Virus record (IMG/VR): IMGVR_UViG_3300048636_000181
Coordinates: 1 to 54,112 of that record
From: a virus
Lineage: Duplodnaviria; Caudoviricetes
Direction: 5' to 3' (one strand)
Length of the DNA: 54,112 nt
Positions 1 to 54,112 of this stretch are shown piece after piece. Every line of letters starts with the position of its first letter. The stretch's first letter is position 1. The position numbers and the translations under genes were made by a program. The notes beneath the pieces were generated by a model. That model was given only the letters and a program-made list of their open reading frames with translations, had not been told where the DNA came from and searched no databases.

Positions 1-22
1 AGTCGATGACACGGAGGTAACA
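1..22 (+). repeat. 22-nt terminal direct repeat (copy 1), circular-assembly overlap
   Basis: AGTCGATGACACGGAGGTAACA at 1-22 is identical to 54091-54112. Confidence 0.95.
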
Positions 23-393
23 TGCTCATATATCTCATGTTCAATGAAGAAGGGATGGTCGATCGCTTCGGGCAAGCTAACTACCCACCTCCAGAGGCGG
101 TTCTAGTGGACATCCCTATCGACCACTCCATCCTTTCGCGGTTCTATCTTGCGGAGCGGCCCTCCCTGCCTGCCCCCGCTCAAGACGGCACGGTATGGAC
201 GGTGAGCGGCTGTCCGCTGGATACCCGCGTGGAAGTGATAGACGAGACCGGCGGGGAGATCATGTTTCAGGGCGACGCCGAGGAAGACGGGCAAGAGTTC
301 GTTTTCGATCTCCCAGACGCAGGGAACTATGAAATCACGGTGCTTCCGCCTGCCCCTTGGATGCCGATCGTCCGAAAGGTCCATGTAGAATGA
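22..393 (+). CDS. hypothetical tail-associated protein
   Basis: GGAGG RBS at 13-17; follows the tail-tip gene across the circular junction; ATGA overlap with the next gene. Confidence 0.7.
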   Translation: MLIYLMFNEEGMVDRFGQANYPPPEAVLVDIPIDHSILSRFYLAERPSLPAPAQDGTVWTVSGCPLDTRVEVIDETGGEIMFQGDAEEDGQEFVFDLPDAGNYEITVLPPAPWMPIVRKVHVE

Positions 394-815
394 TCGTCCT
401 GAGCCGCAGTCAGACGAGCCTTCAAAAAGAAGAGGCTCGTCGAACAAAAGCGATAGCAGATAAGATCACTGCGGAACGCGACCGGCGCATCGAGGCGGGT
501 TTCTGGTTCGGCGGAAAGCTGTTTCAGGCTCGCCCTGAAGATCAGCTCCGGCTGTCTGGAGCCGCCAATGCGGCCTCCGTGGCCATCGCCAACGGAGCGC
601 AGCCGGGGGACGTCAACTGGCACGGGGAGCCGGACCCCTTCGCGTGGATCGCCGAGGACAACTCGCAGATGGTGATGGACGCTCCGACGACCATCGCCTT
701 CGGCATGGCGCTGCTGCGCCACGTCAACTCGCACATCTTCGCCGCTCGGGCACTGAAGAATGCCGACCCCATCCCCGAGGACTACGCTGACGACAGCCAC
801 TGGCCGGGAGTCTGA
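390..815 (+). CDS. DUF4376-like tail fibre assembly/accessory protein
   Basis: Start moved to the ATG at 390 (ATGA overlap). 'ITAERDRRIEAGF..GKLFQ', 'FAWIAEDNSQMVMDA' and 'ARALKNADPIPEDYADDSHWP' are typical of this family. Confidence 0.7.
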   Translation: MIVLSRSQTSLQKEEARRTKAIADKITAERDRRIEAGFWFGGKLFQARPEDQLRLSGAANAASVAIANGAQPGDVNWHGEPDPFAWIAEDNSQMVMDAPTTIAFGMALLRHVNSHIFAARALKNADPIPEDYADDSHWPGV

Positions 816-816
816 C

Positions 817-1242
817 ATGCCGCACCGCATTCCCTATCACCGAAGGTTGATGGAGTTCCACTTCGCGTGCTGTACGATTGGGTTCGGTTTCTTCTTGCTG
901 CTGCCCGCAGTCTCGATGGACAGCCCGGCCTTCATCATCCTTCTTGTCTGGCTCCGAGAGTTCGAGTGGGCGTTCCTGTTCGTGATGACTGGAGCGGCGC
1001 ACCTCGCCAGCCTACTGGTCAACGGGATGAGATGGTGGACTCCATTCACGAGAACGTTCATGCTGGTGATCAATACTCTATGCTACAGCGTGTTCGCCTA
1101 CGGGTTCTGGACTCTGGACCCATACTCCACCGCAGTTTATACCTACGGCGTTTTCGTCGGCGCCGAGGCTCTGATCTGCATCTATCGAGCGGTTGTTGAC
1201 TGCGTCCACGCAATTACAATAAGGACGTCATATGTTCGCTGA
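817..1242 (+). CDS. multi-TM membrane protein, holin candidate
   Basis: About 4 hydrophobic segments; upstream of the endolysin; ATG 817 follows GGGAG. Confidence 0.55.
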   Translation: MPHRIPYHRRLMEFHFACCTIGFGFFLLLPAVSMDSPAFIILLVWLREFEWAFLFVMTGAAHLASLLVNGMRWWTPFTRTFMLVINTLCYSVFAYGFWTLDPYSTAVYTYGVFVGAEALICIYRAVVDCVHAITIRTSYVR

Positions 1243-1558
1243 AAATGTCGCGCTACTAATCAGCGCTATCAGTGGGGTCATTGTGGCTGTGGGCTCGGTG
1301 GCTGTGGTACGAGGTAGAAAAGAAGCTAAGGCGGGGGCAGGGGCTTCGGCAGAGGCGGTGCTCAATGCATCCATTAAGGACAACCCCGCTGCGGTCGAGG
1401 CATGCTCCAAGGCAATCGTCAAAGCAGTTGAATTAAACACTCAGGCGATCACCGAGGGCAACCGCATTGCAGCAATGACCCGGGAAGAGAGTCGTCTCAC
1501 GAACGACAAGCTCAACTCGATACACCTTGATATGTTCAGAGGAAGAGGACCCACATGA
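1232..1558 (+). CDS. single-TM membrane protein of the lysis cassette (holin/antiholin candidate)
   Basis: N-terminal TM helix followed by a helical tail; overlaps the endolysin start. Confidence 0.5.
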   Translation: MFAENVALLISAISGVIVAVGSVAVVRGRKEAKAGAGASAEAVLNASIKDNPAAVEACSKAIVKAVELNTQAITEGNRIAAMTREESRLTNDKLNSIHLDMFRGRGPT

Positions 1559-2283
1559 CTTTCACTCAAGAATTAGTGCTGACCCATCAGGAGCGGATGA
1601 AGCACCTCGGCTACTACACCGGTCCGCTCGATGGCGACGCAGGGGTCTTGACACAGGCAGCCTTCACGGACTTCAAAGTCCAGTGTGGTCTGGCGGCTCG
1701 GCCCTACCCCGGACCGATCACGATCGAGCGGCTCTGGGACGTGGACGCACCGCGGAGGCCGGTGCCCGATCCGATCGTTCTGAAGAAGATGCCCCCGCAG
1801 TTGGTCGAGGGTTTCCGATACCTCGGGATCAAAGAGACGCCGGGGAAGGCGAACAACCCTACCATCATGAAGTGGGCCGAGGATCTCGACCAATGGTATC
1901 CCGGCGACGACGTGCCGTGGTGCGGCCTTTACACCGCGCATTGCATGGCGGTCGGATACCCCGACGTCCCGCAGGATTTCAATCGCCTCGGCGCTCGCGA
2001 ATGGGGTAAATACGGGGTCGCCGCCGACAAGGACAACCCGCCTCTCGGCGCGGTATGGACGATGTGGCGAACCCATCCTACCAAGAGCTGGAATGGCCAT
2101 GTCGGCCTCGTCACCGGCTTCAACAACCACCACGTCCGTCTGCTGAGCGGAAACGTCAGCGACAGCGTGCAGGAACTCTGGTTCCCGCGTGAGCGGGGCC
2201 TCGCCTGCCGGGTGCCACTCGGCTACACCTACGGTCCTGCGCCTCGTGCCGAGACCGGCAAACTTTCCGTGAGGGAGAACTGA
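1555..2283 (+). CDS. endolysin: peptidoglycan-binding domain plus TIGR02594/NlpC-P60-like cysteine peptidase
   Basis: PG-binding 'QERMKHLGYYTGPLDGDAGVLTQAA'; catalytic 'DDVPWCG', 'GHVG' and 'LSGN' motifs. Confidence 0.85.
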   Translation: MTFTQELVLTHQERMKHLGYYTGPLDGDAGVLTQAAFTDFKVQCGLAARPYPGPITIERLWDVDAPRRPVPDPIVLKKMPPQLVEGFRYLGIKETPGKANNPTIMKWAEDLDQWYPGDDVPWCGLYTAHCMAVGYPDVPQDFNRLGAREWGKYGVAADKDNPPLGAVWTMWRTHPTKSWNGHVGLVTGFNNHHVRLLSGNVSDSVQELWFPRERGLACRVPLGYTYGPAPRAETGKLSVREN

Positions 2284-2285
2284 CC

Positions 2286-2624
2286 ATGGAACAGATCATC
2301 ACCGAGCTCCTGCTGGCGCTCATCCCGCTGCTCGTCGGCATCATGACGGCGTTGCTGTACCGCTACACCGGTATCAAGGTCGAGGATAAGCACGCCGAGA
2401 CTCTGAAGAAAGCACTTCGCACCGGGGTGCTGGTTGCTATCGAGAAGCGCGACCTCGGCGACGGAGGAGCCGCCGCATGGGGCGCCATCCGAGAAGAGGT
2501 TCTGCAGCACGTCCGATCCTCGGTGCCCGATGCGATCTCCAAGCTCAACCCGAGTGAATGGATTCTCGACAATCTCGGGATCGCCGAACTGCAGAAGGTC
2601 CGGCTCAAGCTGCCCTTGAATTAA
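2286..2624 (+). CDS. N-terminal TM protein, holin-like
   Basis: Hydrophobic N-terminus; immediately after the endolysin; last gene before the terminator. Confidence 0.55.
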   Translation: MEQIITELLLALIPLLVGIMTALLYRYTGIKVEDKHAETLKKALRTGVLVAIEKRDLGDGGAAAWGAIREEVLQHVRSSVPDAISKLNPSEWILDNLGIAELQKVRLKLPLN

Positions 2625-2627
2625 TCC

Positions 2628-2656
2628 AAAAGGCCCTCAGAAATGAGGGCCTTTTT
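2628..2656. terminator. bidirectional intrinsic terminator
   Basis: AAAAGGCCCTCA-GAAA-TGAGGGCCTTTTT lies between convergent transcription units. Confidence 0.85.
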
Positions 2657-2709
2657 CGTTTGGCTCTAGGAGCCGCTGGGAGGGGCCTAGGAGCCCCTTC
2701 TTTCTTTCC

Positions 2710-2751
2710 GGGGCCTCCCCCTCCTTCCGAAGAGAGAAGCCCCTTTCTCGG
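2710..2751 (-). repeat. conserved RNA hairpin, copy A
   Basis: The minus strand reads CCGAGAAA GGGGCTTCTCTCTTC-GGAA-GGAGGGGGAGGCCCC; a second copy is at 42539-42580. Confidence 0.7.
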
Positions 2752-2756
2752 CCGGA

Positions 2757-2912
2757 TTATTGGGGCTCCTCGCAGCGCCCGAGATAGGAAGGGTCCATGC
2801 CGGGGCAATTCGGCCCGAACTCGGACCCTTCCACAGCAAGATACCAGACGAAAGCGAGCACCGCGAGGAAGCCGAGAACCGAAAAAGTCTCTTCGATGGT
2901 CTTTCTTCTCAT
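2757..2912 (-). CDS. small membrane protein (51 aa), absent from the ORF track
   Basis: MRRKTIEETFSVLGFLAVLAFVWYLAVEGSEFGPNCPGMDPSYLGRCEEPQ*; ATGA-coupled to 2909..3127. Confidence 0.6.
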   Translation of the reverse strand: MRRKTIEETFSVLGFLAVLAFVWYLAVEGSEFGPNCPGMDPSYLGRCEEPQ

Positions 2913-3127
2913 GCTGCCACCACCCAAGTGCTCCCGCAGGAATGGTAAGTGCCGTGATTGCCCGGCGCATCGTCGAGGTCAATGAAGACCGTGACCTGAG
3001 TATCCGTCCATCCGGGGCCGAAGCCGAGGATGGTTCCCAGCTTGCCCCAAGTGGTCACTCTCTGGCCGACCTTGAAGCCATCAGCTTCCTTGCGCTTGTC
3101 CATGGCGGGGATGATTTTGCCGTCCAT
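2909..3127 (-). CDS. hypothetical protein
   Basis: AAGGA RBS; TAATG overlap with the upstream gene. Confidence 0.6.
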   Translation of the reverse strand: MDGKIIPAMDKRKEADGFKVGQRVTTWGKLGTILGFGPGWTDTQVTVFIDLDDAPGNHGTYHSCGSTWVVAA

Positions 3128-3594
3128 TATTTCGTTCCTTTTCTGGGAGTGCCTGCTTTAGTGAGAGTTGCTTGATAAGCGAGAGCGTCAGCGATTGCGT
3201 TTTCGTTTTCTTCTGCAGTCGGAAGAATGCGAACCAAGGTGTCAGGGGCAACCTGGATTGCTGTTTTTGCGCCAGTGATGCGGACTTGGTCCCCGACGTC
3301 ATGCCAGATACCGTCTTTCATGTAGCGTGCGCCAGAAGGGACAGTTTTCACTTCGATGGCGGTGAGCTTCTTGATCCTGTCGGTCCGGATCGCTTGGCCG
3401 ACCTTGACTTCGGAAGCCGGCACCTTAAACTTGGAGAGGTAGTATTCTTTGGCGGCTTTGCCGCGTTTGGTAAGGGCCCGGCAACCATTTTCGCCATTGC
3501 ATTTATAGCAGCGATCGTGCTCGCCGTTGAAGGAGTGACAGCCGGTGCCTCCGCAGCGGGTGCAGGGTTCGGTTTCGAAGACTGTGGTAGACAT
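3127..3594 (-). CDS. zinc-finger (CxxCxGxG) early protein
   Basis: CTRCGGTG...CYKCNG; start moved to ATG 3594 after an AAGGAG RBS and a promoter. Confidence 0.7.
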   Translation of the reverse strand: MSTTVFETEPCTRCGGTGCHSFNGEHDRCYKCNGENGCRALTKRGKAAKEYYLSKFKVPASEVKVGQAIRTDRIKKLTAIEVKTVPSGARYMKDGIWHDVGDQVRITGAKTAIQVAPDTLVRILPTAEENENAIADALAYQATLTKAGTPRKGTK

Positions 3595-3618
3595 GTGCTT
3601 GCTCCTTGCTATGCCCTC

Positions 3619-3647
3619 AATATACGACACCTCTATGCCCATGTCAA
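3619..3647 (-). promoter_or_regulatory. sigma70-type promoter
   Basis: TTGACA-17 nt-TATATT. Confidence 0.85.
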
Positions 3648-3655
3648 CAAGTTTC

Positions 3656-5692
3656 TTAGTCGGCCGTTCCCCAGCTAGGTCCGGTCGAGATGTCGATCAT
3701 GACGGGAACGCTAAGTTCAGGAACCGCGTTTTCCATGACGCGTTTGAACTCTGCCCACCAAGGACCATTCGGATCGTTAAGATCATCGAAGTCAAGCTCA
3801 TCATGGACGGTCAGCAGCGGGATGCCGCAAGCGTCCTCTTCGAAGAGCCCAGCCTCGTAGGCTGTGACCATGGCTTTCTTCATGACGTCCGCGGCTCCGC
3901 CTTGAAGCTTGCGATTGAGTGCCTTGTGAGTCCTCGACCGCTGGATATTATAGACCCCCCACTCCCGAGCGGCCGCTTCGTACTCCATGTCCGAGGTACC
4001 GGGATCATATCTCTTCGGCCCCCAACGGGTGAAGTCCGAACGGCGGCCGAGGATAGTTTCAACATATCCGAGGCGATGAACTTCCGCAGCCGCCTCGTCC
4101 ATGGTCGCTTTTGCATAGGGGGCAGCCTTATGGTAGATCTCGAACAGCTGCTTACCTTCCGCAAGAGGCATGCCCAAGTCCCCGGCAAGCTTCCCCTCGG
4201 ACATGCCATAGATCAGACCGAAGTTGATGTTCTTAATCGGCCTCCGATCCAGCTCTCGACCCGAGAAGTCTTTGACAAGAGCAATAGTCTTGTCGTGGTA
4301 GTCCATGTCGGGGTTTCTTCTATAGGTCTCCCGTAGCTCGTGCGCGCCGGGACCGACCGCATGATGAGCCAGCATCCGATATTCGATCTGGCTGTAGTCG
4401 GCTTTGCGCCAAAGCCCGAGGGCAACGAAGATCTCTCGAACCTTCTTCCCTATTTCAGTTCTGACCGGGATGTTCTGAAGGTTTGGGTCACTCGAAGAGA
4501 ACCGCCCTGACCGAGCCCCGCCGCCTTCCCCTTTAAGGGGATGGAATGAGCAATGAACACGTCCGTTAACGTTCTTCTCAATAATATAGGACTTGACGAA
4601 AGTGTTCTTAACTTTCGCCGTCCTACGGTAATCAAGAATAGCCGCGGCTAGTGGGTGCTCGATTTCTTCTAGCAGCGGCGCCGAGAAAGAAACCTTGCGC
4701 TCTTTAGTCTTTCGGTCAACAGCAATAGGGAGCGGGATACCCAATCTCTTAAAGGCAGAGGTCAAGCTGTCCCGAGCGTTAGGGTTTACTGGTTGCCCTG
4801 CAATATCCGACAGAGCTTTTTCCTGACGAACAAGGTCATCCCCTAGTTCGTCATGGAGCTGATGCGCCCTATCAAGATCGACTGGTGCACCCTTCATTCT
4901 CATTCTGACGAGAAGAGGGATCAGCCGGCATTCTAGATCGAAAAGGTTAGTAACTCCTCGTCTCCACAAAGCCGGCCATTGCGCGTTCAGAATATGAACC
5001 GGCTGTGCGGCGTCTCCTTCAGCATATGGACCTACCAAAGACGGAGGCGCCAAATACAAATTAGCTCGCTGGTCTTTGGGATTACCCCCACACCAAGTAT
5101 GAAGCCACTCATAGAGGACATTGGTTACTTTACCGTAGCCGAGGTATTTTTCTGCTAGGCTGTCGAGATCGACGTTAGGCGCCTCGGAGTTCAATAGCGC
5201 TTCGGCAAATTGAACGTCATAGAGACGTCCCCGAACTTCTACCCCTTCAGCCATCAATGAGCCGACATCATAGATCAAGTTTGCCCCAACTTTCGGTCGG
5301 TCATCCCCGAGGGTATGAGCTACGAACCGAAGGACTTGATCTCGATCCATATTCATCGCCATATGCTCAGGCGGGAGAACATGTTTTCCGTCTTCGATCC
5401 CATGCGCGAACGGGAAGTACCAGCTCGTTCCGTCCTCGGCGCTTAGGGAGATGCCGGTTAGGTGCGATTTATTGCGGCCCCACCCCGGCCCTGACTTCCT
5501 AAGTTCAGGATCATACCCTTCAACGTCAAAGCCAATAATGCGCGATCCGGAGAGGTTCGGAAACTCATGCGGACGCCACCCAGTCACCGGAATGTCCGGG
5601 ATCGGGCCGCGCTCACGGGGGCCGCGGGTTCCCCCCTTTCGAACAGGCGGGAGGTCTTCCCATAGGAGACCAACCCGTGTAGGATCAAACAT
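3656..5692 (-). CDS. family A DNA polymerase with 3'-5' exonuclease domain
   Basis: Exonuclease 'FDVE'; 'SGRFSSSDPNLQNIP'; motif A 'ADYSQIEYR'; motif B 'KNINFGLIYG'; motif C 'TVHDEL'. Confidence 0.95.
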   Translation of the reverse strand: MFDPTRVGLLWEDLPPVRKGGTRGPRERGPIPDIPVTGWRPHEFPNLSGSRIIGFDVEGYDPELRKSGPGWGRNKSHLTGISLSAEDGTSWYFPFAHGIEDGKHVLPPEHMAMNMDRDQVLRFVAHTLGDDRPKVGANLIYDVGSLMAEGVEVRGRLYDVQFAEALLNSEAPNVDLDSLAEKYLGYGKVTNVLYEWLHTWCGGNPKDQRANLYLAPPSLVGPYAEGDAAQPVHILNAQWPALWRRGVTNLFDLECRLIPLLVRMRMKGAPVDLDRAHQLHDELGDDLVRQEKALSDIAGQPVNPNARDSLTSAFKRLGIPLPIAVDRKTKERKVSFSAPLLEEIEHPLAAAILDYRRTAKVKNTFVKSYIIEKNVNGRVHCSFHPLKGEGGGARSGRFSSSDPNLQNIPVRTEIGKKVREIFVALGLWRKADYSQIEYRMLAHHAVGPGAHELRETYRRNPDMDYHDKTIALVKDFSGRELDRRPIKNINFGLIYGMSEGKLAGDLGMPLAEGKQLFEIYHKAAPYAKATMDEAAAEVHRLGYVETILGRRSDFTRWGPKRYDPGTSDMEYEAAAREWGVYNIQRSRTHKALNRKLQGGAADVMKKAMVTAYEAGLFEEDACGIPLLTVHDELDFDDLNDPNGPWWAEFKRVMENAVPELSVPVMIDISTGPSWGTAD

Positions 5693-6644
5693 TAGTCATA
5701 CCTACAATCACGCCTCGAAGGCTATCTCCAGTAAACAAGCAAGGCTGCGGGTAGGCATCGAACGCCATATGCGTAGCGAGCCCGTTAACCAACTTGAGCA
5801 TTTTGGAAGAAAACGCCGGACCCTCCGGCAGCCCCTCCACTTCGATAGTTGCCCCCATATCTTCGGCCCCCGTGGTGAGGGCTCCTTCCTGAAACTTCAC
5901 AACAGTGGTCTCTGGCGGGACAAAAGGATCAATAGTCGACAACGCTTCGAACAGTGAGGCGGGTAGAGGCCGCAGCGTCCCGACCGCCCTCTCGAAGATG
6001 GTGGCGACGGTGTCGACCGGCCAGTCGACGGAAAGTCTCTGAGTTCGAAGCCATCGTCCGTCCTCGTAGTGGAAAGTGACGCTAGTCTCGGCGACTTGGA
6101 CTGAAATAGGATCTTCCTTGATTCTTGCCAGCTCGGCGACGGCGAACCTCGGAATATTGAAAGTAGGCCATGGGTGGTTAAGCCATGCTTGCAGAATGAT
6201 GACGTTGTTCGTTACTTCGAGCAAGCCATTGGTAAAGTTCATCCCCATCGCCCAAGGGCGAGTAGCGTCCTGCGCGATCAGGGGGAGAAGCTTCTTGCAC
6301 CACTCCGCCAGTCCCGGCAATCCCGGGTATACCTCTCCTTGCGGTTCGATCTCGTAGATCGCTGCGTCCGTGCAGGGGATTAGAGCTTTAAATCCCCCTG
6401 ACTTGATTGAAAGTCGGCCGGTTTCCGTTAGGCGAATTGAGATAACGTCTTCGCACGCCGCTAGGGCCTTATGGAAGAGTACGGCTTTAGGTTTTGCCTC
6501 GATGTCGAGGTCGATAGGGGCAGACAACGCCATATGCCCGTTGTAGCCGATTACAGTTCCTTTCCTGAGCTGGTAGTATTCCAGCTCGGGGGTTATCGTG
6601 TTAACCTTAAGGGCACCTTGCGCAAACTTTAGAGCCTCTAGCAT
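5685..6644 (-). CDS. DNA polymerase III beta-clamp-like processivity factor
   Basis: About 320 aa between dpdA and the polymerase; 'DATRPWAMG', 'TNNVI' and terminal 'GVIVGM' match beta-clamp-like phage proteins; start moved to MLEALKF (AGGAG RBS). Confidence 0.75.
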   Translation of the reverse strand: MLEALKFAQGALKVNTITPELEYYQLRKGTVIGYNGHMALSAPIDLDIEAKPKAVLFHKALAACEDVISIRLTETGRLSIKSGGFKALIPCTDAAIYEIEPQGEVYPGLPGLAEWCKKLLPLIAQDATRPWAMGMNFTNGLLEVTNNVIILQAWLNHPWPTFNIPRFAVAELARIKEDPISVQVAETSVTFHYEDGRWLRTQRLSVDWPVDTVATIFERAVGTLRPLPASLFEALSTIDPFVPPETTVVKFQEGALTTGAEDMGATIEVEGLPEGPAFSSKMLKLVNGLATHMAFDAYPQPCLFTGDSLRGVIVGMTNV

Positions 6645-6654
6645 TTCTTCGCTC

Positions 6655-7563
6655 CTAGAAGAGTAGTTGTTGTTTTGCTTTGAAGGGTTGACGCCAATGG
6701 TCATCCCCCATTAGTTTCCCCACTCGGTCGTAAGAAAAGCAATTCAATGCCCAGCGCCCGTCGTGGACATCTCTTACCTGCTCCAAAGTAAGGCCGTAGT
6801 ATGCTAACTTTTCGAGAATGGTGGCCTGCGCTTCAGGGGGCATGGAATTGAAATGTGCCCCCCATTTTCTTATATTAGGGGATCGGGCTGAAATAGAGAT
6901 CGCCCGATTGAACTCAGGAAGCATTATCGAGCCGTTCGCGGCCATTTGGACCCATGAAGACGAGTCGCAAGAATACCATGGGTATTTAGACATTAGCTTT
7001 CGAGACGTAAGGCCAAACCCGTGAACTTTTCGCCGGGCAATTCCGTCTTTATCAGTTAGAACCTTTTCCCATATCTCATCAAGCCATAGTTCAAGTTTAT
7101 TGTTAGGAATAGGCACCATCCCGCCAATCGTAATGTACTCGTAATTGCGAATATAGTACTCACATAGGTCGAGGGGCTCGCCGTAGTGAAAGCAGGGAAG
7201 GACCTCGGCCCCTAGCTTTTCGAGGGTGTTTTGATTATGGAAGGTGCCTTCCGGATCACCGATGGCGTCGAGAACTGACGCCATTTCGATAATGTCCTGA
7301 TGGCCTTTTACGAACTCTGCGTAGGCTTCGATGCTGACTTCGACCCCGAGACTAAACGCCGAGAAGGCGCCCGAGTCAAGAAACACCTTATCCCCAGCGC
7401 GTCGAATCATATCGACGTACCGGCCCTTGTGGATATAATGATATGATTCGAGCTTATGGGTAACCTCGTCTCGCAGAGCCTTCATTTGAGGCGTAAACCT
7501 GCGATAGAGGTTACCGAAGATGCTCAAGTGCGAGGTATAGAGCCCCGCTATATAGAGCCGCAT
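6655..7563 (-). CDS. dpdA: DpdA DNA 7-deazaguanine transglycosylase (TGT-like)
   Basis: 'FLDSGAFS', 'LDAIGD', 'PCFHYGE', 'HGFG' and 'DSSSW' motifs; directly downstream of queC. Confidence 0.85.
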   Translation of the reverse strand: MRLYIAGLYTSHLSIFGNLYRRFTPQMKALRDEVTHKLESYHYIHKGRYVDMIRRAGDKVFLDSGAFSAFSLGVEVSIEAYAEFVKGHQDIIEMASVLDAIGDPEGTFHNQNTLEKLGAEVLPCFHYGEPLDLCEYYIRNYEYITIGGMVPIPNNKLELWLDEIWEKVLTDKDGIARRKVHGFGLTSRKLMSKYPWYSCDSSSWVQMAANGSIMLPEFNRAISISARSPNIRKWGAHFNSMPPEAQATILEKLAYYGLTLEQVRDVHDGRWALNCFSYDRVGKLMGDDHWRQPFKAKQQLLF

Positions 7564-7574
7564 GACGCCTCCCC

Positions 7575-8330
7575 TTAGCGGACGTCGTCGTAGTTCGAAG
7601 TCGTGGGCAAGTTCATCAGCCCTTCTCGGTGGGCGCGAAGAACCAGCGGATCGGGGACGCCCGCTTCCTCGAAACCCTTCGCCCGAAGCAGCGTCGCATG
7701 GTCGTGGCCGACCGGTGGATACTGGCCGTCATAGCTGGTATGCGTATAGGCCAGCGCTTCCATGCACCCCGGCAGGTCCATTGCGAGATGGACGGATTGA
7801 GCCTTGGTGAGGTCCATCAGCGGCGTGTGGATTGTCAGGTTTCCGAGGGCGCCGTCTTCGCCGGTGAAGGTCCCGAAGTTGCAGGCATCCTGTACCTTGT
7901 CGATGAAGACCTGTCGGCAATCGGGGTACCCGCCGTAATCCTCTTGACAGACGCCGGTCACGAGATTCTGGATCCCCCGGACATAGGCCCGGTTGGCCGC
8001 AACTGTCAGGAACAGCTGGTTTCGCATAGGAACGAAGGTCTTTTCCAGTCCGCCCGGCAGGCTCTGGTGGTCCTCGTATTGCTCCAGCTCGGCGCCGGAG
8101 ACCAACGGGGAAGTGCCTTCGAGGATATGCCCTCCGAGGTCGATCACTTCGTGAGAAGCGACGCCGGCCGCGGCCGCGACCTGAAGAGCCGATTGGATTT
8201 CGATTGCATGCCGCTGACCGTAATTGAAGGTCACTGTATGCAGCTCGTCGAAGTGCTCTTTCGCCCAGAACAGGCAGGTGGTCGAGTCCTGCCCTCCGGA
8301 CAGAACGATAAGCGCTTTGGTCTTATTCAT
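7575..8330 (-). CDS. queC: 7-cyano-7-deazaguanine (preQ0) synthase
   Basis: PP-loop 'SGGQDSTTCL', 'YGQRH', 'FVPMRN', 'GYPDC', 'TPLM'. Confidence 0.92.
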   Translation of the reverse strand: MNKTKALIVLSGGQDSTTCLFWAKEHFDELHTVTFNYGQRHAIEIQSALQVAAAAGVASHEVIDLGGHILEGTSPLVSGAELEQYEDHQSLPGGLEKTFVPMRNQLFLTVAANRAYVRGIQNLVTGVCQEDYGGYPDCRQVFIDKVQDACNFGTFTGEDGALGNLTIHTPLMDLTKAQSVHLAMDLPGCMEALAYTHTSYDGQYPPVGHDHATLLRAKGFEEAGVPDPLVLRAHREGLMNLPTTSNYDDVR

Positions 8331-8340
8331 GGTATGCTCC

Positions 8341-9150
8341 TTACGAATTAGCCCATGCCATAAACTCGGCACGAGTTGCGGGTTGAGTTTTCATAACGCC
8401 GTGAAGGGCGCAGGTGACGGTATGATGGCCTTGCTGACAGATGCCTCTCGACTCCATGCACATGTGCCTCGCCTTGACCACAACGCCGACGCCGATGGGA
8501 TTTAGATTTTCCCAAAGATCGGAGGCAATATCACGGGTCAACCTTTCCTGAACCTGAAGTCGACGGGCATGCATATCGACGAGTCGGGAAAGCTTCGAGA
8601 GCCCGACGATGCGGCCGTTCGGGATATAGGCCACGGAGGCCGTCCCGAAGATGTCGGCAAGGTGGTGCTCGCATTTGGAGTAGAGAGGAATATCTTTGAC
8701 GAGAACCATCTCGTCATAGTCTTCCCCTCCGTCCTCGAAGACCTTCAGAATGTCTGCAGCGCTCTCGGAGTAGCCGCTCGTCCAGAACTGCCATGCCTTG
8801 GCGAAGCGGTCCGGGGTCTCAAGCAGGCCCCCGCGTCCGTGCGTTTCAGGTTCAGCGCTCTTGAGAATGAGCGAGGCGGCGGCGGTGAGGTTTTCTTTCG
8901 GGCCTTGAGGCGCTTTCGACTTCAAGGGCGTCCAGTCCTGTGAGCCATCAATGACCGTTACTCCCGGCTGCTTGACTTTATGGCCGTAAAGGGCCTGAAG
9001 GTCGCGAAGCGATATATCCCGAGCTTGCGCTTCGGTTATTTCCACTACGCTATGGATGCGAACATCGGGCTCCGGAGGCATCCAGCTTACGCGAGGCATA
9101 ATGGTTTCCCCGTTCGGTCCGAAGGTGCTGATTTCGTAGAACCAAGGCAT
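8341..9150 (-). CDS. folE: GTP cyclohydrolase I with N-terminal extension
   Basis: 'ETPDR', 'SKCEHHL', 'GLSKLSR', 'RRLQVQERLT', 'HMCMESRG'. Confidence 0.93.
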   Translation of the reverse strand: MPWFYEISTFGPNGETIMPRVSWMPPEPDVRIHSVVEITEAQARDISLRDLQALYGHKVKQPGVTVIDGSQDWTPLKSKAPQGPKENLTAAASLILKSAEPETHGRGGLLETPDRFAKAWQFWTSGYSESAADILKVFEDGGEDYDEMVLVKDIPLYSKCEHHLADIFGTASVAYIPNGRIVGLSKLSRLVDMHARRLQVQERLTRDIASDLWENLNPIGVGVVVKARHMCMESRGICQQGHHTVTCALHGVMKTQPATRAEFMAWANS

Positions 9151-9155
9151 TTCGG

Positions 9156-9602
9156 CTACCTCCAGTAGCTGGCGGAATTGGCGCCGTGCTCGCTGACCCG
9201 GGCGCGCGTAAGACGGACCCGGTCGGCGAGCCCTTCTCTCGCAAGCCAGCTCGAAACGTGATTGTAGACCATCTCAGCGAACTTTTCGCAGCCAGTCGCC
9301 GAGACGATCACCATGTCGATCACGCCCGCAGAATGCGCGACCTTGAAGGCGTGCATATCGGGATCGTCTTCGGCGACCAGTGTTTTATGGTCGAAGGTAT
9401 CCTGCAACCACGCCTTGATGTCTTTCAACCCTCCGAAGTCGACAACCCAATTCAGGGCGTCGAGCTCTTCGGCTTCGAACTCAAGGTGAACTGACAGCGC
9501 ATACCCATGAAGCTTCGAGCAGTGGGAATGGGTTGCCCGCCATTGCCGAAAGCAGGCGGAGAGGCCTACGTCATGACCGTAGGTCTTTGTCGAACGATAC
9601 AT
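9156..9602 (-). CDS. queD: 6-carboxy-5,6,7,8-tetrahydropterin synthase
   Basis: 'HCSKLHGY', 'VVDFGGLK', 'FDHK', 'GCEKFA'. Confidence 0.92.
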   Translation of the reverse strand: MYRSTKTYGHDVGLSACFRQWRATHSHCSKLHGYALSVHLEFEAEELDALNWVVDFGGLKDIKAWLQDTFDHKTLVAEDDPDMHAFKVAHSAGVIDMVIVSATGCEKFAEMVYNHVSSWLAREGLADRVRLTRARVSEHGANSASYWR

Positions 9603-9611
9603 TTTAGCTCC

Positions 9612-10352
9612 TTACTCGAGATTGAGGTATTTGTGGATTTGCAGCTGGATTGTATAGCCATGCTTCATGCAAGACTTAACGGCGATCTCTTGGTTCGCTC
9701 GGTTAATCTCTTCGTCTTTATGGTCGGCCGGCTGAAGGTAGATCGGGCGGTCCCACCACGCCGGAGGACGGGCGAGCATGGGGTGCGCCGAGTGCCCGAG
9801 AGCCTGAAGCGGGAGCCCGTCTAGGGATGCGCCGTCCTCGACGCTGGTCACATATTTATAGCAGCAGGCGCGGGCGGTGATATCGGGGTGCACCTTGCCA
9901 GTTTTCGGGCTGCATACGAGGTAGACGCCCTGCCACGGTCCGACTTGGGTATGGTACTGAAACCCGTCAGCCTGGGGCGGGGGCAGGGTGCCATTCGTTT
10001 CGATCTGAACCCTGTAGCCCAGTTCGTAGAGAAGCTTCAGCAGCGGACCGAGGTTCTGCCTGAAGGGCTCACCGCCCGTGATGACGACAAGGGGCTTGAT
10101 CTCGGTATTCGAAGACCAGGGTTCTACCAAAGTATCGGCGATGATCTGATTGGGGGTCAGGAGAGCCCGAGAGCTAGTGTAGTCCGTATCGCACCACGGG
10201 CATTGCAGATTGCACCCCGCGAGCCGGATGAATACCGCAGGCTGCCCGCAGAAGGGGCCTTCGCCTTGGATCGTGTAGAAAATGGAATGGACGTAGAGCT
10301 TCAAGCCGTCGGTGCGCGAGCGTTTCTCAATCGGCTGTTGGTTCTTTTTCAT
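9612..10352 (-). CDS. queE: 7-carboxy-7-deazaguanine synthase (radical SAM)
   Basis: 'TIQGEG', CxxxCxxC 'CNLQCPWCDT', 'TGGEP', 'IETNG', 'QIHKYL'. Confidence 0.93.
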   Translation of the reverse strand: MKKNQQPIEKRSRTDGLKLYVHSIFYTIQGEGPFCGQPAVFIRLAGCNLQCPWCDTDYTSSRALLTPNQIIADTLVEPWSSNTEIKPLVVITGGEPFRQNLGPLLKLLYELGYRVQIETNGTLPPPQADGFQYHTQVGPWQGVYLVCSPKTGKVHPDITARACCYKYVTSVEDGASLDGLPLQALGHSAHPMLARPPAWWDRPIYLQPADHKDEEINRANQEIAVKSCMKHGYTIQLQIHKYLNLE

Positions 10353-10377
10353 GCTGGTGTCCTCAGCGCCGGTGATT

Positions 10378-10418
10378 TATAGAAACCTCCCCCGCGGCGT
10401 GGAAGCGCGGAGGAGGTT
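10378..10418 (-). terminator. 13-bp stem-loop with weak U-tract upstream of queE
   Basis: Minus strand AACCTCCTCCGCG-9 nt-CGCGGGGGAGGTT followed by TCTATA. Confidence 0.5.
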
Positions 10419-10448
10419 AGGACCGAAGGTCGGGGGCAAGCGAGACGC

Positions 10449-11117
10449 TTAACCTTCGGCCGGTGCCGGAGCCGGATCGGCGGGCGCGGGCTTCGCAGCC
10501 TCTTTGATCGCGTCGCGCGCGGCCTTGCGCTGTTCGGCGGTCACGCCGTTGAAGGTGCACCAGTGATTGTACTGGGTCGAGACCGTGCCGTCGTTGATTT
10601 CCGGCAGGGCCGTCTTCAGCTCGCCGAGCAGAACCGGGCGCTTCAGGTCGGCCGACATTTCATCCGCCTTGTCCCAGACGGCGCCGGTCTTGGTGCCGGC
10701 GAGCGGCCGAGTCACGTCGTTCTGCTTCTGGCGCTCGACCTTCGGCTTCTTCTTCGCCTCGGTCAGTTCGGCGCGCGCGGTCTTCGCCGCTTCCTTCGCC
10801 GCCTTCAGGGCTTCGGTCGCCGAGGTTGCTTCGGCCTTCGCCTCGGAGGCCGCTTTTTCGGCAGCGGCTTCGGCTTCCTTCGCGGCGGTCTCGGCCGCAA
10901 CCCACTGGTCGCGCGTGGCCTTGTGCTCTTCGGTGTCCGGCACAGCCTTCAGACCTTTGGTCATCTCGGCGGTGTGCGCCTTGGCGGTCTTCAGGGCGTC
11001 GGCGGCGGCCTTCGACTTGGCCTTGGCGTCGGTCTCGACCGTCTTCGCGGCATCGACGACAGATTTCGAATCGGCGGCTTTCTTTTCGGCAGCTTCGAGA
11101 GTGGTCTTGTCGGTCAT
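10449..11117 (-). CDS. Ala/Lys-rich coiled-coil protein with shared C-terminal helical domain (paralogue 1)
   Basis: Low-complexity A/K/E N-terminal region; 'TGAVWDKADEM...INDGTVSTQYNHW'. Confidence 0.75.
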   Translation of the reverse strand: MTDKTTLEAAEKKAADSKSVVDAAKTVETDAKAKSKAAADALKTAKAHTAEMTKGLKAVPDTEEHKATRDQWVAAETAAKEAEAAAEKAASEAKAEATSATEALKAAKEAAKTARAELTEAKKKPKVERQKQNDVTRPLAGTKTGAVWDKADEMSADLKRPVLLGELKTALPEINDGTVSTQYNHWCTFNGVTAEQRKAARDAIKEAAKPAPADPAPAPAEG

Positions 11118-11159
11118 AGTCTGTCCTTTCAGGAGGGGTTGATTTCTTCTGTACCTCTG

Positions 11160-11196
11160 ACCCTTCCAGCATATAGTTTGCCGGAAGGGTTTTCAA
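11160..11196 (-). promoter_or_regulatory. sigma70-type promoter overlapped by an inverted repeat
   Basis: TTGAAA-17-TATGCT; 12-bp arms at 11160-11171 and 11179-11190. Confidence 0.65.
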
Positions 11197-11206
11197 CGGT
11201 AAATTT

Positions 11207-11611
11207 TCACTTCTTAGCAGAAGCTTCTTTCCATTTCTGGTATTGCGTCCGCGCGGTGCCGTAGGCGATGCCCAGTGCCCGGCATGCTTCGATGACGTCC
11301 TTGCGCGCGGCCCCTTTCATGGAGTCGGCCACCGCCCAGACTTCGGCGCAGACGCCGCCGTGGTTCGACTTTTCCCGGATGTAGGTCGAGGGTTTCTGTT
11401 GCTCTTCAACCTTGCGGACCCATTGCGAGACTTCTTCGAGGATTTCGACGCCGTCGGGGAGTTCCCCCTCGAAGGTGATGAAGTTGTAGAACCCCGATCC
11501 TTCCTCTTCTTTGATCTCGAAGGGCACGTCTTCAAGTTCGAGGTCGATCTTGGCGAGCGCCGTCTTGAGGGCGCGTTTCGCCGTGGATTTGGTCGAGTAG
11601 AATTTGGTCAT
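11207..11611 (-). CDS. hypothetical protein with shared C-terminal helical domain (paralogue 2)
   Basis: Start moved to MTKFYSTK after TAGGAG; 'AEVWAVADSM...GIAYGTARTQYQKW'. Confidence 0.75.
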   Translation of the reverse strand: MTKFYSTKSTAKRALKTALAKIDLELEDVPFEIKEEEGSGFYNFITFEGELPDGVEILEEVSQWVRKVEEQQKPSTYIREKSNHGGVCAEVWAVADSMKGAARKDVIEACRALGIAYGTARTQYQKWKEASAKK

Positions 11612-11652
11612 TGTCTTTGCTCCTAGTGCGTGTGTGCTTGCTTCTGTCATTC

Positions 11653-11681
11653 AAATTAGTGCAGAAGGAACAGGGCATCAA
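11653..11681 (-). promoter_or_regulatory. sigma70-type promoter
   Basis: TTGATG-17-TAATTT, with CTTCTG/CAGAAG arms around the -10. Confidence 0.5.
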
Positions 11682-11684
11682 CCC

Positions 11685-11888
11685 CTAAAATGGCGGCTCC
11701 TCAAAATATTTTGGGCACCCCGTGGCGATCACTCGGGCCGGAGGGCGCTGGCCGCCAGCTAGCTCGCAGCCCTCGGTCTCCTCGTTGAAGTCTCTACAAG
11801 TCAAGCAACTTCTATGGAGACGAGCTCTGTCGATCATCTCGCGAATAGCTTTCACGAGTTCAGAGTCTTCCCTGTTTGATAAGGTCAT
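11685..11888 (-). CDS. small Cys4 zinc-binding protein
   Basis: CLTC...C...C; AGGAG RBS; acidic-aromatic end EEPPF. Confidence 0.7.
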   Translation of the reverse strand: MTLSNREDSELVKAIREMIDRARLHRSCLTCRDFNEETEGCELAGGQRPPARVIATGCPKYFEEPPF

Positions 11889-11897
11889 ATGCTACTC

Positions 11898-13763
11898 CTA
11901 GAAGGGGATTTCGTCATCTTCCGAAAGCCCCATGCTTGCGTATATTTGCTTGCTCTTCTCTTCTCGTTCTCGAGTCGCAGCCTCGATCGGGTCCTCGCCG
12001 GGATCGGAGAGTGGTGGGCCTCCGAGTTCAGGGGGAAGCTCGAAGCGGGTTCCTCGAAAGTCGTAGGCTTCGATTGACGGGAATCTCCCCGACATCTCGA
12101 CCTTGATGAACTTCGGCTTGTCCAAGTCTCCGCTCATCTCAATGGCCTCACCTACTGTGTCAGGCATATCTTTGAGGGACCCGCCGTGGTCGGTCCACCA
12201 TTCGCGCGCCTTGCGCAGAGGGAAAGAGCCCTCGGGGTCTTCGACGCAAACCCAAGTGGAGTATTTGCTATACCCGCAGAAGTAGTCCACCCGCATCTTG
12301 TCGGTCTTGCCGCCCTTACCCTCGTGGTAAGTACAAACCATTCGGTGTACCCCTTCGACTTTGAACTCTTTCGGAGGAGGCTGCTTGGTTAGATCGAGGA
12401 ACCCTTTACTCGTGACCAACTCAGCACTGCTAGGCGTCGCTTTGATCCTCTCAGGCGGCGGGAACTCATACCCGCACCCCGGACATTCTTTATAACTGAT
12501 ATGAACAAGTTCGTGGCATTCGGGGCATTCCCTCACCATCTCCCCTGAGCCTGCCGCCTTCTTCCGCCGCTTGGGAACGTTCGGGTAATTGATCGGCCCT
12601 AGGCGTTCAGTATTCCCCACGAAATCGAGAACGAGGCAAGTTTGCTTAGGACTGGCTAGGATCGCATTAAGCCGGCCTTCCTTTGTCGTAAGGTCATAGC
12701 CTTCAGCATACAAGGGCCGAGTTCCTCGGCCGACCATCTGGACCCAAAGGCCGGGGCTTCGGGTCAGCCGTAGGGCTGAGATTAGGTCGATGTTTTTCTG
12801 GTTGTACCCAGTAGTCAAAATATCCTTGTTCGTAACTCCTTGGAGTTCTCCGCGCTGGAACGCCGCTAGAACTTCTTCTCGGTCATTACGCTTAGAATGT
12901 ACAGCCTCATGCGGGTACCCTTTGTAGGTGAACATTTCCGCCACTAGCTCGGCATCGTCAATGCTCTGGCAGAAATGCAGCCATGCCTTTCGGTTTTGCT
13001 CGACTCCGTGCTCGATACAAGTATCTACCGCTCGCTCAAGGATGTTCTGGTCTCGAAGCGCCTGCGAAGCTTCCTTGTTATTGAAGTCCCCTGCCTGAAG
13101 ACCAATCTCGTCACTGTCGAGCATGAACCCGGGGTTCTTCGGAACTGGTCGGGAGAGGTAGCCATTTTCGATCAGCCAGACAAAAGCCTCGCCGTCGCTG
13201 AGGTCGAAGGCTACTTCATCGAACAGCTCCCCCTCGGTCAGCCGGCCAGTCTTCATACGGAAGTCGGTTGCAGTATAGCCGATGACGATCAGCCGCGGGT
13301 TTTTCTCCCGGAGCCTATCAATGAACTTTCGATACCGAGTACTGTCCTTGTCGCTAATCATATGAGCCTCGTCCACCAGAACGAAGTCGATATGCTTAAA
13401 GAGCGGCGCTTTGTCCGCGACAGATTGAATGCTGGCGAATGTCACCTGCTGGCGGTGATCCTTCTCCCCGAGCCCGGCACTATAAACCCCAACGGGGGCC
13501 GATGGCCAGATGTTCAGAAGCTCTAGGCAATTTCCTTCGACCAGCTCTTGAACATGAGCCAGCGAAATAATTCTAGTTGTCGGGTAGACTGAAAGAACAT
13601 GCCAAATGAACATTGCCATTTGCAATGACTTACCGGTTCCGGTCGGCTCAATTATCAGCGGGTTCAAATGCGGCTTCGTGTGAACGAAATGCCACGTCGC
13701 GTCATGAGCGGCTTGTTGGTAATCCCTTGGGATCAACATTATTCCCCCAACTGTTTCCGACAA
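11898..13763 (-). CDS. superfamily II (RadD/SSL2-like) DNA helicase with zinc ribbon
   Basis: 'PTGTGKS', 'DEAH', 'TAT', 'QMVGRGTR', CPEC..CPGC; the start may instead be 13739 (MLIPRDYQ). Confidence 0.92.
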   Translation of the reverse strand: MSETVGGIMLIPRDYQQAAHDATWHFVHTKPHLNPLIIEPTGTGKSLQMAMFIWHVLSVYPTTRIISLAHVQELVEGNCLELLNIWPSAPVGVYSAGLGEKDHRQQVTFASIQSVADKAPLFKHIDFVLVDEAHMISDKDSTRYRKFIDRLREKNPRLIVIGYTATDFRMKTGRLTEGELFDEVAFDLSDGEAFVWLIENGYLSRPVPKNPGFMLDSDEIGLQAGDFNNKEASQALRDQNILERAVDTCIEHGVEQNRKAWLHFCQSIDDAELVAEMFTYKGYPHEAVHSKRNDREEVLAAFQRGELQGVTNKDILTTGYNQKNIDLISALRLTRSPGLWVQMVGRGTRPLYAEGYDLTTKEGRLNAILASPKQTCLVLDFVGNTERLGPINYPNVPKRRKKAAGSGEMVRECPECHELVHISYKECPGCGYEFPPPERIKATPSSAELVTSKGFLDLTKQPPPKEFKVEGVHRMVCTYHEGKGGKTDKMRVDYFCGYSKYSTWVCVEDPEGSFPLRKAREWWTDHGGSLKDMPDTVGEAIEMSGDLDKPKFIKVEMSGRFPSIEAYDFRGTRFELPPELGGPPLSDPGEDPIEAATREREEKSKQIYASMGLSEDDEIPF

Positions 13764-13963
13764 GTTTTCATTAGGTGGCTTTTGAGGTCCAGCAATTCGG
13801 CAATTTTCTCTAAATGTTCTCGACTAGCTGTTTCTCTTTCTGATGCGGCTTGGAGGAGAGATAAAAGTTGACTTACAGCCGCCTCAGAATCTTTAAGCAA
13901 AAGTTGTGCTTGCTCTAAAGTCAGCTCTATAGCTACAGCGGGAGCGTTATTATGGTTACTCAT
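13739..13963 (-). CDS. hypothetical helical protein
   Basis: Start moved to MSNHNN (GGAG RBS, ATGA overlap with the nuclease stop). Confidence 0.5.
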   Translation of the reverse strand: MSNHNNAPAVAIELTLEQAQLLLKDSEAAVSQLLSLLQAASERETASREHLEKIAELLDLKSHLMKTCRKQLGE

Positions 13964-14931
13964 GATATACTCTCCCATTCTCCGCAGCCGCTGGGGATGA
14001 AGTTCTTCGGAATAGTCTGGTGGAACTTCGTACAATACCAAGTCCCGTCGGGTCGCGTTTCAGAGAAAATACACGAACGGCAATTCTTTTGTGCGGCGTG
14101 ACCGTAATGGCAAATCTCCCGGAAATCGCAGAACTTACATTCGAACCAGCTAGGGTCTTCGGTCAGCCTCTTCGGAGCGCTGGGAAGATAGACGAGTTTT
14201 CGTGCAATATCGAAATATTGCTCGGCCAGTTCTTTCTTGTAACGAATAATCTCGAAATAGAGATTGTCGTCGTTCTTATTCACCGCGCAATAGAGCGCCC
14301 ACGGTAGCTCAAGCTTGTGCATATAGCATTGCATTTGAACGTAATGCTGGGGCTTCGAGGTAATAACTCCTTTAGCTTCGAGCTGCTTAAAGGATTTGTC
14401 ATTGTGGGTCTTGCACTCGGCGAGCCCCCAGCCCTCGGGCAGCCCCGGGATGGCCGCCAGCAGCTCCGGGCCGAAGCGGAGCTGCCCGTCGGTATGACCG
14501 GCGATATGCCCGGCTTCCTCGATGAAGCCATATTGTTTCAGCTTTACATTGTATTCTTTTGCCAGCGCAATATGATGCGGGTTATTGGACACGTCTTCGG
14601 CATTATCGGGAATAGCTTCGTCCCATGCTACAAGCTCGTAGCCGACCCCGCCGTAATCACTGACTTGAACAAGCCGGTGCTGGTAATCCCTCACTTCGAC
14701 CCCGGCAGCCCGAAGCCACCGGTAGAACCGGTCCTCTTCCTCATGACCACGGTTGAGCAGCCGAAGGAGGCGGCCCCCGTGCTCGACCCTATAGGCCCAC
14801 CGGAAGTCATACCAGACCTGCCGAATACATGGCTTACCGAGACCGCTGGCCCCAAGGTATGATCGGGACGATTTCTCGGCGAGTTCTGCGGCAGCCGCTC
14901 GGTCTACGGCTTTGACGAGATCTGCGAGCAT
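13960..14931 (-). CDS. Cas4-like PD-(D/E)xK exonuclease
   Basis: 'YLGAS.LG.PC.RQ.WY', 'GH.DG', 'ECKT', 'Q.Q.YM', 'CKFCDF..IC'. Confidence 0.85.
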   Translation of the reverse strand: MLADLVKAVDRAAAAELAEKSSRSYLGASGLGKPCIRQVWYDFRWAYRVEHGGRLLRLLNRGHEEEDRFYRWLRAAGVEVRDYQHRLVQVSDYGGVGYELVAWDEAIPDNAEDVSNNPHHIALAKEYNVKLKQYGFIEEAGHIAGHTDGQLRFGPELLAAIPGLPEGWGLAECKTHNDKSFKQLEAKGVITSKPQHYVQMQCYMHKLELPWALYCAVNKNDDNLYFEIIRYKKELAEQYFDIARKLVYLPSAPKRLTEDPSWFECKFCDFREICHYGHAAQKNCRSCIFSETRPDGTWYCTKFHQTIPKNFIPSGCGEWESIS

Positions 14932-15398
14932 ATTTTACCCTTCATAAGTGCTGTTCGAGCTTTCTTTGCGTGGGTATCGCACCAGTCGTTTACCCACGTC
15001 GCTCTGCATTTGATTTCCCCATGCCCTTTGACATGCTCGGCTCTGAACATTAAATGAACCAAACCGATCTCCTTAAGGCACGCCAACCATAGTCTCGACA
15101 TAGTGGAATGAGAACTCATATGTCGATTAACACAATCCACAACCGCCATACAGTCAGACCTAATCAATATGTCAGTTCCACCGTACCGGTTAGCCAGCCA
15201 AACTCCATTTAGAGTAGCGAAGAGCTCGGCATGCGTCGAGTTCTTCATTCTCGGGTCCCGAATAGGACCGTACCCAGTTATGGGAGAGGATCTCCGATCG
15301 ACCCTAACCCACGCTGCCCAGCCTCCGTAAAGTTCAACGTGCTTGTTCTTCACGTCATAGAAGGAGGCGTCGGTGATTACCGTCGCTCGCGCCCCCAT
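14904..15398 (-). CDS. ribonuclease HI-like protein
   Basis: 'ITDAS', 'NSTHAEL.A', 'SDC', 'HVKGH', 'NDWCD..AK'. Confidence 0.85.
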   Translation of the reverse strand: MGARATVITDASFYDVKNKHVELYGGWAAWVRVDRRSSPITGYGPIRDPRMKNSTHAELFATLNGVWLANRYGGTDILIRSDCMAVVDCVNRHMSSHSTMSRLWLACLKEIGLVHLMFRAEHVKGHGEIKCRATWVNDWCDTHAKKARTALMKGKICSQISSKP

Positions 15399-16078
15399 TA
15401 CTGAGACGCGATCCGGTTCTTCCGGTCGACCTCGGTCTGCCGGTTGATGGCGATCTTCTCCGCCTCGCCGACAGCATAGGTATCGGTCGTGCCTTTGAAA
15501 GAAAGAAGCGAAGCGTCAGGGAAGGAAGCTTCGCATTCCTGCTTGATGAGGTCGACCGGGACCAAGGCATTCAGGCCACTACCGGCGCCGCTGTCCTCGC
15601 GACGCGCCTTCTGCTCATTGGAGAGGATCCACAGGCGTCGAGAAAGAGCATTCCCGATCGCGGTCCGGGCGCGGCTCTCGGAAGCGTAGACCCCGTCCTT
15701 GAAGGCTTTTCTCGCCATGGCGCGGACCTGACGGAGGACGAAGTGAATCATGATCGAGTAAGTGACGCGGGCGCTCTCCCGACCAACGACGGAATGAACG
15801 ATTTTGTTTCCATAGGTCGTGGTATAGACCTTGGCTCCGTAGTAAGAGCCGAGCGAATAGGCGACATGGCGAGCCCAGTTATCGGCCTTGAAATGGTGAG
15901 CCGAATCCCGCGTCGTTCCGACCGGGTCGTCGCTGTCGAGGCGCCCGAGGTCGAGGAGGGTAAACCCGTACTCTTCCATAAGCTGCTGGGCCTTCGCCAT
16001 GAAGACCTCGGCCTCTTTCGGGTTAGTCGTGCTGTCCGCCTTAGCGATGATCTTTGCAATTTTGTCTGCGATGCTCAT
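15398..16078 (-). CDS. DUF2786-domain protein
   Basis: 'KIAKIIAKADSTTNPKEAEVFMAKAQQLMEEYG'; start moved to 16078 after AAGGAG. Confidence 0.75.
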   Translation of the reverse strand: MSIADKIAKIIAKADSTTNPKEAEVFMAKAQQLMEEYGFTLLDLGRLDSDDPVGTTRDSAHHFKADNWARHVAYSLGSYYGAKVYTTTYGNKIVHSVVGRESARVTYSIMIHFVLRQVRAMARKAFKDGVYASESRARTAIGNALSRRLWILSNEQKARREDSGAGSGLNALVPVDLIKQECEASFPDASLLSFKGTTDTYAVGEAEKIAINRQTEVDRKNRIASQ

Positions 16079-16094
16079 GGCTTGCTCCTTTGTG

Positions 16095-16134
16095 CTTACA
16101 CCCCGAATATACAGGGTGTAAGGCAAAAGAGCAA
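16095..16134 (-). promoter_or_regulatory. sigma70-type promoter with the -10 in the loop of an inverted repeat
   Basis: TTGCTC-17-TATATT; CTTACACCCTG-TATATT-CGGGGTGTAAG. Confidence 0.7.
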
Positions 16135-16138
16135 CGCC

Positions 16139-16642
16139 TTATTCGAAGGAATGGAAGAGCGGGTACTCTCCTTCGTCATCGTCCCCGCGCCGGCGATAGT
16201 AGAACCAGATCGCGAAGGCGGCGAGAAGCTTGGCCGCGACCATGAGCAGGAACGTGCCGAGGGTCAGCCCCGAGATCAGGAAGAGGAACACCGCCGTATC
16301 GACCGGAGTCGAGACCAAGGATGAAATCAGGACGCGGTCCTTGAACGGCTTCTTGGTGATCGTATAGAGGGCGTAGTCGGCGAGTTCCGAGATCGCGAAC
16401 GCTGCCACGGAGGCCGTCGCGACATAGGGGTCGGCGAGGATGTAGGAGAGGGCTGCCCCGGCCGCCATGCCGGCGAGGACCCAGTGGCCATGTTCGCGCT
16501 GGGCGAAGTCACGAAGAACGAAGACGACACCGGCGAGAACGGCCATGGGAGAGAGAAGACCGATGCTCGTCTCGATCATAGGGACATACGAGAACCCGAG
16601 ATTCAGGGCGAGAATCGAAAGGACGTAGAAAGCGATATACAT
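16139..16642 (-). CDS. yhhQ: VUT/YhhQ-family preQ0/preQ1 transporter
   Basis: Multi-TM; 'FVLRDFAQR', 'ASVAAFAISELADYALY', 'SSLVSTPVDTAVFL'. Confidence 0.8.
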   Translation of the reverse strand: MYIAFYVLSILALNLGFSYVPMIETSIGLLSPMAVLAGVVFVLRDFAQREHGHWVLAGMAAGAALSYILADPYVATASVAAFAISELADYALYTITKKPFKDRVLISSLVSTPVDTAVFLFLISGLTLGTFLLMVAAKLLAAFAIWFYYRRRGDDDEGEYPLFHSFE

Positions 16643-16708
16643 GCTGTGTGACCTTTTGAGGGGTTTAAGGATACTCGGCGAGCCTTGTGTGACCCGCCGA
16701 GTTGTTTC

Positions 16709-17416
16709 TTACTGACCGCCCTGCTGCCACGGAGCGACGGGCGCGCCGCCTTCCGGGGCCGGCTGAGTCTGCCACGGCGCCTGCGGAGCCGCGGGAGCGG
16801 CCGGCTGCTGGGGCGGGGCCGAGGGAGGCGCTGCCGGGGCTTCAGGGGCGGCCGGAGGGGCCGCGGGAGGAGCCGGAGGGGCCGAGGGCGCCGGAGCGCT
16901 GGGCGGGGCGCTGGGGGCGCCTCCGGGAGCCGGAGGGGCGGCCGGGGGCGAAGGGGGAGCCGAGGGGGCGGAAGGAGCCCCGCCCGCACCGCCCTTGGAC
17001 GGCGGGTTCCCGTTCGCGTCGAGGTAGGCCCGGATGTCAGTGGTGGGCGCCTTGCTCCCGTCGTTCTTGGTGTATTCGCCCTTTTCGAGACGCATCTTGA
17101 AGGGCCGGCCGTGAAGCTGCTGCGTGTCGGTCATTTGCAGGACGCCGCAGACGTGGCAGATCGCCGAGAGGTCCCGGAAAGCGATTTCGACCGCCTGCGG
17201 GTTCTGGTTCTGGACGTTCAGCCGGATCATCAACCGCTTCTTCGCGTTCTCCGGGTCGAGGCACTCAGCAGTGAATACCAGCATGGTGCCATTCTTGTCC
17301 TTAGTCGACATGACTTCGGACTTGACGATATGGAAGTTGTATTCACCGGTCTCGAATACGTCCTGCCCACCAGTGGACGGGTCGTAGTCGTTGGCGTTGA
17401 AGTTCATCTGAACCAT
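16709..17416 (-). CDS. single-stranded DNA-binding protein (DUF669-like) with Pro/Ala-rich tail
   Basis: 'GEYNFHIVKSE', 'RLNVQNQNPQAVEIA..DLSAICH..G'; adjacent to the Sak4-like ATPase. Confidence 0.75.
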   Translation of the reverse strand: MVQMNFNANDYDPSTGGQDVFETGEYNFHIVKSEVMSTKDKNGTMLVFTAECLDPENAKKRLMIRLNVQNQNPQAVEIAFRDLSAICHVCGVLQMTDTQQLHGRPFKMRLEKGEYTKNDGSKAPTTDIRAYLDANGNPPSKGGAGGAPSAPSAPPSPPAAPPAPGGAPSAPPSAPAPSAPPAPPAAPPAAPEAPAAPPSAPPQQPAAPAAPQAPWQTQPAPEGGAPVAPWQQGGQ

Positions 17417-17471
17417 TAGATTACTCCTTGTTTCGGTCAGAATGAGGAATGAATGACGGGTGCCGCTCCTT

Positions 17472-18152
17472 TCACGTCGTCATGATCTTGTTGATAATAT
17501 GGGCGAGATCGGGGTACTCGATTTCGTCGAGCACTCCGCTGCGGTCCTTGGCCTCCGCGTTGAAGGAGGCGTGGGTCCGAAGAGCATGGTAGGTCGAGCC
17601 GTCCGGAGCTTTGTCGGTAAAGGTATTGAATACCTCGTCGAACAGATACGGAAGATCAGGCCCAACCTGACGACCGGGCGTGCTCGGAGTTGCTTTATCA
17701 ACTCCGGTCAGCGGGTCTTTCGTGAGGGTCTGTTTCGCGGTGACGCAGACATGGAAGCCTTCGAGGTCGCGGAAAGCTTTGATGAGATCGATAGCCTCGA
17801 TGGCCATGTCCCCATAAGCCTTGCGTCCGTCATTGGACTTCTTGCGATGAACCGACAAGCATTGCTCGACAATCTCAGAGATACTGTCAACCGCGACCGA
17901 CAGAATCCCTTGCTTTCGGGCATTCTGCTCAATCCACGTCTTAGCGTCCCAGACGTCTTGAAGCTTCTCGATAATGATTACCGGAATGCTCTTCTTCCGA
18001 AGAGTCAGCAAGCCTTTCTCGGCGCTGAGGATGATAGGGCTCGGAAGCGTCCCGCAGAGATGCGTCTTGCCCGACCCGGCCGGGCCGTAGGCAAGAATCT
18101 TGATCCCATGTTCGAACGATTCTCGGTCAGTCGTTGAGAATGTGGGTGCCAA
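17472..18152 (-). CDS. Sak4-like AAA_24 ATPase (recombinase)
   Basis: Walker A 'YGPAGSGKT'; 'AEKGLL', 'VDSISE', 'LPYLFDEV', 'AKDRSG.L'. Confidence 0.85.
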   Translation of the reverse strand: MAPTFSTTDRESFEHGIKILAYGPAGSGKTHLCGTLPSPIILSAEKGLLTLRKKSIPVIIIEKLQDVWDAKTWIEQNARKQGILSVAVDSISEIVEQCLSVHRKKSNDGRKAYGDMAIEAIDLIKAFRDLEGFHVCVTAKQTLTKDPLTGVDKATPSTPGRQVGPDLPYLFDEVFNTFTDKAPDGSTYHALRTHASFNAEAKDRSGVLDEIEYPDLAHIINKIMTT

Positions 18153-18333
18153 AGAGGGGTCCGTCCTTTTCCCATTCGCGGATACGCCGAAGCGCCGCTT
18201 GTTTCGTTAAGGCGCGGTCTACAACTCGACCCCACCACCAGATCTTCCAGAACTTAAGGGCAGGCACCTTTTGGATGCCATACCCCGAGGCCCGCCACTG
18301 GATAGCGTGGGGAGCTTGCGGCCGACGGCTCAC
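18127..18333 (-). CDS. small hypothetical protein
   Basis: GTGA overlap with the upstream stop; fills the operon gap. Confidence 0.45.
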   Translation of the reverse strand: MSRRPQAPHAIQWRASGYGIQKVPALKFWKIWWWGRVVDRALTKQAALRRIREWEKDGPLFGTHILND

Positions 18334-18812
18334 CGGTCCATATTCTCGGTCCAGCGCTCCGGCTCGTCTTCGATGACCTCGGCGTCTTCCCCGGAGGCTT
18401 TCACCGTATAGCCGAGCATGTCGCGAACGCTGTTATACTCGGAGCCGAGCTGGTCCTGATAGACCGACAGCCGTTTGTGGACGTCGGACATGCCGAGCTT
18501 GTACCGAGCCTTATTCTCGGAAGCCTTGATCTTGTCGATGCTGGCCGTGTCGAGCTTTCCGACCACGTGCTTCAGCGCCGAGTAGGCGCAGCCGATACCG
18601 TCGGGCTGAACGGCCGGGTCCACCACGCGGGCGATCGAGTAGCTGTCCATGGTCTCGACCACGATCAGATCGTCGACTTCGAGGTCGGCGCCGATGACGT
18701 TCTTGAAGGCGTAGGCCTTCGAGACCCCGTCACGCGCGTTCTCGTAGGTCGCATTCACGATGGTCGCCCCGTTTGCGAGCTGCATCAGGGTGATTGCTTC
18801 GTTGCTGTTCAT
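18330..18812 (-). CDS. hypothetical protein
   Basis: AAGGAG RBS; 'YAFK...LEVDDLIVVET' pattern seen in many phage proteins. Confidence 0.7.
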   Translation of the reverse strand: MNSNEAITLMQLANGATIVNATYENARDGVSKAYAFKNVIGADLEVDDLIVVETMDSYSIARVVDPAVQPDGIGCAYSALKHVVGKLDTASIDKIKASENKARYKLGMSDVHKRLSVYQDQLGSEYNSVRDMLGYTVKASGEDAEVIEDEPERWTENMDR

Positions 18813-18887
18813 GTCTTCTTGCTCCTTGGGTTGTCCCGGTGGTAAATCCGAGTTGATAGTAATCCTTGGGTCGAGGCGGCTGCTCGC

Positions 18888-19121
18888 CTACCCTCCGTAA
18901 TAGGCGTCGCCAGTGGCGAAGATGTCGGCCCCGGCGCCCTTGAGGACTGCGAGGAACTCCTCGAACTCGACGTCAGCCCAGATCTGATAATCGCTGCCGC
19001 GAACGGCAATGATCGTCTTGCCCCGATGGGAGTTAGCCGAGATGATGTCGGTCAGGCTGATGATATGCTCGCGCCTGTCGCCGTCGCGCGAAGTGCTGGT
19101 GACGTGGACGAAGCCGCTCAT
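18888..19121 (-). CDS. hypothetical protein
   Basis: Start moved to MSGFVHV (GGAGG RBS, ATGA overlap). Confidence 0.6.
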   Translation of the reverse strand: MSGFVHVTSTSRDGDRREHIISLTDIISANSHRGKTIIAVRGSDYQIWADVEFEEFLAVLKGAGADIFATGDAYYGG

Positions 19122-19543
19122 GACAGTTTCACCTCCGGCGATGCGTCCTTCGTCGTGTAGACGTTGGCGAAGATCTTCGCGGCGTCGCCTTCGAGCTTGT
19201 CGACCTGCTTCTTCTCGATCTCGTATTTGACCCGGAGAAGATCGTCGAAGGTGCACGGGACGTCGTTCAGCTTCCGGTATTCCTCACGCGCCGCGGGAAT
19301 GGAAGCCTCGTCGACCGACCGGGTCACCTTGTGGTTGACCTTCAGGGTCCGAAGATCGGGGAGGAGGTAGTTGTTCATCCCCTCCTTGAAGTCGACGCCC
19401 ATGGCTTGCCGGACGCTGTCGCGGATGGCTTTCCGCATCTCCAGTTCTTTGGATTCGAGGGGCTTAAGCTGTTTCTTCAGCTCGGCGATCTTGCCGGCCA
19501 GCTTATCCCACTCGTCGACGTAGTCAGTGAAAGATGTGGTCAT
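19118..19543 (-). CDS. hypothetical coiled-coil protein, first gene of the leftward arm
   Basis: AAGGAG RBS; possible promoter TTGAAG-17-TAGAAA at 19568-19596. Confidence 0.7.
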   Translation of the reverse strand: MTTSFTDYVDEWDKLAGKIAELKKQLKPLESKELEMRKAIRDSVRQAMGVDFKEGMNNYLLPDLRTLKVNHKVTRSVDEASIPAAREEYRKLNDVPCTFDDLLRVKYEIEKKQVDKLEGDAAKIFANVYTTKDASPEVKLS

Positions 19544-19704
19544 TGTTTCGCTCCTTGGTCTTCCTCATTTCTAACGGGCATTATTGGGCTCTTCAACCAG
19601 AAATTAGTTCCTCTCGAATTTAAACTTAAGTCCTCCCTATAGAAAGGAATTGCCCCTACCCATGAAATTTCATAAGGTGGGGAAAGGCACGAGAAAGGGA
19701 GCGC

Positions 19705-20028
19705 ATGTCAGAAATAAGAGGCCCGAGGCTTGTGGACATAGTCCGCAGCCTATTGGACAGTCACGGCTATACGAACCGTCGTTGTCATGAAGAGTTCGGG
19801 GTAGGAATAACATGGCTCAGTGACTTTCGCCGAAATGAAGGCCGAGCCCCAAGCGCTCAGACCATGCAGCTCATCTATGAGCAAATAACGGGTCAAGCGC
19901 TAATAAAGGAAGAGGCCCCAACAATCCCCGGAGCGAAAGGGACTGCCGAGGCCTCTAAGGCAGCAAGCCACTCTAATAATAGGCTCCCCTTGAAAGAGGG
20001 TCAAGAGCCAAAAGGAGCACAGCAATGA
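19705..20028 (+). CDS. XRE/Cro-like HTH protein
   Basis: 'TNRRCHEEFGVGITWLSDFRR...PSAQTMQLIYEQITG'; sits at the divergence point. Confidence 0.65.
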   Translation: MSEIRGPRLVDIVRSLLDSHGYTNRRCHEEFGVGITWLSDFRRNEGRAPSAQTMQLIYEQITGQALIKEEAPTIPGAKGTAEASKAASHSNNRLPLKEGQEPKGAQQ

Positions 20029-22535
20029 TTTGCACCGGATTCGGCGCAAGCGATACTCATGCGCTCATTCTTAATGATGGTCGGCAGAACCCTCATCCGA
20101 GCGCAGGACATCCCTACACGACAATCTCACTGGAAAATATTATCGGGCAAGTGATCGAGCCGGTCTCCGTTCCTAAAGAACAAGGCCAGTGGATCATTCC
20201 GAGTTCCTACCACCAGTACGATGCGCGCTCCCATGAGGCGCAACGGACTCACGGGCATTACTCTCTTCTCTGCGTCGACATTGACCAAGGGAACCCCTCG
20301 CTCGAACAGGTCTCGGCTACCGTAGATCAGGCGATCGGCGAACAGAATTGGCGAGTGATCTACTCGACGGCCTCTTCTACCGAGACCAACCGGAAGTGGC
20401 GCGTGCTGATCGCCCTCGGGGAATACCTCACCGGGGAAGAGTACGGCGCCTATCAAGCGGCCCTCTTCGATGGGCTCGAACATCTCGGCCTCCGAATGGA
20501 CCGGACCCTAGAACGAGCAGGGCAGCTGGTCTTTCTTCCCAACCGCGGAGCCTACTACCAGCACTTGATTGCCGGAACCGCTCTACTCAACCCGCGCCAT
20601 CACCCTATGGCAAAGCGCGCTCAGGAATATATCGAGGTAACCCGGTACGCTCTGCAGAACTATACGGGGCAGGACCGGCAGGAGGGCATGAGAAGTCCGC
20701 TTCGGGCTTTCCGGAAGAAACACTCTATCGCCGAGATTCTTCTCGCCTATGGGTATGAACAGCGCGGTGCCTCGGACCATTACCGAAGCCCCTACCAGAC
20801 TTCCGGAGGCTATGCCACTCAGGACCGCGGGGACCATTGGATCAGCCTGTCTCATTCTGACGCCGACGCTGGCCTCGGACGCCCGACACCGAACGGCTCT
20901 CGGTATGGCGACGCTTTCGACATCTACGTTCACTTCCAATGCGGAGGGAATACCGAGACCGCCATGGTCTATGCTCGCCAGTGTCTGGCTGAAGAGGACG
21001 AGGCTCGGTACGGGGAAGCCACGGCCGCGCATGGGCGAGAGACCTACGAGAACCTGCAAATGATCGGAAGCCAGCTAGGGCCGGCTGGGCAGAAGGCGGC
21101 TCTCGAAGAAGCGGCGGTCAAGGTTGAGGCATTGAAAGGAACATTGCCAACCTCGACCCCGGACGAGAACGACTGGGATATTCCATGGCCTCCCGGCATC
21201 GCCGGCAACATCGCATATTACATCTACTCGACCTCGGCCCGACCCGTGAAGCAATTCAGCATCGGCATGGCGCTCTATATGCTGGCTGCCATCGGCGGAA
21301 GGAAATACAACGTCGAGGGCTTCGGGATAAACCTCTTCCTTCAGATCGTCGCCGATTCCGGCCGAGGGAAAGGGGAGGCGCGCCGCGGCGTCATGAGACT
21401 GGCGAACGAGCTAGGCTATCTGACGCAGGACGCCCCCGGCATTATGGACGTCTTCGGCAACGATATGCCCGCCTCTGCCGCTGGTCTCAGAAAGATGTTC
21501 GATGAGAACAACGGGACCCGCGCCGTCTATCGAGAAGACGCCGACGCGCTGGTCGAAAGCCTGACGCAGACGCAGCCCGGCTCTAACGGGGACTTGCTAC
21601 GCGCCGGCCTTTCGAACTTCTGGGACCAATCCGGCGCCGGGTCGATCATGGGCGCGGTCCGGTATTCCAAGGACGAGAACTCGACGGTGGCCGTCTCCTC
21701 CCCGTCCCTGACCCTCGGGTGGGATTATCAGACGGCCCCGTTCGCGCGATACCTCGGGCACCCGGTCGTCGTGACCTCGGGCATCGGGGCGCGCTTCATT
21801 TATGTGACCCGGTACGGCTCGCGCATGAAGACCTCGAAGGGCGTCAGCCGTCCAGCACCTGAGCCCGCCATGATGGAATACCTCAAAGCTTTGTGGGGGA
21901 ATATCCGGGCTCATGCCCACACAGTCATCGACGTGACTTGGGAAGCCGAGGCTCGCGCCCTGTTCGAGAAGATGGACGACGAGACCATCGACCGTATGGA
22001 CGCCGGCCGGGAATTCGATGACATTCTAAACCGCGCGCACCTGAACTCCGCCAAGGTCGCAGCCTGCCTCGCCGTCGGGCAGAACCCCCACGCCCCGAGG
22101 ATTACGGTTGAACTGTTCCAGTGGGCTCAAGCCTTCGTCATGAAGGGCTATAACGAATGTATCCGGCTGGCCTCCGCGGGGGAAGTCGGAGGAGGCGAAC
22201 GCGTCCGGGTCGGCAAGGCGATCAAGGCGATCTCGGACTATGTGAATATGTCCCCCGGCAAACGCCATACCTCCTACAAGGTTCCGAAGACTCTCGATAC
22301 TCTCGACGATGTCATCTGCGAGAAGTTCTTCCTTGAGCGATTGCAGAAGCTTGCCGACTTCAAGGGCAGTGACCTCGGGCTGACCTCGGAGGACATTGTT
22401 CGCAAGACTCTGAGGGAGATGGTTCAGCAGGAATACTTGATCCCGGTCACGCGGACCGAAGTCATGCAACAGAAGAAAGTACTCATTTCTGCAAGACTCT
22501 CTCAGCCGCTTTATATGTTAGGCCCGGCTCTGTAA
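20025..22535 (+). CDS. DNA primase (PrimPol-type N-terminal domain plus C-terminal P-loop-like domain)
   Basis: 'CVDID', 'YSTASS....KWRVLI'; 'ADSGRGKGE'; 836 aa next to the putative origin. Confidence 0.75.
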   Translation: MICTGFGASDTHALILNDGRQNPHPSAGHPYTTISLENIIGQVIEPVSVPKEQGQWIIPSSYHQYDARSHEAQRTHGHYSLLCVDIDQGNPSLEQVSATVDQAIGEQNWRVIYSTASSTETNRKWRVLIALGEYLTGEEYGAYQAALFDGLEHLGLRMDRTLERAGQLVFLPNRGAYYQHLIAGTALLNPRHHPMAKRAQEYIEVTRYALQNYTGQDRQEGMRSPLRAFRKKHSIAEILLAYGYEQRGASDHYRSPYQTSGGYATQDRGDHWISLSHSDADAGLGRPTPNGSRYGDAFDIYVHFQCGGNTETAMVYARQCLAEEDEARYGEATAAHGRETYENLQMIGSQLGPAGQKAALEEAAVKVEALKGTLPTSTPDENDWDIPWPPGIAGNIAYYIYSTSARPVKQFSIGMALYMLAAIGGRKYNVEGFGINLFLQIVADSGRGKGEARRGVMRLANELGYLTQDAPGIMDVFGNDMPASAAGLRKMFDENNGTRAVYREDADALVESLTQTQPGSNGDLLRAGLSNFWDQSGAGSIMGAVRYSKDENSTVAVSSPSLTLGWDYQTAPFARYLGHPVVVTSGIGARFIYVTRYGSRMKTSKGVSRPAPEPAMMEYLKALWGNIRAHAHTVIDVTWEAEARALFEKMDDETIDRMDAGREFDDILNRAHLNSAKVAACLAVGQNPHAPRITVELFQWAQAFVMKGYNECIRLASAGEVGGGERVRVGKAIKAISDYVNMSPGKRHTSYKVPKTLDTLDDVICEKFFLERLQKLADFKGSDLGLTSEDIVRKTLREMVQQEYLIPVTRTEVMQQKKVLISARLSQPLYMLGPAL

Positions 22536-22539
22536 GAGG

Positions 22540-22920
22540 GGTCGGAACTGGGGTAAAGTCTTATCCCCTAGTTATCCCTTAATAAAATCAATGGGTTAGC
22601 TGGAAGATTACATTTGGTAGGATGCTGAAATGCCCTCTAAGAAAATGAATGATATCAAAGGGTTAACCCCAGTTAAGGGGGTGATTAAGAGGGGGAGGGG
22701 GCGGGGGGTCCGGGGAGAGGGGGTATTACGGGGGAGAAGGGAGTGGGAGGGTGTGGTGGTAGGATGGCCAAAATTTCTCCCCTCTCACCCCCTCATCCCC
22801 TGCTGCCCTGTAACTATATATAACCCTATGAAATATAAGGAAATTTTGGGGGGAAATGTCAAGGGGTTTAAACGGGGCAGAAAAACCCTGCTTACATTAG
22901 TATAGAAGACTAGAAAAAGG
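22540..22920. other. putative replication origin / non-coding control region
   Basis: Non-coding; AT-rich flanks; IHF-consensus matches at 22586-22598 and 22653-22665; TTATCCC repeats; a strongly G-skewed tract at about 22677-22752. Confidence 0.55.
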
Positions 22921-22929
22921 ACCGAGAAA

Positions 22930-23511
22930 TTGGATTACAGAGACGCGATAAATTCGCTTCGAAGCAGGGTCGATCTGTATGATTCAGCCCGTGCTAGAGC
23001 AGAGGTCAGGGAGGGTATGCCTGCCCTGTCGGCCAGTGAGAACCCGATCCGTCAGGTCATGGCCTATAGCCGGGGGAAGCGGTATCTCCCCGCCATGTTC
23101 GCTATGGGCCGGATCGCAGGCGCCGCCATTGTCTGGCAGCCGGAGAACGGAAACAAGGTCGAGGTCATCGGGGCCGAACTCTGCGTCGAGGTCTTCGCCG
23201 AGCATTGGGGATACATCAGTTCGGCGAACGCTGGCGGAATCCATGGGGACCTCTACAGCTATGCCGTCTCGTGCCTCGAACCCTCGGGGGATCGGTTCAC
23301 TTACTTGAGCGGAGTTCGAGAGCGGCGGGTTAGGCTCTTGCAGGTCAAGCACCGGGTGGCGAATTGCTATCCTGAACTTCGACGGCGAGGGTCCGAGGAA
23401 ATCGAGCTCGCCCCTTCCCACGGTGGCCGCCTCTATCTCGGAGGAGTGGTGTTCGGGGATGAGTGGTATCGGAAGAATACCCCGTTCGCTTTCCTCGGAC
23501 TTAAGTTATAG
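22930..23511 (+). CDS. hypothetical protein
   Basis: 193-aa ORF with TTG start; first of the rightward early cluster. Confidence 0.55.
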   Translation: MDYRDAINSLRSRVDLYDSARARAEVREGMPALSASENPIRQVMAYSRGKRYLPAMFAMGRIAGAAIVWQPENGNKVEVIGAELCVEVFAEHWGYISSANAGGIHGDLYSYAVSCLEPSGDRFTYLSGVRERRVRLLQVKHRVANCYPELRRRGSEEIELAPSHGGRLYLGGVVFGDEWYRKNTPFAFLGLKL

Positions 23512-23538
23512 TGGAGGGCTCAGCATAGGAGCACGAGA

Positions 23539-23736
23539 ATGAAATCTCCCCGAGGAAAAGGTATGGTTACTGATGACTGCTACGAGGGCTTTACCTCGAA
23601 GCCGGTTAAGGCGGGAACAGAAGTTTTAATCTGGGGCCATAACTCTAATGAGAAGACCACGCTCGTCAGCCGTTCTCGTTATGGACGGCGATTCGTGGTT
23701 CCAACTAAGAGTATAGAAAAGGGGTTGTCAAGGTAG
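23539..23736 (+). CDS. small hypothetical protein
   Basis: TAGGAG RBS. Confidence 0.55.
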   Translation: MKSPRGKGMVTDDCYEGFTSKPVKAGTEVLIWGHNSNEKTTLVSRSRYGRRFVVPTKSIEKGLSR

Positions 23737-23753
23737 ACAAGTCGCTGTATATT
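23725..23753 (+). promoter_or_regulatory. sigma70-type promoter
   Basis: TTGTCA-17-TATATT. Confidence 0.8.
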
Positions 23754-23799
23754 CAAGACATAGAGCAACGGGGCGAGGCCCCACTTAGGAGCGAAGAAA

Positions 23800-24402
23800 A
23801 TGGAAAAGGTTCTCTGCAAGGTCGAAGGTACCGAGGTCCGTATGGGCGACTACGTCGGTTTCAAAGACGGGGTCGAAGAGAGCGGCCGGGTCGAAGGCTT
23901 CGAGAATGGGCAGCTGGTCGTCAGCTGCTGGGATGGTGAGGCCGGCGAATACTACGAGCGCCGCAAGGCTCCCTCCCGCTGCTGGTTCGAGGCTCCGGGG
24001 GCACAGACTATCGCGGATACCAAGAAAGCCCGCGAAGCAAGCATTGCAGCAATGGCTCAGCAGGCTATGGTCGGCAACGCCATGATCGAGGCAGGCAACA
24101 ATTCGACGGTCGACCATATCAAGGCGGCCGAAGCTCAAGTGATCTCGGCCAAGGAAGGTGAGATGGTCGACGCCCCCGAAGGTACCATGGTCGACTTCGC
24201 AGCAGAGACGGCGACCTCCTCTGACGCGCTCTGGGCCGCGACCTACTCCGGCGCCCGGACCTCCGGCCTCAGCAAGACGGCCGCTCTTCGGGCGACCGCG
24301 GCAGGCTGGAAAGGCTCCCGCAAGGAGTTCCTCACGGCGGCCGAGAAATACGGCCTCAATTCCGGCACGGCAGCCCGCCAGTGGCAGGAAGGCCGGAAGT
24401 GA
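23800..24402 (+). CDS. hypothetical protein with divergent shared C-terminal domain (paralogue 3)
   Basis: TAGGAG RBS; 'GSRKEFLTAAEKYGLNSGTAARQW'. Confidence 0.7.
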   Translation: MEKVLCKVEGTEVRMGDYVGFKDGVEESGRVEGFENGQLVVSCWDGEAGEYYERRKAPSRCWFEAPGAQTIADTKKAREASIAAMAQQAMVGNAMIEAGNNSTVDHIKAAEAQVISAKEGEMVDAPEGTMVDFAAETATSSDALWAATYSGARTSGLSKTAALRATAAGWKGSRKEFLTAAEKYGLNSGTAARQWQEGRK

Positions 24403-24436
24403 AATCAACAGGCGGGCCATGGTAAAATGGCTCGCC
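24399..24436 (+). promoter_or_regulatory. extended -10 promoter candidate inside an inverted repeat
   Basis: TGgTAAAAT within GGCGGGCCAT-GGTAAA-ATGGCTCGCC. Confidence 0.45.
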
Positions 24437-24455
24437 GACTACATGGAGCGAAGCA

Positions 24456-24575
24456 ATGACTAAAATATTAGACAGGCTCTTCGACGTCGTAATGATAGCC
24501 CTCGGGCTCATGCTCAGGGGCTTCTGCCTGACTGCCGGGGGCGCCTTCGCCCTCCGCTGGATGGGGGTGCTCTGA
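24456..24575 (+). CDS. small membrane peptide (39 aa), absent from the ORF track
   Basis: MTKILDRLFDVVMIALGLMLRGFCLTAGGAFALRWMGVL*; GGAG RBS; TGATG overlap with the next gene. Confidence 0.5.
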   Translation: MTKILDRLFDVVMIALGLMLRGFCLTAGGAFALRWMGVL

Positions 24576-24898
24576 TGGACCGATTCACCGCCAAGGTCGT
24601 CGCTGATCTTACAGGCAAGGAATCCTTACGCCCTTATACCTATATGGTTGGTATTGATCTCTTCGAACTAGAACTTCGTATGGCCCTTCGGGCGGAGAAA
24701 TACAAGAAGGGCTGCATTCCGAAGACTGAGCTCGAGTACTATAAGGACGTCTGCTCCTCAATTAATGATGTTATGGTCGAGGATATTTTGAGCTACCGGT
24801 TCAAGGAATACCGCACTCTCTGGTCGGCATTTACTGCTGCCAAGCCAGCCTATAATGAGGAGCTGTTCCGTCAGATGTACCTCGGCCAGTGGTCATGA
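24575..24898 (+). CDS. hypothetical protein
   Basis: Translationally coupled ORF. Confidence 0.6.
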   Translation: MDRFTAKVVADLTGKESLRPYTYMVGIDLFELELRMALRAEKYKKGCIPKTELEYYKDVCSSINDVMVEDILSYRFKEYRTLWSAFTAAKPAYNEELFRQMYLGQWS

Positions 24899-25116
24899 CC
24901 ATGATCCCTTATCCTCGGTTCCTCGAACTGGCGAGGGCAAACCTATGCCTCATCGAAGCGACCCGAGATCGGGGAATGACGGTTCTCAGCGTCCACTACG
25001 ATCAGGCGGGCGGTCCGATCGACTTCATGCTTGTCGATGATCAAGATGAATACTACCACGCCCGCATAGTGCCCGATCAAGATGACTGGCGGGTGCTTTG
25101 GATTAAATCAACATAG
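24895..25116 (+). CDS. hypothetical protein
   Basis: ATGA overlap with the previous gene. Confidence 0.55.
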   Translation: MTMIPYPRFLELARANLCLIEATRDRGMTVLSVHYDQAGGPIDFMLVDDQDEYYHARIVPDQDDWRVLWIKST

Positions 25117-25126
25117 GAGCGATACG

Positions 25127-25525
25127 ATGACACGAGATGAAGCTAAGCGGGTAATGCACTACCTCGAAGGGCTACTCGGAACCGCAGACAGCGCCCCGAT
25201 CCTTGAGCCGGACAGCAAAGCGGCAAAGTGGGTACTGGAGGAAACGGGGGCGGGTAACCTCAAGGAAGCCCGCGAGAAGGCCGAGGCGGTACTGGCCGGG
25301 AAGACGGTGGTTCTTCAGGAGCCTCCTCTCAAACAGGAGCCCTTCTCCTTCGTCAATGCCGACATGGCGGAACTGGAACGCGCGGTACTGGGGCGCGCCC
25401 ATGCGGCAGAGCTGAAAACGACCCGCTACCGCATGGCCCTCGAAGCTATCGCCGGGAGCAAAGGCCGCATCGGCATCTCCGAACTGATTCGGATCGCTGA
25501 GCAAGCGCTGGGCGAAGGGAACTAA
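25127..25525 (+). CDS. hypothetical protein
   Basis: TAGGAG RBS before ATG 25127. Confidence 0.6.
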   Translation: MTRDEAKRVMHYLEGLLGTADSAPILEPDSKAAKWVLEETGAGNLKEAREKAEAVLAGKTVVLQEPPLKQEPFSFVNADMAELERAVLGRAHAAELKTTRYRMALEAIAGSKGRIGISELIRIAEQALGEGN

Positions 25526-25532
25526 ATTTACC

Positions 25533-25561
25533 TTGAGTCTGCTCCGGGTCCGGGCTAGGCT
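25533..25561 (+). promoter_or_regulatory. sigma70-type promoter candidate
   Basis: TTGAGT-17-TAGGCT. Confidence 0.5.
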
Positions 25562-25789
25562 TAAGGCTCTAGAGGAGACACTTAATGCCACAACTGCGTA
25601 AGGATCCGCCTCGCCGAGTTTCGGCCTTGGTCTGGGGCACATCGTTCGCATATACCCGCGACGCCAAAACATAAGCATACCATGCTGAGTAGGTACCCGT
25701 CCAGCGCGAGGCGCACTCGGGGCAGACCCTAGACGGAATCCGGGGAAGCCCGTCACCCGTCTAGGGTCTAAGAATTTAGGAGCAACCAA

Positions 25790-26221
25790 ATGTCCGATCA
25801 AGACCGTGGTTTCTACCACAAGTTCATTGTCCGGCGTGTCGACGAAACTGACGGCCCCGGAAGGAAGCACGAAGGTTGCGAATACTTCGTGCTCGACCTG
25901 ACCCATGATAAGCACGCCCCAGCGGCGCTACGTACCTACGCGGAAAGCTGTCAGGATGAGTATCCCATGCTCGCAGCTGATCTTCGGGAAAAGGTCGGCG
26001 GCTGGCGGCCCCCGGCAATGCAGGATCGCGAGGACGGCCTCGAAGTGCTGGCCTTCCACCGAGGCAAGTGGCGTCACGTCCGGTGGAACGATGAACATAA
26101 GGGTTGGCATCTTCACTGGGGAGGGCCGTTCCTGAGCATCCAGCATGACGAAGAGATCCACTTCGCCCCTCTCCCTCCGAAGCCCGAGGATGCCGAAGGT
26201 TTCTACGACTGGAAGAGCTGA
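25790..26221 (+). CDS. hypothetical two-module phage protein
   Basis: TAGGAG RBS; common phage module 'YFVLDLTHDKHAPAALRTYA..C...YP.LAADL'. Confidence 0.65.
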   Translation: MSDQDRGFYHKFIVRRVDETDGPGRKHEGCEYFVLDLTHDKHAPAALRTYAESCQDEYPMLAADLREKVGGWRPPAMQDREDGLEVLAFHRGKWRHVRWNDEHKGWHLHWGGPFLSIQHDEEIHFAPLPPKPEDAEGFYDWKS

Positions 26222-26421
26222 TGGAATACGCTTTTCTGATATACGGCGCGGGATTGATCGTCATCTACCTAAATGAGACAGGTGCCGCGCGTAATGACCA
26301 AGAGGCTTTCGAAGCGATTCTGACCGCGATTCTCTGGCCGCTGTTTTTCGTCATCTTGATCTGCGTTGGGATTGGTCTGGCGGTTGAGTGGGGCGTCCGG
26401 AAGGTGCTGCGTCGTGGCTAA
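26221..26421 (+). CDS. small membrane protein
   Basis: Two hydrophobic segments; 'AILWP' motif. Confidence 0.55.
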   Translation: MEYAFLIYGAGLIVIYLNETGAARNDQEAFEAILTAILWPLFFVILICVGIGLAVEWGVRKVLRRG

Positions 26422-26442
26422 GTCGTTCAAAGGCGGTGGCCG

Positions 26443-26830
26443 CATGAAGATCGAAATTCGCGGCAAGGTTTATCATAGCGCTGATGAGGCGGCGCTCGTT
26501 CTGGGGGTTTCGCGTAATACAATTTACTCGGCTCTTAGCAAAGGTACTCTCGATACAGTCGGGCTTGGGCCGGGCAGATACGACCGTAGGAAGCCCGTGA
26601 CCTATTTCGGGGTAACATTCGACTGCCTCGCAACTGCTGCTGCAGAGCTGGGCTACTCCTGCAAGCAGTCGGTCAATGATGCTCGACGGCTTAGACCACA
26701 TCTTTTGCGCTTGCGAGTTATGCGATACGTCGCTAAGCTAGAACAGCAGCGCTTCAAGGATGAAGAGCTCGAAGACATCAAACCCGTGGGCGGAGGTATC
26801 CACCATGTCAAGAAAAGAAATTCTGATTGA
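26443..26830 (+). CDS. tandem HTH (NUMOD1-like) DNA-binding protein
   Basis: 'GKVYHSADEAALVLGVSRNTI' and 'GVTFDCLATAAAELG'; the start could be GTG 26414. Confidence 0.6.
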
Positions 26831-27116
26831 GCGAATCCTGTATTCGCCGACCTCCGACGCAAGCCGGGCAGCGCTCGCCGAGTTCGAGCAGCTGATCCGC
26901 GAGGAGGCGCTGACAAAGGGGCGGGATGAGGGGCTGCTAGCGGCGGCAATGTGGCACCAAGAAGTCTCTGATCACGATGCACAGGGGATGGAGTATTCGT
27001 CTCTGGTAGGCATCCAGATAGCTAACAGGAAAGAGCTAGATGTCAGCGTAAAGACTCACAATTGGTGCCGAGACGAAATCCTATCTCTCCGCGACCAGAA
27101 GGAGCCGAAGGGATGA
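26805..27116 (+). CDS. hypothetical protein
   Basis: GGAGG RBS before ATG 26805. Confidence 0.55.
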   Translation: MSRKEILIERILYSPTSDASRAALAEFEQLIREEALTKGRDEGLLAAAMWHQEVSDHDAQGMEYSSLVGIQIANRKELDVSVKTHNWCRDEILSLRDQKEPKG

Positions 27117-27367
27117 GCCTGAAAGATCAACTGGACGCTGTCGAAGCCGAGGCGGCCCGACTGCGGCGCGAGATAGCGTCCGGTCCATGTCGAGAATATG
27201 GCCACGACTGGCAATCTTATGGCGGCAGGAACGCCGGATGCGACAAGGATTGCGGCTGCTCGGTTCCCGTCAACGTGTGCGCCAAGTGCGGCGACTGCGA
27301 CTATGGGGAAAACGACGAGGCGCGCGAAATAGTCGCTCTCTGTATGGCAGAGGAGCCGAAGAGATGA
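27113..27367 (+). CDS. small Cys-rich putative metal-binding protein
   Basis: C...GHDW...CxxxCxC...CxxCxxC. Confidence 0.6.
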   Translation: MSLKDQLDAVEAEAARLRREIASGPCREYGHDWQSYGGRNAGCDKDCGCSVPVNVCAKCGDCDYGENDEAREIVALCMAEEPKR

Positions 27368-27660
27368 GCGGGATCGACCGGGAGAGGAAAGTGGCGCTCG
27401 TAGCCAGCATCCCCCAGCCTTGGCGCGGTGTTGTGGTCGAGCTGGAAGCCGCCCTAGCCGCCGCAGAGGCGCGGGCCAAGGCTGCGGAGGAGCGCCGCGA
27501 CAATATCAGCGAAGCACTGGCGGAAATGGTCGAGGAGGTTGGCTTCTTTCTGCGCAACTTTGACGTTGGCAAGCCTGTTCATGCCAACCGGATGCGCGCC
27601 AGCGCCGTTCACGCCCGCGCCGCCCTCACCGACAAAGGAGGCACCCACAATGACGGATGA
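27364..27660 (+). CDS. hypothetical coiled-coil protein
   Basis: GAGGAG RBS; ATGA overlap. Confidence 0.55.
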   Translation: MSGIDRERKVALVASIPQPWRGVVVELEAALAAAEARAKAAEERRDNISEALAEMVEEVGFFLRNFDVGKPVHANRMRASAVHARAALTDKGGTHNDG

Positions 27661-28216
27661 CGTGCACATCTCTGCGGCGGCAATGCGCGCCTATCGCATC
27701 ATGAAGCCGGAGGGTCAGAACGCGACAACAGACCCGGAAGATTTCGACAAAGCGATTGCCGAGTTGCTTGCCATAGCCGACGCCCTGCGTCCCGCGCGAT
27801 CCAAGCCAATGACCGATGACGAACTGGACGCGCTGGCGCACCTCGTGAAACCGCTGGAGTGGTCCGAAAGAATGGTTTTCGGCACCAGAAAATGGCGGGG
27901 CCGGGGTCAGTTCGGGGAGTTCGCCTCGTTCTCCGGCAACGACCTGACGGAAGAGCAAGTGGCCGCGGAGAAGGCGGAGATAGAAAGCGACTACACCCGC
28001 CGCATCCTCTCGGCCCTGAACCTCGACGCCCTACGCTCTCCCCCTGCGTACGTGGGGGAGGCGGCGCGGGTGCTGCTGGCTATCGAAAACCGTAAAGCGG
28101 TGCATTCCGCATGCGAAGGACACAGCAAAGTCTACAAGTTCGACGCGGTGTTACGGGCCCTCGCAGAGACCACCAAGGGGGACGCCGAGAATGCCTCTGA
28201 AGTCCCTGAAGGCTAA
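27650..28216 (+). CDS. hypothetical modular protein
   Basis: AGGAGG RBS; 'VKPLEW' module. Confidence 0.55.
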   Translation: MTDDVHISAAAMRAYRIMKPEGQNATTDPEDFDKAIAELLAIADALRPARSKPMTDDELDALAHLVKPLEWSERMVFGTRKWRGRGQFGEFASFSGNDLTEEQVAAEKAEIESDYTRRILSALNLDALRSPPAYVGEAARVLLAIENRKAVHSACEGHSKVYKFDAVLRALAETTKGDAENASEVPEG

Positions 28217-28601
28217 GGGCAGCGCTGGGGAGCGGGAACTCGCCGCTCTCCTCACAGCCTATGCCCACGAAGCCGGTGTCGTCGTCGACCTCACTCGAAA
28301 CCTTGAGCAAACCCGAGGCGGTGGCCATGATCTTCTCGGATTAGAAGACTACGGTATGGCGGTCGAGGTGAAGCGCGTCGAACAGATGCAGATGAACAGC
28401 TGGTGGGCTCAAGCCGTCCGTCAGGCAGAACGGGTCGATAAACATTGCATCCCGGTTCTCGCTTGGCGCCAGAATCGAAAGCCGTGGCGCTTCAGAGTTC
28501 GGACATGGATTTTCCCGTGCTCAGCAAGGAGGCTTGATATAGACTTGGAGTTGTCAGAGTTCAAGCTCTGGTTTCAGGATCAGTTGCTTAAGGAGCGATA
28601 A
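28191..28601 (+). CDS. Holliday junction resolvase (PD-(D/E)xK)
   Basis: 'KAKGSAGERE', 'RNLEQTRGGGHDL', 'AVEVKR', 'WWAQA', 'PVLAWRQNRKPWR'. Confidence 0.8.
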   Translation: MPLKSLKAKGSAGERELAALLTAYAHEAGVVVDLTRNLEQTRGGGHDLLGLEDYGMAVEVKRVEQMQMNSWWAQAVRQAERVDKHCIPVLAWRQNRKPWRFRVRTWIFPCSARRLDIDLELSEFKLWFQDQLLKER

Positions 28602-28604
28602 GCA

Positions 28605-28844
28605 ATGACGACCGACTTCAAGAAATGGATCGACCAGACGGCCCCGTGGCTCGTCCGGGATCGGCATAAGATGTACGCAACCTTCGGCGAGTCGAAAAGC
28701 TGGTTGTGCTATGTCGCTCTTAATCATGGGCACCGCAGTCTGACATGGGTTGAGCGTATGGTTCATGCTTACCCCGACGAGGCGGTCTTCTTCGACCCCG
28801 AGTTCTACGAAGACACTCACACCTGCAAGGAGCACATGGAATGA
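28605..28844 (+). CDS. hypothetical protein
   Basis: AAGGAG RBS. Confidence 0.55.
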   Translation: MTTDFKKWIDQTAPWLVRDRHKMYATFGESKSWLCYVALNHGHRSLTWVERMVHAYPDEAVFFDPEFYEDTHTCKEHME

Positions 28845-29023
28845 TTTTCACGACGGTGATTCTCTGGACGACCGCCGCTAGCTGCTGGCTTGGGTGGTGG
28901 TTTACTCGAAACTTCGGCCCGGAATGGGATTATGTCATGCTCGGCGGAGCGGTAGCTACCACGACCCTCGCCGTGGTCTACTCTTCGCTGCTTGCCTATA
29001 TCGACCGGGGGTATTGGAAGTGA
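28841..29023 (+). CDS. small two-TM membrane protein
   Basis: Hydrophobic; ATGA overlap. Confidence 0.5.
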   Translation: MIFTTVILWTTAASCWLGWWFTRNFGPEWDYVMLGGAVATTTLAVVYSSLLAYIDRGYWK

Positions 29024-29181
29024 GACGCATACCTTTTATGGGCTGGCTTGTCTTGCTCTGCATCGTCATCTACGGCTCCATCATCTGGTGGGCTCTCGCA
29101 TGAGGGTCGACGTCGAGGCGGCAAGAGCCGACCTCATCAACCACTGCCCGCTCTGCCGGGCGCTTCACGAAGGAGAAGACC

Positions 29182-29487
29182 ATGTTTAAATTCCTACTCC
29201 CGCTTGCTCTGATGGCAGGCACCGCCACCGCGAACGGGCTCCCGTCGCAAGAGTGCTACAGCGTCGCCAAGATCGGCCGCAGCATGATGGAAGTTCGGCA
29301 GGCGGGCGCTTCGCTGACCGACGTCCTGCTCGAAATGCCGGATACGAGCCACGGTCAAATCGCTCGGGCGCTGGCAGTGATCGCCTACGGCATGCCGCCG
29401 ATGATAACCGCGGCTGGTCGCCTGAAGGCCATCAACCAGTTCGAGAGCCAAGTGCTGGCTTCGTGCATGCGACTGGAGGGCAACTGA
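29182..29487 (+). CDS. putative exported protein
   Basis: Signal-peptide-like 'MFKFLLPLALMAGTATA'; two Cys near the termini. Confidence 0.6.
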   Translation: MFKFLLPLALMAGTATANGLPSQECYSVAKIGRSMMEVRQAGASLTDVLLEMPDTSHGQIARALAVIAYGMPPMITAAGRLKAINQFESQVLASCMRLEGN

Positions 29488-29488
29488 C

Positions 29489-29713
29489 ATGGGCGAGAAC
29501 GAGAAAGCCATGCACGATGCTCTGGCCCCGGTGCGACAGATGCTGTCGGGCAGTCCGCACTACGAAACCGACGCCCAGAAGACGGCAGCGGCAGGCGGGC
29601 TTCTGGTCGAGGTCTGCGTGCAGCTGGCTCGCATGAACGACTACCTTGCGACGCTCGAAATCCATCAGCAGGGGATCTACGACGAAATCGCGGCGTGGCG
29701 TCGCAATGGTTGA
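29489..29713 (+). CDS. hypothetical protein
   Basis: GGAGG RBS. Confidence 0.55.
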   Translation: MGENEKAMHDALAPVRQMLSGSPHYETDAQKTAAAGGLLVEVCVQLARMNDYLATLEIHQQGIYDEIAAWRRNG

Positions 29714-29856
29714 GGCCCCTATTGCCCGGCGTCGCGTCCTCGTCGATCACGACACCGCCGTTGTCTCCGGAAGGCGGTTCGCCTCCCGGTACGTCACGCT
29801 CCCCCGAGAGCCTTGGAACACCGAGTCCGATCCCGAAGAGATACAGCAAAAGCTTC

Positions 29857-29885
29857 GTGACGAAGAAGACTAGGCTCGGTATAAA
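29857..29885 (+). promoter_or_regulatory. sigma70-type promoter candidate
   Basis: GTGACG-17-TATAAA upstream of 29911. Confidence 0.5.
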
Positions 29886-29910
29886 GGGGGAGGCAACTTA
29901 GGAGCGAACC

Positions 29911-30420
29911 ATGACTGCCTTTAACTTTACCGCCTCGACCAAAGTTCAGTGCGACTCTCGAACCTATTACCCGAACAAGCCCCTCGCCCAGACCGCAGCA
30001 AACCGCGGGCAGAAGGAGTTCGAAGATCAGGGCGTCTTCAGCGCCGTGGCGCAGTTCGTCCCCGACAAGGGGTACGTCGCCGTTCTCTTCTCGGAGAAGA
30101 ACATCCCCGAGGCATGGGAAGGCGGCTTCGAGGTTCGGACGACCGAGGAGATGAACTCCAAGGCCGCGACCCCGAGCGACTGGGCGAGCCCGAAGAAGGC
30201 AAAGCCGGCCGCGTCCCCGGCCTCCCCCTCGGGGGCCGCCACTCCTTCCCCGAAGGGCGCCACCGGCAAGGTCTGGGAGATTGCGAGCGCCATGCACGCC
30301 GAGACACCACTTCAGCGGTCGGATCGACCCCGGGTCATTGCCGCCTGTGAAGAAGCGGGGATTAACAAGGCTACCGCGGCGACGCAGTGGTCGAAATGGG
30401 CAAAAGCGAACGGGGTTTGA
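29911..30420 (+). CDS. hypothetical protein with shared C-terminal helical domain (paralogue 4)
   Basis: TAGGAG RBS; 'TGKVWEIASAM...RVIAACEEAGINKATAATQWSKW'. Confidence 0.75.
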   Translation: MTAFNFTASTKVQCDSRTYYPNKPLAQTAANRGQKEFEDQGVFSAVAQFVPDKGYVAVLFSEKNIPEAWEGGFEVRTTEEMNSKAATPSDWASPKKAKPAASPASPSGAATPSPKGATGKVWEIASAMHAETPLQRSDRPRVIAACEEAGINKATAATQWSKWAKANGV

Positions 30421-30879
30421 ATGGACTATCTTATTGTTGAGTGTTCAAACACTCTTGAGTTCTCGACATGGGGAGAGGACTTCGGGGTGTGGATTCCGAT
30501 CGCCAAGGAAAGACAAGAAGGTGGGCGGGTGGTGAAAAAGGCCGCCATGCCCGGCTACGCCTTCATTCCAAAGCCTGCGGTGATTCGATGCATGGGAGCG
30601 GCCCCCGCGAAGTTTCGGGTTCGCGTACTATGGGGGTTTCTCTCGGCCAGTCTTGTGCCCGATACCGAGCTGGCGGTCATGCAGCAGATTCTAAATGACG
30701 AGTTCATCCCAGCGAAGGAGACGAAAGCTCCGTCTCCTAAAGCGATCGGGGACTGGATTACCATCAAAGCTGGTCCTTTCAAAGATTGCACCGGGCGTGT
30801 CGTATCTATTAAGCCCGGGTACTGTCGAGTCCTTCTAGGGAAGCGATATGTTTCTATTGTTTCCGAATTACTAAGTTGA
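30421..30879 (+). CDS. NusG/RfaH-family transcription antitermination factor
   Basis: NGN-like 'AAMPGYAFI' and 'VPDTEL'; KOW motif 'IGDWITIKAGPFKDCTGRVVSI'. Confidence 0.8.
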   Translation: MDYLIVECSNTLEFSTWGEDFGVWIPIAKERQEGGRVVKKAAMPGYAFIPKPAVIRCMGAAPAKFRVRVLWGFLSASLVPDTELAVMQQILNDEFIPAKETKAPSPKAIGDWITIKAGPFKDCTGRVVSIKPGYCRVLLGKRYVSIVSELLS

Positions 30880-31012
30880 TTTAAAGATTTTTCTTGAATC
30901 ATCATTCGGGCTATGGTTCATTCATAGGTGAGGCCCCACTCGAGCAACATATAAGGGACAGCCGGAAAAGCTACTTGTTGGCGAAGGGGTTAGACTGTTC
31001 GGGGAGCCCCAC

Positions 31013-31528
31013 TTGTCCTATTACGCCGCCATTCTAAATACCTCAGCGCCGCGCGTTATCCTGACGCCGCGGGACCTGAAGTCTCAGGCAGCTGATTACT
31101 TCCAGTGGGTCGAAGATCATCCTCTGCTTGAAGAAAAGGCGTTCGCCCACCAAGGGATCGTGGCCCGAGAAGAGCTTGCCAAATGCCGAGCCTTCAGTTT
31201 CAAGGCGCTTGCTTCGCATATGGGGTTGACCACGGCGCAGCTCTCCAAATACAGAAGCTATGGACCGGAGTGGGAAGAGGCGTTCGACCTGATCGACCAG
31301 ATCATCTACTCACAGAAGTTCGAGAACGCCGCCGCGGGGCTCCTGAATGCCACGATCATCGGACGCGATCTTGGTCTCGTCGAGAAGTCCGAACGAGACC
31401 TCAAATCGAGCGACGGCAGCATGAGTCCTCCGCAGGGGCCGAGCGAAGCCGACTTGATCGACCGGGCGCGCCGCCTCGGAGTCGATCCTTCGATCCTCGG
31501 GCTTGGTGTCGACGACGATGCCGAATGA
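31013..31528 (+). CDS. terminase small subunit (P22 gp3-like)
   Basis: 'YFQWVEDHPL', 'IYSQKFENAAAGLLNATIIGRDLGL'; upstream of TerL. Confidence 0.85.
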   Translation: MSYYAAILNTSAPRVILTPRDLKSQAADYFQWVEDHPLLEEKAFAHQGIVAREELAKCRAFSFKALASHMGLTTAQLSKYRSYGPEWEEAFDLIDQIIYSQKFENAAAGLLNATIIGRDLGLVEKSERDLKSSDGSMSPPQGPSEADLIDRARRLGVDPSILGLGVDDDAE

Positions 31529-33035
31529 TCTTTCGGACATTGACCGTCTGCTGTCAGATCTAGAAGCCCGGAAGCGCGCCACCGCGCTGCGGCCCGAGGG
31601 CTCGGTTCTGGACTTCGCCAAGTGGTTCTTTGTCGATCGCGAAGGGATGGCTTTCATTGAAGGCCCCCACCACCGCGTCATGGCGCGCGTCCTCGACGAA
31701 GTTCTGCAAGGCAAGAGAAACCGAGTCATTATTACCCCGCCTCCCGGCTATACCAAGACGGACATGGCGGTGGTCAACTTCATCGCCAAGGGGTTTCAGG
31801 TCAACCCGGGCGCCCGGTTCATTCACGCGACCTTCTCCGACCCGCTCGCGCGGGAGAACTCCGACAAGATCATGGAGATCATGGAGAACCCCGAGTATGC
31901 GGCGATCGCCGGGGAGCAAGGTCCCGCGAAACTACGGCACGATACCACGGCTAAGGATCGATGGAAAACGGAGCAAGGCGGTGGCCTGCTCGCGAAGTCC
32001 GCAGGTGGTCCGATCACTGGTTTCCGCGCTGGCTTGATGGACAAGAAGAAGTTCACCGGAGCGCTGGTGGTCGATGACCCCCTTAAGCCTGATGACGCTT
32101 TCTTTCCGAAGAAGCGTCAGAACGTCAATAAGCGAGCCACTAACACTTTCCGGTCTCGCTTGGCTCATGAAGGGGTTCCAATTCTCGTCATTATGCAGCG
32201 GTTGCATGATGACGACTTCGTCGGCCATCTTCTCCGCGGAGGGTCCGGGGACGTCTGGGACCACCTCGACCTTTCGGTCTGGATCGACCGTGACCGAGAG
32301 TACCCGAAGGACTGGACGCATGGGCGGCCGATCCCTCACGACCTGCCGAATGGGCCGCTCTGGGAAGAGAAGCACAGCGCCAAAGAGATTGAGATTCTAA
32401 AGGTCGACGAGTATACCTACGCCAGTCAATATGACGGGCGGCCGGTCTCGGTCGAAGGCGCGCTCTTCGATATGGATTACCTCAACTGGTATTCCGCGCA
32501 CCAGTTGCCCCCGATAGAATACTGTATGGTATTCGGGGATACGGCGCAAAAGACTGAAGAGCGGAACGACTATAGCGTCTTCCAGCTCTGGGGAAAACAA
32601 AAGAACGGCCCGAACATTTACCTTATTGACCAGATCAGGGGTAAATGGAGCGCTCCGGACCTCGAAAAGTATGCGTTGGCGTTTTGGAAACGGCACCGGA
32701 TTCTTCGACAGGGGAGCCTTCGCAGCCTTCAAGTTGAGGATAAGTCGTCCGGCACTGGCCTTATTCAGTCCTTGAGTCGATCAGGGATTCCGGTCAGAGG
32801 GATTCAGCGTGAGCGGGACAAGTATATGAGGGGCCTTGATACCGCTCCTTATGTCAAGTCGGGCTATATCTACTTGCCTGAAGATCGCCCGTTCACTAAC
32901 GACCTTCGAATCGAACTTCAAAGGTTTGATGGTCTCGGAACGGGTCATGACGACCAAGTCGATCCGCTAATGGATGCGGTCGAGAAAATGCTTGGCGGTA
33001 GAGGTTACCGTCTGCAGGAAGCAATGGGACACTAA
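31518..33035 (+). CDS. terminase large subunit
   Basis: 'PPGYTKT', 'VVDDPLKP', 'IMQRLHDDD', 'DTAQK', 'EDKSSG', 'HDDQVD'. Confidence 0.93.
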   Translation: MPNDLSDIDRLLSDLEARKRATALRPEGSVLDFAKWFFVDREGMAFIEGPHHRVMARVLDEVLQGKRNRVIITPPPGYTKTDMAVVNFIAKGFQVNPGARFIHATFSDPLARENSDKIMEIMENPEYAAIAGEQGPAKLRHDTTAKDRWKTEQGGGLLAKSAGGPITGFRAGLMDKKKFTGALVVDDPLKPDDAFFPKKRQNVNKRATNTFRSRLAHEGVPILVIMQRLHDDDFVGHLLRGGSGDVWDHLDLSVWIDRDREYPKDWTHGRPIPHDLPNGPLWEEKHSAKEIEILKVDEYTYASQYDGRPVSVEGALFDMDYLNWYSAHQLPPIEYCMVFGDTAQKTEERNDYSVFQLWGKQKNGPNIYLIDQIRGKWSAPDLEKYALAFWKRHRILRQGSLRSLQVEDKSSGTGLIQSLSRSGIPVRGIQRERDKYMRGLDTAPYVKSGYIYLPEDRPFTNDLRIELQRFDGLGTGHDDQVDPLMDAVEKMLGGRGYRLQEAMGH

Positions 33036-34963
33036 TGCGCTTCGCCGACAGACTTCAGAACTACCTGTCCGGAATGGGGACCTCGCGGGACAAAAGTTCC
33101 GCGAACGTTCGGGTTGCGACCGCGCTTACCCCGCAGCAGATTCTCGAAGCCTACCGGGATAGCTCGATCGCCGCGCGAATCATCGACCTTCCCGCGCAAG
33201 ACTCGGTTCGGGAATGGCGGGAATGGCAAGCCTCTGGCGATGACATCTCCCTCATTGAAGCCGAAGAAAAACGGCTGCAACTTTCGCTGCGGTATTTTGA
33301 GGCCATCCAGCTCGCCCGTCTCTGTGGGGGCTCGGCCCTCTATATCAGCACCGGCGAGCAAGGAATCGAACGGCCGCTTGATCCTTCGAAAATCGCAAAA
33401 GGCGGGATCAAGTTCATCAGCCTGTTCGATCGGTATGCTCTGAGCGGCGAAGGGATTGTGAACGATCCGGACTCGGAATACCACCGCCGCCACGAGTTCT
33501 ATAAGTTCAATTCTTCGAAGCGAGACAGCATTCGGGTCCATGCCTCGCGGCTGGTCATCTTCGACGGAAAGACTATTCCCTCGTTCGGGAACAGCCTCGT
33601 AAGCGTCGATGGATGGGGAGATTCGGAACTCAACTCTCTGATCACCGAGATCAATGCGGTCGATTCGACACTCGCTAATCTCGTCGCTATGGTCTTTGAG
33701 GGTAAGATCGACATCCTCAAGGTCCCCGAGCTGATGGATCACATGCTCGCCCCGGACCATGCGAACTATACTCGGGCTCTTCAAGAACGCCTCGAAACCT
33801 TCAGCCTGTCCAAAGGGATTCATGGCATGGGGGTCATCGATGGAGACGAAGAGTTCGACAGCAAGTCGATTTCGTTCTCTGGGGTCAAAGACGTTGGGGT
33901 TTTGGTGATGCAGTTCCTTGCGGGCTGCGCCGGCATTCCGATGACGAAACTGTTCGAGATGTCGCCGGCCGGTATGAACGCCACCGGTGAATACGACGAC
34001 AAGAATTATAATGACAGCATCAAAATCTTCCAGACGCTGAAGCTGCAGCCGCGGTGCCATATCCTCGATGAGTGCTTGATCCGCTCCGCTACCGGAACGC
34101 GCGATGAAGATATTCATTATAACTGGCGGCCGCTCGACGCTCCGTCCCCGAAAGAAATTGCCGAGATTGGAGACAAGGTTATTTCTGCTCTCGACAAAGT
34201 CTCGAAGATGAAACTTCTTCCGGATGAAGTCGTGGCAGAAACCCTCATTACCACTTCGGCAGAACTCAAAATTCTGCCCGGCCTCGAAGCCGCGATGAAC
34301 AAGTACTTCGACGAGAATAGCCTCGACGGGGACTACGCCGCGATGCTTGAGAATGAGGCACCCGACCCTGCCGAGGCCGGCGCCCTTCTCCCCGAAGGCG
34401 AGGCGGGAGCCGCAGTTCCCCCGGCAGCGGCCCCAGCCGATCCACGGAGGCCGCAACTCCGGGCCGCCAAAGACATGGCGCCGACGCCTCTATACGTCCG
34501 TCGCGATGTCCTGAACGGGGAAGAAATCCTGTCGCATTACCGAGCGCAAGGGATCAAAGATCTTTATGCGCCGGAGTCCATGCATGTTACCATTATCTAT
34601 TCCAAGGCTCCGGTCGACTGGATTAAGATGGGTGAGGCATGGAACTGGGATCATGAAAACGGGAATATGACGGTCAAGCCGGGCGGCCCCCGTGTGATGG
34701 AGATCTTCGGGGAACGTCGGGATGTTTTGGTCCTTCAGTTCGCTAATAGCGCCCTCCAGTATCGGAACATGGAGATGCGGGATCGTGGGGCGTCTTCGGA
34801 CTTCGAGGACTATCTGCCGCATATCAGCATTTCCCTTTCGCCCGATAATGCAACCCTCGATCCCATGTCGATTAAGCCTTACCGCGGCGCCATTGAACTC
34901 GGCCCCGAGATCTTCGAGAAGATTGCCAGCGGTGACTGGCGCGAAAAGGTAATCAAGGAGTAA
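33035..34963 (+). CDS. portal protein (DUF1073-like) fused to a C-terminal Acb1-like 2H phosphoesterase
   Basis: Portal motifs 'IIDLPAQDSVREWR', 'IPMTKLF..SPAGMNATGE.D..NY.D'; Pro/Ala linker; HxT 'MHVTIIYS' and HxS 'PHISIS'. Confidence 0.85.
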   Translation: MRFADRLQNYLSGMGTSRDKSSANVRVATALTPQQILEAYRDSSIAARIIDLPAQDSVREWREWQASGDDISLIEAEEKRLQLSLRYFEAIQLARLCGGSALYISTGEQGIERPLDPSKIAKGGIKFISLFDRYALSGEGIVNDPDSEYHRRHEFYKFNSSKRDSIRVHASRLVIFDGKTIPSFGNSLVSVDGWGDSELNSLITEINAVDSTLANLVAMVFEGKIDILKVPELMDHMLAPDHANYTRALQERLETFSLSKGIHGMGVIDGDEEFDSKSISFSGVKDVGVLVMQFLAGCAGIPMTKLFEMSPAGMNATGEYDDKNYNDSIKIFQTLKLQPRCHILDECLIRSATGTRDEDIHYNWRPLDAPSPKEIAEIGDKVISALDKVSKMKLLPDEVVAETLITTSAELKILPGLEAAMNKYFDENSLDGDYAAMLENEAPDPAEAGALLPEGEAGAAVPPAAAPADPRRPQLRAAKDMAPTPLYVRRDVLNGEEILSHYRAQGIKDLYAPESMHVTIIYSKAPVDWIKMGEAWNWDHENGNMTVKPGGPRVMEIFGERRDVLVLQFANSALQYRNMEMRDRGASSDFEDYLPHISISLSPDNATLDPMSIKPYRGAIELGPEIFEKIASGDWREKVIKE

Positions 34964-34966
34964 CCC

Positions 34967-35434
34967 ATGACCGCAACACCTTGGATCGCTTACGGCCATG
35001 CCGTTGAACAAATCTGGAAAGGCGGCATCGACGTTGAGAATGACTCGTTCCGTATGGTCCTTGTCGGCTCCGGGTATACCCCGAACCAGCTGACCGACGA
35101 CGCATGGTCCGATGTCTCGGCCAACGAGATCGCGAACGGCAACGGCTACGCCACTCACGGTAAGGCAGTCGATCTGGCTGTCACGCGGGCGGGGCTGGTC
35201 ATAAAGGTCGATACCGCAGATCAGACGTGGGCGGATTCGACTTTCACGGTCAAATACGCCGTCATCGTACGCGACGCCGACGGGAACGGCGCCCTCGCCG
35301 CGGGCGACATTCCGCTCTGCTACTGCCAACTTCTGACCGAAGCTCCGCAGACCCTTTCGCCGAGCAACGGTCCGTTGACCGTCACCATCGACGCTGATGG
35401 CGTCATGGGCGAAACGATCGCCGCCGCTCCGTAA
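34967..35434 (+). CDS. virion structural protein (putative head fibre module)
   Basis: AAGGAG RBS; beta-rich; 'DVSANEIANGNGYATHG'. Confidence 0.6.
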   Translation: MTATPWIAYGHAVEQIWKGGIDVENDSFRMVLVGSGYTPNQLTDDAWSDVSANEIANGNGYATHGKAVDLAVTRAGLVIKVDTADQTWADSTFTVKYAVIVRDADGNGALAAGDIPLCYCQLLTEAPQTLSPSNGPLTVTIDADGVMGETIAAAP

Positions 35435-37200
35435 TGAGCACCGAAGGTCGCACCCTTGTCTCGTCCAGTCAGGCGCCAGCGACGGGGATGCACTCCGCCG
35501 CTCTGCTGCCGGGGTTGGGTGCGAATGCTCAATTTACCGTGTTCTTTGGGTTCAAGGACCCCGGTGGAAACAGCAACAATACGATGTGGGCCGACGACAA
35601 TGGCGGGTGTCAGGTCTGGATCAACTCGTCGAACGGGCGGCTCTATGCCAGATATGCCGGGTCGAGTAGCGGGCCTTATATTCAATACACCGTCGGCGAA
35701 TGGTGCTTTGCAGCGATTCAAATGGGCCTCGACATCAGCGGCGTGAATGACGTCGTGATGGAGGGGTACGCGGTTGGTGGTATTGGCTACGAGACCGGCG
35801 AGGGTAATACGTCGAGCAGCGGCGGACCTCGGATCGAATCGACCAGCCGCCATTACGCCCTTGGTGATGATGCTGGCGAGGCATTCACAGACGACGGTAC
35901 CGAGGTCAAGGCATTCGGCCTTACGCTTCTTGAGGGGCTTTGGACGCTCGACCAGCTTGGATTTAACACGGCGACAGGTCAGGCTAAGAACTTCGACCCC
36001 GACGCCGAAGCCGCAATCATCTATACCTTCCGGGGTAAAGTATCTCCCGGAAACGATGATTCGGGCAACGGGAACCACTTCGTCATCGAGAATGGCGGTG
36101 TGGTACTTGATGAGGCCGATCTCCCTCCCGGAGTCAGCCTCCCATCGGTCGGGGGCGAGGGGGCAGATGCTGCTCCCGCTGCCGCCTCGTCCTCGATCGC
36201 TGGTTATGCGCCCTCGGCGCGCGCCGGAGCCTCAGTCACGCCTGTCGCCGCTCTCTCGGCGCTGAGCGGGCTGCCGCCTGTAGTATCCGCAGGCGAATCC
36301 GCACAGGCAGCCCCTACCCCGGCGCTCTCCGTGCTGACGGGGTTGCCGCCTACGGTATCCGCTGGCAAGTCCGCACTGGCCGCGCCTGCCGCCGCTCTCT
36401 CCGCACTAGCCGGGATTTTGGTACAATCTTCGGCGGGGGCGACCGGCGTTCCGACGCCTGCGCTCAGCGCAATTCAAGGTCATGGGATCGTCGCCTCGGT
36501 CGGCGCTCTCGCTTCAATTCCGGTGGGATCATTGCTGCTGGCAGGCGCCGCGGTTGAAATCTCTTCCGGTTCGATGTCGGCTCCCTCTGCTGGTGTGGGG
36601 ACGCTGACAGGGTACGCCCCCGGTGTGATCTCCTCGGTCTCGTCCTCGCCGGGGGCTGCCCTACTTTCCCTTCAAGGCTACGCGCCCCTAGTCTCGGTGA
36701 CTGTCGGGATCGTGGCTTACCCCGCCTCGGCTATTTCTATACTGGCTGGTGCTGCCCCCGAAGCCTCGGCGGGGGCCGCGGCTGCTCCTTCCTTCGGGCA
36801 GAGCGAAGTGTCGGGGTATGTTTCCGGCGCAAGTTCTGGGGCCGCGGTTTCCCCGTCCGTGGCGCTGCTCACCGGGGAAGGTTTAGCTCCGCTTGTGACC
36901 GCCGCGGTGGGTATTGTCGCTGCTCCCGGCCCCTCGGGATCGACAATTGAGGGGGAAATGCCTTCGATTAGCTCCGGGTCGGTCGTTTTTACTGGGTATG
37001 CGAGTTCGCTTATTCAGGGCTTCGCTCCTTCGGTCGTTTCTCGTATTGCGGATACTCCAGATTGGCGAATGGTGGCTATCCCGGCTGAGGACCGCATGGT
37101 CGGGATTCCGGACGAGCCGCGTAGCGTGGCGGTTGCAAATGAAGATAGAGCTGTCGCGGTAGCCTATGAGGACCGCACGGTCGCGGTGGAGGCTGCATAA
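35434..37200 (+). CDS. putative head fibre: lectin-like N-terminal domain plus Ala/Ser/Gly/Pro repeat shaft
   Basis: About 20-22-aa repeats 'PxxALSxLxGxxPxVSAG'; five 9-aa C-terminal repeats 'RxVAVxxED'. Confidence 0.55.
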   Translation: MSTEGRTLVSSSQAPATGMHSAALLPGLGANAQFTVFFGFKDPGGNSNNTMWADDNGGCQVWINSSNGRLYARYAGSSSGPYIQYTVGEWCFAAIQMGLDISGVNDVVMEGYAVGGIGYETGEGNTSSSGGPRIESTSRHYALGDDAGEAFTDDGTEVKAFGLTLLEGLWTLDQLGFNTATGQAKNFDPDAEAAIIYTFRGKVSPGNDDSGNGNHFVIENGGVVLDEADLPPGVSLPSVGGEGADAAPAAASSSIAGYAPSARAGASVTPVAALSALSGLPPVVSAGESAQAAPTPALSVLTGLPPTVSAGKSALAAPAAALSALAGILVQSSAGATGVPTPALSAIQGHGIVASVGALASIPVGSLLLAGAAVEISSGSMSAPSAGVGTLTGYAPGVISSVSSSPGAALLSLQGYAPLVSVTVGIVAYPASAISILAGAAPEASAGAAAAPSFGQSEVSGYVSGASSGAAVSPSVALLTGEGLAPLVTAAVGIVAAPGPSGSTIEGEMPSISSGSVVFTGYASSLIQGFAPSVVSRIADTPDWRMVAIPAEDRMVGIPDEPRSVAVANEDRAVAVAYEDRTVAVEAA

Positions 37201-37475
37201 TGGCTGATAAATGGCCTGACAAAGATCCTGACGATACGCTCGATTTCGCAGTCGACTGGTCGGAATGGCTGGGCGATGACGTGATCGCCTCCGTCGATTG
37301 GGCGGCCGATAAAGTTGGCCTCTCTTTCGAAGAGCAGACCAATGCTAACGGAGTTGCGACTGTCTGGCTTTCGGCTGGCACGCTCGGCGAAACCTATAGG
37401 GTCACTTGCCAGATCACGACTGAAGCCGGACGCATCCGCTCTCATACCGAGAAGCTGAAGATTAAGGAAAAGTGA
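37200..37475 (+). CDS. small fibre adaptor-like structural protein
   Basis: 'KDPDDTLDFAVDWSEWL', 'ATVWLSAGTLG.TYRVTC.ITT..GR'. Confidence 0.6.
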   Translation: MADKWPDKDPDDTLDFAVDWSEWLGDDVIASVDWAADKVGLSFEEQTNANGVATVWLSAGTLGETYRVTCQITTEAGRIRSHTEKLKIKEK

Positions 37476-37476
37476 T

Positions 37477-38628
37477 ATGACACGTTTTGAAGACGGCGTC
37501 ACGATCGCCGGTACTCGGAAGAATAGCGAAGGCTACCTGATCGCGGATGCCAAAGTCGTTCGTACCGGAGTTCAGAAATACTATGGGAAGGAACTCGGCC
37601 TTGCCGATGATCACCCGGACGTCATGAAACTGTTCTCCGTATATCGGTCTGAGGCTGAAGTTCGCAATGTCGATAGCCTCAAGACTTTCTCTCACGCGCC
37701 GGTGACCATCGGGCACCCTGACGAGGACGTCTCGGCAATCAACTGGAAAGATCTTGCCAAGGGCGAGGTGAGTACCGAGGCTCGGTGGGAAGACAACCAT
37801 ATTCGCCTGCCTCTGATCTTGAAGGATTCCGAAGCGATCGACCTTGTCGAAACGCAAGGCGTTCGAGACTTGAGTGCCGGCTACCGAGCCGAGATCGTGT
37901 TCGTGGACGGGGTCACGCCGGACGGCGAGGAATACCAAGCCGAGCAACGAAACATCCGGATCAACCATGTGGCAATTGTGCCGCAAGGGCGGGCCGGTTC
38001 AGCCCGGATCGGGGACAAAGCCCCGGCCGGAAACTGGGGCGCCGTGCCCTTCACAGACAAGGAGAAACCCATGTCGAATCAGCAGACCATCGTCTTCGAC
38101 GGTATCTCGATCCCGGTCACGGATCAGGCCGCTCAGGCGATCACCAAGATGCAGGACGCCAATAAGTCGCTGCAAACCAAGCTCGACGACGCTGAAGCCC
38201 GTCACACCAAAGAGCTTGCCACCAAAGATGAGCGCATCGGCGAGCTCGAAGTCGAGAACAAGAAGCTGAAAGACAGCCAGCTCGACGACAAGGCCATCGA
38301 CCGTAAGGTGCAGGATCGCATCGCTCTGGTCGACGCAGCCCGCGCCGTCGACAAGGACGTCAAAGTCGAGGGCATCTCCGATGCTGACATCCGGCGGGCC
38401 GTCGTCTCGAAAGTCATGGGCGCCGAGGCGATCAATGACGCGAACGACGACATGGTCCGCGGCATGTTCAAAGCCGTCACCGCCGAGGCGGTCAAGGACG
38501 CCGGCCGCGATCCGCTGGTCCGTGGCCTTGGCGGCTCCGCTCCGACCGTTCCGGTCTCGGATGCCGAGGCCGAAGACAAGGCCTACCTCGCCTCCGTCGC
38601 CGACCTGAACCGCGCTCCCGCGGCCTGA
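37477..38628 (+). CDS. DUF2213 head maturation protease/scaffold
   Basis: 'RTGVQKY', 'PVTIGHP', 'LSAGY', 'NHVAIVPQGRAG'; coiled-coil C-terminal half. Confidence 0.85.
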   Translation: MTRFEDGVTIAGTRKNSEGYLIADAKVVRTGVQKYYGKELGLADDHPDVMKLFSVYRSEAEVRNVDSLKTFSHAPVTIGHPDEDVSAINWKDLAKGEVSTEARWEDNHIRLPLILKDSEAIDLVETQGVRDLSAGYRAEIVFVDGVTPDGEEYQAEQRNIRINHVAIVPQGRAGSARIGDKAPAGNWGAVPFTDKEKPMSNQQTIVFDGISIPVTDQAAQAITKMQDANKSLQTKLDDAEARHTKELATKDERIGELEVENKKLKDSQLDDKAIDRKVQDRIALVDAARAVDKDVKVEGISDADIRRAVVSKVMGAEAINDANDDMVRGMFKAVTAEAVKDAGRDPLVRGLGGSAPTVPVSDAEAEDKAYLASVADLNRAPAA

Positions 38629-38690
38629 TAACCGGGTAGGCCTCTCGGCCTCCCCTCCTCCTCATGAAGCCCTAACCACGGAGGTCCACA

Positions 38691-39131
38691 ATGGATCCGC
38701 TTCAGACAAACTACTCCGCGACGATGGACCGCTGGATTGAGGGCATGGTCCTCAATTCCGAGCACCAGAATCGCATCTCGCGCACGATCGAAACCGCGGC
38801 CGGCATCGGCTTCGGCAAGGTCGCCTGCCGGGGCACGCAGGATAACACCTGCAAAGTCTCGGCCGCTTCCGCCAAGCCGCTCGGCATCACCATTCTCGAC
38901 CGGACGCAGGGTACCGAAGACAAGTACCCGCAATACGCGACCGTGGCGATCATGGAGAAGGGTGTCGTGGTCTGCCAAGCGTCCGTCGCTGTGGCGCAAG
39001 GCGATCCCGTCTACTTCGTCCCGGCGACCGGCGTGCTGACGAACGCCGACACCGGCAACATCGCCATCCCGAACGCCGTGTGGGACACCTCCACTTCCGG
39101 CGCAGGCCTCGCCGCCGTCCGGCTCAAGTAA
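38691..39131 (+). CDS. capsid decoration/cement protein
   Basis: 146 aa between the scaffold and the major capsid gene; 'IGFGKV', 'VAQGDPVY'. Confidence 0.75.
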   Translation: MDPLQTNYSATMDRWIEGMVLNSEHQNRISRTIETAAGIGFGKVACRGTQDNTCKVSAASAKPLGITILDRTQGTEDKYPQYATVAIMEKGVVVCQASVAVAQGDPVYFVPATGVLTNADTGNIAIPNAVWDTSTSGAGLAAVRLK

Positions 39132-39174
39132 GCCCCGGCAAACCGCAGGCAAGAACCCTTAACAGGAGAATACG

Positions 39175-40125
39175 ATGAATAAGCCCCTTCGCATGATGGA
39201 TGCTCAGGTTGCGCTTGCCTATGCGGTAAGCCAAGCGTCCCGCATCCACCCGACGGTGTACCAGAAGAAGTACGCGCCGATTCGCTACCGCGGTCTGGTT
39301 CCCGTCGATACCACCGGTCCCGAGTGGATCAAATCCATCACCTACTTCTCGATGGATCAGGTCGGTCAGGCCGAATGGATGAACGCGGCGGCCGATGATG
39401 TCCCGCATGTCGAGCTGCTCTCGGACCGGACGCAAACCGAGGTCCACATGGCCGCCATCGGCTATGGCTGGAACATCGAAGAGCTGGCACAGGCTCAGAT
39501 GCTCGGCGTCGACCTGAGCAACCGCAAGGCCATGGCCGCGCGGCGTGCTTCCGAAGAAAAGATCGACGCGGTCGCCTTCGCCGGCGCCCCGGAGAAGGGC
39601 CTGTACGGTATCATCAACCAGCCGAACGTCACGGCCACCGATGCTGCCGCGACCGGTTCGGGGTCGGCGACCGAATGGGACACCAAGACCCCCGATGCCA
39701 TGCTGGGCGACGTGAACGGGATTCTCACCGGTCAGTTCATCACGACGCAGCAGGCAGAAATGGCCGACACGCTGCTTCTCCCCTACACCCAGATGCACTA
39801 CATCGGCACCAAGCGTATCTCGGAATACTCCGAGAAGACGGTGCTCGATTGGATTCGGACGAACAACGTCTATACGATGGAGACGGGGCAGCCCCTCACC
39901 ATCCGCGGACTGCGTGAACTCGAAGGTCAGGGTGACGGCGGGACCGACCGGATGGTCGCCTACCGGAACGATGTGGAAGTTCTGCGGCTGAACATGCCGA
40001 TGCCCTTCCGCTTCTTCCCTGTCTGGCAGGCCGGCCCGTTCCGCTACGAGGTGCCCGGCGCCTTCCGTATCGGCGGCGTCGATGTCTCGCTCCCGCAGGC
40101 CATGCGGTACCTCGACGGGATCTGA
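39175..40125 (+). CDS. major capsid protein (DUF2184, HK97 fold)
   Basis: 'IGYGWNIEEL', 'GLYGIINQPNV', 'DRMVAY', 'MRYLDGI'. Confidence 0.9.
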   Translation: MNKPLRMMDAQVALAYAVSQASRIHPTVYQKKYAPIRYRGLVPVDTTGPEWIKSITYFSMDQVGQAEWMNAAADDVPHVELLSDRTQTEVHMAAIGYGWNIEELAQAQMLGVDLSNRKAMAARRASEEKIDAVAFAGAPEKGLYGIINQPNVTATDAAATGSGSATEWDTKTPDAMLGDVNGILTGQFITTQQAEMADTLLLPYTQMHYIGTKRISEYSEKTVLDWIRTNNVYTMETGQPLTIRGLRELEGQGDGGTDRMVAYRNDVEVLRLNMPMPFRFFPVWQAGPFRYEVPGAFRIGGVDVSLPQAMRYLDGI

Positions 40126-40134
40126 TCCTGTTCT

Positions 40135-40165
40135 AGCCTCGCCGGTATGAGATCGGCGAGGCTTC
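40135..40165 (+). terminator. stem-loop after the major capsid gene (poor U-tract)
   Basis: AGCCTCGCCGGT-ATGAG-ATCGGCGAGGCT. Confidence 0.45.
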
Positions 40166-40190
40166 ACGTCATTCAATGGGAGTAGCCGTC

Positions 40191-40667
40191 ATGCAGAAGG
40201 CAAAGGGCACCTTCACCAACCATTTCACCGGGGGAATCGGGGTAATCGACGCCGAGATCAACCGGACCCGAGTTCTGCAGAAAGGGCAGAGCTTCAAGGG
40301 CACCATCCTGCTCACGAAGCCGACCGGCGCTCGTCTGGAATCGGGGAAGCTTTCCGCCTCGAAAGATACCGCAGTTATCGAGGACGAGGCGGACGAGGAA
40401 GAACCGAAGAGCGAGTCGCCGCCTGCCCCCGGTAAGGTCATCCCGGCCCCGCCGCCTCCGCCTCCGGCGCCGCCTGCCCCCGAGCCGACCGATGAGGAGA
40501 ACGCCCGTAAGGAAGTTCTCCGTAATCTGGCAAGTTCGATGGATGAAGGCGACTTCACCACGGACGGCCGGCCGAACCTCGACGCCCTGAACGCGAAAGC
40601 CGGAACCGAAGTTCCGCACTTCACGGTCGAAGAGCGGGACAAGCTCTGGAAAGAGCTGTCGAAATAA
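40191..40667 (+). CDS. hypothetical protein with Pro-rich linker
   Basis: Follows the major capsid gene; C-terminal 'DFTTDGRPNLDALN...ERDKLW' module. Confidence 0.65.
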   Translation: MQKAKGTFTNHFTGGIGVIDAEINRTRVLQKGQSFKGTILLTKPTGARLESGKLSASKDTAVIEDEADEEEPKSESPPAPGKVIPAPPPPPPAPPAPEPTDEENARKEVLRNLASSMDEGDFTTDGRPNLDALNAKAGTEVPHFTVEERDKLWKELSK

Positions 40668-40722
40668 CTTCACTCACTCTCTCAGGGGCGCTAGTTCGCC
40701 CCTGAGCTAGACGCTAGGAGCA

Positions 40723-41118
40723 GTGATGTACGGTACCCTTGAAGACTGGATTGCATTTGCCCTTGCCCGCGGCAATGAGGCAGTAGAAGATGCTGACGAA
40801 GAAGTAGCCACGGCAGCTCTCGTCCGGGCATCGGACTACATTAAATATACCTACGTCGTCCATTTCTCCGGCGTAGCCGATACCATCCCGGAGGTCGAGG
40901 AAGCTACATATCATGCCGCCGCGCTAGAGCTGACCTCCCCCGGGTTCTTCTCCAAAACCTACACCGCTTCTCAAACTAAAGTCCTCACGGCTGTGGAGGG
41001 CATCAAATGGACCCCGGTAGCCTCGGGAGAGAAGAATTTGTATGCCCCTAAATCGACCCTTATTGAGTCGATGCTTGGCCGCTTTGTCGGGTCGCGAGTT
41101 GGGGCGCTGTGGGTATGA
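40723..41118 (+). CDS. head-tail adaptor
   Basis: 'YGT...AFALARG', 'AALVRASDYI', 'VEEATYHAAALEL'. Confidence 0.75.
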   Translation: MMYGTLEDWIAFALARGNEAVEDADEEVATAALVRASDYIKYTYVVHFSGVADTIPEVEEATYHAAALELTSPGFFSKTYTASQTKVLTAVEGIKWTPVASGEKNLYAPKSTLIESMLGRFVGSRVGALWV

Positions 41119-41483
41119 CTGAGGCAGAGTGGGAAGCTGTAGCTGCCGAAGTCCTCGAAGGTCTCCGCGAAGCCGGGACTATCGGGTATCTTGTATTGCC
41201 GGGCGAGCGCATCGGTCCCGAGGATAACCCGACTGTGGGTGAAGGGTCGGAAGCTGCTCGCCAAGTTCTCTACTCGAAATGGAACAGTCGTGAAATCGAC
41301 GGGTCGCTTATCAAGGCGACTGACCTCAAAGTTCTAATGGCGGCCGAGCCGGGCAAACCGGACCCTGAAGTTGATTGGACTTATCGCCAAGCCCCCGGTG
41401 GCCGTAGCCTTCAAATCGTTCCTCCTCTGGTTCGCGTGGCTCCGGCGGGTACTCCTGTCCTCTATATCCTGAATGTGAGATAA
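41115..41483 (+). CDS. head closure/stopper protein
   Basis: 'EIDGSLIKATD.KVL', 'PAGTPVLYILNVR'. Confidence 0.7.
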   Translation: MTEAEWEAVAAEVLEGLREAGTIGYLVLPGERIGPEDNPTVGEGSEAARQVLYSKWNSREIDGSLIKATDLKVLMAAEPGKPDPEVDWTYRQAPGGRSLQIVPPLVRVAPAGTPVLYILNVR

Positions 41484-41486
41484 CCA

Positions 41487-42521
41487 GTGGCTGTTAAGAA
41501 AGACACCCGTAGCATGATCGAGCGCTTGACCTCGCCGTACCCTTCGGCGCTGGCTCAAGCGTTTTTGCGGGCTGTCGATAACATTCGTAGCGAGGCCGTT
41601 CTTAAGCAAATTGAACAAGCGATCCTCGACGGAGACGGTGCCAAGCTAGGCCGAATCCTTGAGTTCTCAGATTCGGAGACTGCGATTCTCGGTGAGCAAG
41701 TGCAACGCGCCTTCTCGGCCGGGGCTGAGTTCGAGTCAGCTAAAGTACCGGTCGCGACATTTAAGTTCAATGGGATCAACCCGCGAGCAGTAAATGCCGT
41801 TGCGAGAACCGCGGCCCAACTCGTGACAAGAATCAATGAAGGTCAGCGCGACGCCGTTGTCGAAGTAATGCGCCAAGGAATGATTGCGAATCAGAACCCT
41901 CGGCAGGTCGCTCTCGATATTGTCGGCAGAGTAAATGCCGCTACCGGACGCCGCTCAGGGGGTCTGATCGGTCTAAACGGCCCTCAGATTCGGGCTTCAT
42001 ATGACATGCGTCGCGCCCTGAAAGAAGGCGACCTTACCGCCTATAAAGCGAAGGGTCTTCGAGACAAGCGTTTCGATCGTATGGTCGAGAAAGCAGTCGC
42101 AGCTGGTAAGCCATTGCCCGTCGAAAAGCAAATACAGATCGTTGCCCGGTATCGGTCTAAGCTACTCAAGCTTCGGGGAGACACGATTGGTCGCGAGGCT
42201 ATCGGTCACCTGAATGCCGGCCGGCAAGAGGCCATCGAGCAGGTCATCGATCGCGGACTTGCCGCAGAGCAAGACGTCGATTTCATTTGGAACTCTTCAG
42301 GCGGCCCCCGTACCCGCGACACCCACGCTGCGATGGATGGGCAAAAGCGGAAGCGGGACGAAGTCTTCGTCAGTCCAAGTGGGGCGCGGCTCAAAGCGCC
42401 ACATGACACCACTCACGGTGCTGGGCCGGAAGAGACGATCAACTGTCGCTGCTGGATGGAAACTCGGATTGATTTCATTGCGGCGCGGCTTCGCGCTCGG
42501 AGAGAAGCGGAACGGCTCTGA
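41487..42521 (+). CDS. minor head protein (Mu gpF/SPP1 gp7-like)
   Basis: 'W.SSG..RTRDTH..MDGQ', 'P.ETINCRC'. Confidence 0.8.
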   Translation: MAVKKDTRSMIERLTSPYPSALAQAFLRAVDNIRSEAVLKQIEQAILDGDGAKLGRILEFSDSETAILGEQVQRAFSAGAEFESAKVPVATFKFNGINPRAVNAVARTAAQLVTRINEGQRDAVVEVMRQGMIANQNPRQVALDIVGRVNAATGRRSGGLIGLNGPQIRASYDMRRALKEGDLTAYKAKGLRDKRFDRMVEKAVAAGKPLPVEKQIQIVARYRSKLLKLRGDTIGREAIGHLNAGRQEAIEQVIDRGLAAEQDVDFIWNSSGGPRTRDTHAAMDGQKRKRDEVFVSPSGARLKAPHDTTHGAGPEETINCRCWMETRIDFIAARLRARREAERL

Positions 42522-42538
42522 GAGGCCCGAAAATCTCC

Positions 42539-42580
42539 CCGAGAAAGGGGCTCCTCTTTCTTTCGGGAGGGGGAGGCCCC
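42539..42580 (+). repeat. conserved RNA hairpin, copy B
   Basis: CCGAGAAA GGGGCTCCTCTTTCT-TTCG-GGAGGGGGAGGCCCC. Confidence 0.7.
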
Positions 42581-42628
42581 ATAAAGGAGAGAAGCCCCTG
42601 AGAGGGCCGATTTTAGGGGCTATGGACC

Positions 42629-43057
42629 ATGGCGACTAAAACCTTCGAAGCCGACCTCGCAAGGTTCAGCGACCTTGCCATCGAAGACATCATGGCCTGT
42701 ATCAAGGCATCGACGCAGGATGTTCTAAGCGATGCTCAGACGCCAGTGGATAAAGGCGGTAACCTCCCGGTCGATACCGGGTACCTTCGAAACAGTCTTA
42801 TAACCGAACTCGTTGGTGGCACCTCCTTTCTTGGGGCCGCTTCTTACACAGCGGTACTCGCGGGGTGGCAGCCGGGGCAAGAGCTACAGTCCGGGTGGAT
42901 TGCTGAGTACGCCTTGCGCATTGAGTTCGGATTCCGCGGGGTCGATTCCAAGGGCCGGAAGTATAATCAGAAGCCGCGGTATTATCTCCGCCAAGCGGTT
43001 TCAAAATGGAATAAGCACATGCGGAAGAACGCAACCTTGCTGAGCAGGACGACATGA
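42629..43057 (+). CDS. HK97 gp10-like tail completion protein
   Basis: 'PVDTGYLRNS', 'YALRIEFG'. Confidence 0.8.
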   Translation: MATKTFEADLARFSDLAIEDIMACIKASTQDVLSDAQTPVDKGGNLPVDTGYLRNSLITELVGGTSFLGAASYTAVLAGWQPGQELQSGWIAEYALRIEFGFRGVDSKGRKYNQKPRYYLRQAVSKWNKHMRKNATLLSRTT

Positions 43058-43464
43058 GCACCGCAGCTATCTACGCAGGCGTCAGCGCCCTGATCCGGGA
43101 TAACTACCAGACGGCAGATTTCGGGCTTCCGACTGGCGAGCAGATTTCTGTAAACTGGACAAACGAGGCAGGGGATGAAGGACGATACCGGTTCGAGGTT
43201 CAAGACGGATTTTCGCAAGGCTCTCCGGTCGACCTTTCTGGTGCGTCAGATGAAATGGTTTACGTCCAAGTCGACTGTGTCGTCCCGGCGGGTGACTACT
43301 CGGCACGGGCGCGAGCGATGATGAACTGGCTTCAGGAGCTATTCTTCGCTGGGCGCCGCATCGCCGGCGGCACGGTGGCCGCAAAACCTTTCCCCGGTCC
43401 TCCGGACAATAACCAGTCCGAGTACTGGATTCCGGTAACCATAACAGTTCGTTCGGTGACATAA
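43054..43464 (+). CDS. tail terminator protein
   Basis: Position and size; 'WIPVTI' C-terminus. Confidence 0.6.
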   Translation: MSTAAIYAGVSALIRDNYQTADFGLPTGEQISVNWTNEAGDEGRYRFEVQDGFSQGSPVDLSGASDEMVYVQVDCVVPAGDYSARARAMMNWLQELFFAGRRIAGGTVAAKPFPGPPDNNQSEYWIPVTITVRSVT

Positions 43465-43476
43465 AGGAGTCCCTAA

Positions 43477-43707
43477 ATGACCGACGCAGCTAAGTCCAAA
43501 GACGTGAAGGTTCGCCCCCTCACTGTCGGCAACAAATCGCACCCCTACATTATCGTGAAGGGCGCGAAACCGGCGAAGGGCACGAACTATGAGTTCGATG
43601 CCGATAACGGCGTGACCTATACCGGCAAGGTCACGGACTCGACTGAAGCCAGCGATGGCACCATGATCGAGTTCGCGGACGGCCTCAAGGTCGTTCCGGC
43701 GAAGTAA
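43477..43707 (+). CDS. small hypothetical (structural?) protein
   Basis: AAGGAG RBS; beta-rich. Confidence 0.6.
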   Translation: MTDAAKSKDVKVRPLTVGNKSHPYIIVKGAKPAKGTNYEFDADNGVTYTGKVTDSTEASDGTMIEFADGLKVVPAK

Positions 43708-43733
43708 CCCGTCAACACAAAGGAGGCTTTCAC

Positions 43734-44195
43734 ATGGCCGACGGAGATACCTACATCGACCTTGGGCACAAGGTCTCTTTCGTGCAGGATACACCTGCAA
43801 CCTTCGACGAGACCGGGTTCTCGGCGCTGACCTACGTCCAGTTGAAGGGCGTTCTCAACGTCCCTGAAGATGGCGACAGCGCCGAGGACGTCAGCGAGCC
43901 GACTCTCGAAGATGGTCGCGTCGAGCACTTCTACGGGGCGCTCGACGGCGGTTCTATCGATGTGCCTTACAAGTTCATCGAAGGCGACGCCGGGCAAGCG
44001 CTCGTGAACATGGGCGTCGCGCGGGACTACAACGCTCCGTGGTCGTTCAAGTTCGAAGACCCGGACGGCACGGTCACCTACAAGTACGGGCGCCTCGGTC
44101 CGACTCGCCGCCGGGAACGCAGCCCGAACGCCTTCAAGGCTTTCATCCTCCCGATGGTCTTCAACAAGGCCGCGGTTGTGGTGGAGCCGGTCTGA
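43734..44195 (+). CDS. major tail tube protein
   Basis: AGGAGG RBS; 'PATFDETGFSALTY', 'G.LDGGS', 'DAGQAL'. Confidence 0.8.
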   Translation: MADGDTYIDLGHKVSFVQDTPATFDETGFSALTYVQLKGVLNVPEDGDSAEDVSEPTLEDGRVEHFYGALDGGSIDVPYKFIEGDAGQALVNMGVARDYNAPWSFKFEDPDGTVTYKYGRLGPTRRRERSPNAFKAFILPMVFNKAAVVVEPV

Positions 44196-44614
44196 TGAAG
44201 TTCGGTCAGTTCAGCACTAAGGAGGCGTCCGAAGTCGGGCGCCTCTGGAAAGTCCCGCACCTCGAAACCGGCGCGATCATGTATGAAACCGTCGTCGGTG
44301 AAGACGGAAAAGAGGCCAAGGAGCCGGTCGGTGTCTGGCTGCGCGGGATGGAAAGCGAAACCGTCAAGAAGGCCGTGCGTGCTCACCAGAAGCGCAACCT
44401 CTCGCAGGAGACTGAGGACGAGAAGAAGCAGCACGACTACTCGATCGCCGTTGCTCTCGTCGTCCGCTTCCAGCACATCCAGCACGATGACGGTCACCTG
44501 CTTCAGCCGACGCCCGAAGACATCGACTGGTTCTTCAGCCTCAGCTCCCATTTCGTCGCCGGGGCGATTAACTTCGCGCGTACGCCGGGAAACTTCATGG
44601 CCGTAGCGAGCTAG
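44195..44614 (+). CDS. tail assembly chaperone (gpG-like)
   Basis: Between tail tube and tape measure; ends near the slippery site GGGAAAC. Confidence 0.8.
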   Translation: MKFGQFSTKEASEVGRLWKVPHLETGAIMYETVVGEDGKEAKEPVGVWLRGMESETVKKAVRAHQKRNLSQETEDEKKQHDYSIAVALVVRFQHIQHDDGHLLQPTPEDIDWFFSLSSHFVAGAINFARTPGNFMAVAS

Positions 44615-44976
44615 AAGAAAACCAAGAAAAGCTCAAGCTGTATACCAGACAGCTTGGGTTTCTCGCTGCGGTACCCAAAGACTGGAAACAGTCGAGACTT
44701 GGAAAGCTGCTCAGCGCGAAGCGCTCAGTACCCCTTCCTCCGCTTGGAGGCGGCGTTCATCTTCTTGATCTTCTAATCGACCTCGGGACGGTTAGGGAGA
44801 AGAACGGCGACAGTATGCTCCCGCTCAGAGACCAAGAGCTCTGGTACTACATGAAGACCCGCCAGCTAGATCTAATACCAGAAGAAGTCGAGACCGTGAT
44901 CGCCATGAGCCGCGACTACATCCGAGGTTACCACCTCGGCCTAGATGAAGCGGCAATCCCGCCGTATGAGGAATAA
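44587..44976 (+). CDS. -1 frameshift extension of the tail chaperone (gpGT-like)
   Basis: G GGA AAC at 44587-44593; the -1 frame stays open to TAA 44976 (...LKLYTRQLGFL...EVETVIAMSRDY...PPYEE). Confidence 0.8.
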   Translation, partial: GKLHGRSELEENQEKLKLYTRQLGFLAAVPKDWKQSRLGKLLSAKRSVPLPPLGGGVHLLDLLIDLGTVREKNGDSMLPLRDQELWYYMKTRQLDLIPEEVETVIAMSRDYIRGYHLGLDEAAIPPYEE

Positions 44977-44979
44977 CGA

Positions 44980-47550
44980 ATGTTCGTTGCAGACCTTGGT
45001 ATCCGAGTTGGAACCGACGGCGTCAAGCGGGCGCAGACGGAACTCGATCGGCTTCGCCGCAAAGGCGGTGAAACCGAGCAGGCCATGGGCGGGCTCACTC
45101 GCGGCATGGCTCGGCTCGCCGGAGGCGTTCTTGCCTTCGGTACTGCCGTCGGTGGTATTCAGCTAGCATCCCAGTTTGTCACGCAAGGGCGGGCGGTCAG
45201 TAAGAACCTCGCCGAGGTCTCCACGTTGCTGAACGGCACAGCGCAAGAGATGGAGTTCCTAACATCGAAGTCGCAGGAGTTCGTTCGTTCCTTCGGCGGA
45301 GATTCGGCTCAGCAGTTGCAAGGCTTCTACAATACCATCTCTGCTGGTGCCGGGTCGGTTGAGGAAGCCGCCGTCACTATGGAGCAGGCGAACAAGCTCG
45401 CCAAAGGCGGCGTGACCGACATCGGAACAGCGGTCGACGGCCTGACCTCGGTCATGAATGCCTACGGCGATAATGTTGAAGGCGCCGCTGCGGTCTCGGA
45501 CGCAATGTTCGTCGCGATGAAAGCCGGTAAGACAACCATCGGCGAACTGTCCAGCAGCATTGGTAAGGTCGCGCCTCTGGCGGTCTCGGCAGGCGTCGAG
45601 TTCGACGAGCTGGTCGGCTCCATTGCGGCCCTGACGAAAGGCGGCATCCAAACCACGGAGGCCGTCACGGGCGTCCGGGCAATTCTCGCTGCGGTCACCA
45701 AGCCCTCGCAGGAAGCTCAGAAGCTTGCCGCGAAGCTCGGGCTCGAGTTCAACTCGGCCTCGCTCAAGGCGAAGGGTTTCGCCGGGTTCATGGAAGACGT
45801 CAAGGCGAAGACCGGCGGCTCGACCGACGCTATGGCCATGCTCTTTGGCGGGGTCGAAGCGATCGTTCCCGCACTGGCTCTGGCCGGGCAGGCGGGCGAG
45901 GATCTGAATGTCATTCTCGGTGACATGGAGACCAAGGCGGGCGCGACCGACGTGGCTGTCGAGAAGATCGCGCAGAGCCTCGACGATCGGCTGAACGTAC
46001 AGCTCGCGCGGTTTACCATATTCGCTGAGCAGGCAGGCACCGCGCTTTTGACTGGGCTGGTTGTCGCGCTTGAGACGACAGAGGTCGCGTCGCAATTCGT
46101 AGGCGACAACCTCGACATCATTGGAGCGGCAGCCGTGGGGCTGGCTGCCACCCAGATCCCCGCACTGGTCTCGGGTCTGGCTGGCCTCCGTGGGGGCATG
46201 GTCCTTGTCACGGGAGCGGCTCGGGCCATGGCTGTCGCCATGACGCTTGCAGGTGGCCCCATCGGCATCATCGTCGGGCTGCTCGCCGGGGGCGCAGCGT
46301 ACTGGCTCCTGTTCCGAGATAATACCGATGAAGCAATCACTTCAATTTATGACGCCGAGGCAGGAACTAACGCCCTAAACACCGCTCTGGGGGTGTTCTA
46401 TCAGACCGGTGCCCCGTCCGCCGGGAAAGCAGCGATAGACCTCGCCAACAGCAACTACAAACTTGCGCAATCAGCCCTTGCGGCTGCAGAGGCCGAACTG
46501 GCAAAACGGCAAGCGCTTCGCGACACCGCAGCCGACATTAGCTCCAGTAATCCGCTCCTTGAGGGCAACGCTCCGTCCTATGTTGAGGAGGAGCTTGATC
46601 GGGCGGAAAGAGACGTCCAAAAGATCAGAGATGCGGTAGAGCAGGCTCGCCGCGAACGAGACCGCGCTGCAAGAGCGGTGACCGGCTCTGGCTTCGGTGG
46701 GGTGACTCAGCTTGACCCGATTGATGTCCCCGGTGTCGACGCAGGCACCGAAGCCATCCAGCAGCGTGTGGCCGAGATCCTGAAGGCTCTGCAGGACACG
46801 GGCGCAGCGGCTGGCAGCGGCAGCGGTGGTGCCGCAAGCGGCATGAATGAACTAGCCGATGCTGCCAAGCGGGTATTCGAAGATACCCGCACGCCGCTCG
46901 AAAAGTACAACACGGCAATGGCCGAACTGAACATGCTCCTCGAAAAAGGCGCGATCAGTCAGGACACCTTTAACCGCGCTTCGAAGGTACTAGCAGAGGA
47001 CCTGAAGAAAGCACAAGAGGAGACGGACGGATTTGCCGATAAACTGGACGGGGTGGCTGAGTCTCTGACCGACATCATCTTGGAAGCAAAGAGTGCCGGG
47101 GACGTGGTAGAGGACATGCTGCGCCGTATCGGGCGCGCTCTGATCTCGTCTGGTATCAAGATGGGCCTGTCCCAGATTGCCGATGGGCTGAAGGGGCTGG
47201 GCGGCGGCAAGTCGAGCGGTCTTGGTTCCTTCGTTGGGATGGTTCTTGAAAGCTTCGCTGGTGGCGGCCGGACGCGCAAAGGCTCTCGCACTGGCGGCGT
47301 TGACGGGAAAGGCGGGTACCCCGCCATCGTCCACCCGGACGAGACCATCATCGACCATCGCGCCGGACAACAGGTCGCGGCTCCGGCACCGTCTGTATTC
47401 GCGCCGACGATCCATGCAGACGGGGCTGATGCCGGGGCAATTGCTCGTCTCGAACGGACTATCACGGAATTGTACCGTGACTTCGACCAAAAAGTTTGGA
47501 ACGCAAATAAACGCGCGTCGCGCACCGGGAGAGATAAACAGTGGTCCTGA
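44980..47550 (+). CDS. tape measure protein
   Basis: 856 aa, Ala/Gly-rich and helical; TP901-type core; 'FAGGG.T..G.R.GG.DGKGG..AIVHPDE'. Confidence 0.92.
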   Translation: MFVADLGIRVGTDGVKRAQTELDRLRRKGGETEQAMGGLTRGMARLAGGVLAFGTAVGGIQLASQFVTQGRAVSKNLAEVSTLLNGTAQEMEFLTSKSQEFVRSFGGDSAQQLQGFYNTISAGAGSVEEAAVTMEQANKLAKGGVTDIGTAVDGLTSVMNAYGDNVEGAAAVSDAMFVAMKAGKTTIGELSSSIGKVAPLAVSAGVEFDELVGSIAALTKGGIQTTEAVTGVRAILAAVTKPSQEAQKLAAKLGLEFNSASLKAKGFAGFMEDVKAKTGGSTDAMAMLFGGVEAIVPALALAGQAGEDLNVILGDMETKAGATDVAVEKIAQSLDDRLNVQLARFTIFAEQAGTALLTGLVVALETTEVASQFVGDNLDIIGAAAVGLAATQIPALVSGLAGLRGGMVLVTGAARAMAVAMTLAGGPIGIIVGLLAGGAAYWLLFRDNTDEAITSIYDAEAGTNALNTALGVFYQTGAPSAGKAAIDLANSNYKLAQSALAAAEAELAKRQALRDTAADISSSNPLLEGNAPSYVEEELDRAERDVQKIRDAVEQARRERDRAARAVTGSGFGGVTQLDPIDVPGVDAGTEAIQQRVAEILKALQDTGAAAGSGSGGAASGMNELADAAKRVFEDTRTPLEKYNTAMAELNMLLEKGAISQDTFNRASKVLAEDLKKAQEETDGFADKLDGVAESLTDIILEAKSAGDVVEDMLRRIGRALISSGIKMGLSQIADGLKGLGGGKSSGLGSFVGMVLESFAGGGRTRKGSRTGGVDGKGGYPAIVHPDETIIDHRAGQQVAAPAPSVFAPTIHADGADAGAIARLERTITELYRDFDQKVWNANKRASRTGRDKQWS

Positions 47551-48167
47551 CTCATCCTATCACAATAACTGACTTGTTCCAGTGGGCGGAGATCGAGCCG
47601 ACCATCGTAGACCGTCAGGAATACTCCCGAGTTGGCGGCGGTCAGGCGCAGGCAAAGAACCTCGGCGATCCTTACTGGGTCGTCAATTTTCGAAGTATGC
47701 CGTTGGACAAGTCCGCGGCGAAGCACCTCGAAGGGCGCCTCCAGTCGCTTGGCGGGATGACTCGCACGTTCTACGCAGACCTTCTATCGTACCCGCGTCC
47801 GAAGGGCACTACCGGGGCGATCTCGGGAGTGACCGTGAAATCCGTCCACGCAACCCGTCGCGGGCTCGCTCTGCAGGGCCTCACGGCTGGCCGGATCATT
47901 CCCGCCGGGACATACCTCTCGGTCACGAACGCGGGTGGAGGCTACGACCTGCACCTGACGGCGGAGGCCGCGACCGCAAACGGATCGGGGGATACGATCT
48001 CAGTTGAGGTTGCTCCTGTCGTGGGGTTGAACGTTGCCGCTGGTAATGCGGTCAGACTGACTCCGCCGCGTATCGAGCTGTTCATGGAGCCGGGGACGCT
48101 TTCTGTCTCCCGTAGGTCCGGGCTGCTTTACGATGTAGCGTTCAATGCGGTACAGGTGATCCGATGA
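47541..48167 (+). CDS. distal tail protein
   Basis: Directly after the tape measure gene; about 200 aa. Confidence 0.65.
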   Translation: MVLTHPITITDLFQWAEIEPTIVDRQEYSRVGGGQAQAKNLGDPYWVVNFRSMPLDKSAAKHLEGRLQSLGGMTRTFYADLLSYPRPKGTTGAISGVTVKSVHATRRGLALQGLTAGRIIPAGTYLSVTNAGGGYDLHLTAEAATANGSGDTISVEVAPVVGLNVAAGNAVRLTPPRIELFMEPGTLSVSRRSGLLYDVAFNAVQVIR

Positions 48168-48787
48168 GAAATCTTGATACCCAAACCGAAGCCGCAATCG
48201 CCAACCAGAACATCCTGATCCCTCGGGACTTCCTCTGGCTCGTTACAAGGAATCGCTCGACAGGCGCCCCGTACGCATGGGGCTGTTGGTCTGGTAACCG
48301 GACAACGGCGGCTTCCGTGCTCGACCCGTTTACTGGGAATGCGGTTAACCGCACCTACGAAGGCGGCGGAGCGATGGTTAAGACAAGCGCGGTGCCGCTC
48401 GCAACCGGGCTGGTCACACAGGAGGTCACGGTTGCCCTGAGCATCCTGAACCCCGGCGCGGAGCAGGTGGTGCGTCAGTACGATCTGAAGCGTGCACCGG
48501 TGCAGATCCATCGTGGCTTCATGGACCCGAACACCATGCAGCTGGTGGCGCCTGCGCGGCCTCGCTTCGTGGGCTTTGTAGACGGCGCCCCGATCGAGAC
48601 GCCCGAGGAGGGCAATGACGGGGCCGTCGTCGTTTTGAACTGCGTCAACCATGTTCAAGACCTTCACCGCAGCTCTGCGGAGAAGCGCTCGGATGCCAGC
48701 CAAAGAAGAAGGAACCCGACCGATGGCTTCTTTCGTCATGCGGCCACCGTGGGGTCGTGGACCATTTCGTGGGGGCAGAAAGATTGA
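48164..48787 (+). CDS. tail tip/baseplate hub protein
   Basis: 'RFVGFVDGAPI', 'RSDASQRRR.P.DGFF...WG'. Confidence 0.7.
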   Translation: MRNLDTQTEAAIANQNILIPRDFLWLVTRNRSTGAPYAWGCWSGNRTTAASVLDPFTGNAVNRTYEGGGAMVKTSAVPLATGLVTQEVTVALSILNPGAEQVVRQYDLKRAPVQIHRGFMDPNTMQLVAPARPRFVGFVDGAPIETPEEGNDGAVVVLNCVNHVQDLHRSSAEKRSDASQRRRNPTDGFFRHAATVGSWTISWGQKD

Positions 48788-49215
48788 AGTATCGTCACGC
48801 CGTTCCCGGCGACCTGCCGAAGTTGGTTGAGTTCGCTAGGGCGCTTCGGAGTGAAGTAGTCCCCGGAATGCCCTTCTCGCCGGAGGTTACTTCCGCCACC
48901 CTGCTCGGTCTTATTCAAAGACCGGAAGGCTTTGTTTATGTAGCTGAGACTGAAGATAGGCTAGTCGGCTTAATCGTAGGCTACGCTGGTCTAAGCCCTT
49001 GGAACGATTGCATTCAAGCCGAGGAGCTTCTATGGTGGGTGGAACCAAGCTACAGAGGGAAGGTGGGCATGATACTGCTCGAAGCTTTCGAAGCGTGGAC
49101 TTCCCTTCAAGGCGCCGTGGTCGTTGGGGTTTCTTATACCGGGGACAACCTAACTAAACTGTTCGAGCGTAAAGGCTATGCTCGGGCTGAAGCCAAGTTC
49201 TACAGGGTAAACTGA
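48784..49215 (+). CDS. GNAT-family acetyltransferase
   Basis: 'YRHA...DLP', 'WWVEPSYRGKVGMILLEAFEAW', 'LFERKGY'; TTGA-coupled start. Confidence 0.75.
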   Translation: MKYRHAVPGDLPKLVEFARALRSEVVPGMPFSPEVTSATLLGLIQRPEGFVYVAETEDRLVGLIVGYAGLSPWNDCIQAEELLWWVEPSYRGKVGMILLEAFEAWTSLQGAVVVGVSYTGDNLTKLFERKGYARAEAKFYRVN

Positions 49216-52200
49216 TGCCTATTTTCAGCAGCTTTGTCGCCGCAATCGCAGCCGAAGGCTTCATCGCAGCACTCACCACCACCGCCATCGGCAAGCTACT
49301 CACCGGGGTGGCGTTCAACGCTCTGGCGTCTGCGCTGTTTGCGCCCGATGCTCCGAAGAACCCGGACCCGGCTGGCATTGTCGGAGAGATCCAGCAAGGC
49401 GTCGTTCCGCGGTCCATTATCCTTGGCACCTCGGCCACTGCCGGGTCTCTGGTCTACCACAACCACTGGGGCGGGGAAACCAACGAATACTATACCCGCA
49501 TCACTGCGCTCTGCGACCTTCCGGTTGGCGGTCTGGCCGAGATCTGGATCGACGGGGAGAAGATGGCGCTGTCGTCGACGCCGGACCCCGGAGGGAAGGG
49601 CTACCCGATCGTCGAGCTGTCGACTGTCGACAAGAAGATGGTGCCGGTGGCGCCGACGAACCTTGACAGGGATACCGGCACCACCTACCAAGAGGTCAGC
49701 GTCAGCAAGGTCCACGGCTGGATCAAGTTCTACGACGGGACCCAGACGACCGCCGACCAGTTCGTCATTAACAATGTGGCGACGACGGAGCGCCCGTGGA
49801 CGGCGAATGATGTTGGCCACGGGGTGGCATATGCCATCGCGACCTTCAAAGCCAACCCGAAGCTCTTCAAGAACTTCCCGCAGATCGTCTACGCTGTCGA
49901 CGGGATCCTGATGTATGACCCGGTCTCCGAGACCACCGGCCCCAGCAGCAACCCGGCGGTGCAGGCGCGCCACATCCTAAACGGGATCAGCTATGGCGAC
50001 CAGTGGCTCTACGGACCGCAATCGCCGGGGTATGTTGACGACGCCGAGCTCGCGGCCGAGATCGCGAAGTGCAACCAGCCGGTGCCGGGAGCTGCCGGCA
50101 TGACGAACGCCGAGAAGATCGCTGCGTTCGGGAGCACCGCCGTGCCTGCACAATACCGCTGCGGGATTGAGATCGAAGTCGACCGCCCCGTAACCTCGGC
50201 GCTCGAAGACATTCTCACTTCCTGCAACGGCCGCATTACCGAGATCGGGGCGCGCTACCGCTTCCAAGTCGGCGATCCCGGACCCTCGGTGGCCAGCTTC
50301 ACCGACCTTTCCGTGGTTACCACAGAGAAGCAGCATTTTGCTCCGTTCTTTCCGCTCGCCGATACGATCAATGGCGTCACTGCGACCTACCCTGAGCCTC
50401 TTGAGGGGTGGCAGACACAAGAGGCCCCGCCGCTCTACAGCGATGTCTACGAGGCAGAGGACGGCAACCGGCGCCTGCCGACTTCCATCCCCATCCCGTC
50501 GGTGCCCTATCGCGAGCAGGTTCAGCGCCTCATGTCTGCGGCGCTGGCCGAGGCTCGGCGTGCCCGCAGACTCACCGTCACTCTGCTCTCTTGGTACTGG
50601 ACGCTGGAGCCGGGCGACTTCGTCACGTGGAACTCGGAGCGTAACGGCTTCGTCGACAAACTGTTCCGAGTGGACGGGGTCGAGGACCACGAGAACGGGG
50701 ACATCACCGTAGACCTGACAGAGGTCGACCCGAACGACTACAACTGGACAGCCGCGACCGACTACCGGCCCGTGGCCCACGGCTCCGTCTCTCCGCAGGC
50801 ACTCCCCGACTTCGCCATCCCCGGCTGGCGGGTATTCCCGATGACTCTCCGAGACGGTGCTGGGAACGAGCGCCGTCCGGCGATCGGGATGCAGTGGTCG
50901 GCGATTGAATCTCCGGACGTTCGCGCGATCGAATACCATATCCGTAAACAGTCCGACGGCCTTATGCTCAAGTCGGGGACGTTCGTGCATCTCGACTCGC
51001 TGGTCGGGTTCGTCGACTCTGGGGTCATCCCCGGAGAGACCTACGAGGTCAACGCGAAGCTGATCTCGCGCACCAAACAGACTGCGTTCACCGGCTGGAT
51101 CGAGGTTGAGGTTCCGGCGATCCTGATCGGACCCGACGACCTGTCCGACGAGGTCACCAACTCGCTGTTCCCTGACGCGCCGGGTATCCCGCAGAACCTC
51201 GCGATCAACTCGATCCTCGACTCGGACGGACGGGCAACACTCGTCATGAACTGGGACGCCGTCTCGGGCGCGACCGGGTACGAGCTGGGTATCACCGAGA
51301 ACGGGGGGAACCAGTTCGTGATCCCCTCGGGCGAGAACAGCTACGGGATCACCGACGTCCGTCCGAACATCCATCTCGAGGTCGTGGTCCGCGCTGTCGG
51401 CTCCATGGGCGACCGCTCCGGCTGGTCATCACCGCCTGTCACGCACACGGTCGTCAAAGATACCACCCCTCCCCCCGTTCCCACTCTTGCCCCGATCGTC
51501 GAGGGGGTCGACACGCTATGGCTGTCGTGGTCTCTGACTGAGCCGCCGGACCTTGAGCGCTTCGAGGTCTACGAGAGTACCACCGCGACGCCTGCTCCGA
51601 CGCTAGGCACGGAGGCGACCTTCACCTCGCTGGCCACCGTATTCGCTCGCTCCGGTCTGCCGGACACGAACCCGCGTCACTACTGGGTTCGGGCCGTCGA
51701 CAGCTCCGGCAACAAGTCGGCGTGGTCCGCCCGGAAGTCGGGGGCCACCTCCGGCGCTCCAGAATTGACGAGCGAAGACCTTGCGGGGCTGGTCGATAAC
51801 ACCAGCTTCGCGACCGGTCTTGCTGCGGTCGAGATCCTTGGTGCGCTGCCGACCACGGGCAATTTCGACGGACGGCTCGTTGTTCTGACGACCGACTGGA
51901 AGCTGTACCGATACGATGGCGACGCCGAGGAGTTCACCTCCAAGGTGGACGGCGCAGATATTGTTGCCGACAGTGTCGCCTCGGCAGCTATTCAGGCGGG
52001 TGCAATCAACACTCGCGAACTGGCCGCTGGTGCGGTGATGGTCCGGCACCTTGGCATCGGAGACTTCACGAACTATGCCGCAGGTTCGGACTTCGAGGTA
52101 GAAGACCGCATCCCATGGGCACTGGGTTCGAATATGAACCGAACCACCACCGTCACTTATGGGGGTAGCGCGGGGGCGCTTAGAATCGGCGGGGGGTCGA

Positions 52201-54110
52201 GTAACGGTTATCTTCTGGGTGAAGGTATCGAGTGCCATCCGGGCGAGCAGTTCTACGTCAGTTTTTGGTCTCGGTGTGATGGAAACTGGAACGGGGCCGA
52301 TAACAACTCCAAGCTCCGGTTCGGCAATTTCGATGGTGGGAGCCTTGTAGGTGCCGTCGCTTATAACAATGGCGAGAGCGTCAATAGTTGGATCCAGAAA
52401 ACCGGTGTCATCACGGTCCCTTCCGGCTGCTACCGTCTGGGGACTTCTCTAGGCTGTGACGCTACTGTGGGACAGCAGTACCTCGACAATATCGTAATTC
52501 GCCGGATGAACGGCGGCGAGGTCATCGTCGATGGTGCTCTGAAGGCCCGGCATGTGTCGGTGACCGAGGAGTTCATCACCAACACGGCGCAGATCAAGAA
52601 CGGCATCATATCCAACGCCAAGATCACTGACCTGAGTGCCGACAAGCTGTTGGCTGGAACGGCATTGACCAGCTCGCTCACGGTGTCGGGGACGGCTCTA
52701 AGTTCCATCCGAAACTGGGCGAACGACCCTGCGGCTCGGATCAACGCTGCCTCCACGCAGATCCTCCCCGGCAAGATTGTCATCTCGGGGGGTACGACGC
52801 TCGACGACTGGCGCAAGTCCGGCGACACGACCAAGATCGACGGCGGGAAGATCTCGACCAACACCGTTGACACCGCCCAGCTGAACGCGAACTCGGTGAA
52901 AACCGCGCAACTGGCCGCCGGTGCCGCGACCTTGGACAAGCTCGCGGTCGGTCAGGGCAGAAACCTCTACAACGATTCTCAGTTCGCCCTTGGAACGGAG
53001 CTTCTCCGTATTAACGGCGCTGGCAGTTCCTTTAATGAGTCTAGCCTTTCCATGAGGCTTGCTGGAGACAGTTGGGCAGGAAAGAACTTCGAGACCCTAA
53101 TGCTGGTGCAAGCTGGGTCATCTTCTAACGGATATACCGATATTCTTCCTCGAGATACTCCGGGATCGGGGGATAACCGACAGGTCCCTGCAGAGGGGGG
53201 TAAGTGGTATGAGGCTTCGGTCTATGTGTCCACTCACCGCTGCACGGGCTCGCTCTACATGCGGTTTATGGATGCTGACGGAGCCCAACTGAGCGCACCC
53301 GTCACAGCGATCCCGGAGAGCCTAGGATCGTCCAACAACCCGGATCTTTGGCAGCGGGTGCGAGTTCACTATCAGGCTCCCAGCGGGACGGCATTTGTAC
53401 AAATGTTCATCCGCAAATACGGAACTTTGTCAGGAACTAGCTCGTACCTCTTCCTGCACAAGCCGATGATCGCAGAGAGCCATGCTCAGGCGACGGAGCC
53501 TGCGCCGTGGTCCCCCGGTGGCCAGACGTTGATCAGCGGAGACATGATCAAGACCGGCCTCGTCGATGCACGACGGGTCAAGATCGACAGCTTCACGATC
53601 AGTTCTGATGGGTCAGGGAACCTGATCGTTAAGGATAACGGGATCGGTCGGGTTAAGATTATCGCAGGTGCATTGACAGACGGTGGTATCGACCAAAGCC
53701 CTACTCAGGGTTACCGAAACCACAATACGGTTGCCTGTGAGATCTACATCGGACCTGTGAAGTATAACGAGTTCTGGCACTTCGCGGGGGTCGGTGAACT
53801 TAAAGGTCCCGGCCGGACTGCTGCGTGGGAGATGAAGTCTGAGCTGGTCATGCAGTATCGGACCCTAGAAAACGGGACTTGGTCTAGTTTCCGTAATGTC
53901 TGGTATAGCGGTGTCCGGCATAACGAGGAAGGTTGGGTAGACAAGAGTGATACCTACCACTTCGCAAGCCGCGATTACGACAACGTGCATGTGCGTCTGG
54001 TGGTCACCACTGTGAACCACAATCCCAACTCCTCCCCCTCGACAGTCACCTTCCCGCTGCACAACACACGAAATCTGGCGCTTATTATTCAGTCGATGAC
54101 ACGGAGGTAA
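49215..54110 (+). CDS. central tail fibre/tip protein (gpJ-like) with FN3 and carbohydrate-binding-like domains
   Basis: 1631 aa; 'LEPGDFVTW'; FN3-like 'YWVRAVDSSGNKSAWS'; two jelly-roll-like modules near the C-terminus. Confidence 0.85.
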   Translation: MPIFSSFVAAIAAEGFIAALTTTAIGKLLTGVAFNALASALFAPDAPKNPDPAGIVGEIQQGVVPRSIILGTSATAGSLVYHNHWGGETNEYYTRITALCDLPVGGLAEIWIDGEKMALSSTPDPGGKGYPIVELSTVDKKMVPVAPTNLDRDTGTTYQEVSVSKVHGWIKFYDGTQTTADQFVINNVATTERPWTANDVGHGVAYAIATFKANPKLFKNFPQIVYAVDGILMYDPVSETTGPSSNPAVQARHILNGISYGDQWLYGPQSPGYVDDAELAAEIAKCNQPVPGAAGMTNAEKIAAFGSTAVPAQYRCGIEIEVDRPVTSALEDILTSCNGRITEIGARYRFQVGDPGPSVASFTDLSVVTTEKQHFAPFFPLADTINGVTATYPEPLEGWQTQEAPPLYSDVYEAEDGNRRLPTSIPIPSVPYREQVQRLMSAALAEARRARRLTVTLLSWYWTLEPGDFVTWNSERNGFVDKLFRVDGVEDHENGDITVDLTEVDPNDYNWTAATDYRPVAHGSVSPQALPDFAIPGWRVFPMTLRDGAGNERRPAIGMQWSAIESPDVRAIEYHIRKQSDGLMLKSGTFVHLDSLVGFVDSGVIPGETYEVNAKLISRTKQTAFTGWIEVEVPAILIGPDDLSDEVTNSLFPDAPGIPQNLAINSILDSDGRATLVMNWDAVSGATGYELGITENGGNQFVIPSGENSYGITDVRPNIHLEVVVRAVGSMGDRSGWSSPPVTHTVVKDTTPPPVPTLAPIVEGVDTLWLSWSLTEPPDLERFEVYESTTATPAPTLGTEATFTSLATVFARSGLPDTNPRHYWVRAVDSSGNKSAWSARKSGATSGAPELTSEDLAGLVDNTSFATGLAAVEILGALPTTGNFDGRLVVLTTDWKLYRYDGDAEEFTSKVDGADIVADSVASAAIQAGAINTRELAAGAVMVRHLGIGDFTNYAAGSDFEVEDRIPWALGSNMNRTTTVTYGGSAGALRIGGGSSNGYLLGEGIECHPGEQFYVSFWSRCDGNWNGADNNSKLRFGNFDGGSLVGAVAYNNGESVNSWIQKTGVITVPSGCYRLGTSLGCDATVGQQYLDNIVIRRMNGGEVIVDGALKARHVSVTEEFITNTAQIKNGIISNAKITDLSADKLLAGTALTSSLTVSGTALSSIRNWANDPAARINAASTQILPGKIVISGGTTLDDWRKSGDTTKIDGGKISTNTVDTAQLNANSVKTAQLAAGAATLDKLAVGQGRNLYNDSQFALGTELLRINGAGSSFNESSLSMRLAGDSWAGKNFETLMLVQAGSSSNGYTDILPRDTPGSGDNRQVPAEGGKWYEASVYVSTHRCTGSLYMRFMDADGAQLSAPVTAIPESLGSSNNPDLWQRVRVHYQAPSGTAFVQMFIRKYGTLSGTSSYLFLHKPMIAESHAQATEPAPWSPGGQTLISGDMIKTGLVDARRVKIDSFTISSDGSGNLIVKDNGIGRVKIIAGALTDGGIDQSPTQGYRNHNTVACEIYIGPVKYNEFWHFAGVGELKGPGRTAAWEMKSELVMQYRTLENGTWSSFRNVWYSGVRHNEEGWVDKSDTYHFASRDYDNVHVRLVVTTVNHNPNSSPSTVTFPLHNTRNLALIIQSMTRR

Positions 54111-54112
54111 CA
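54091..54112 (+). repeat. 22-nt terminal direct repeat (copy 2)
   Basis: Identical to 1-22. Confidence 0.95.

Follow-up and report, generated by a model that had tools for sequence, protein, structure and literature searches.

Why does a phage genome carry two related copies of a hairpin, in two operons that run against each other, and in which molecule would that hairpin act? The window analysed here is a whole stretch of viral DNA of 54,112 bp, a complete IMG/VR virus record with terminal repeats (a 22-nt end overlap by blastn) and 58% G+C. An earlier note, made from its letters, had singled out a pair of intergenic repeats and read them as a functional cis-acting RNA. We examined where the two copies lie, how they fold and diverge, whether they have homologues, and which role fits them best.

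Position of the two copies in the phage genome

The genes of the window form two opposed sets. A leftward replication operon, running from about 19543 to 2757, encodes a helicase, a Cas4-domain exonuclease, a queuine-tRNA-ribosyltransferase-like protein, a processivity factor, and a family A DNA polymerase, and is closed by three small genes. The rightward set opens at 19705 with a primase, continues through a NusG/UpxY-like gene, terminase, portal, major capsid, MuF-like, Neck1-like, and tail genes, and passes the end of the record to 2624. The late and replication operons converge on an intrinsic terminator at 2628–2656. No phage RNA polymerase was seen among the 21 of ~75 ORFs that were scanned. 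The nearest relatives of the structural module are prophages in Mesorhizobium, Aureimonas, and other Alphaproteobacteria, with 63–73% identity in the major capsid protein. The queuine tRNA-ribosyltransferase-like gene (6655–7563, minus strand) is of the DpdA type (PHROG 887, E 4e-64), which suggests that the phage DNA may carry 7-deazaguanine modification. The features on which the analysis turns are as follows.

2628–2656, both strands: canonical bidirectional intrinsic terminator, 12-bp stem with A/U runs on both sides
2662–2697, minus strand: two small GC hairpins (2697–2682 and 2674–2662)
2698–2709, minus strand: purine-rich spacer 3' of the copy A hairpin
2704–2768, minus strand: copy A repeat unit, 65 nt ungapped (blastn extension to 2697)
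2710–2743, minus strand: copy A hairpin (5' arm 2743–2729, GGAA loop 2728–2725, 3' arm 2724–2710)
2744–2751, minus strand: conserved CCGAGAAA, copy A
2757–2927, minus strand: final gene of the leftward operon, for a small protein with a hydrophobic segment (by eye); homologue in the relative G006
30421–30879, plus strand: gene for a distant NusG/UpxY-like protein (PHROG 6386 at 4.8e-6)
39175–40125, plus strand: major capsid gene
41487–42521, plus strand: MuF-like head morphogenesis gene, 5' of copy B
42522–42586, plus strand: copy B repeat unit, beginning directly after the TGA stop (42519–42521) of the MuF-like gene
42539–42546, plus strand: conserved CCGAGAAA, copy B
42547–42580, plus strand: copy B hairpin (14 of 15 pairs in the UUCG register; C.A at 42553/42574)
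42581–42628, plus strand: purine-rich spacer (42581–42593), then a GC-rich stretch (42594–42620)
42629–43057, plus strand: tail completion/Neck1-like gene, 3' of copy B

Copy A lies in the 3' UTR of the replication operon, upstream of the canonical terminator ~55 nt further on, and no leftward genes lie beyond that terminator. The stop codon of the final gene falls within the repeat, whose first 12 nt coincide with three sense codons and the TAA stop (2757–2759) at the end of that gene, and the stem begins 13 nt past this stop. The sequence 3' of the hairpin can be drawn in two ways, either with the two small GC hairpins or with 2697–2689 paired to 2770–2762 in a predicted 9-bp outer helix around the copy A hairpin. 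Read on the plus strand, the complement of the purine-rich spacer would supply a terminator-like site with its U-rich tail. Antisense terminator-like sites beside both copies were considered as a signal and rejected, their counts being those of chance (7 vs 7.7 expected; 10 vs 5.0, sd 2.4).

Copy B occupies the 107-nt gap between the MuF-like and Neck1-like genes, ~11.5 kb into the late operon, with its stem beginning 25 nt past the TGA stop. The GC-rich stretch at 42594–42620 is predicted to form either a hairpin of its own over a likely AGGGG ribosome site or the 3' strand of an outer helix with 42513–42526; this helix, of 7+2+3 bp and including the stop codon, is rivalled by the local hairpin. 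Among 11 relatives with MuF/Neck1 synteny, the two genes abut or overlap in 7, and the other 4 carry inserts of 0.3–0.8 kb, so the copy B spacer is lineage-specific and the junction accepts insertions. Two of these four inserts are ORFs, one of them with sub-threshold HNH/His-Me endonuclease matches. These extra ORFs, at 9817–10563 of L012 and 6093–6800 of L014, sit exactly at the junction and are likely to be free-standing genes of the homing-endonuclease type, to judge from the HNH and His-Me endonuclease matches (both sub-threshold) in L014 and a C-terminal HTH in L012.

Among the sequencing runs listed, the copy B region is contained in 19 DNA metagenomes from hydrothermal vents and marine plankton and in no RNA run; the four of these that were aligned over 41900–43200 were letter-identical and so offered no variants for covariation. 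In two independent metagenome runs, contigs stop at 42566–42569, within the purine arm of copy B, one of them with a poly-C loose end, which suggests that the hairpin or its G-run troubles sequencing or assembly.

Sequence, fold, and divergence of the repeat

A degenerate pattern of the 42-nt unit described in the earlier note has exactly two matches in the genome, at 2710–2751 (minus strand) and 42539–42580 (plus strand), just where it had placed them. The likeness of the copies exceeds that unit: they align without gaps over 65 nt at 75% identity (2704–2768 vs 42522–42586), which makes them the longest inverted repeat of the genome, and the pair tops the list of a blastn self-comparison (75 nt, 77%, E 2.6e-6). 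Both share one layout, with a 5' flank ending in CCGAGAAA, a 15-nt pyrimidine-rich arm, a 4-base loop, a 15-nt purine-rich arm, and a purine-rich tail. Invariant between them are CCGAGAAA, the 8 nt 5' of the hairpin, and the purine 3' arm, whose exact 15-mer is present in the genome only at copies A and B; the next-best matches to it have 3 mismatches and number 7, against a chance expectation of 4.2.

A 32-nt unit occurs three times at 72-nt spacing in 36239–36414 (plus strand), inside an ORF without a PHROG match (35434–37200), and its copies point to a probable repeated protein segment of 24 aa. The octamer GGGGGAGG occurs 10 times, with 3.7 expected and none of 100 shuffles reaching 10; copies A and B each contain it in their hairpins, as does a third sense hairpin of the pyrimidine/purine kind at 10383–10426. 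Six of its sites are sense and four antisense, and some are likely ribosome sites.

As RNA of the sense strand, copy A forms all 15 possible pairs, including 4 G.U, around a GGAA loop closed by C-G, at −27.2 kcal/mol. Copy B forms 14 of 15 pairs in the tetraloop register, with the C.A position open and UUCG closed by U.G rather than C-G (−20.1 kcal/mol), and its predicted MFE structure, at −22.8 kcal/mol, shifts the register so as to give a UUC triloop and one bulge. The pair counts given in the earlier note are thus those of the tetraloop register, and its description of swapped stable tetraloops survives for the letters (GGAA and UUCG) but not for the loop closure, which makes a canonical GNRA loop in copy A only. 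Its claim of a one-strand fold was borne out: against the sense values of −27.2 and −22.8 kcal/mol, the antisense RNA reaches MFEs of only −12.2 (A) and −13.0 kcal/mol (B), with 11 and 10 of 15 pairs. From the orientation of the ORFs alone, we infer that both sites are probably transcribed in the sense direction.

Fold energy alone is unconvincing, because such composition folds easily. Among 200 dinucleotide shuffles of the 66-nt context, 18 (A) and 10 (B) fold as well or better (z −1.35 and −1.78). Ranked for stability among non-overlapping 44-nt windows on either strand (genome mean −10.2, sd 4.1), A comes 4th and B 29th. The signal is the repeat with its structure retained, not energy alone.

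How the structure was retained can be read from the differences. The 34-nt hairpin differs between A and B at 8 positions: the 5' arm has four C/U swaps, the loop differs at each of its four bases, and the 15 positions of the 3' arm are unchanged. Three of the swaps lie opposite G and remain paired, and the fourth, opposite A, breaks its pair, which agrees with the earlier description of swaps mostly opposite G that keep the pairing. We simulated 8 random substitutions in the 34 nt, with 5000 trials per setting. Starting from A, at least 14 pairs survived in 0.7% (equal rates) to 5.2% (transition-biased) of trials; starting from B, at least 15 pairs survived in 0–0.4%. This is moderate evidence that the stem was maintained despite divergence. 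The pattern is not strict covariation, because the 3' arm is invariant and no pair is altered on both sides. A design of one pyrimidine and one purine arm absorbs C/U drift through G.U pairs, so that the stem persists while one arm changes.

The orientation of the copies relative to transcription is, by reasoning from the gene map, inseparable from their orientation relative to a central origin, and since the genes may be co-oriented with replication, forks that leave an origin between the two hairpins would have both on their lagging-strand template. They might then act as single-stranded DNA, for instance as a priming or recombination signal, in a phage that encodes its own primase, helicase, and polymerase. 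The DNA folds speak against this: with DNA parameters, copy A reaches −8.4 kcal/mol, no better than shuffles (160 of 200 at least as good), in copy B the hairpin is not the MFE structure, and the 4–5 G.T pairs are poor in DNA. We hold an action as single-stranded DNA to be highly improbable, and we take the element for a cis-acting RNA more readily than for a DNA site.

Neither hairpin is followed by a U-run; both tails are purine-rich, and a consensus terminator scan lists neither hairpin on its own sense strand, in keeping with the earlier statement that this is not a standard terminator. The proximity to stop codons raises the question of recoding, in which the hairpin would stimulate stop read-through or bypass and extend the upstream proteins. 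The frame of the upstream ORF is open through the hairpin in both copies, with the element in the same relative frame, and the bypassing of T4 gene 60, as described in PMC3014915, pairs a stop codon with a tetraloop hairpin. Such a role is nonetheless far-fetched here: the stops (TAA vs TGA) and the spacings to the stem (13 vs 25 nt) differ, the apical substitutions are non-synonymous, copy A has no downstream ORF to join, and purine/pyrimidine tracts are stop-poor anyway, a shared frame having a 1 in 3 chance.

Both hairpins could be part of larger structures. An outer helix is possible around either copy, giving a predicted irregular extended stem-loop of ~80–97 nt, with outer strands of non-homologous letters between A and B; the fold z of the region is −3.2 around A, terminator included, and −1.4 around B. 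In a survey of 14 gaps (13 co-directional gaps and the 3'-terminal gap with copy A), in which a hairpin was sought in 40 nt, 8 held a sense hairpin of −20 kcal/mol or below, and none of these 8 was followed by a U-run. Those after the major capsid gene and after 40176–40667 were among them. With 8 of 14 gaps, hairpins without U-tracts are a general habit of this phage, and A and B are the sole sequence-related pair among them. The most stable hairpin of the genome (25725–25769, −31.5 kcal/mol), in the 264-nt gap before 25790–26221, is almost perfectly palindromic and can fold on either strand. The second most stable, a 17-bp hairpin at 19911–19954 (−29.5 kcal/mol), folds on the minus strand only, inside a plus-strand ORF (19705–20028) beside the divergent early region, and could be an antisense RNA or an operator-like element.

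Homologue searches and the NusG-like protein

A covariance model built from the two copies, R1, scored them at 97.5 (A) and 96.4 bits (B) on the window; the next match, of 15.4 bits at 19912–19972, lies in an ORF and was judged chance. At E ≤ 1, R1 found nothing in 10 related phage or prophage-bearing records, and over 43 loci (434 kb) its best E was 1.1. In 151 Hyphomicrobiales genomes, 5 gave a single weak match each (E 0.008–0.025), where ~4 were expected by chance; one match that was inspected is antisense to the neighbouring genes. Two degenerate patterns had no matches in a viral contig collection, nor had the exact pattern in genome contigs with one genome per species, and blastn of 42000–44000 against a phage collection returned no match. 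A pattern scan of metagenome contigs gave 4 matches, rejected as unrelated: one falls within coding sequence, and the other three represent a single AT-rich locus. Rfam 15 had no match in the whole window at the gathering threshold, and permissive scans of both sites reached at best 19–21 bits, against gathering thresholds of 47–70, with families that differ between the copies.

Of the outcomes that the earlier note had named as counting against its reading, two bear on these searches. One, a lack of conservation or covariation in relatives, is what we found in the relatives searched, none of which gave a match. This absence is not decisive, because the relatives are distant, with at most 71% amino acid identity in the DNA polymerase and at most 41% in MuF. 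The replication-module relatives G006–G008 have DNA polymerases of 58–71% identity, and in G006 the homologue of the small terminal gene is followed by an unrelated 9-bp hairpin and then extra genes, which is not homology. The other outcome, a match to a REP-like repeat of the host, did not appear in the one-genome-per-species scan or in the 151 Hyphomicrobiales, among which the true host may not be included. The best self-repeat of G006, of 47 nt (26408–26454, plus strand, and 19091–19136, minus strand), is not a hairpin; it is a duplicated 5' UTR/ribosome-site region before two genes in opposite operons.

An element private to this phage in the searches made could be a passenger or remnant of mobile or duplicated DNA that does little or nothing: a short spacer element copied from one intergenic site to another or deposited by a mobile insertion, its hairpin retained because it is young or harmless. 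The copy B gap is at an insertion hot spot (7 of 11 relatives abutting or overlapping, 4 of 11 with inserts of 0.3–0.8 kb), and the copy B core stands between imperfect direct repeats (13/17; 42517–42533 and 42596–42612). The upstream ORF of copy A ends within the repeat, which supplies its last codons. In L014, the post-MuF sequence before the HNH-like ORF has a 17-nt motif in common with the 5' flank of copy A, a weak lead, since the motif was defined after the match had been seen and its unbiased score is E 5.2. Against a mere passenger stand the uneven, stem-keeping divergence (loop 4/4, 3' arm 0/15, 14–15 pairs), rare under random substitution, and the placement of both copies in sense orientation shortly past a stop codon. 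Neither a transposase nor terminal inverted repeats nor extra copies were found; there were no multicopy relatives in the 151 Hyphomicrobiales genomes, and the exact pattern scan of the genome collection had 0 matches. We consider a passenger origin rather unlikely, if still to be reckoned with.

The earlier note had suggested that the hairpin may be the RNA target that recruits the phage's NusG paralogue, as LoaP is recruited to the dfn leader hairpin. LoaP does require a small UNCG-type hairpin, which PMC12691694 places in the 5' leader, ahead of a NusA-dependent terminator. The resemblance consists in a small RNA hairpin, a genome with a specialised NusG-like protein, and UNCG letters (UUCG) at the tip of one copy, B; CCGAGAAA in the flanks and the 3' arm are also fully conserved between the copies, as a protein site might be. 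The 30421–30879 protein matches the NusG/UpxY class only distantly, at 27 bits against a cut-off of 100 for NF033644 and with KOW below cut-off, and no evidence linking it to the hairpins was found. Neither copy is in a leader: copy A is in a 3' UTR at the operon end, and copy B in a mid-operon gap ~11.5 kb downstream of the leader at 30880–31012. The loops are wholly different (GGAA vs UUCG), and the UUCG of copy B is closed by U.G, with a triloop as MFE. Nor do gene and element co-occur in relatives, since G006–G008 keep the NusG-like gene beside terS (28–37% identity), and R1 has no match at E ≤ 1 in the five records searched that include them. The true leader holds another conserved motif, 16 nt at 30910–30925 (plus strand) in the 133-nt gap between the NusG-like gene and terS, of which 14 nt are identical in the leader of G007. 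This motif may serve as a late promoter or as a site at which the NusG-like factor loads, and 30880–31012 is a better candidate for leader signals than the hairpins. The NusG link of the earlier note is therefore very unlikely, and its cis-acting RNA retains the RNA-only sense fold and the stem-keeping divergence in its favour. A hairpin should not be taken for the target of a NusG paralogue on nearness alone.

A broader role in transcription is also conceivable, as a hairpin-dependent pause or weak factor-dependent stop that lacks a U-tract, attenuates transcription at operon boundaries, and is overridden by the NusG-like antiterminator, or as an antitermination RNA of the put/EAR type. Phage HK022 has two put sites, which two sense copies in opposed operons recall. 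The hairpin would be long and GC-rich in nascent RNA at two expression boundaries, and a distant NusG/UpxY-like protein is encoded immediately 5' of the late operon. According to PMC10325885, internal terminators occur in operons under processive antitermination, and the length of a stem is important if it is to resist antitermination. On the other side, the U-tract is absent, copy A has a canonical terminator within ~55 nt and no leftward genes beyond it for read-through to serve, and control of the replication operon by the late antiterminator is not obvious. Described antiterminator RNAs are among the families of Rfam, which gave no match, and the relatives with a NusG-like gene lack the element. 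A transcription signal thus seems unlikely.

A proposed structural role in the mRNA and its known counterparts

A structural role in the mRNA is favoured because of the sense-only RNA fold, the sites after stop codons, the lack of a U-tract, and the similar hairpins in other gaps of the genome. As the likeliest of the roles weighed here, if short of probable, the hairpin may be a barrier to mRNA decay or a processing hairpin of the sense strand, a role that we infer. The copies would be sense RNA stem-loops just past the stop codons of the replication operon end (A) and the last head gene (B). There, the 15-bp hairpin would block 3'-to-5' exonucleases; alternatively, the hairpin and the predicted outer helix would together form a double-strand-specific processing site. 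In either case, the mRNA segment before it would acquire a stable 3' end and survive longer than the sequence downstream. Protection of decay intermediates by 3' secondary structure is treated as established bacterial mRNA biology in PMC3997798. Both copies have the character of this class, a sense-only stem-loop 3' of a cistron and beyond the reach of a terminating ribosome (13 and 25 nt). A strong stop at copy B is unlikely, because essential tail genes lie downstream.

Several findings count against a decay barrier. There are two copies only, with no two-sided compensatory change and no homologue found, and the foldability is partly compositional (z −1.35 and −1.78). Three further hairpins follow copy A, including the terminator, which would already protect the 3' end. 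At copy B, the stoichiometric case for stabilising the preceding segment is weak, because the upstream gene encodes a minor head protein. For the processing variant, the outer helices consist of non-homologous letters, and that of B competes with another fold.

Both hairpins might instead belong to a phage-private cis-regulatory RNA module, with the base of the stem-loop at the stop codon and its folding coupled to translation termination, and with a phage or host factor that reads CCGAGAAA, the purine arm, and the purine-rich tail and sets expression boundaries in the replication and late operons. The factor could be the NusG/UpxY-like protein, acting mid-operon as with EAR and put RNAs, or else an RNA chaperone or a nuclease. 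So elaborate a module is quite improbable. The element is a sequence-orphan example of an already known kind, without a homologue in the collections searched.

If the decay-barrier or processing role is true, this is one more phage that shapes segmental mRNA stability by hairpins without U-tracts. The phage is uncultured, is known from marine and vent samples, and has its relatives among prophages of Alphaproteobacteria, a group for which transcript-level data are few. In practice, little would be gained beyond a compact stabiliser part that is specific to one strand.

Set beside known systems, the element shares with an intrinsic (Rho-independent) terminator a GC-rich nascent-RNA hairpin at the end of a transcription unit, in the case of copy A, and differs in having no U-tract after the stem, the true U-run terminator lying ~55 nt beyond. 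REP and BIME elements are multicopy host intergenic palindromes that occur at the 3' ends of genes and can stabilise upstream mRNA. They resemble the present element as imperfect palindromes of ~35 nt at 3' gene ends, sometimes over stop codons. Here, however, there are two copies, no matches in the one-genome-per-species collection, and single weak matches in 5 of 151 Hyphomicrobiales genomes, about the number expected by chance.

The RNase III sites of phage T7 occur as several sequence-related intergenic copies, with about two turns of irregular double helix and an internal loop, at which cleavage leaves a protective 3' hairpin. The present copies are likewise related and intergenic, with a predicted upper stem, internal loop, and lower stem, and on cleavage the upstream RNA would keep a protective hairpin at its 3' end. 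Their predicted lower helices differ in being of unrelated letters, and that of B competes with another fold.

The 3' stabiliser stem-loops include the intercistronic stable-tetraloop hairpins of phage T4, the REP sequences of the E. coli mal operon, and the puf hairpin of Rhodobacter. From these, the present element departs in its pyrimidine and purine arms with 4–5 G.U pairs, in a copy B UUCG without C-G closure, and in consisting of two copies in one phage, whose effect on decay is a proposal. It agrees with them in being a stable sense stem-loop without a U-tract that follows a stop codon, whether between cistrons or in a 3' UTR; in its tips, one GNRA and one with the letters UUCG; and in its sites, at which upstream and downstream expression may need to differ.
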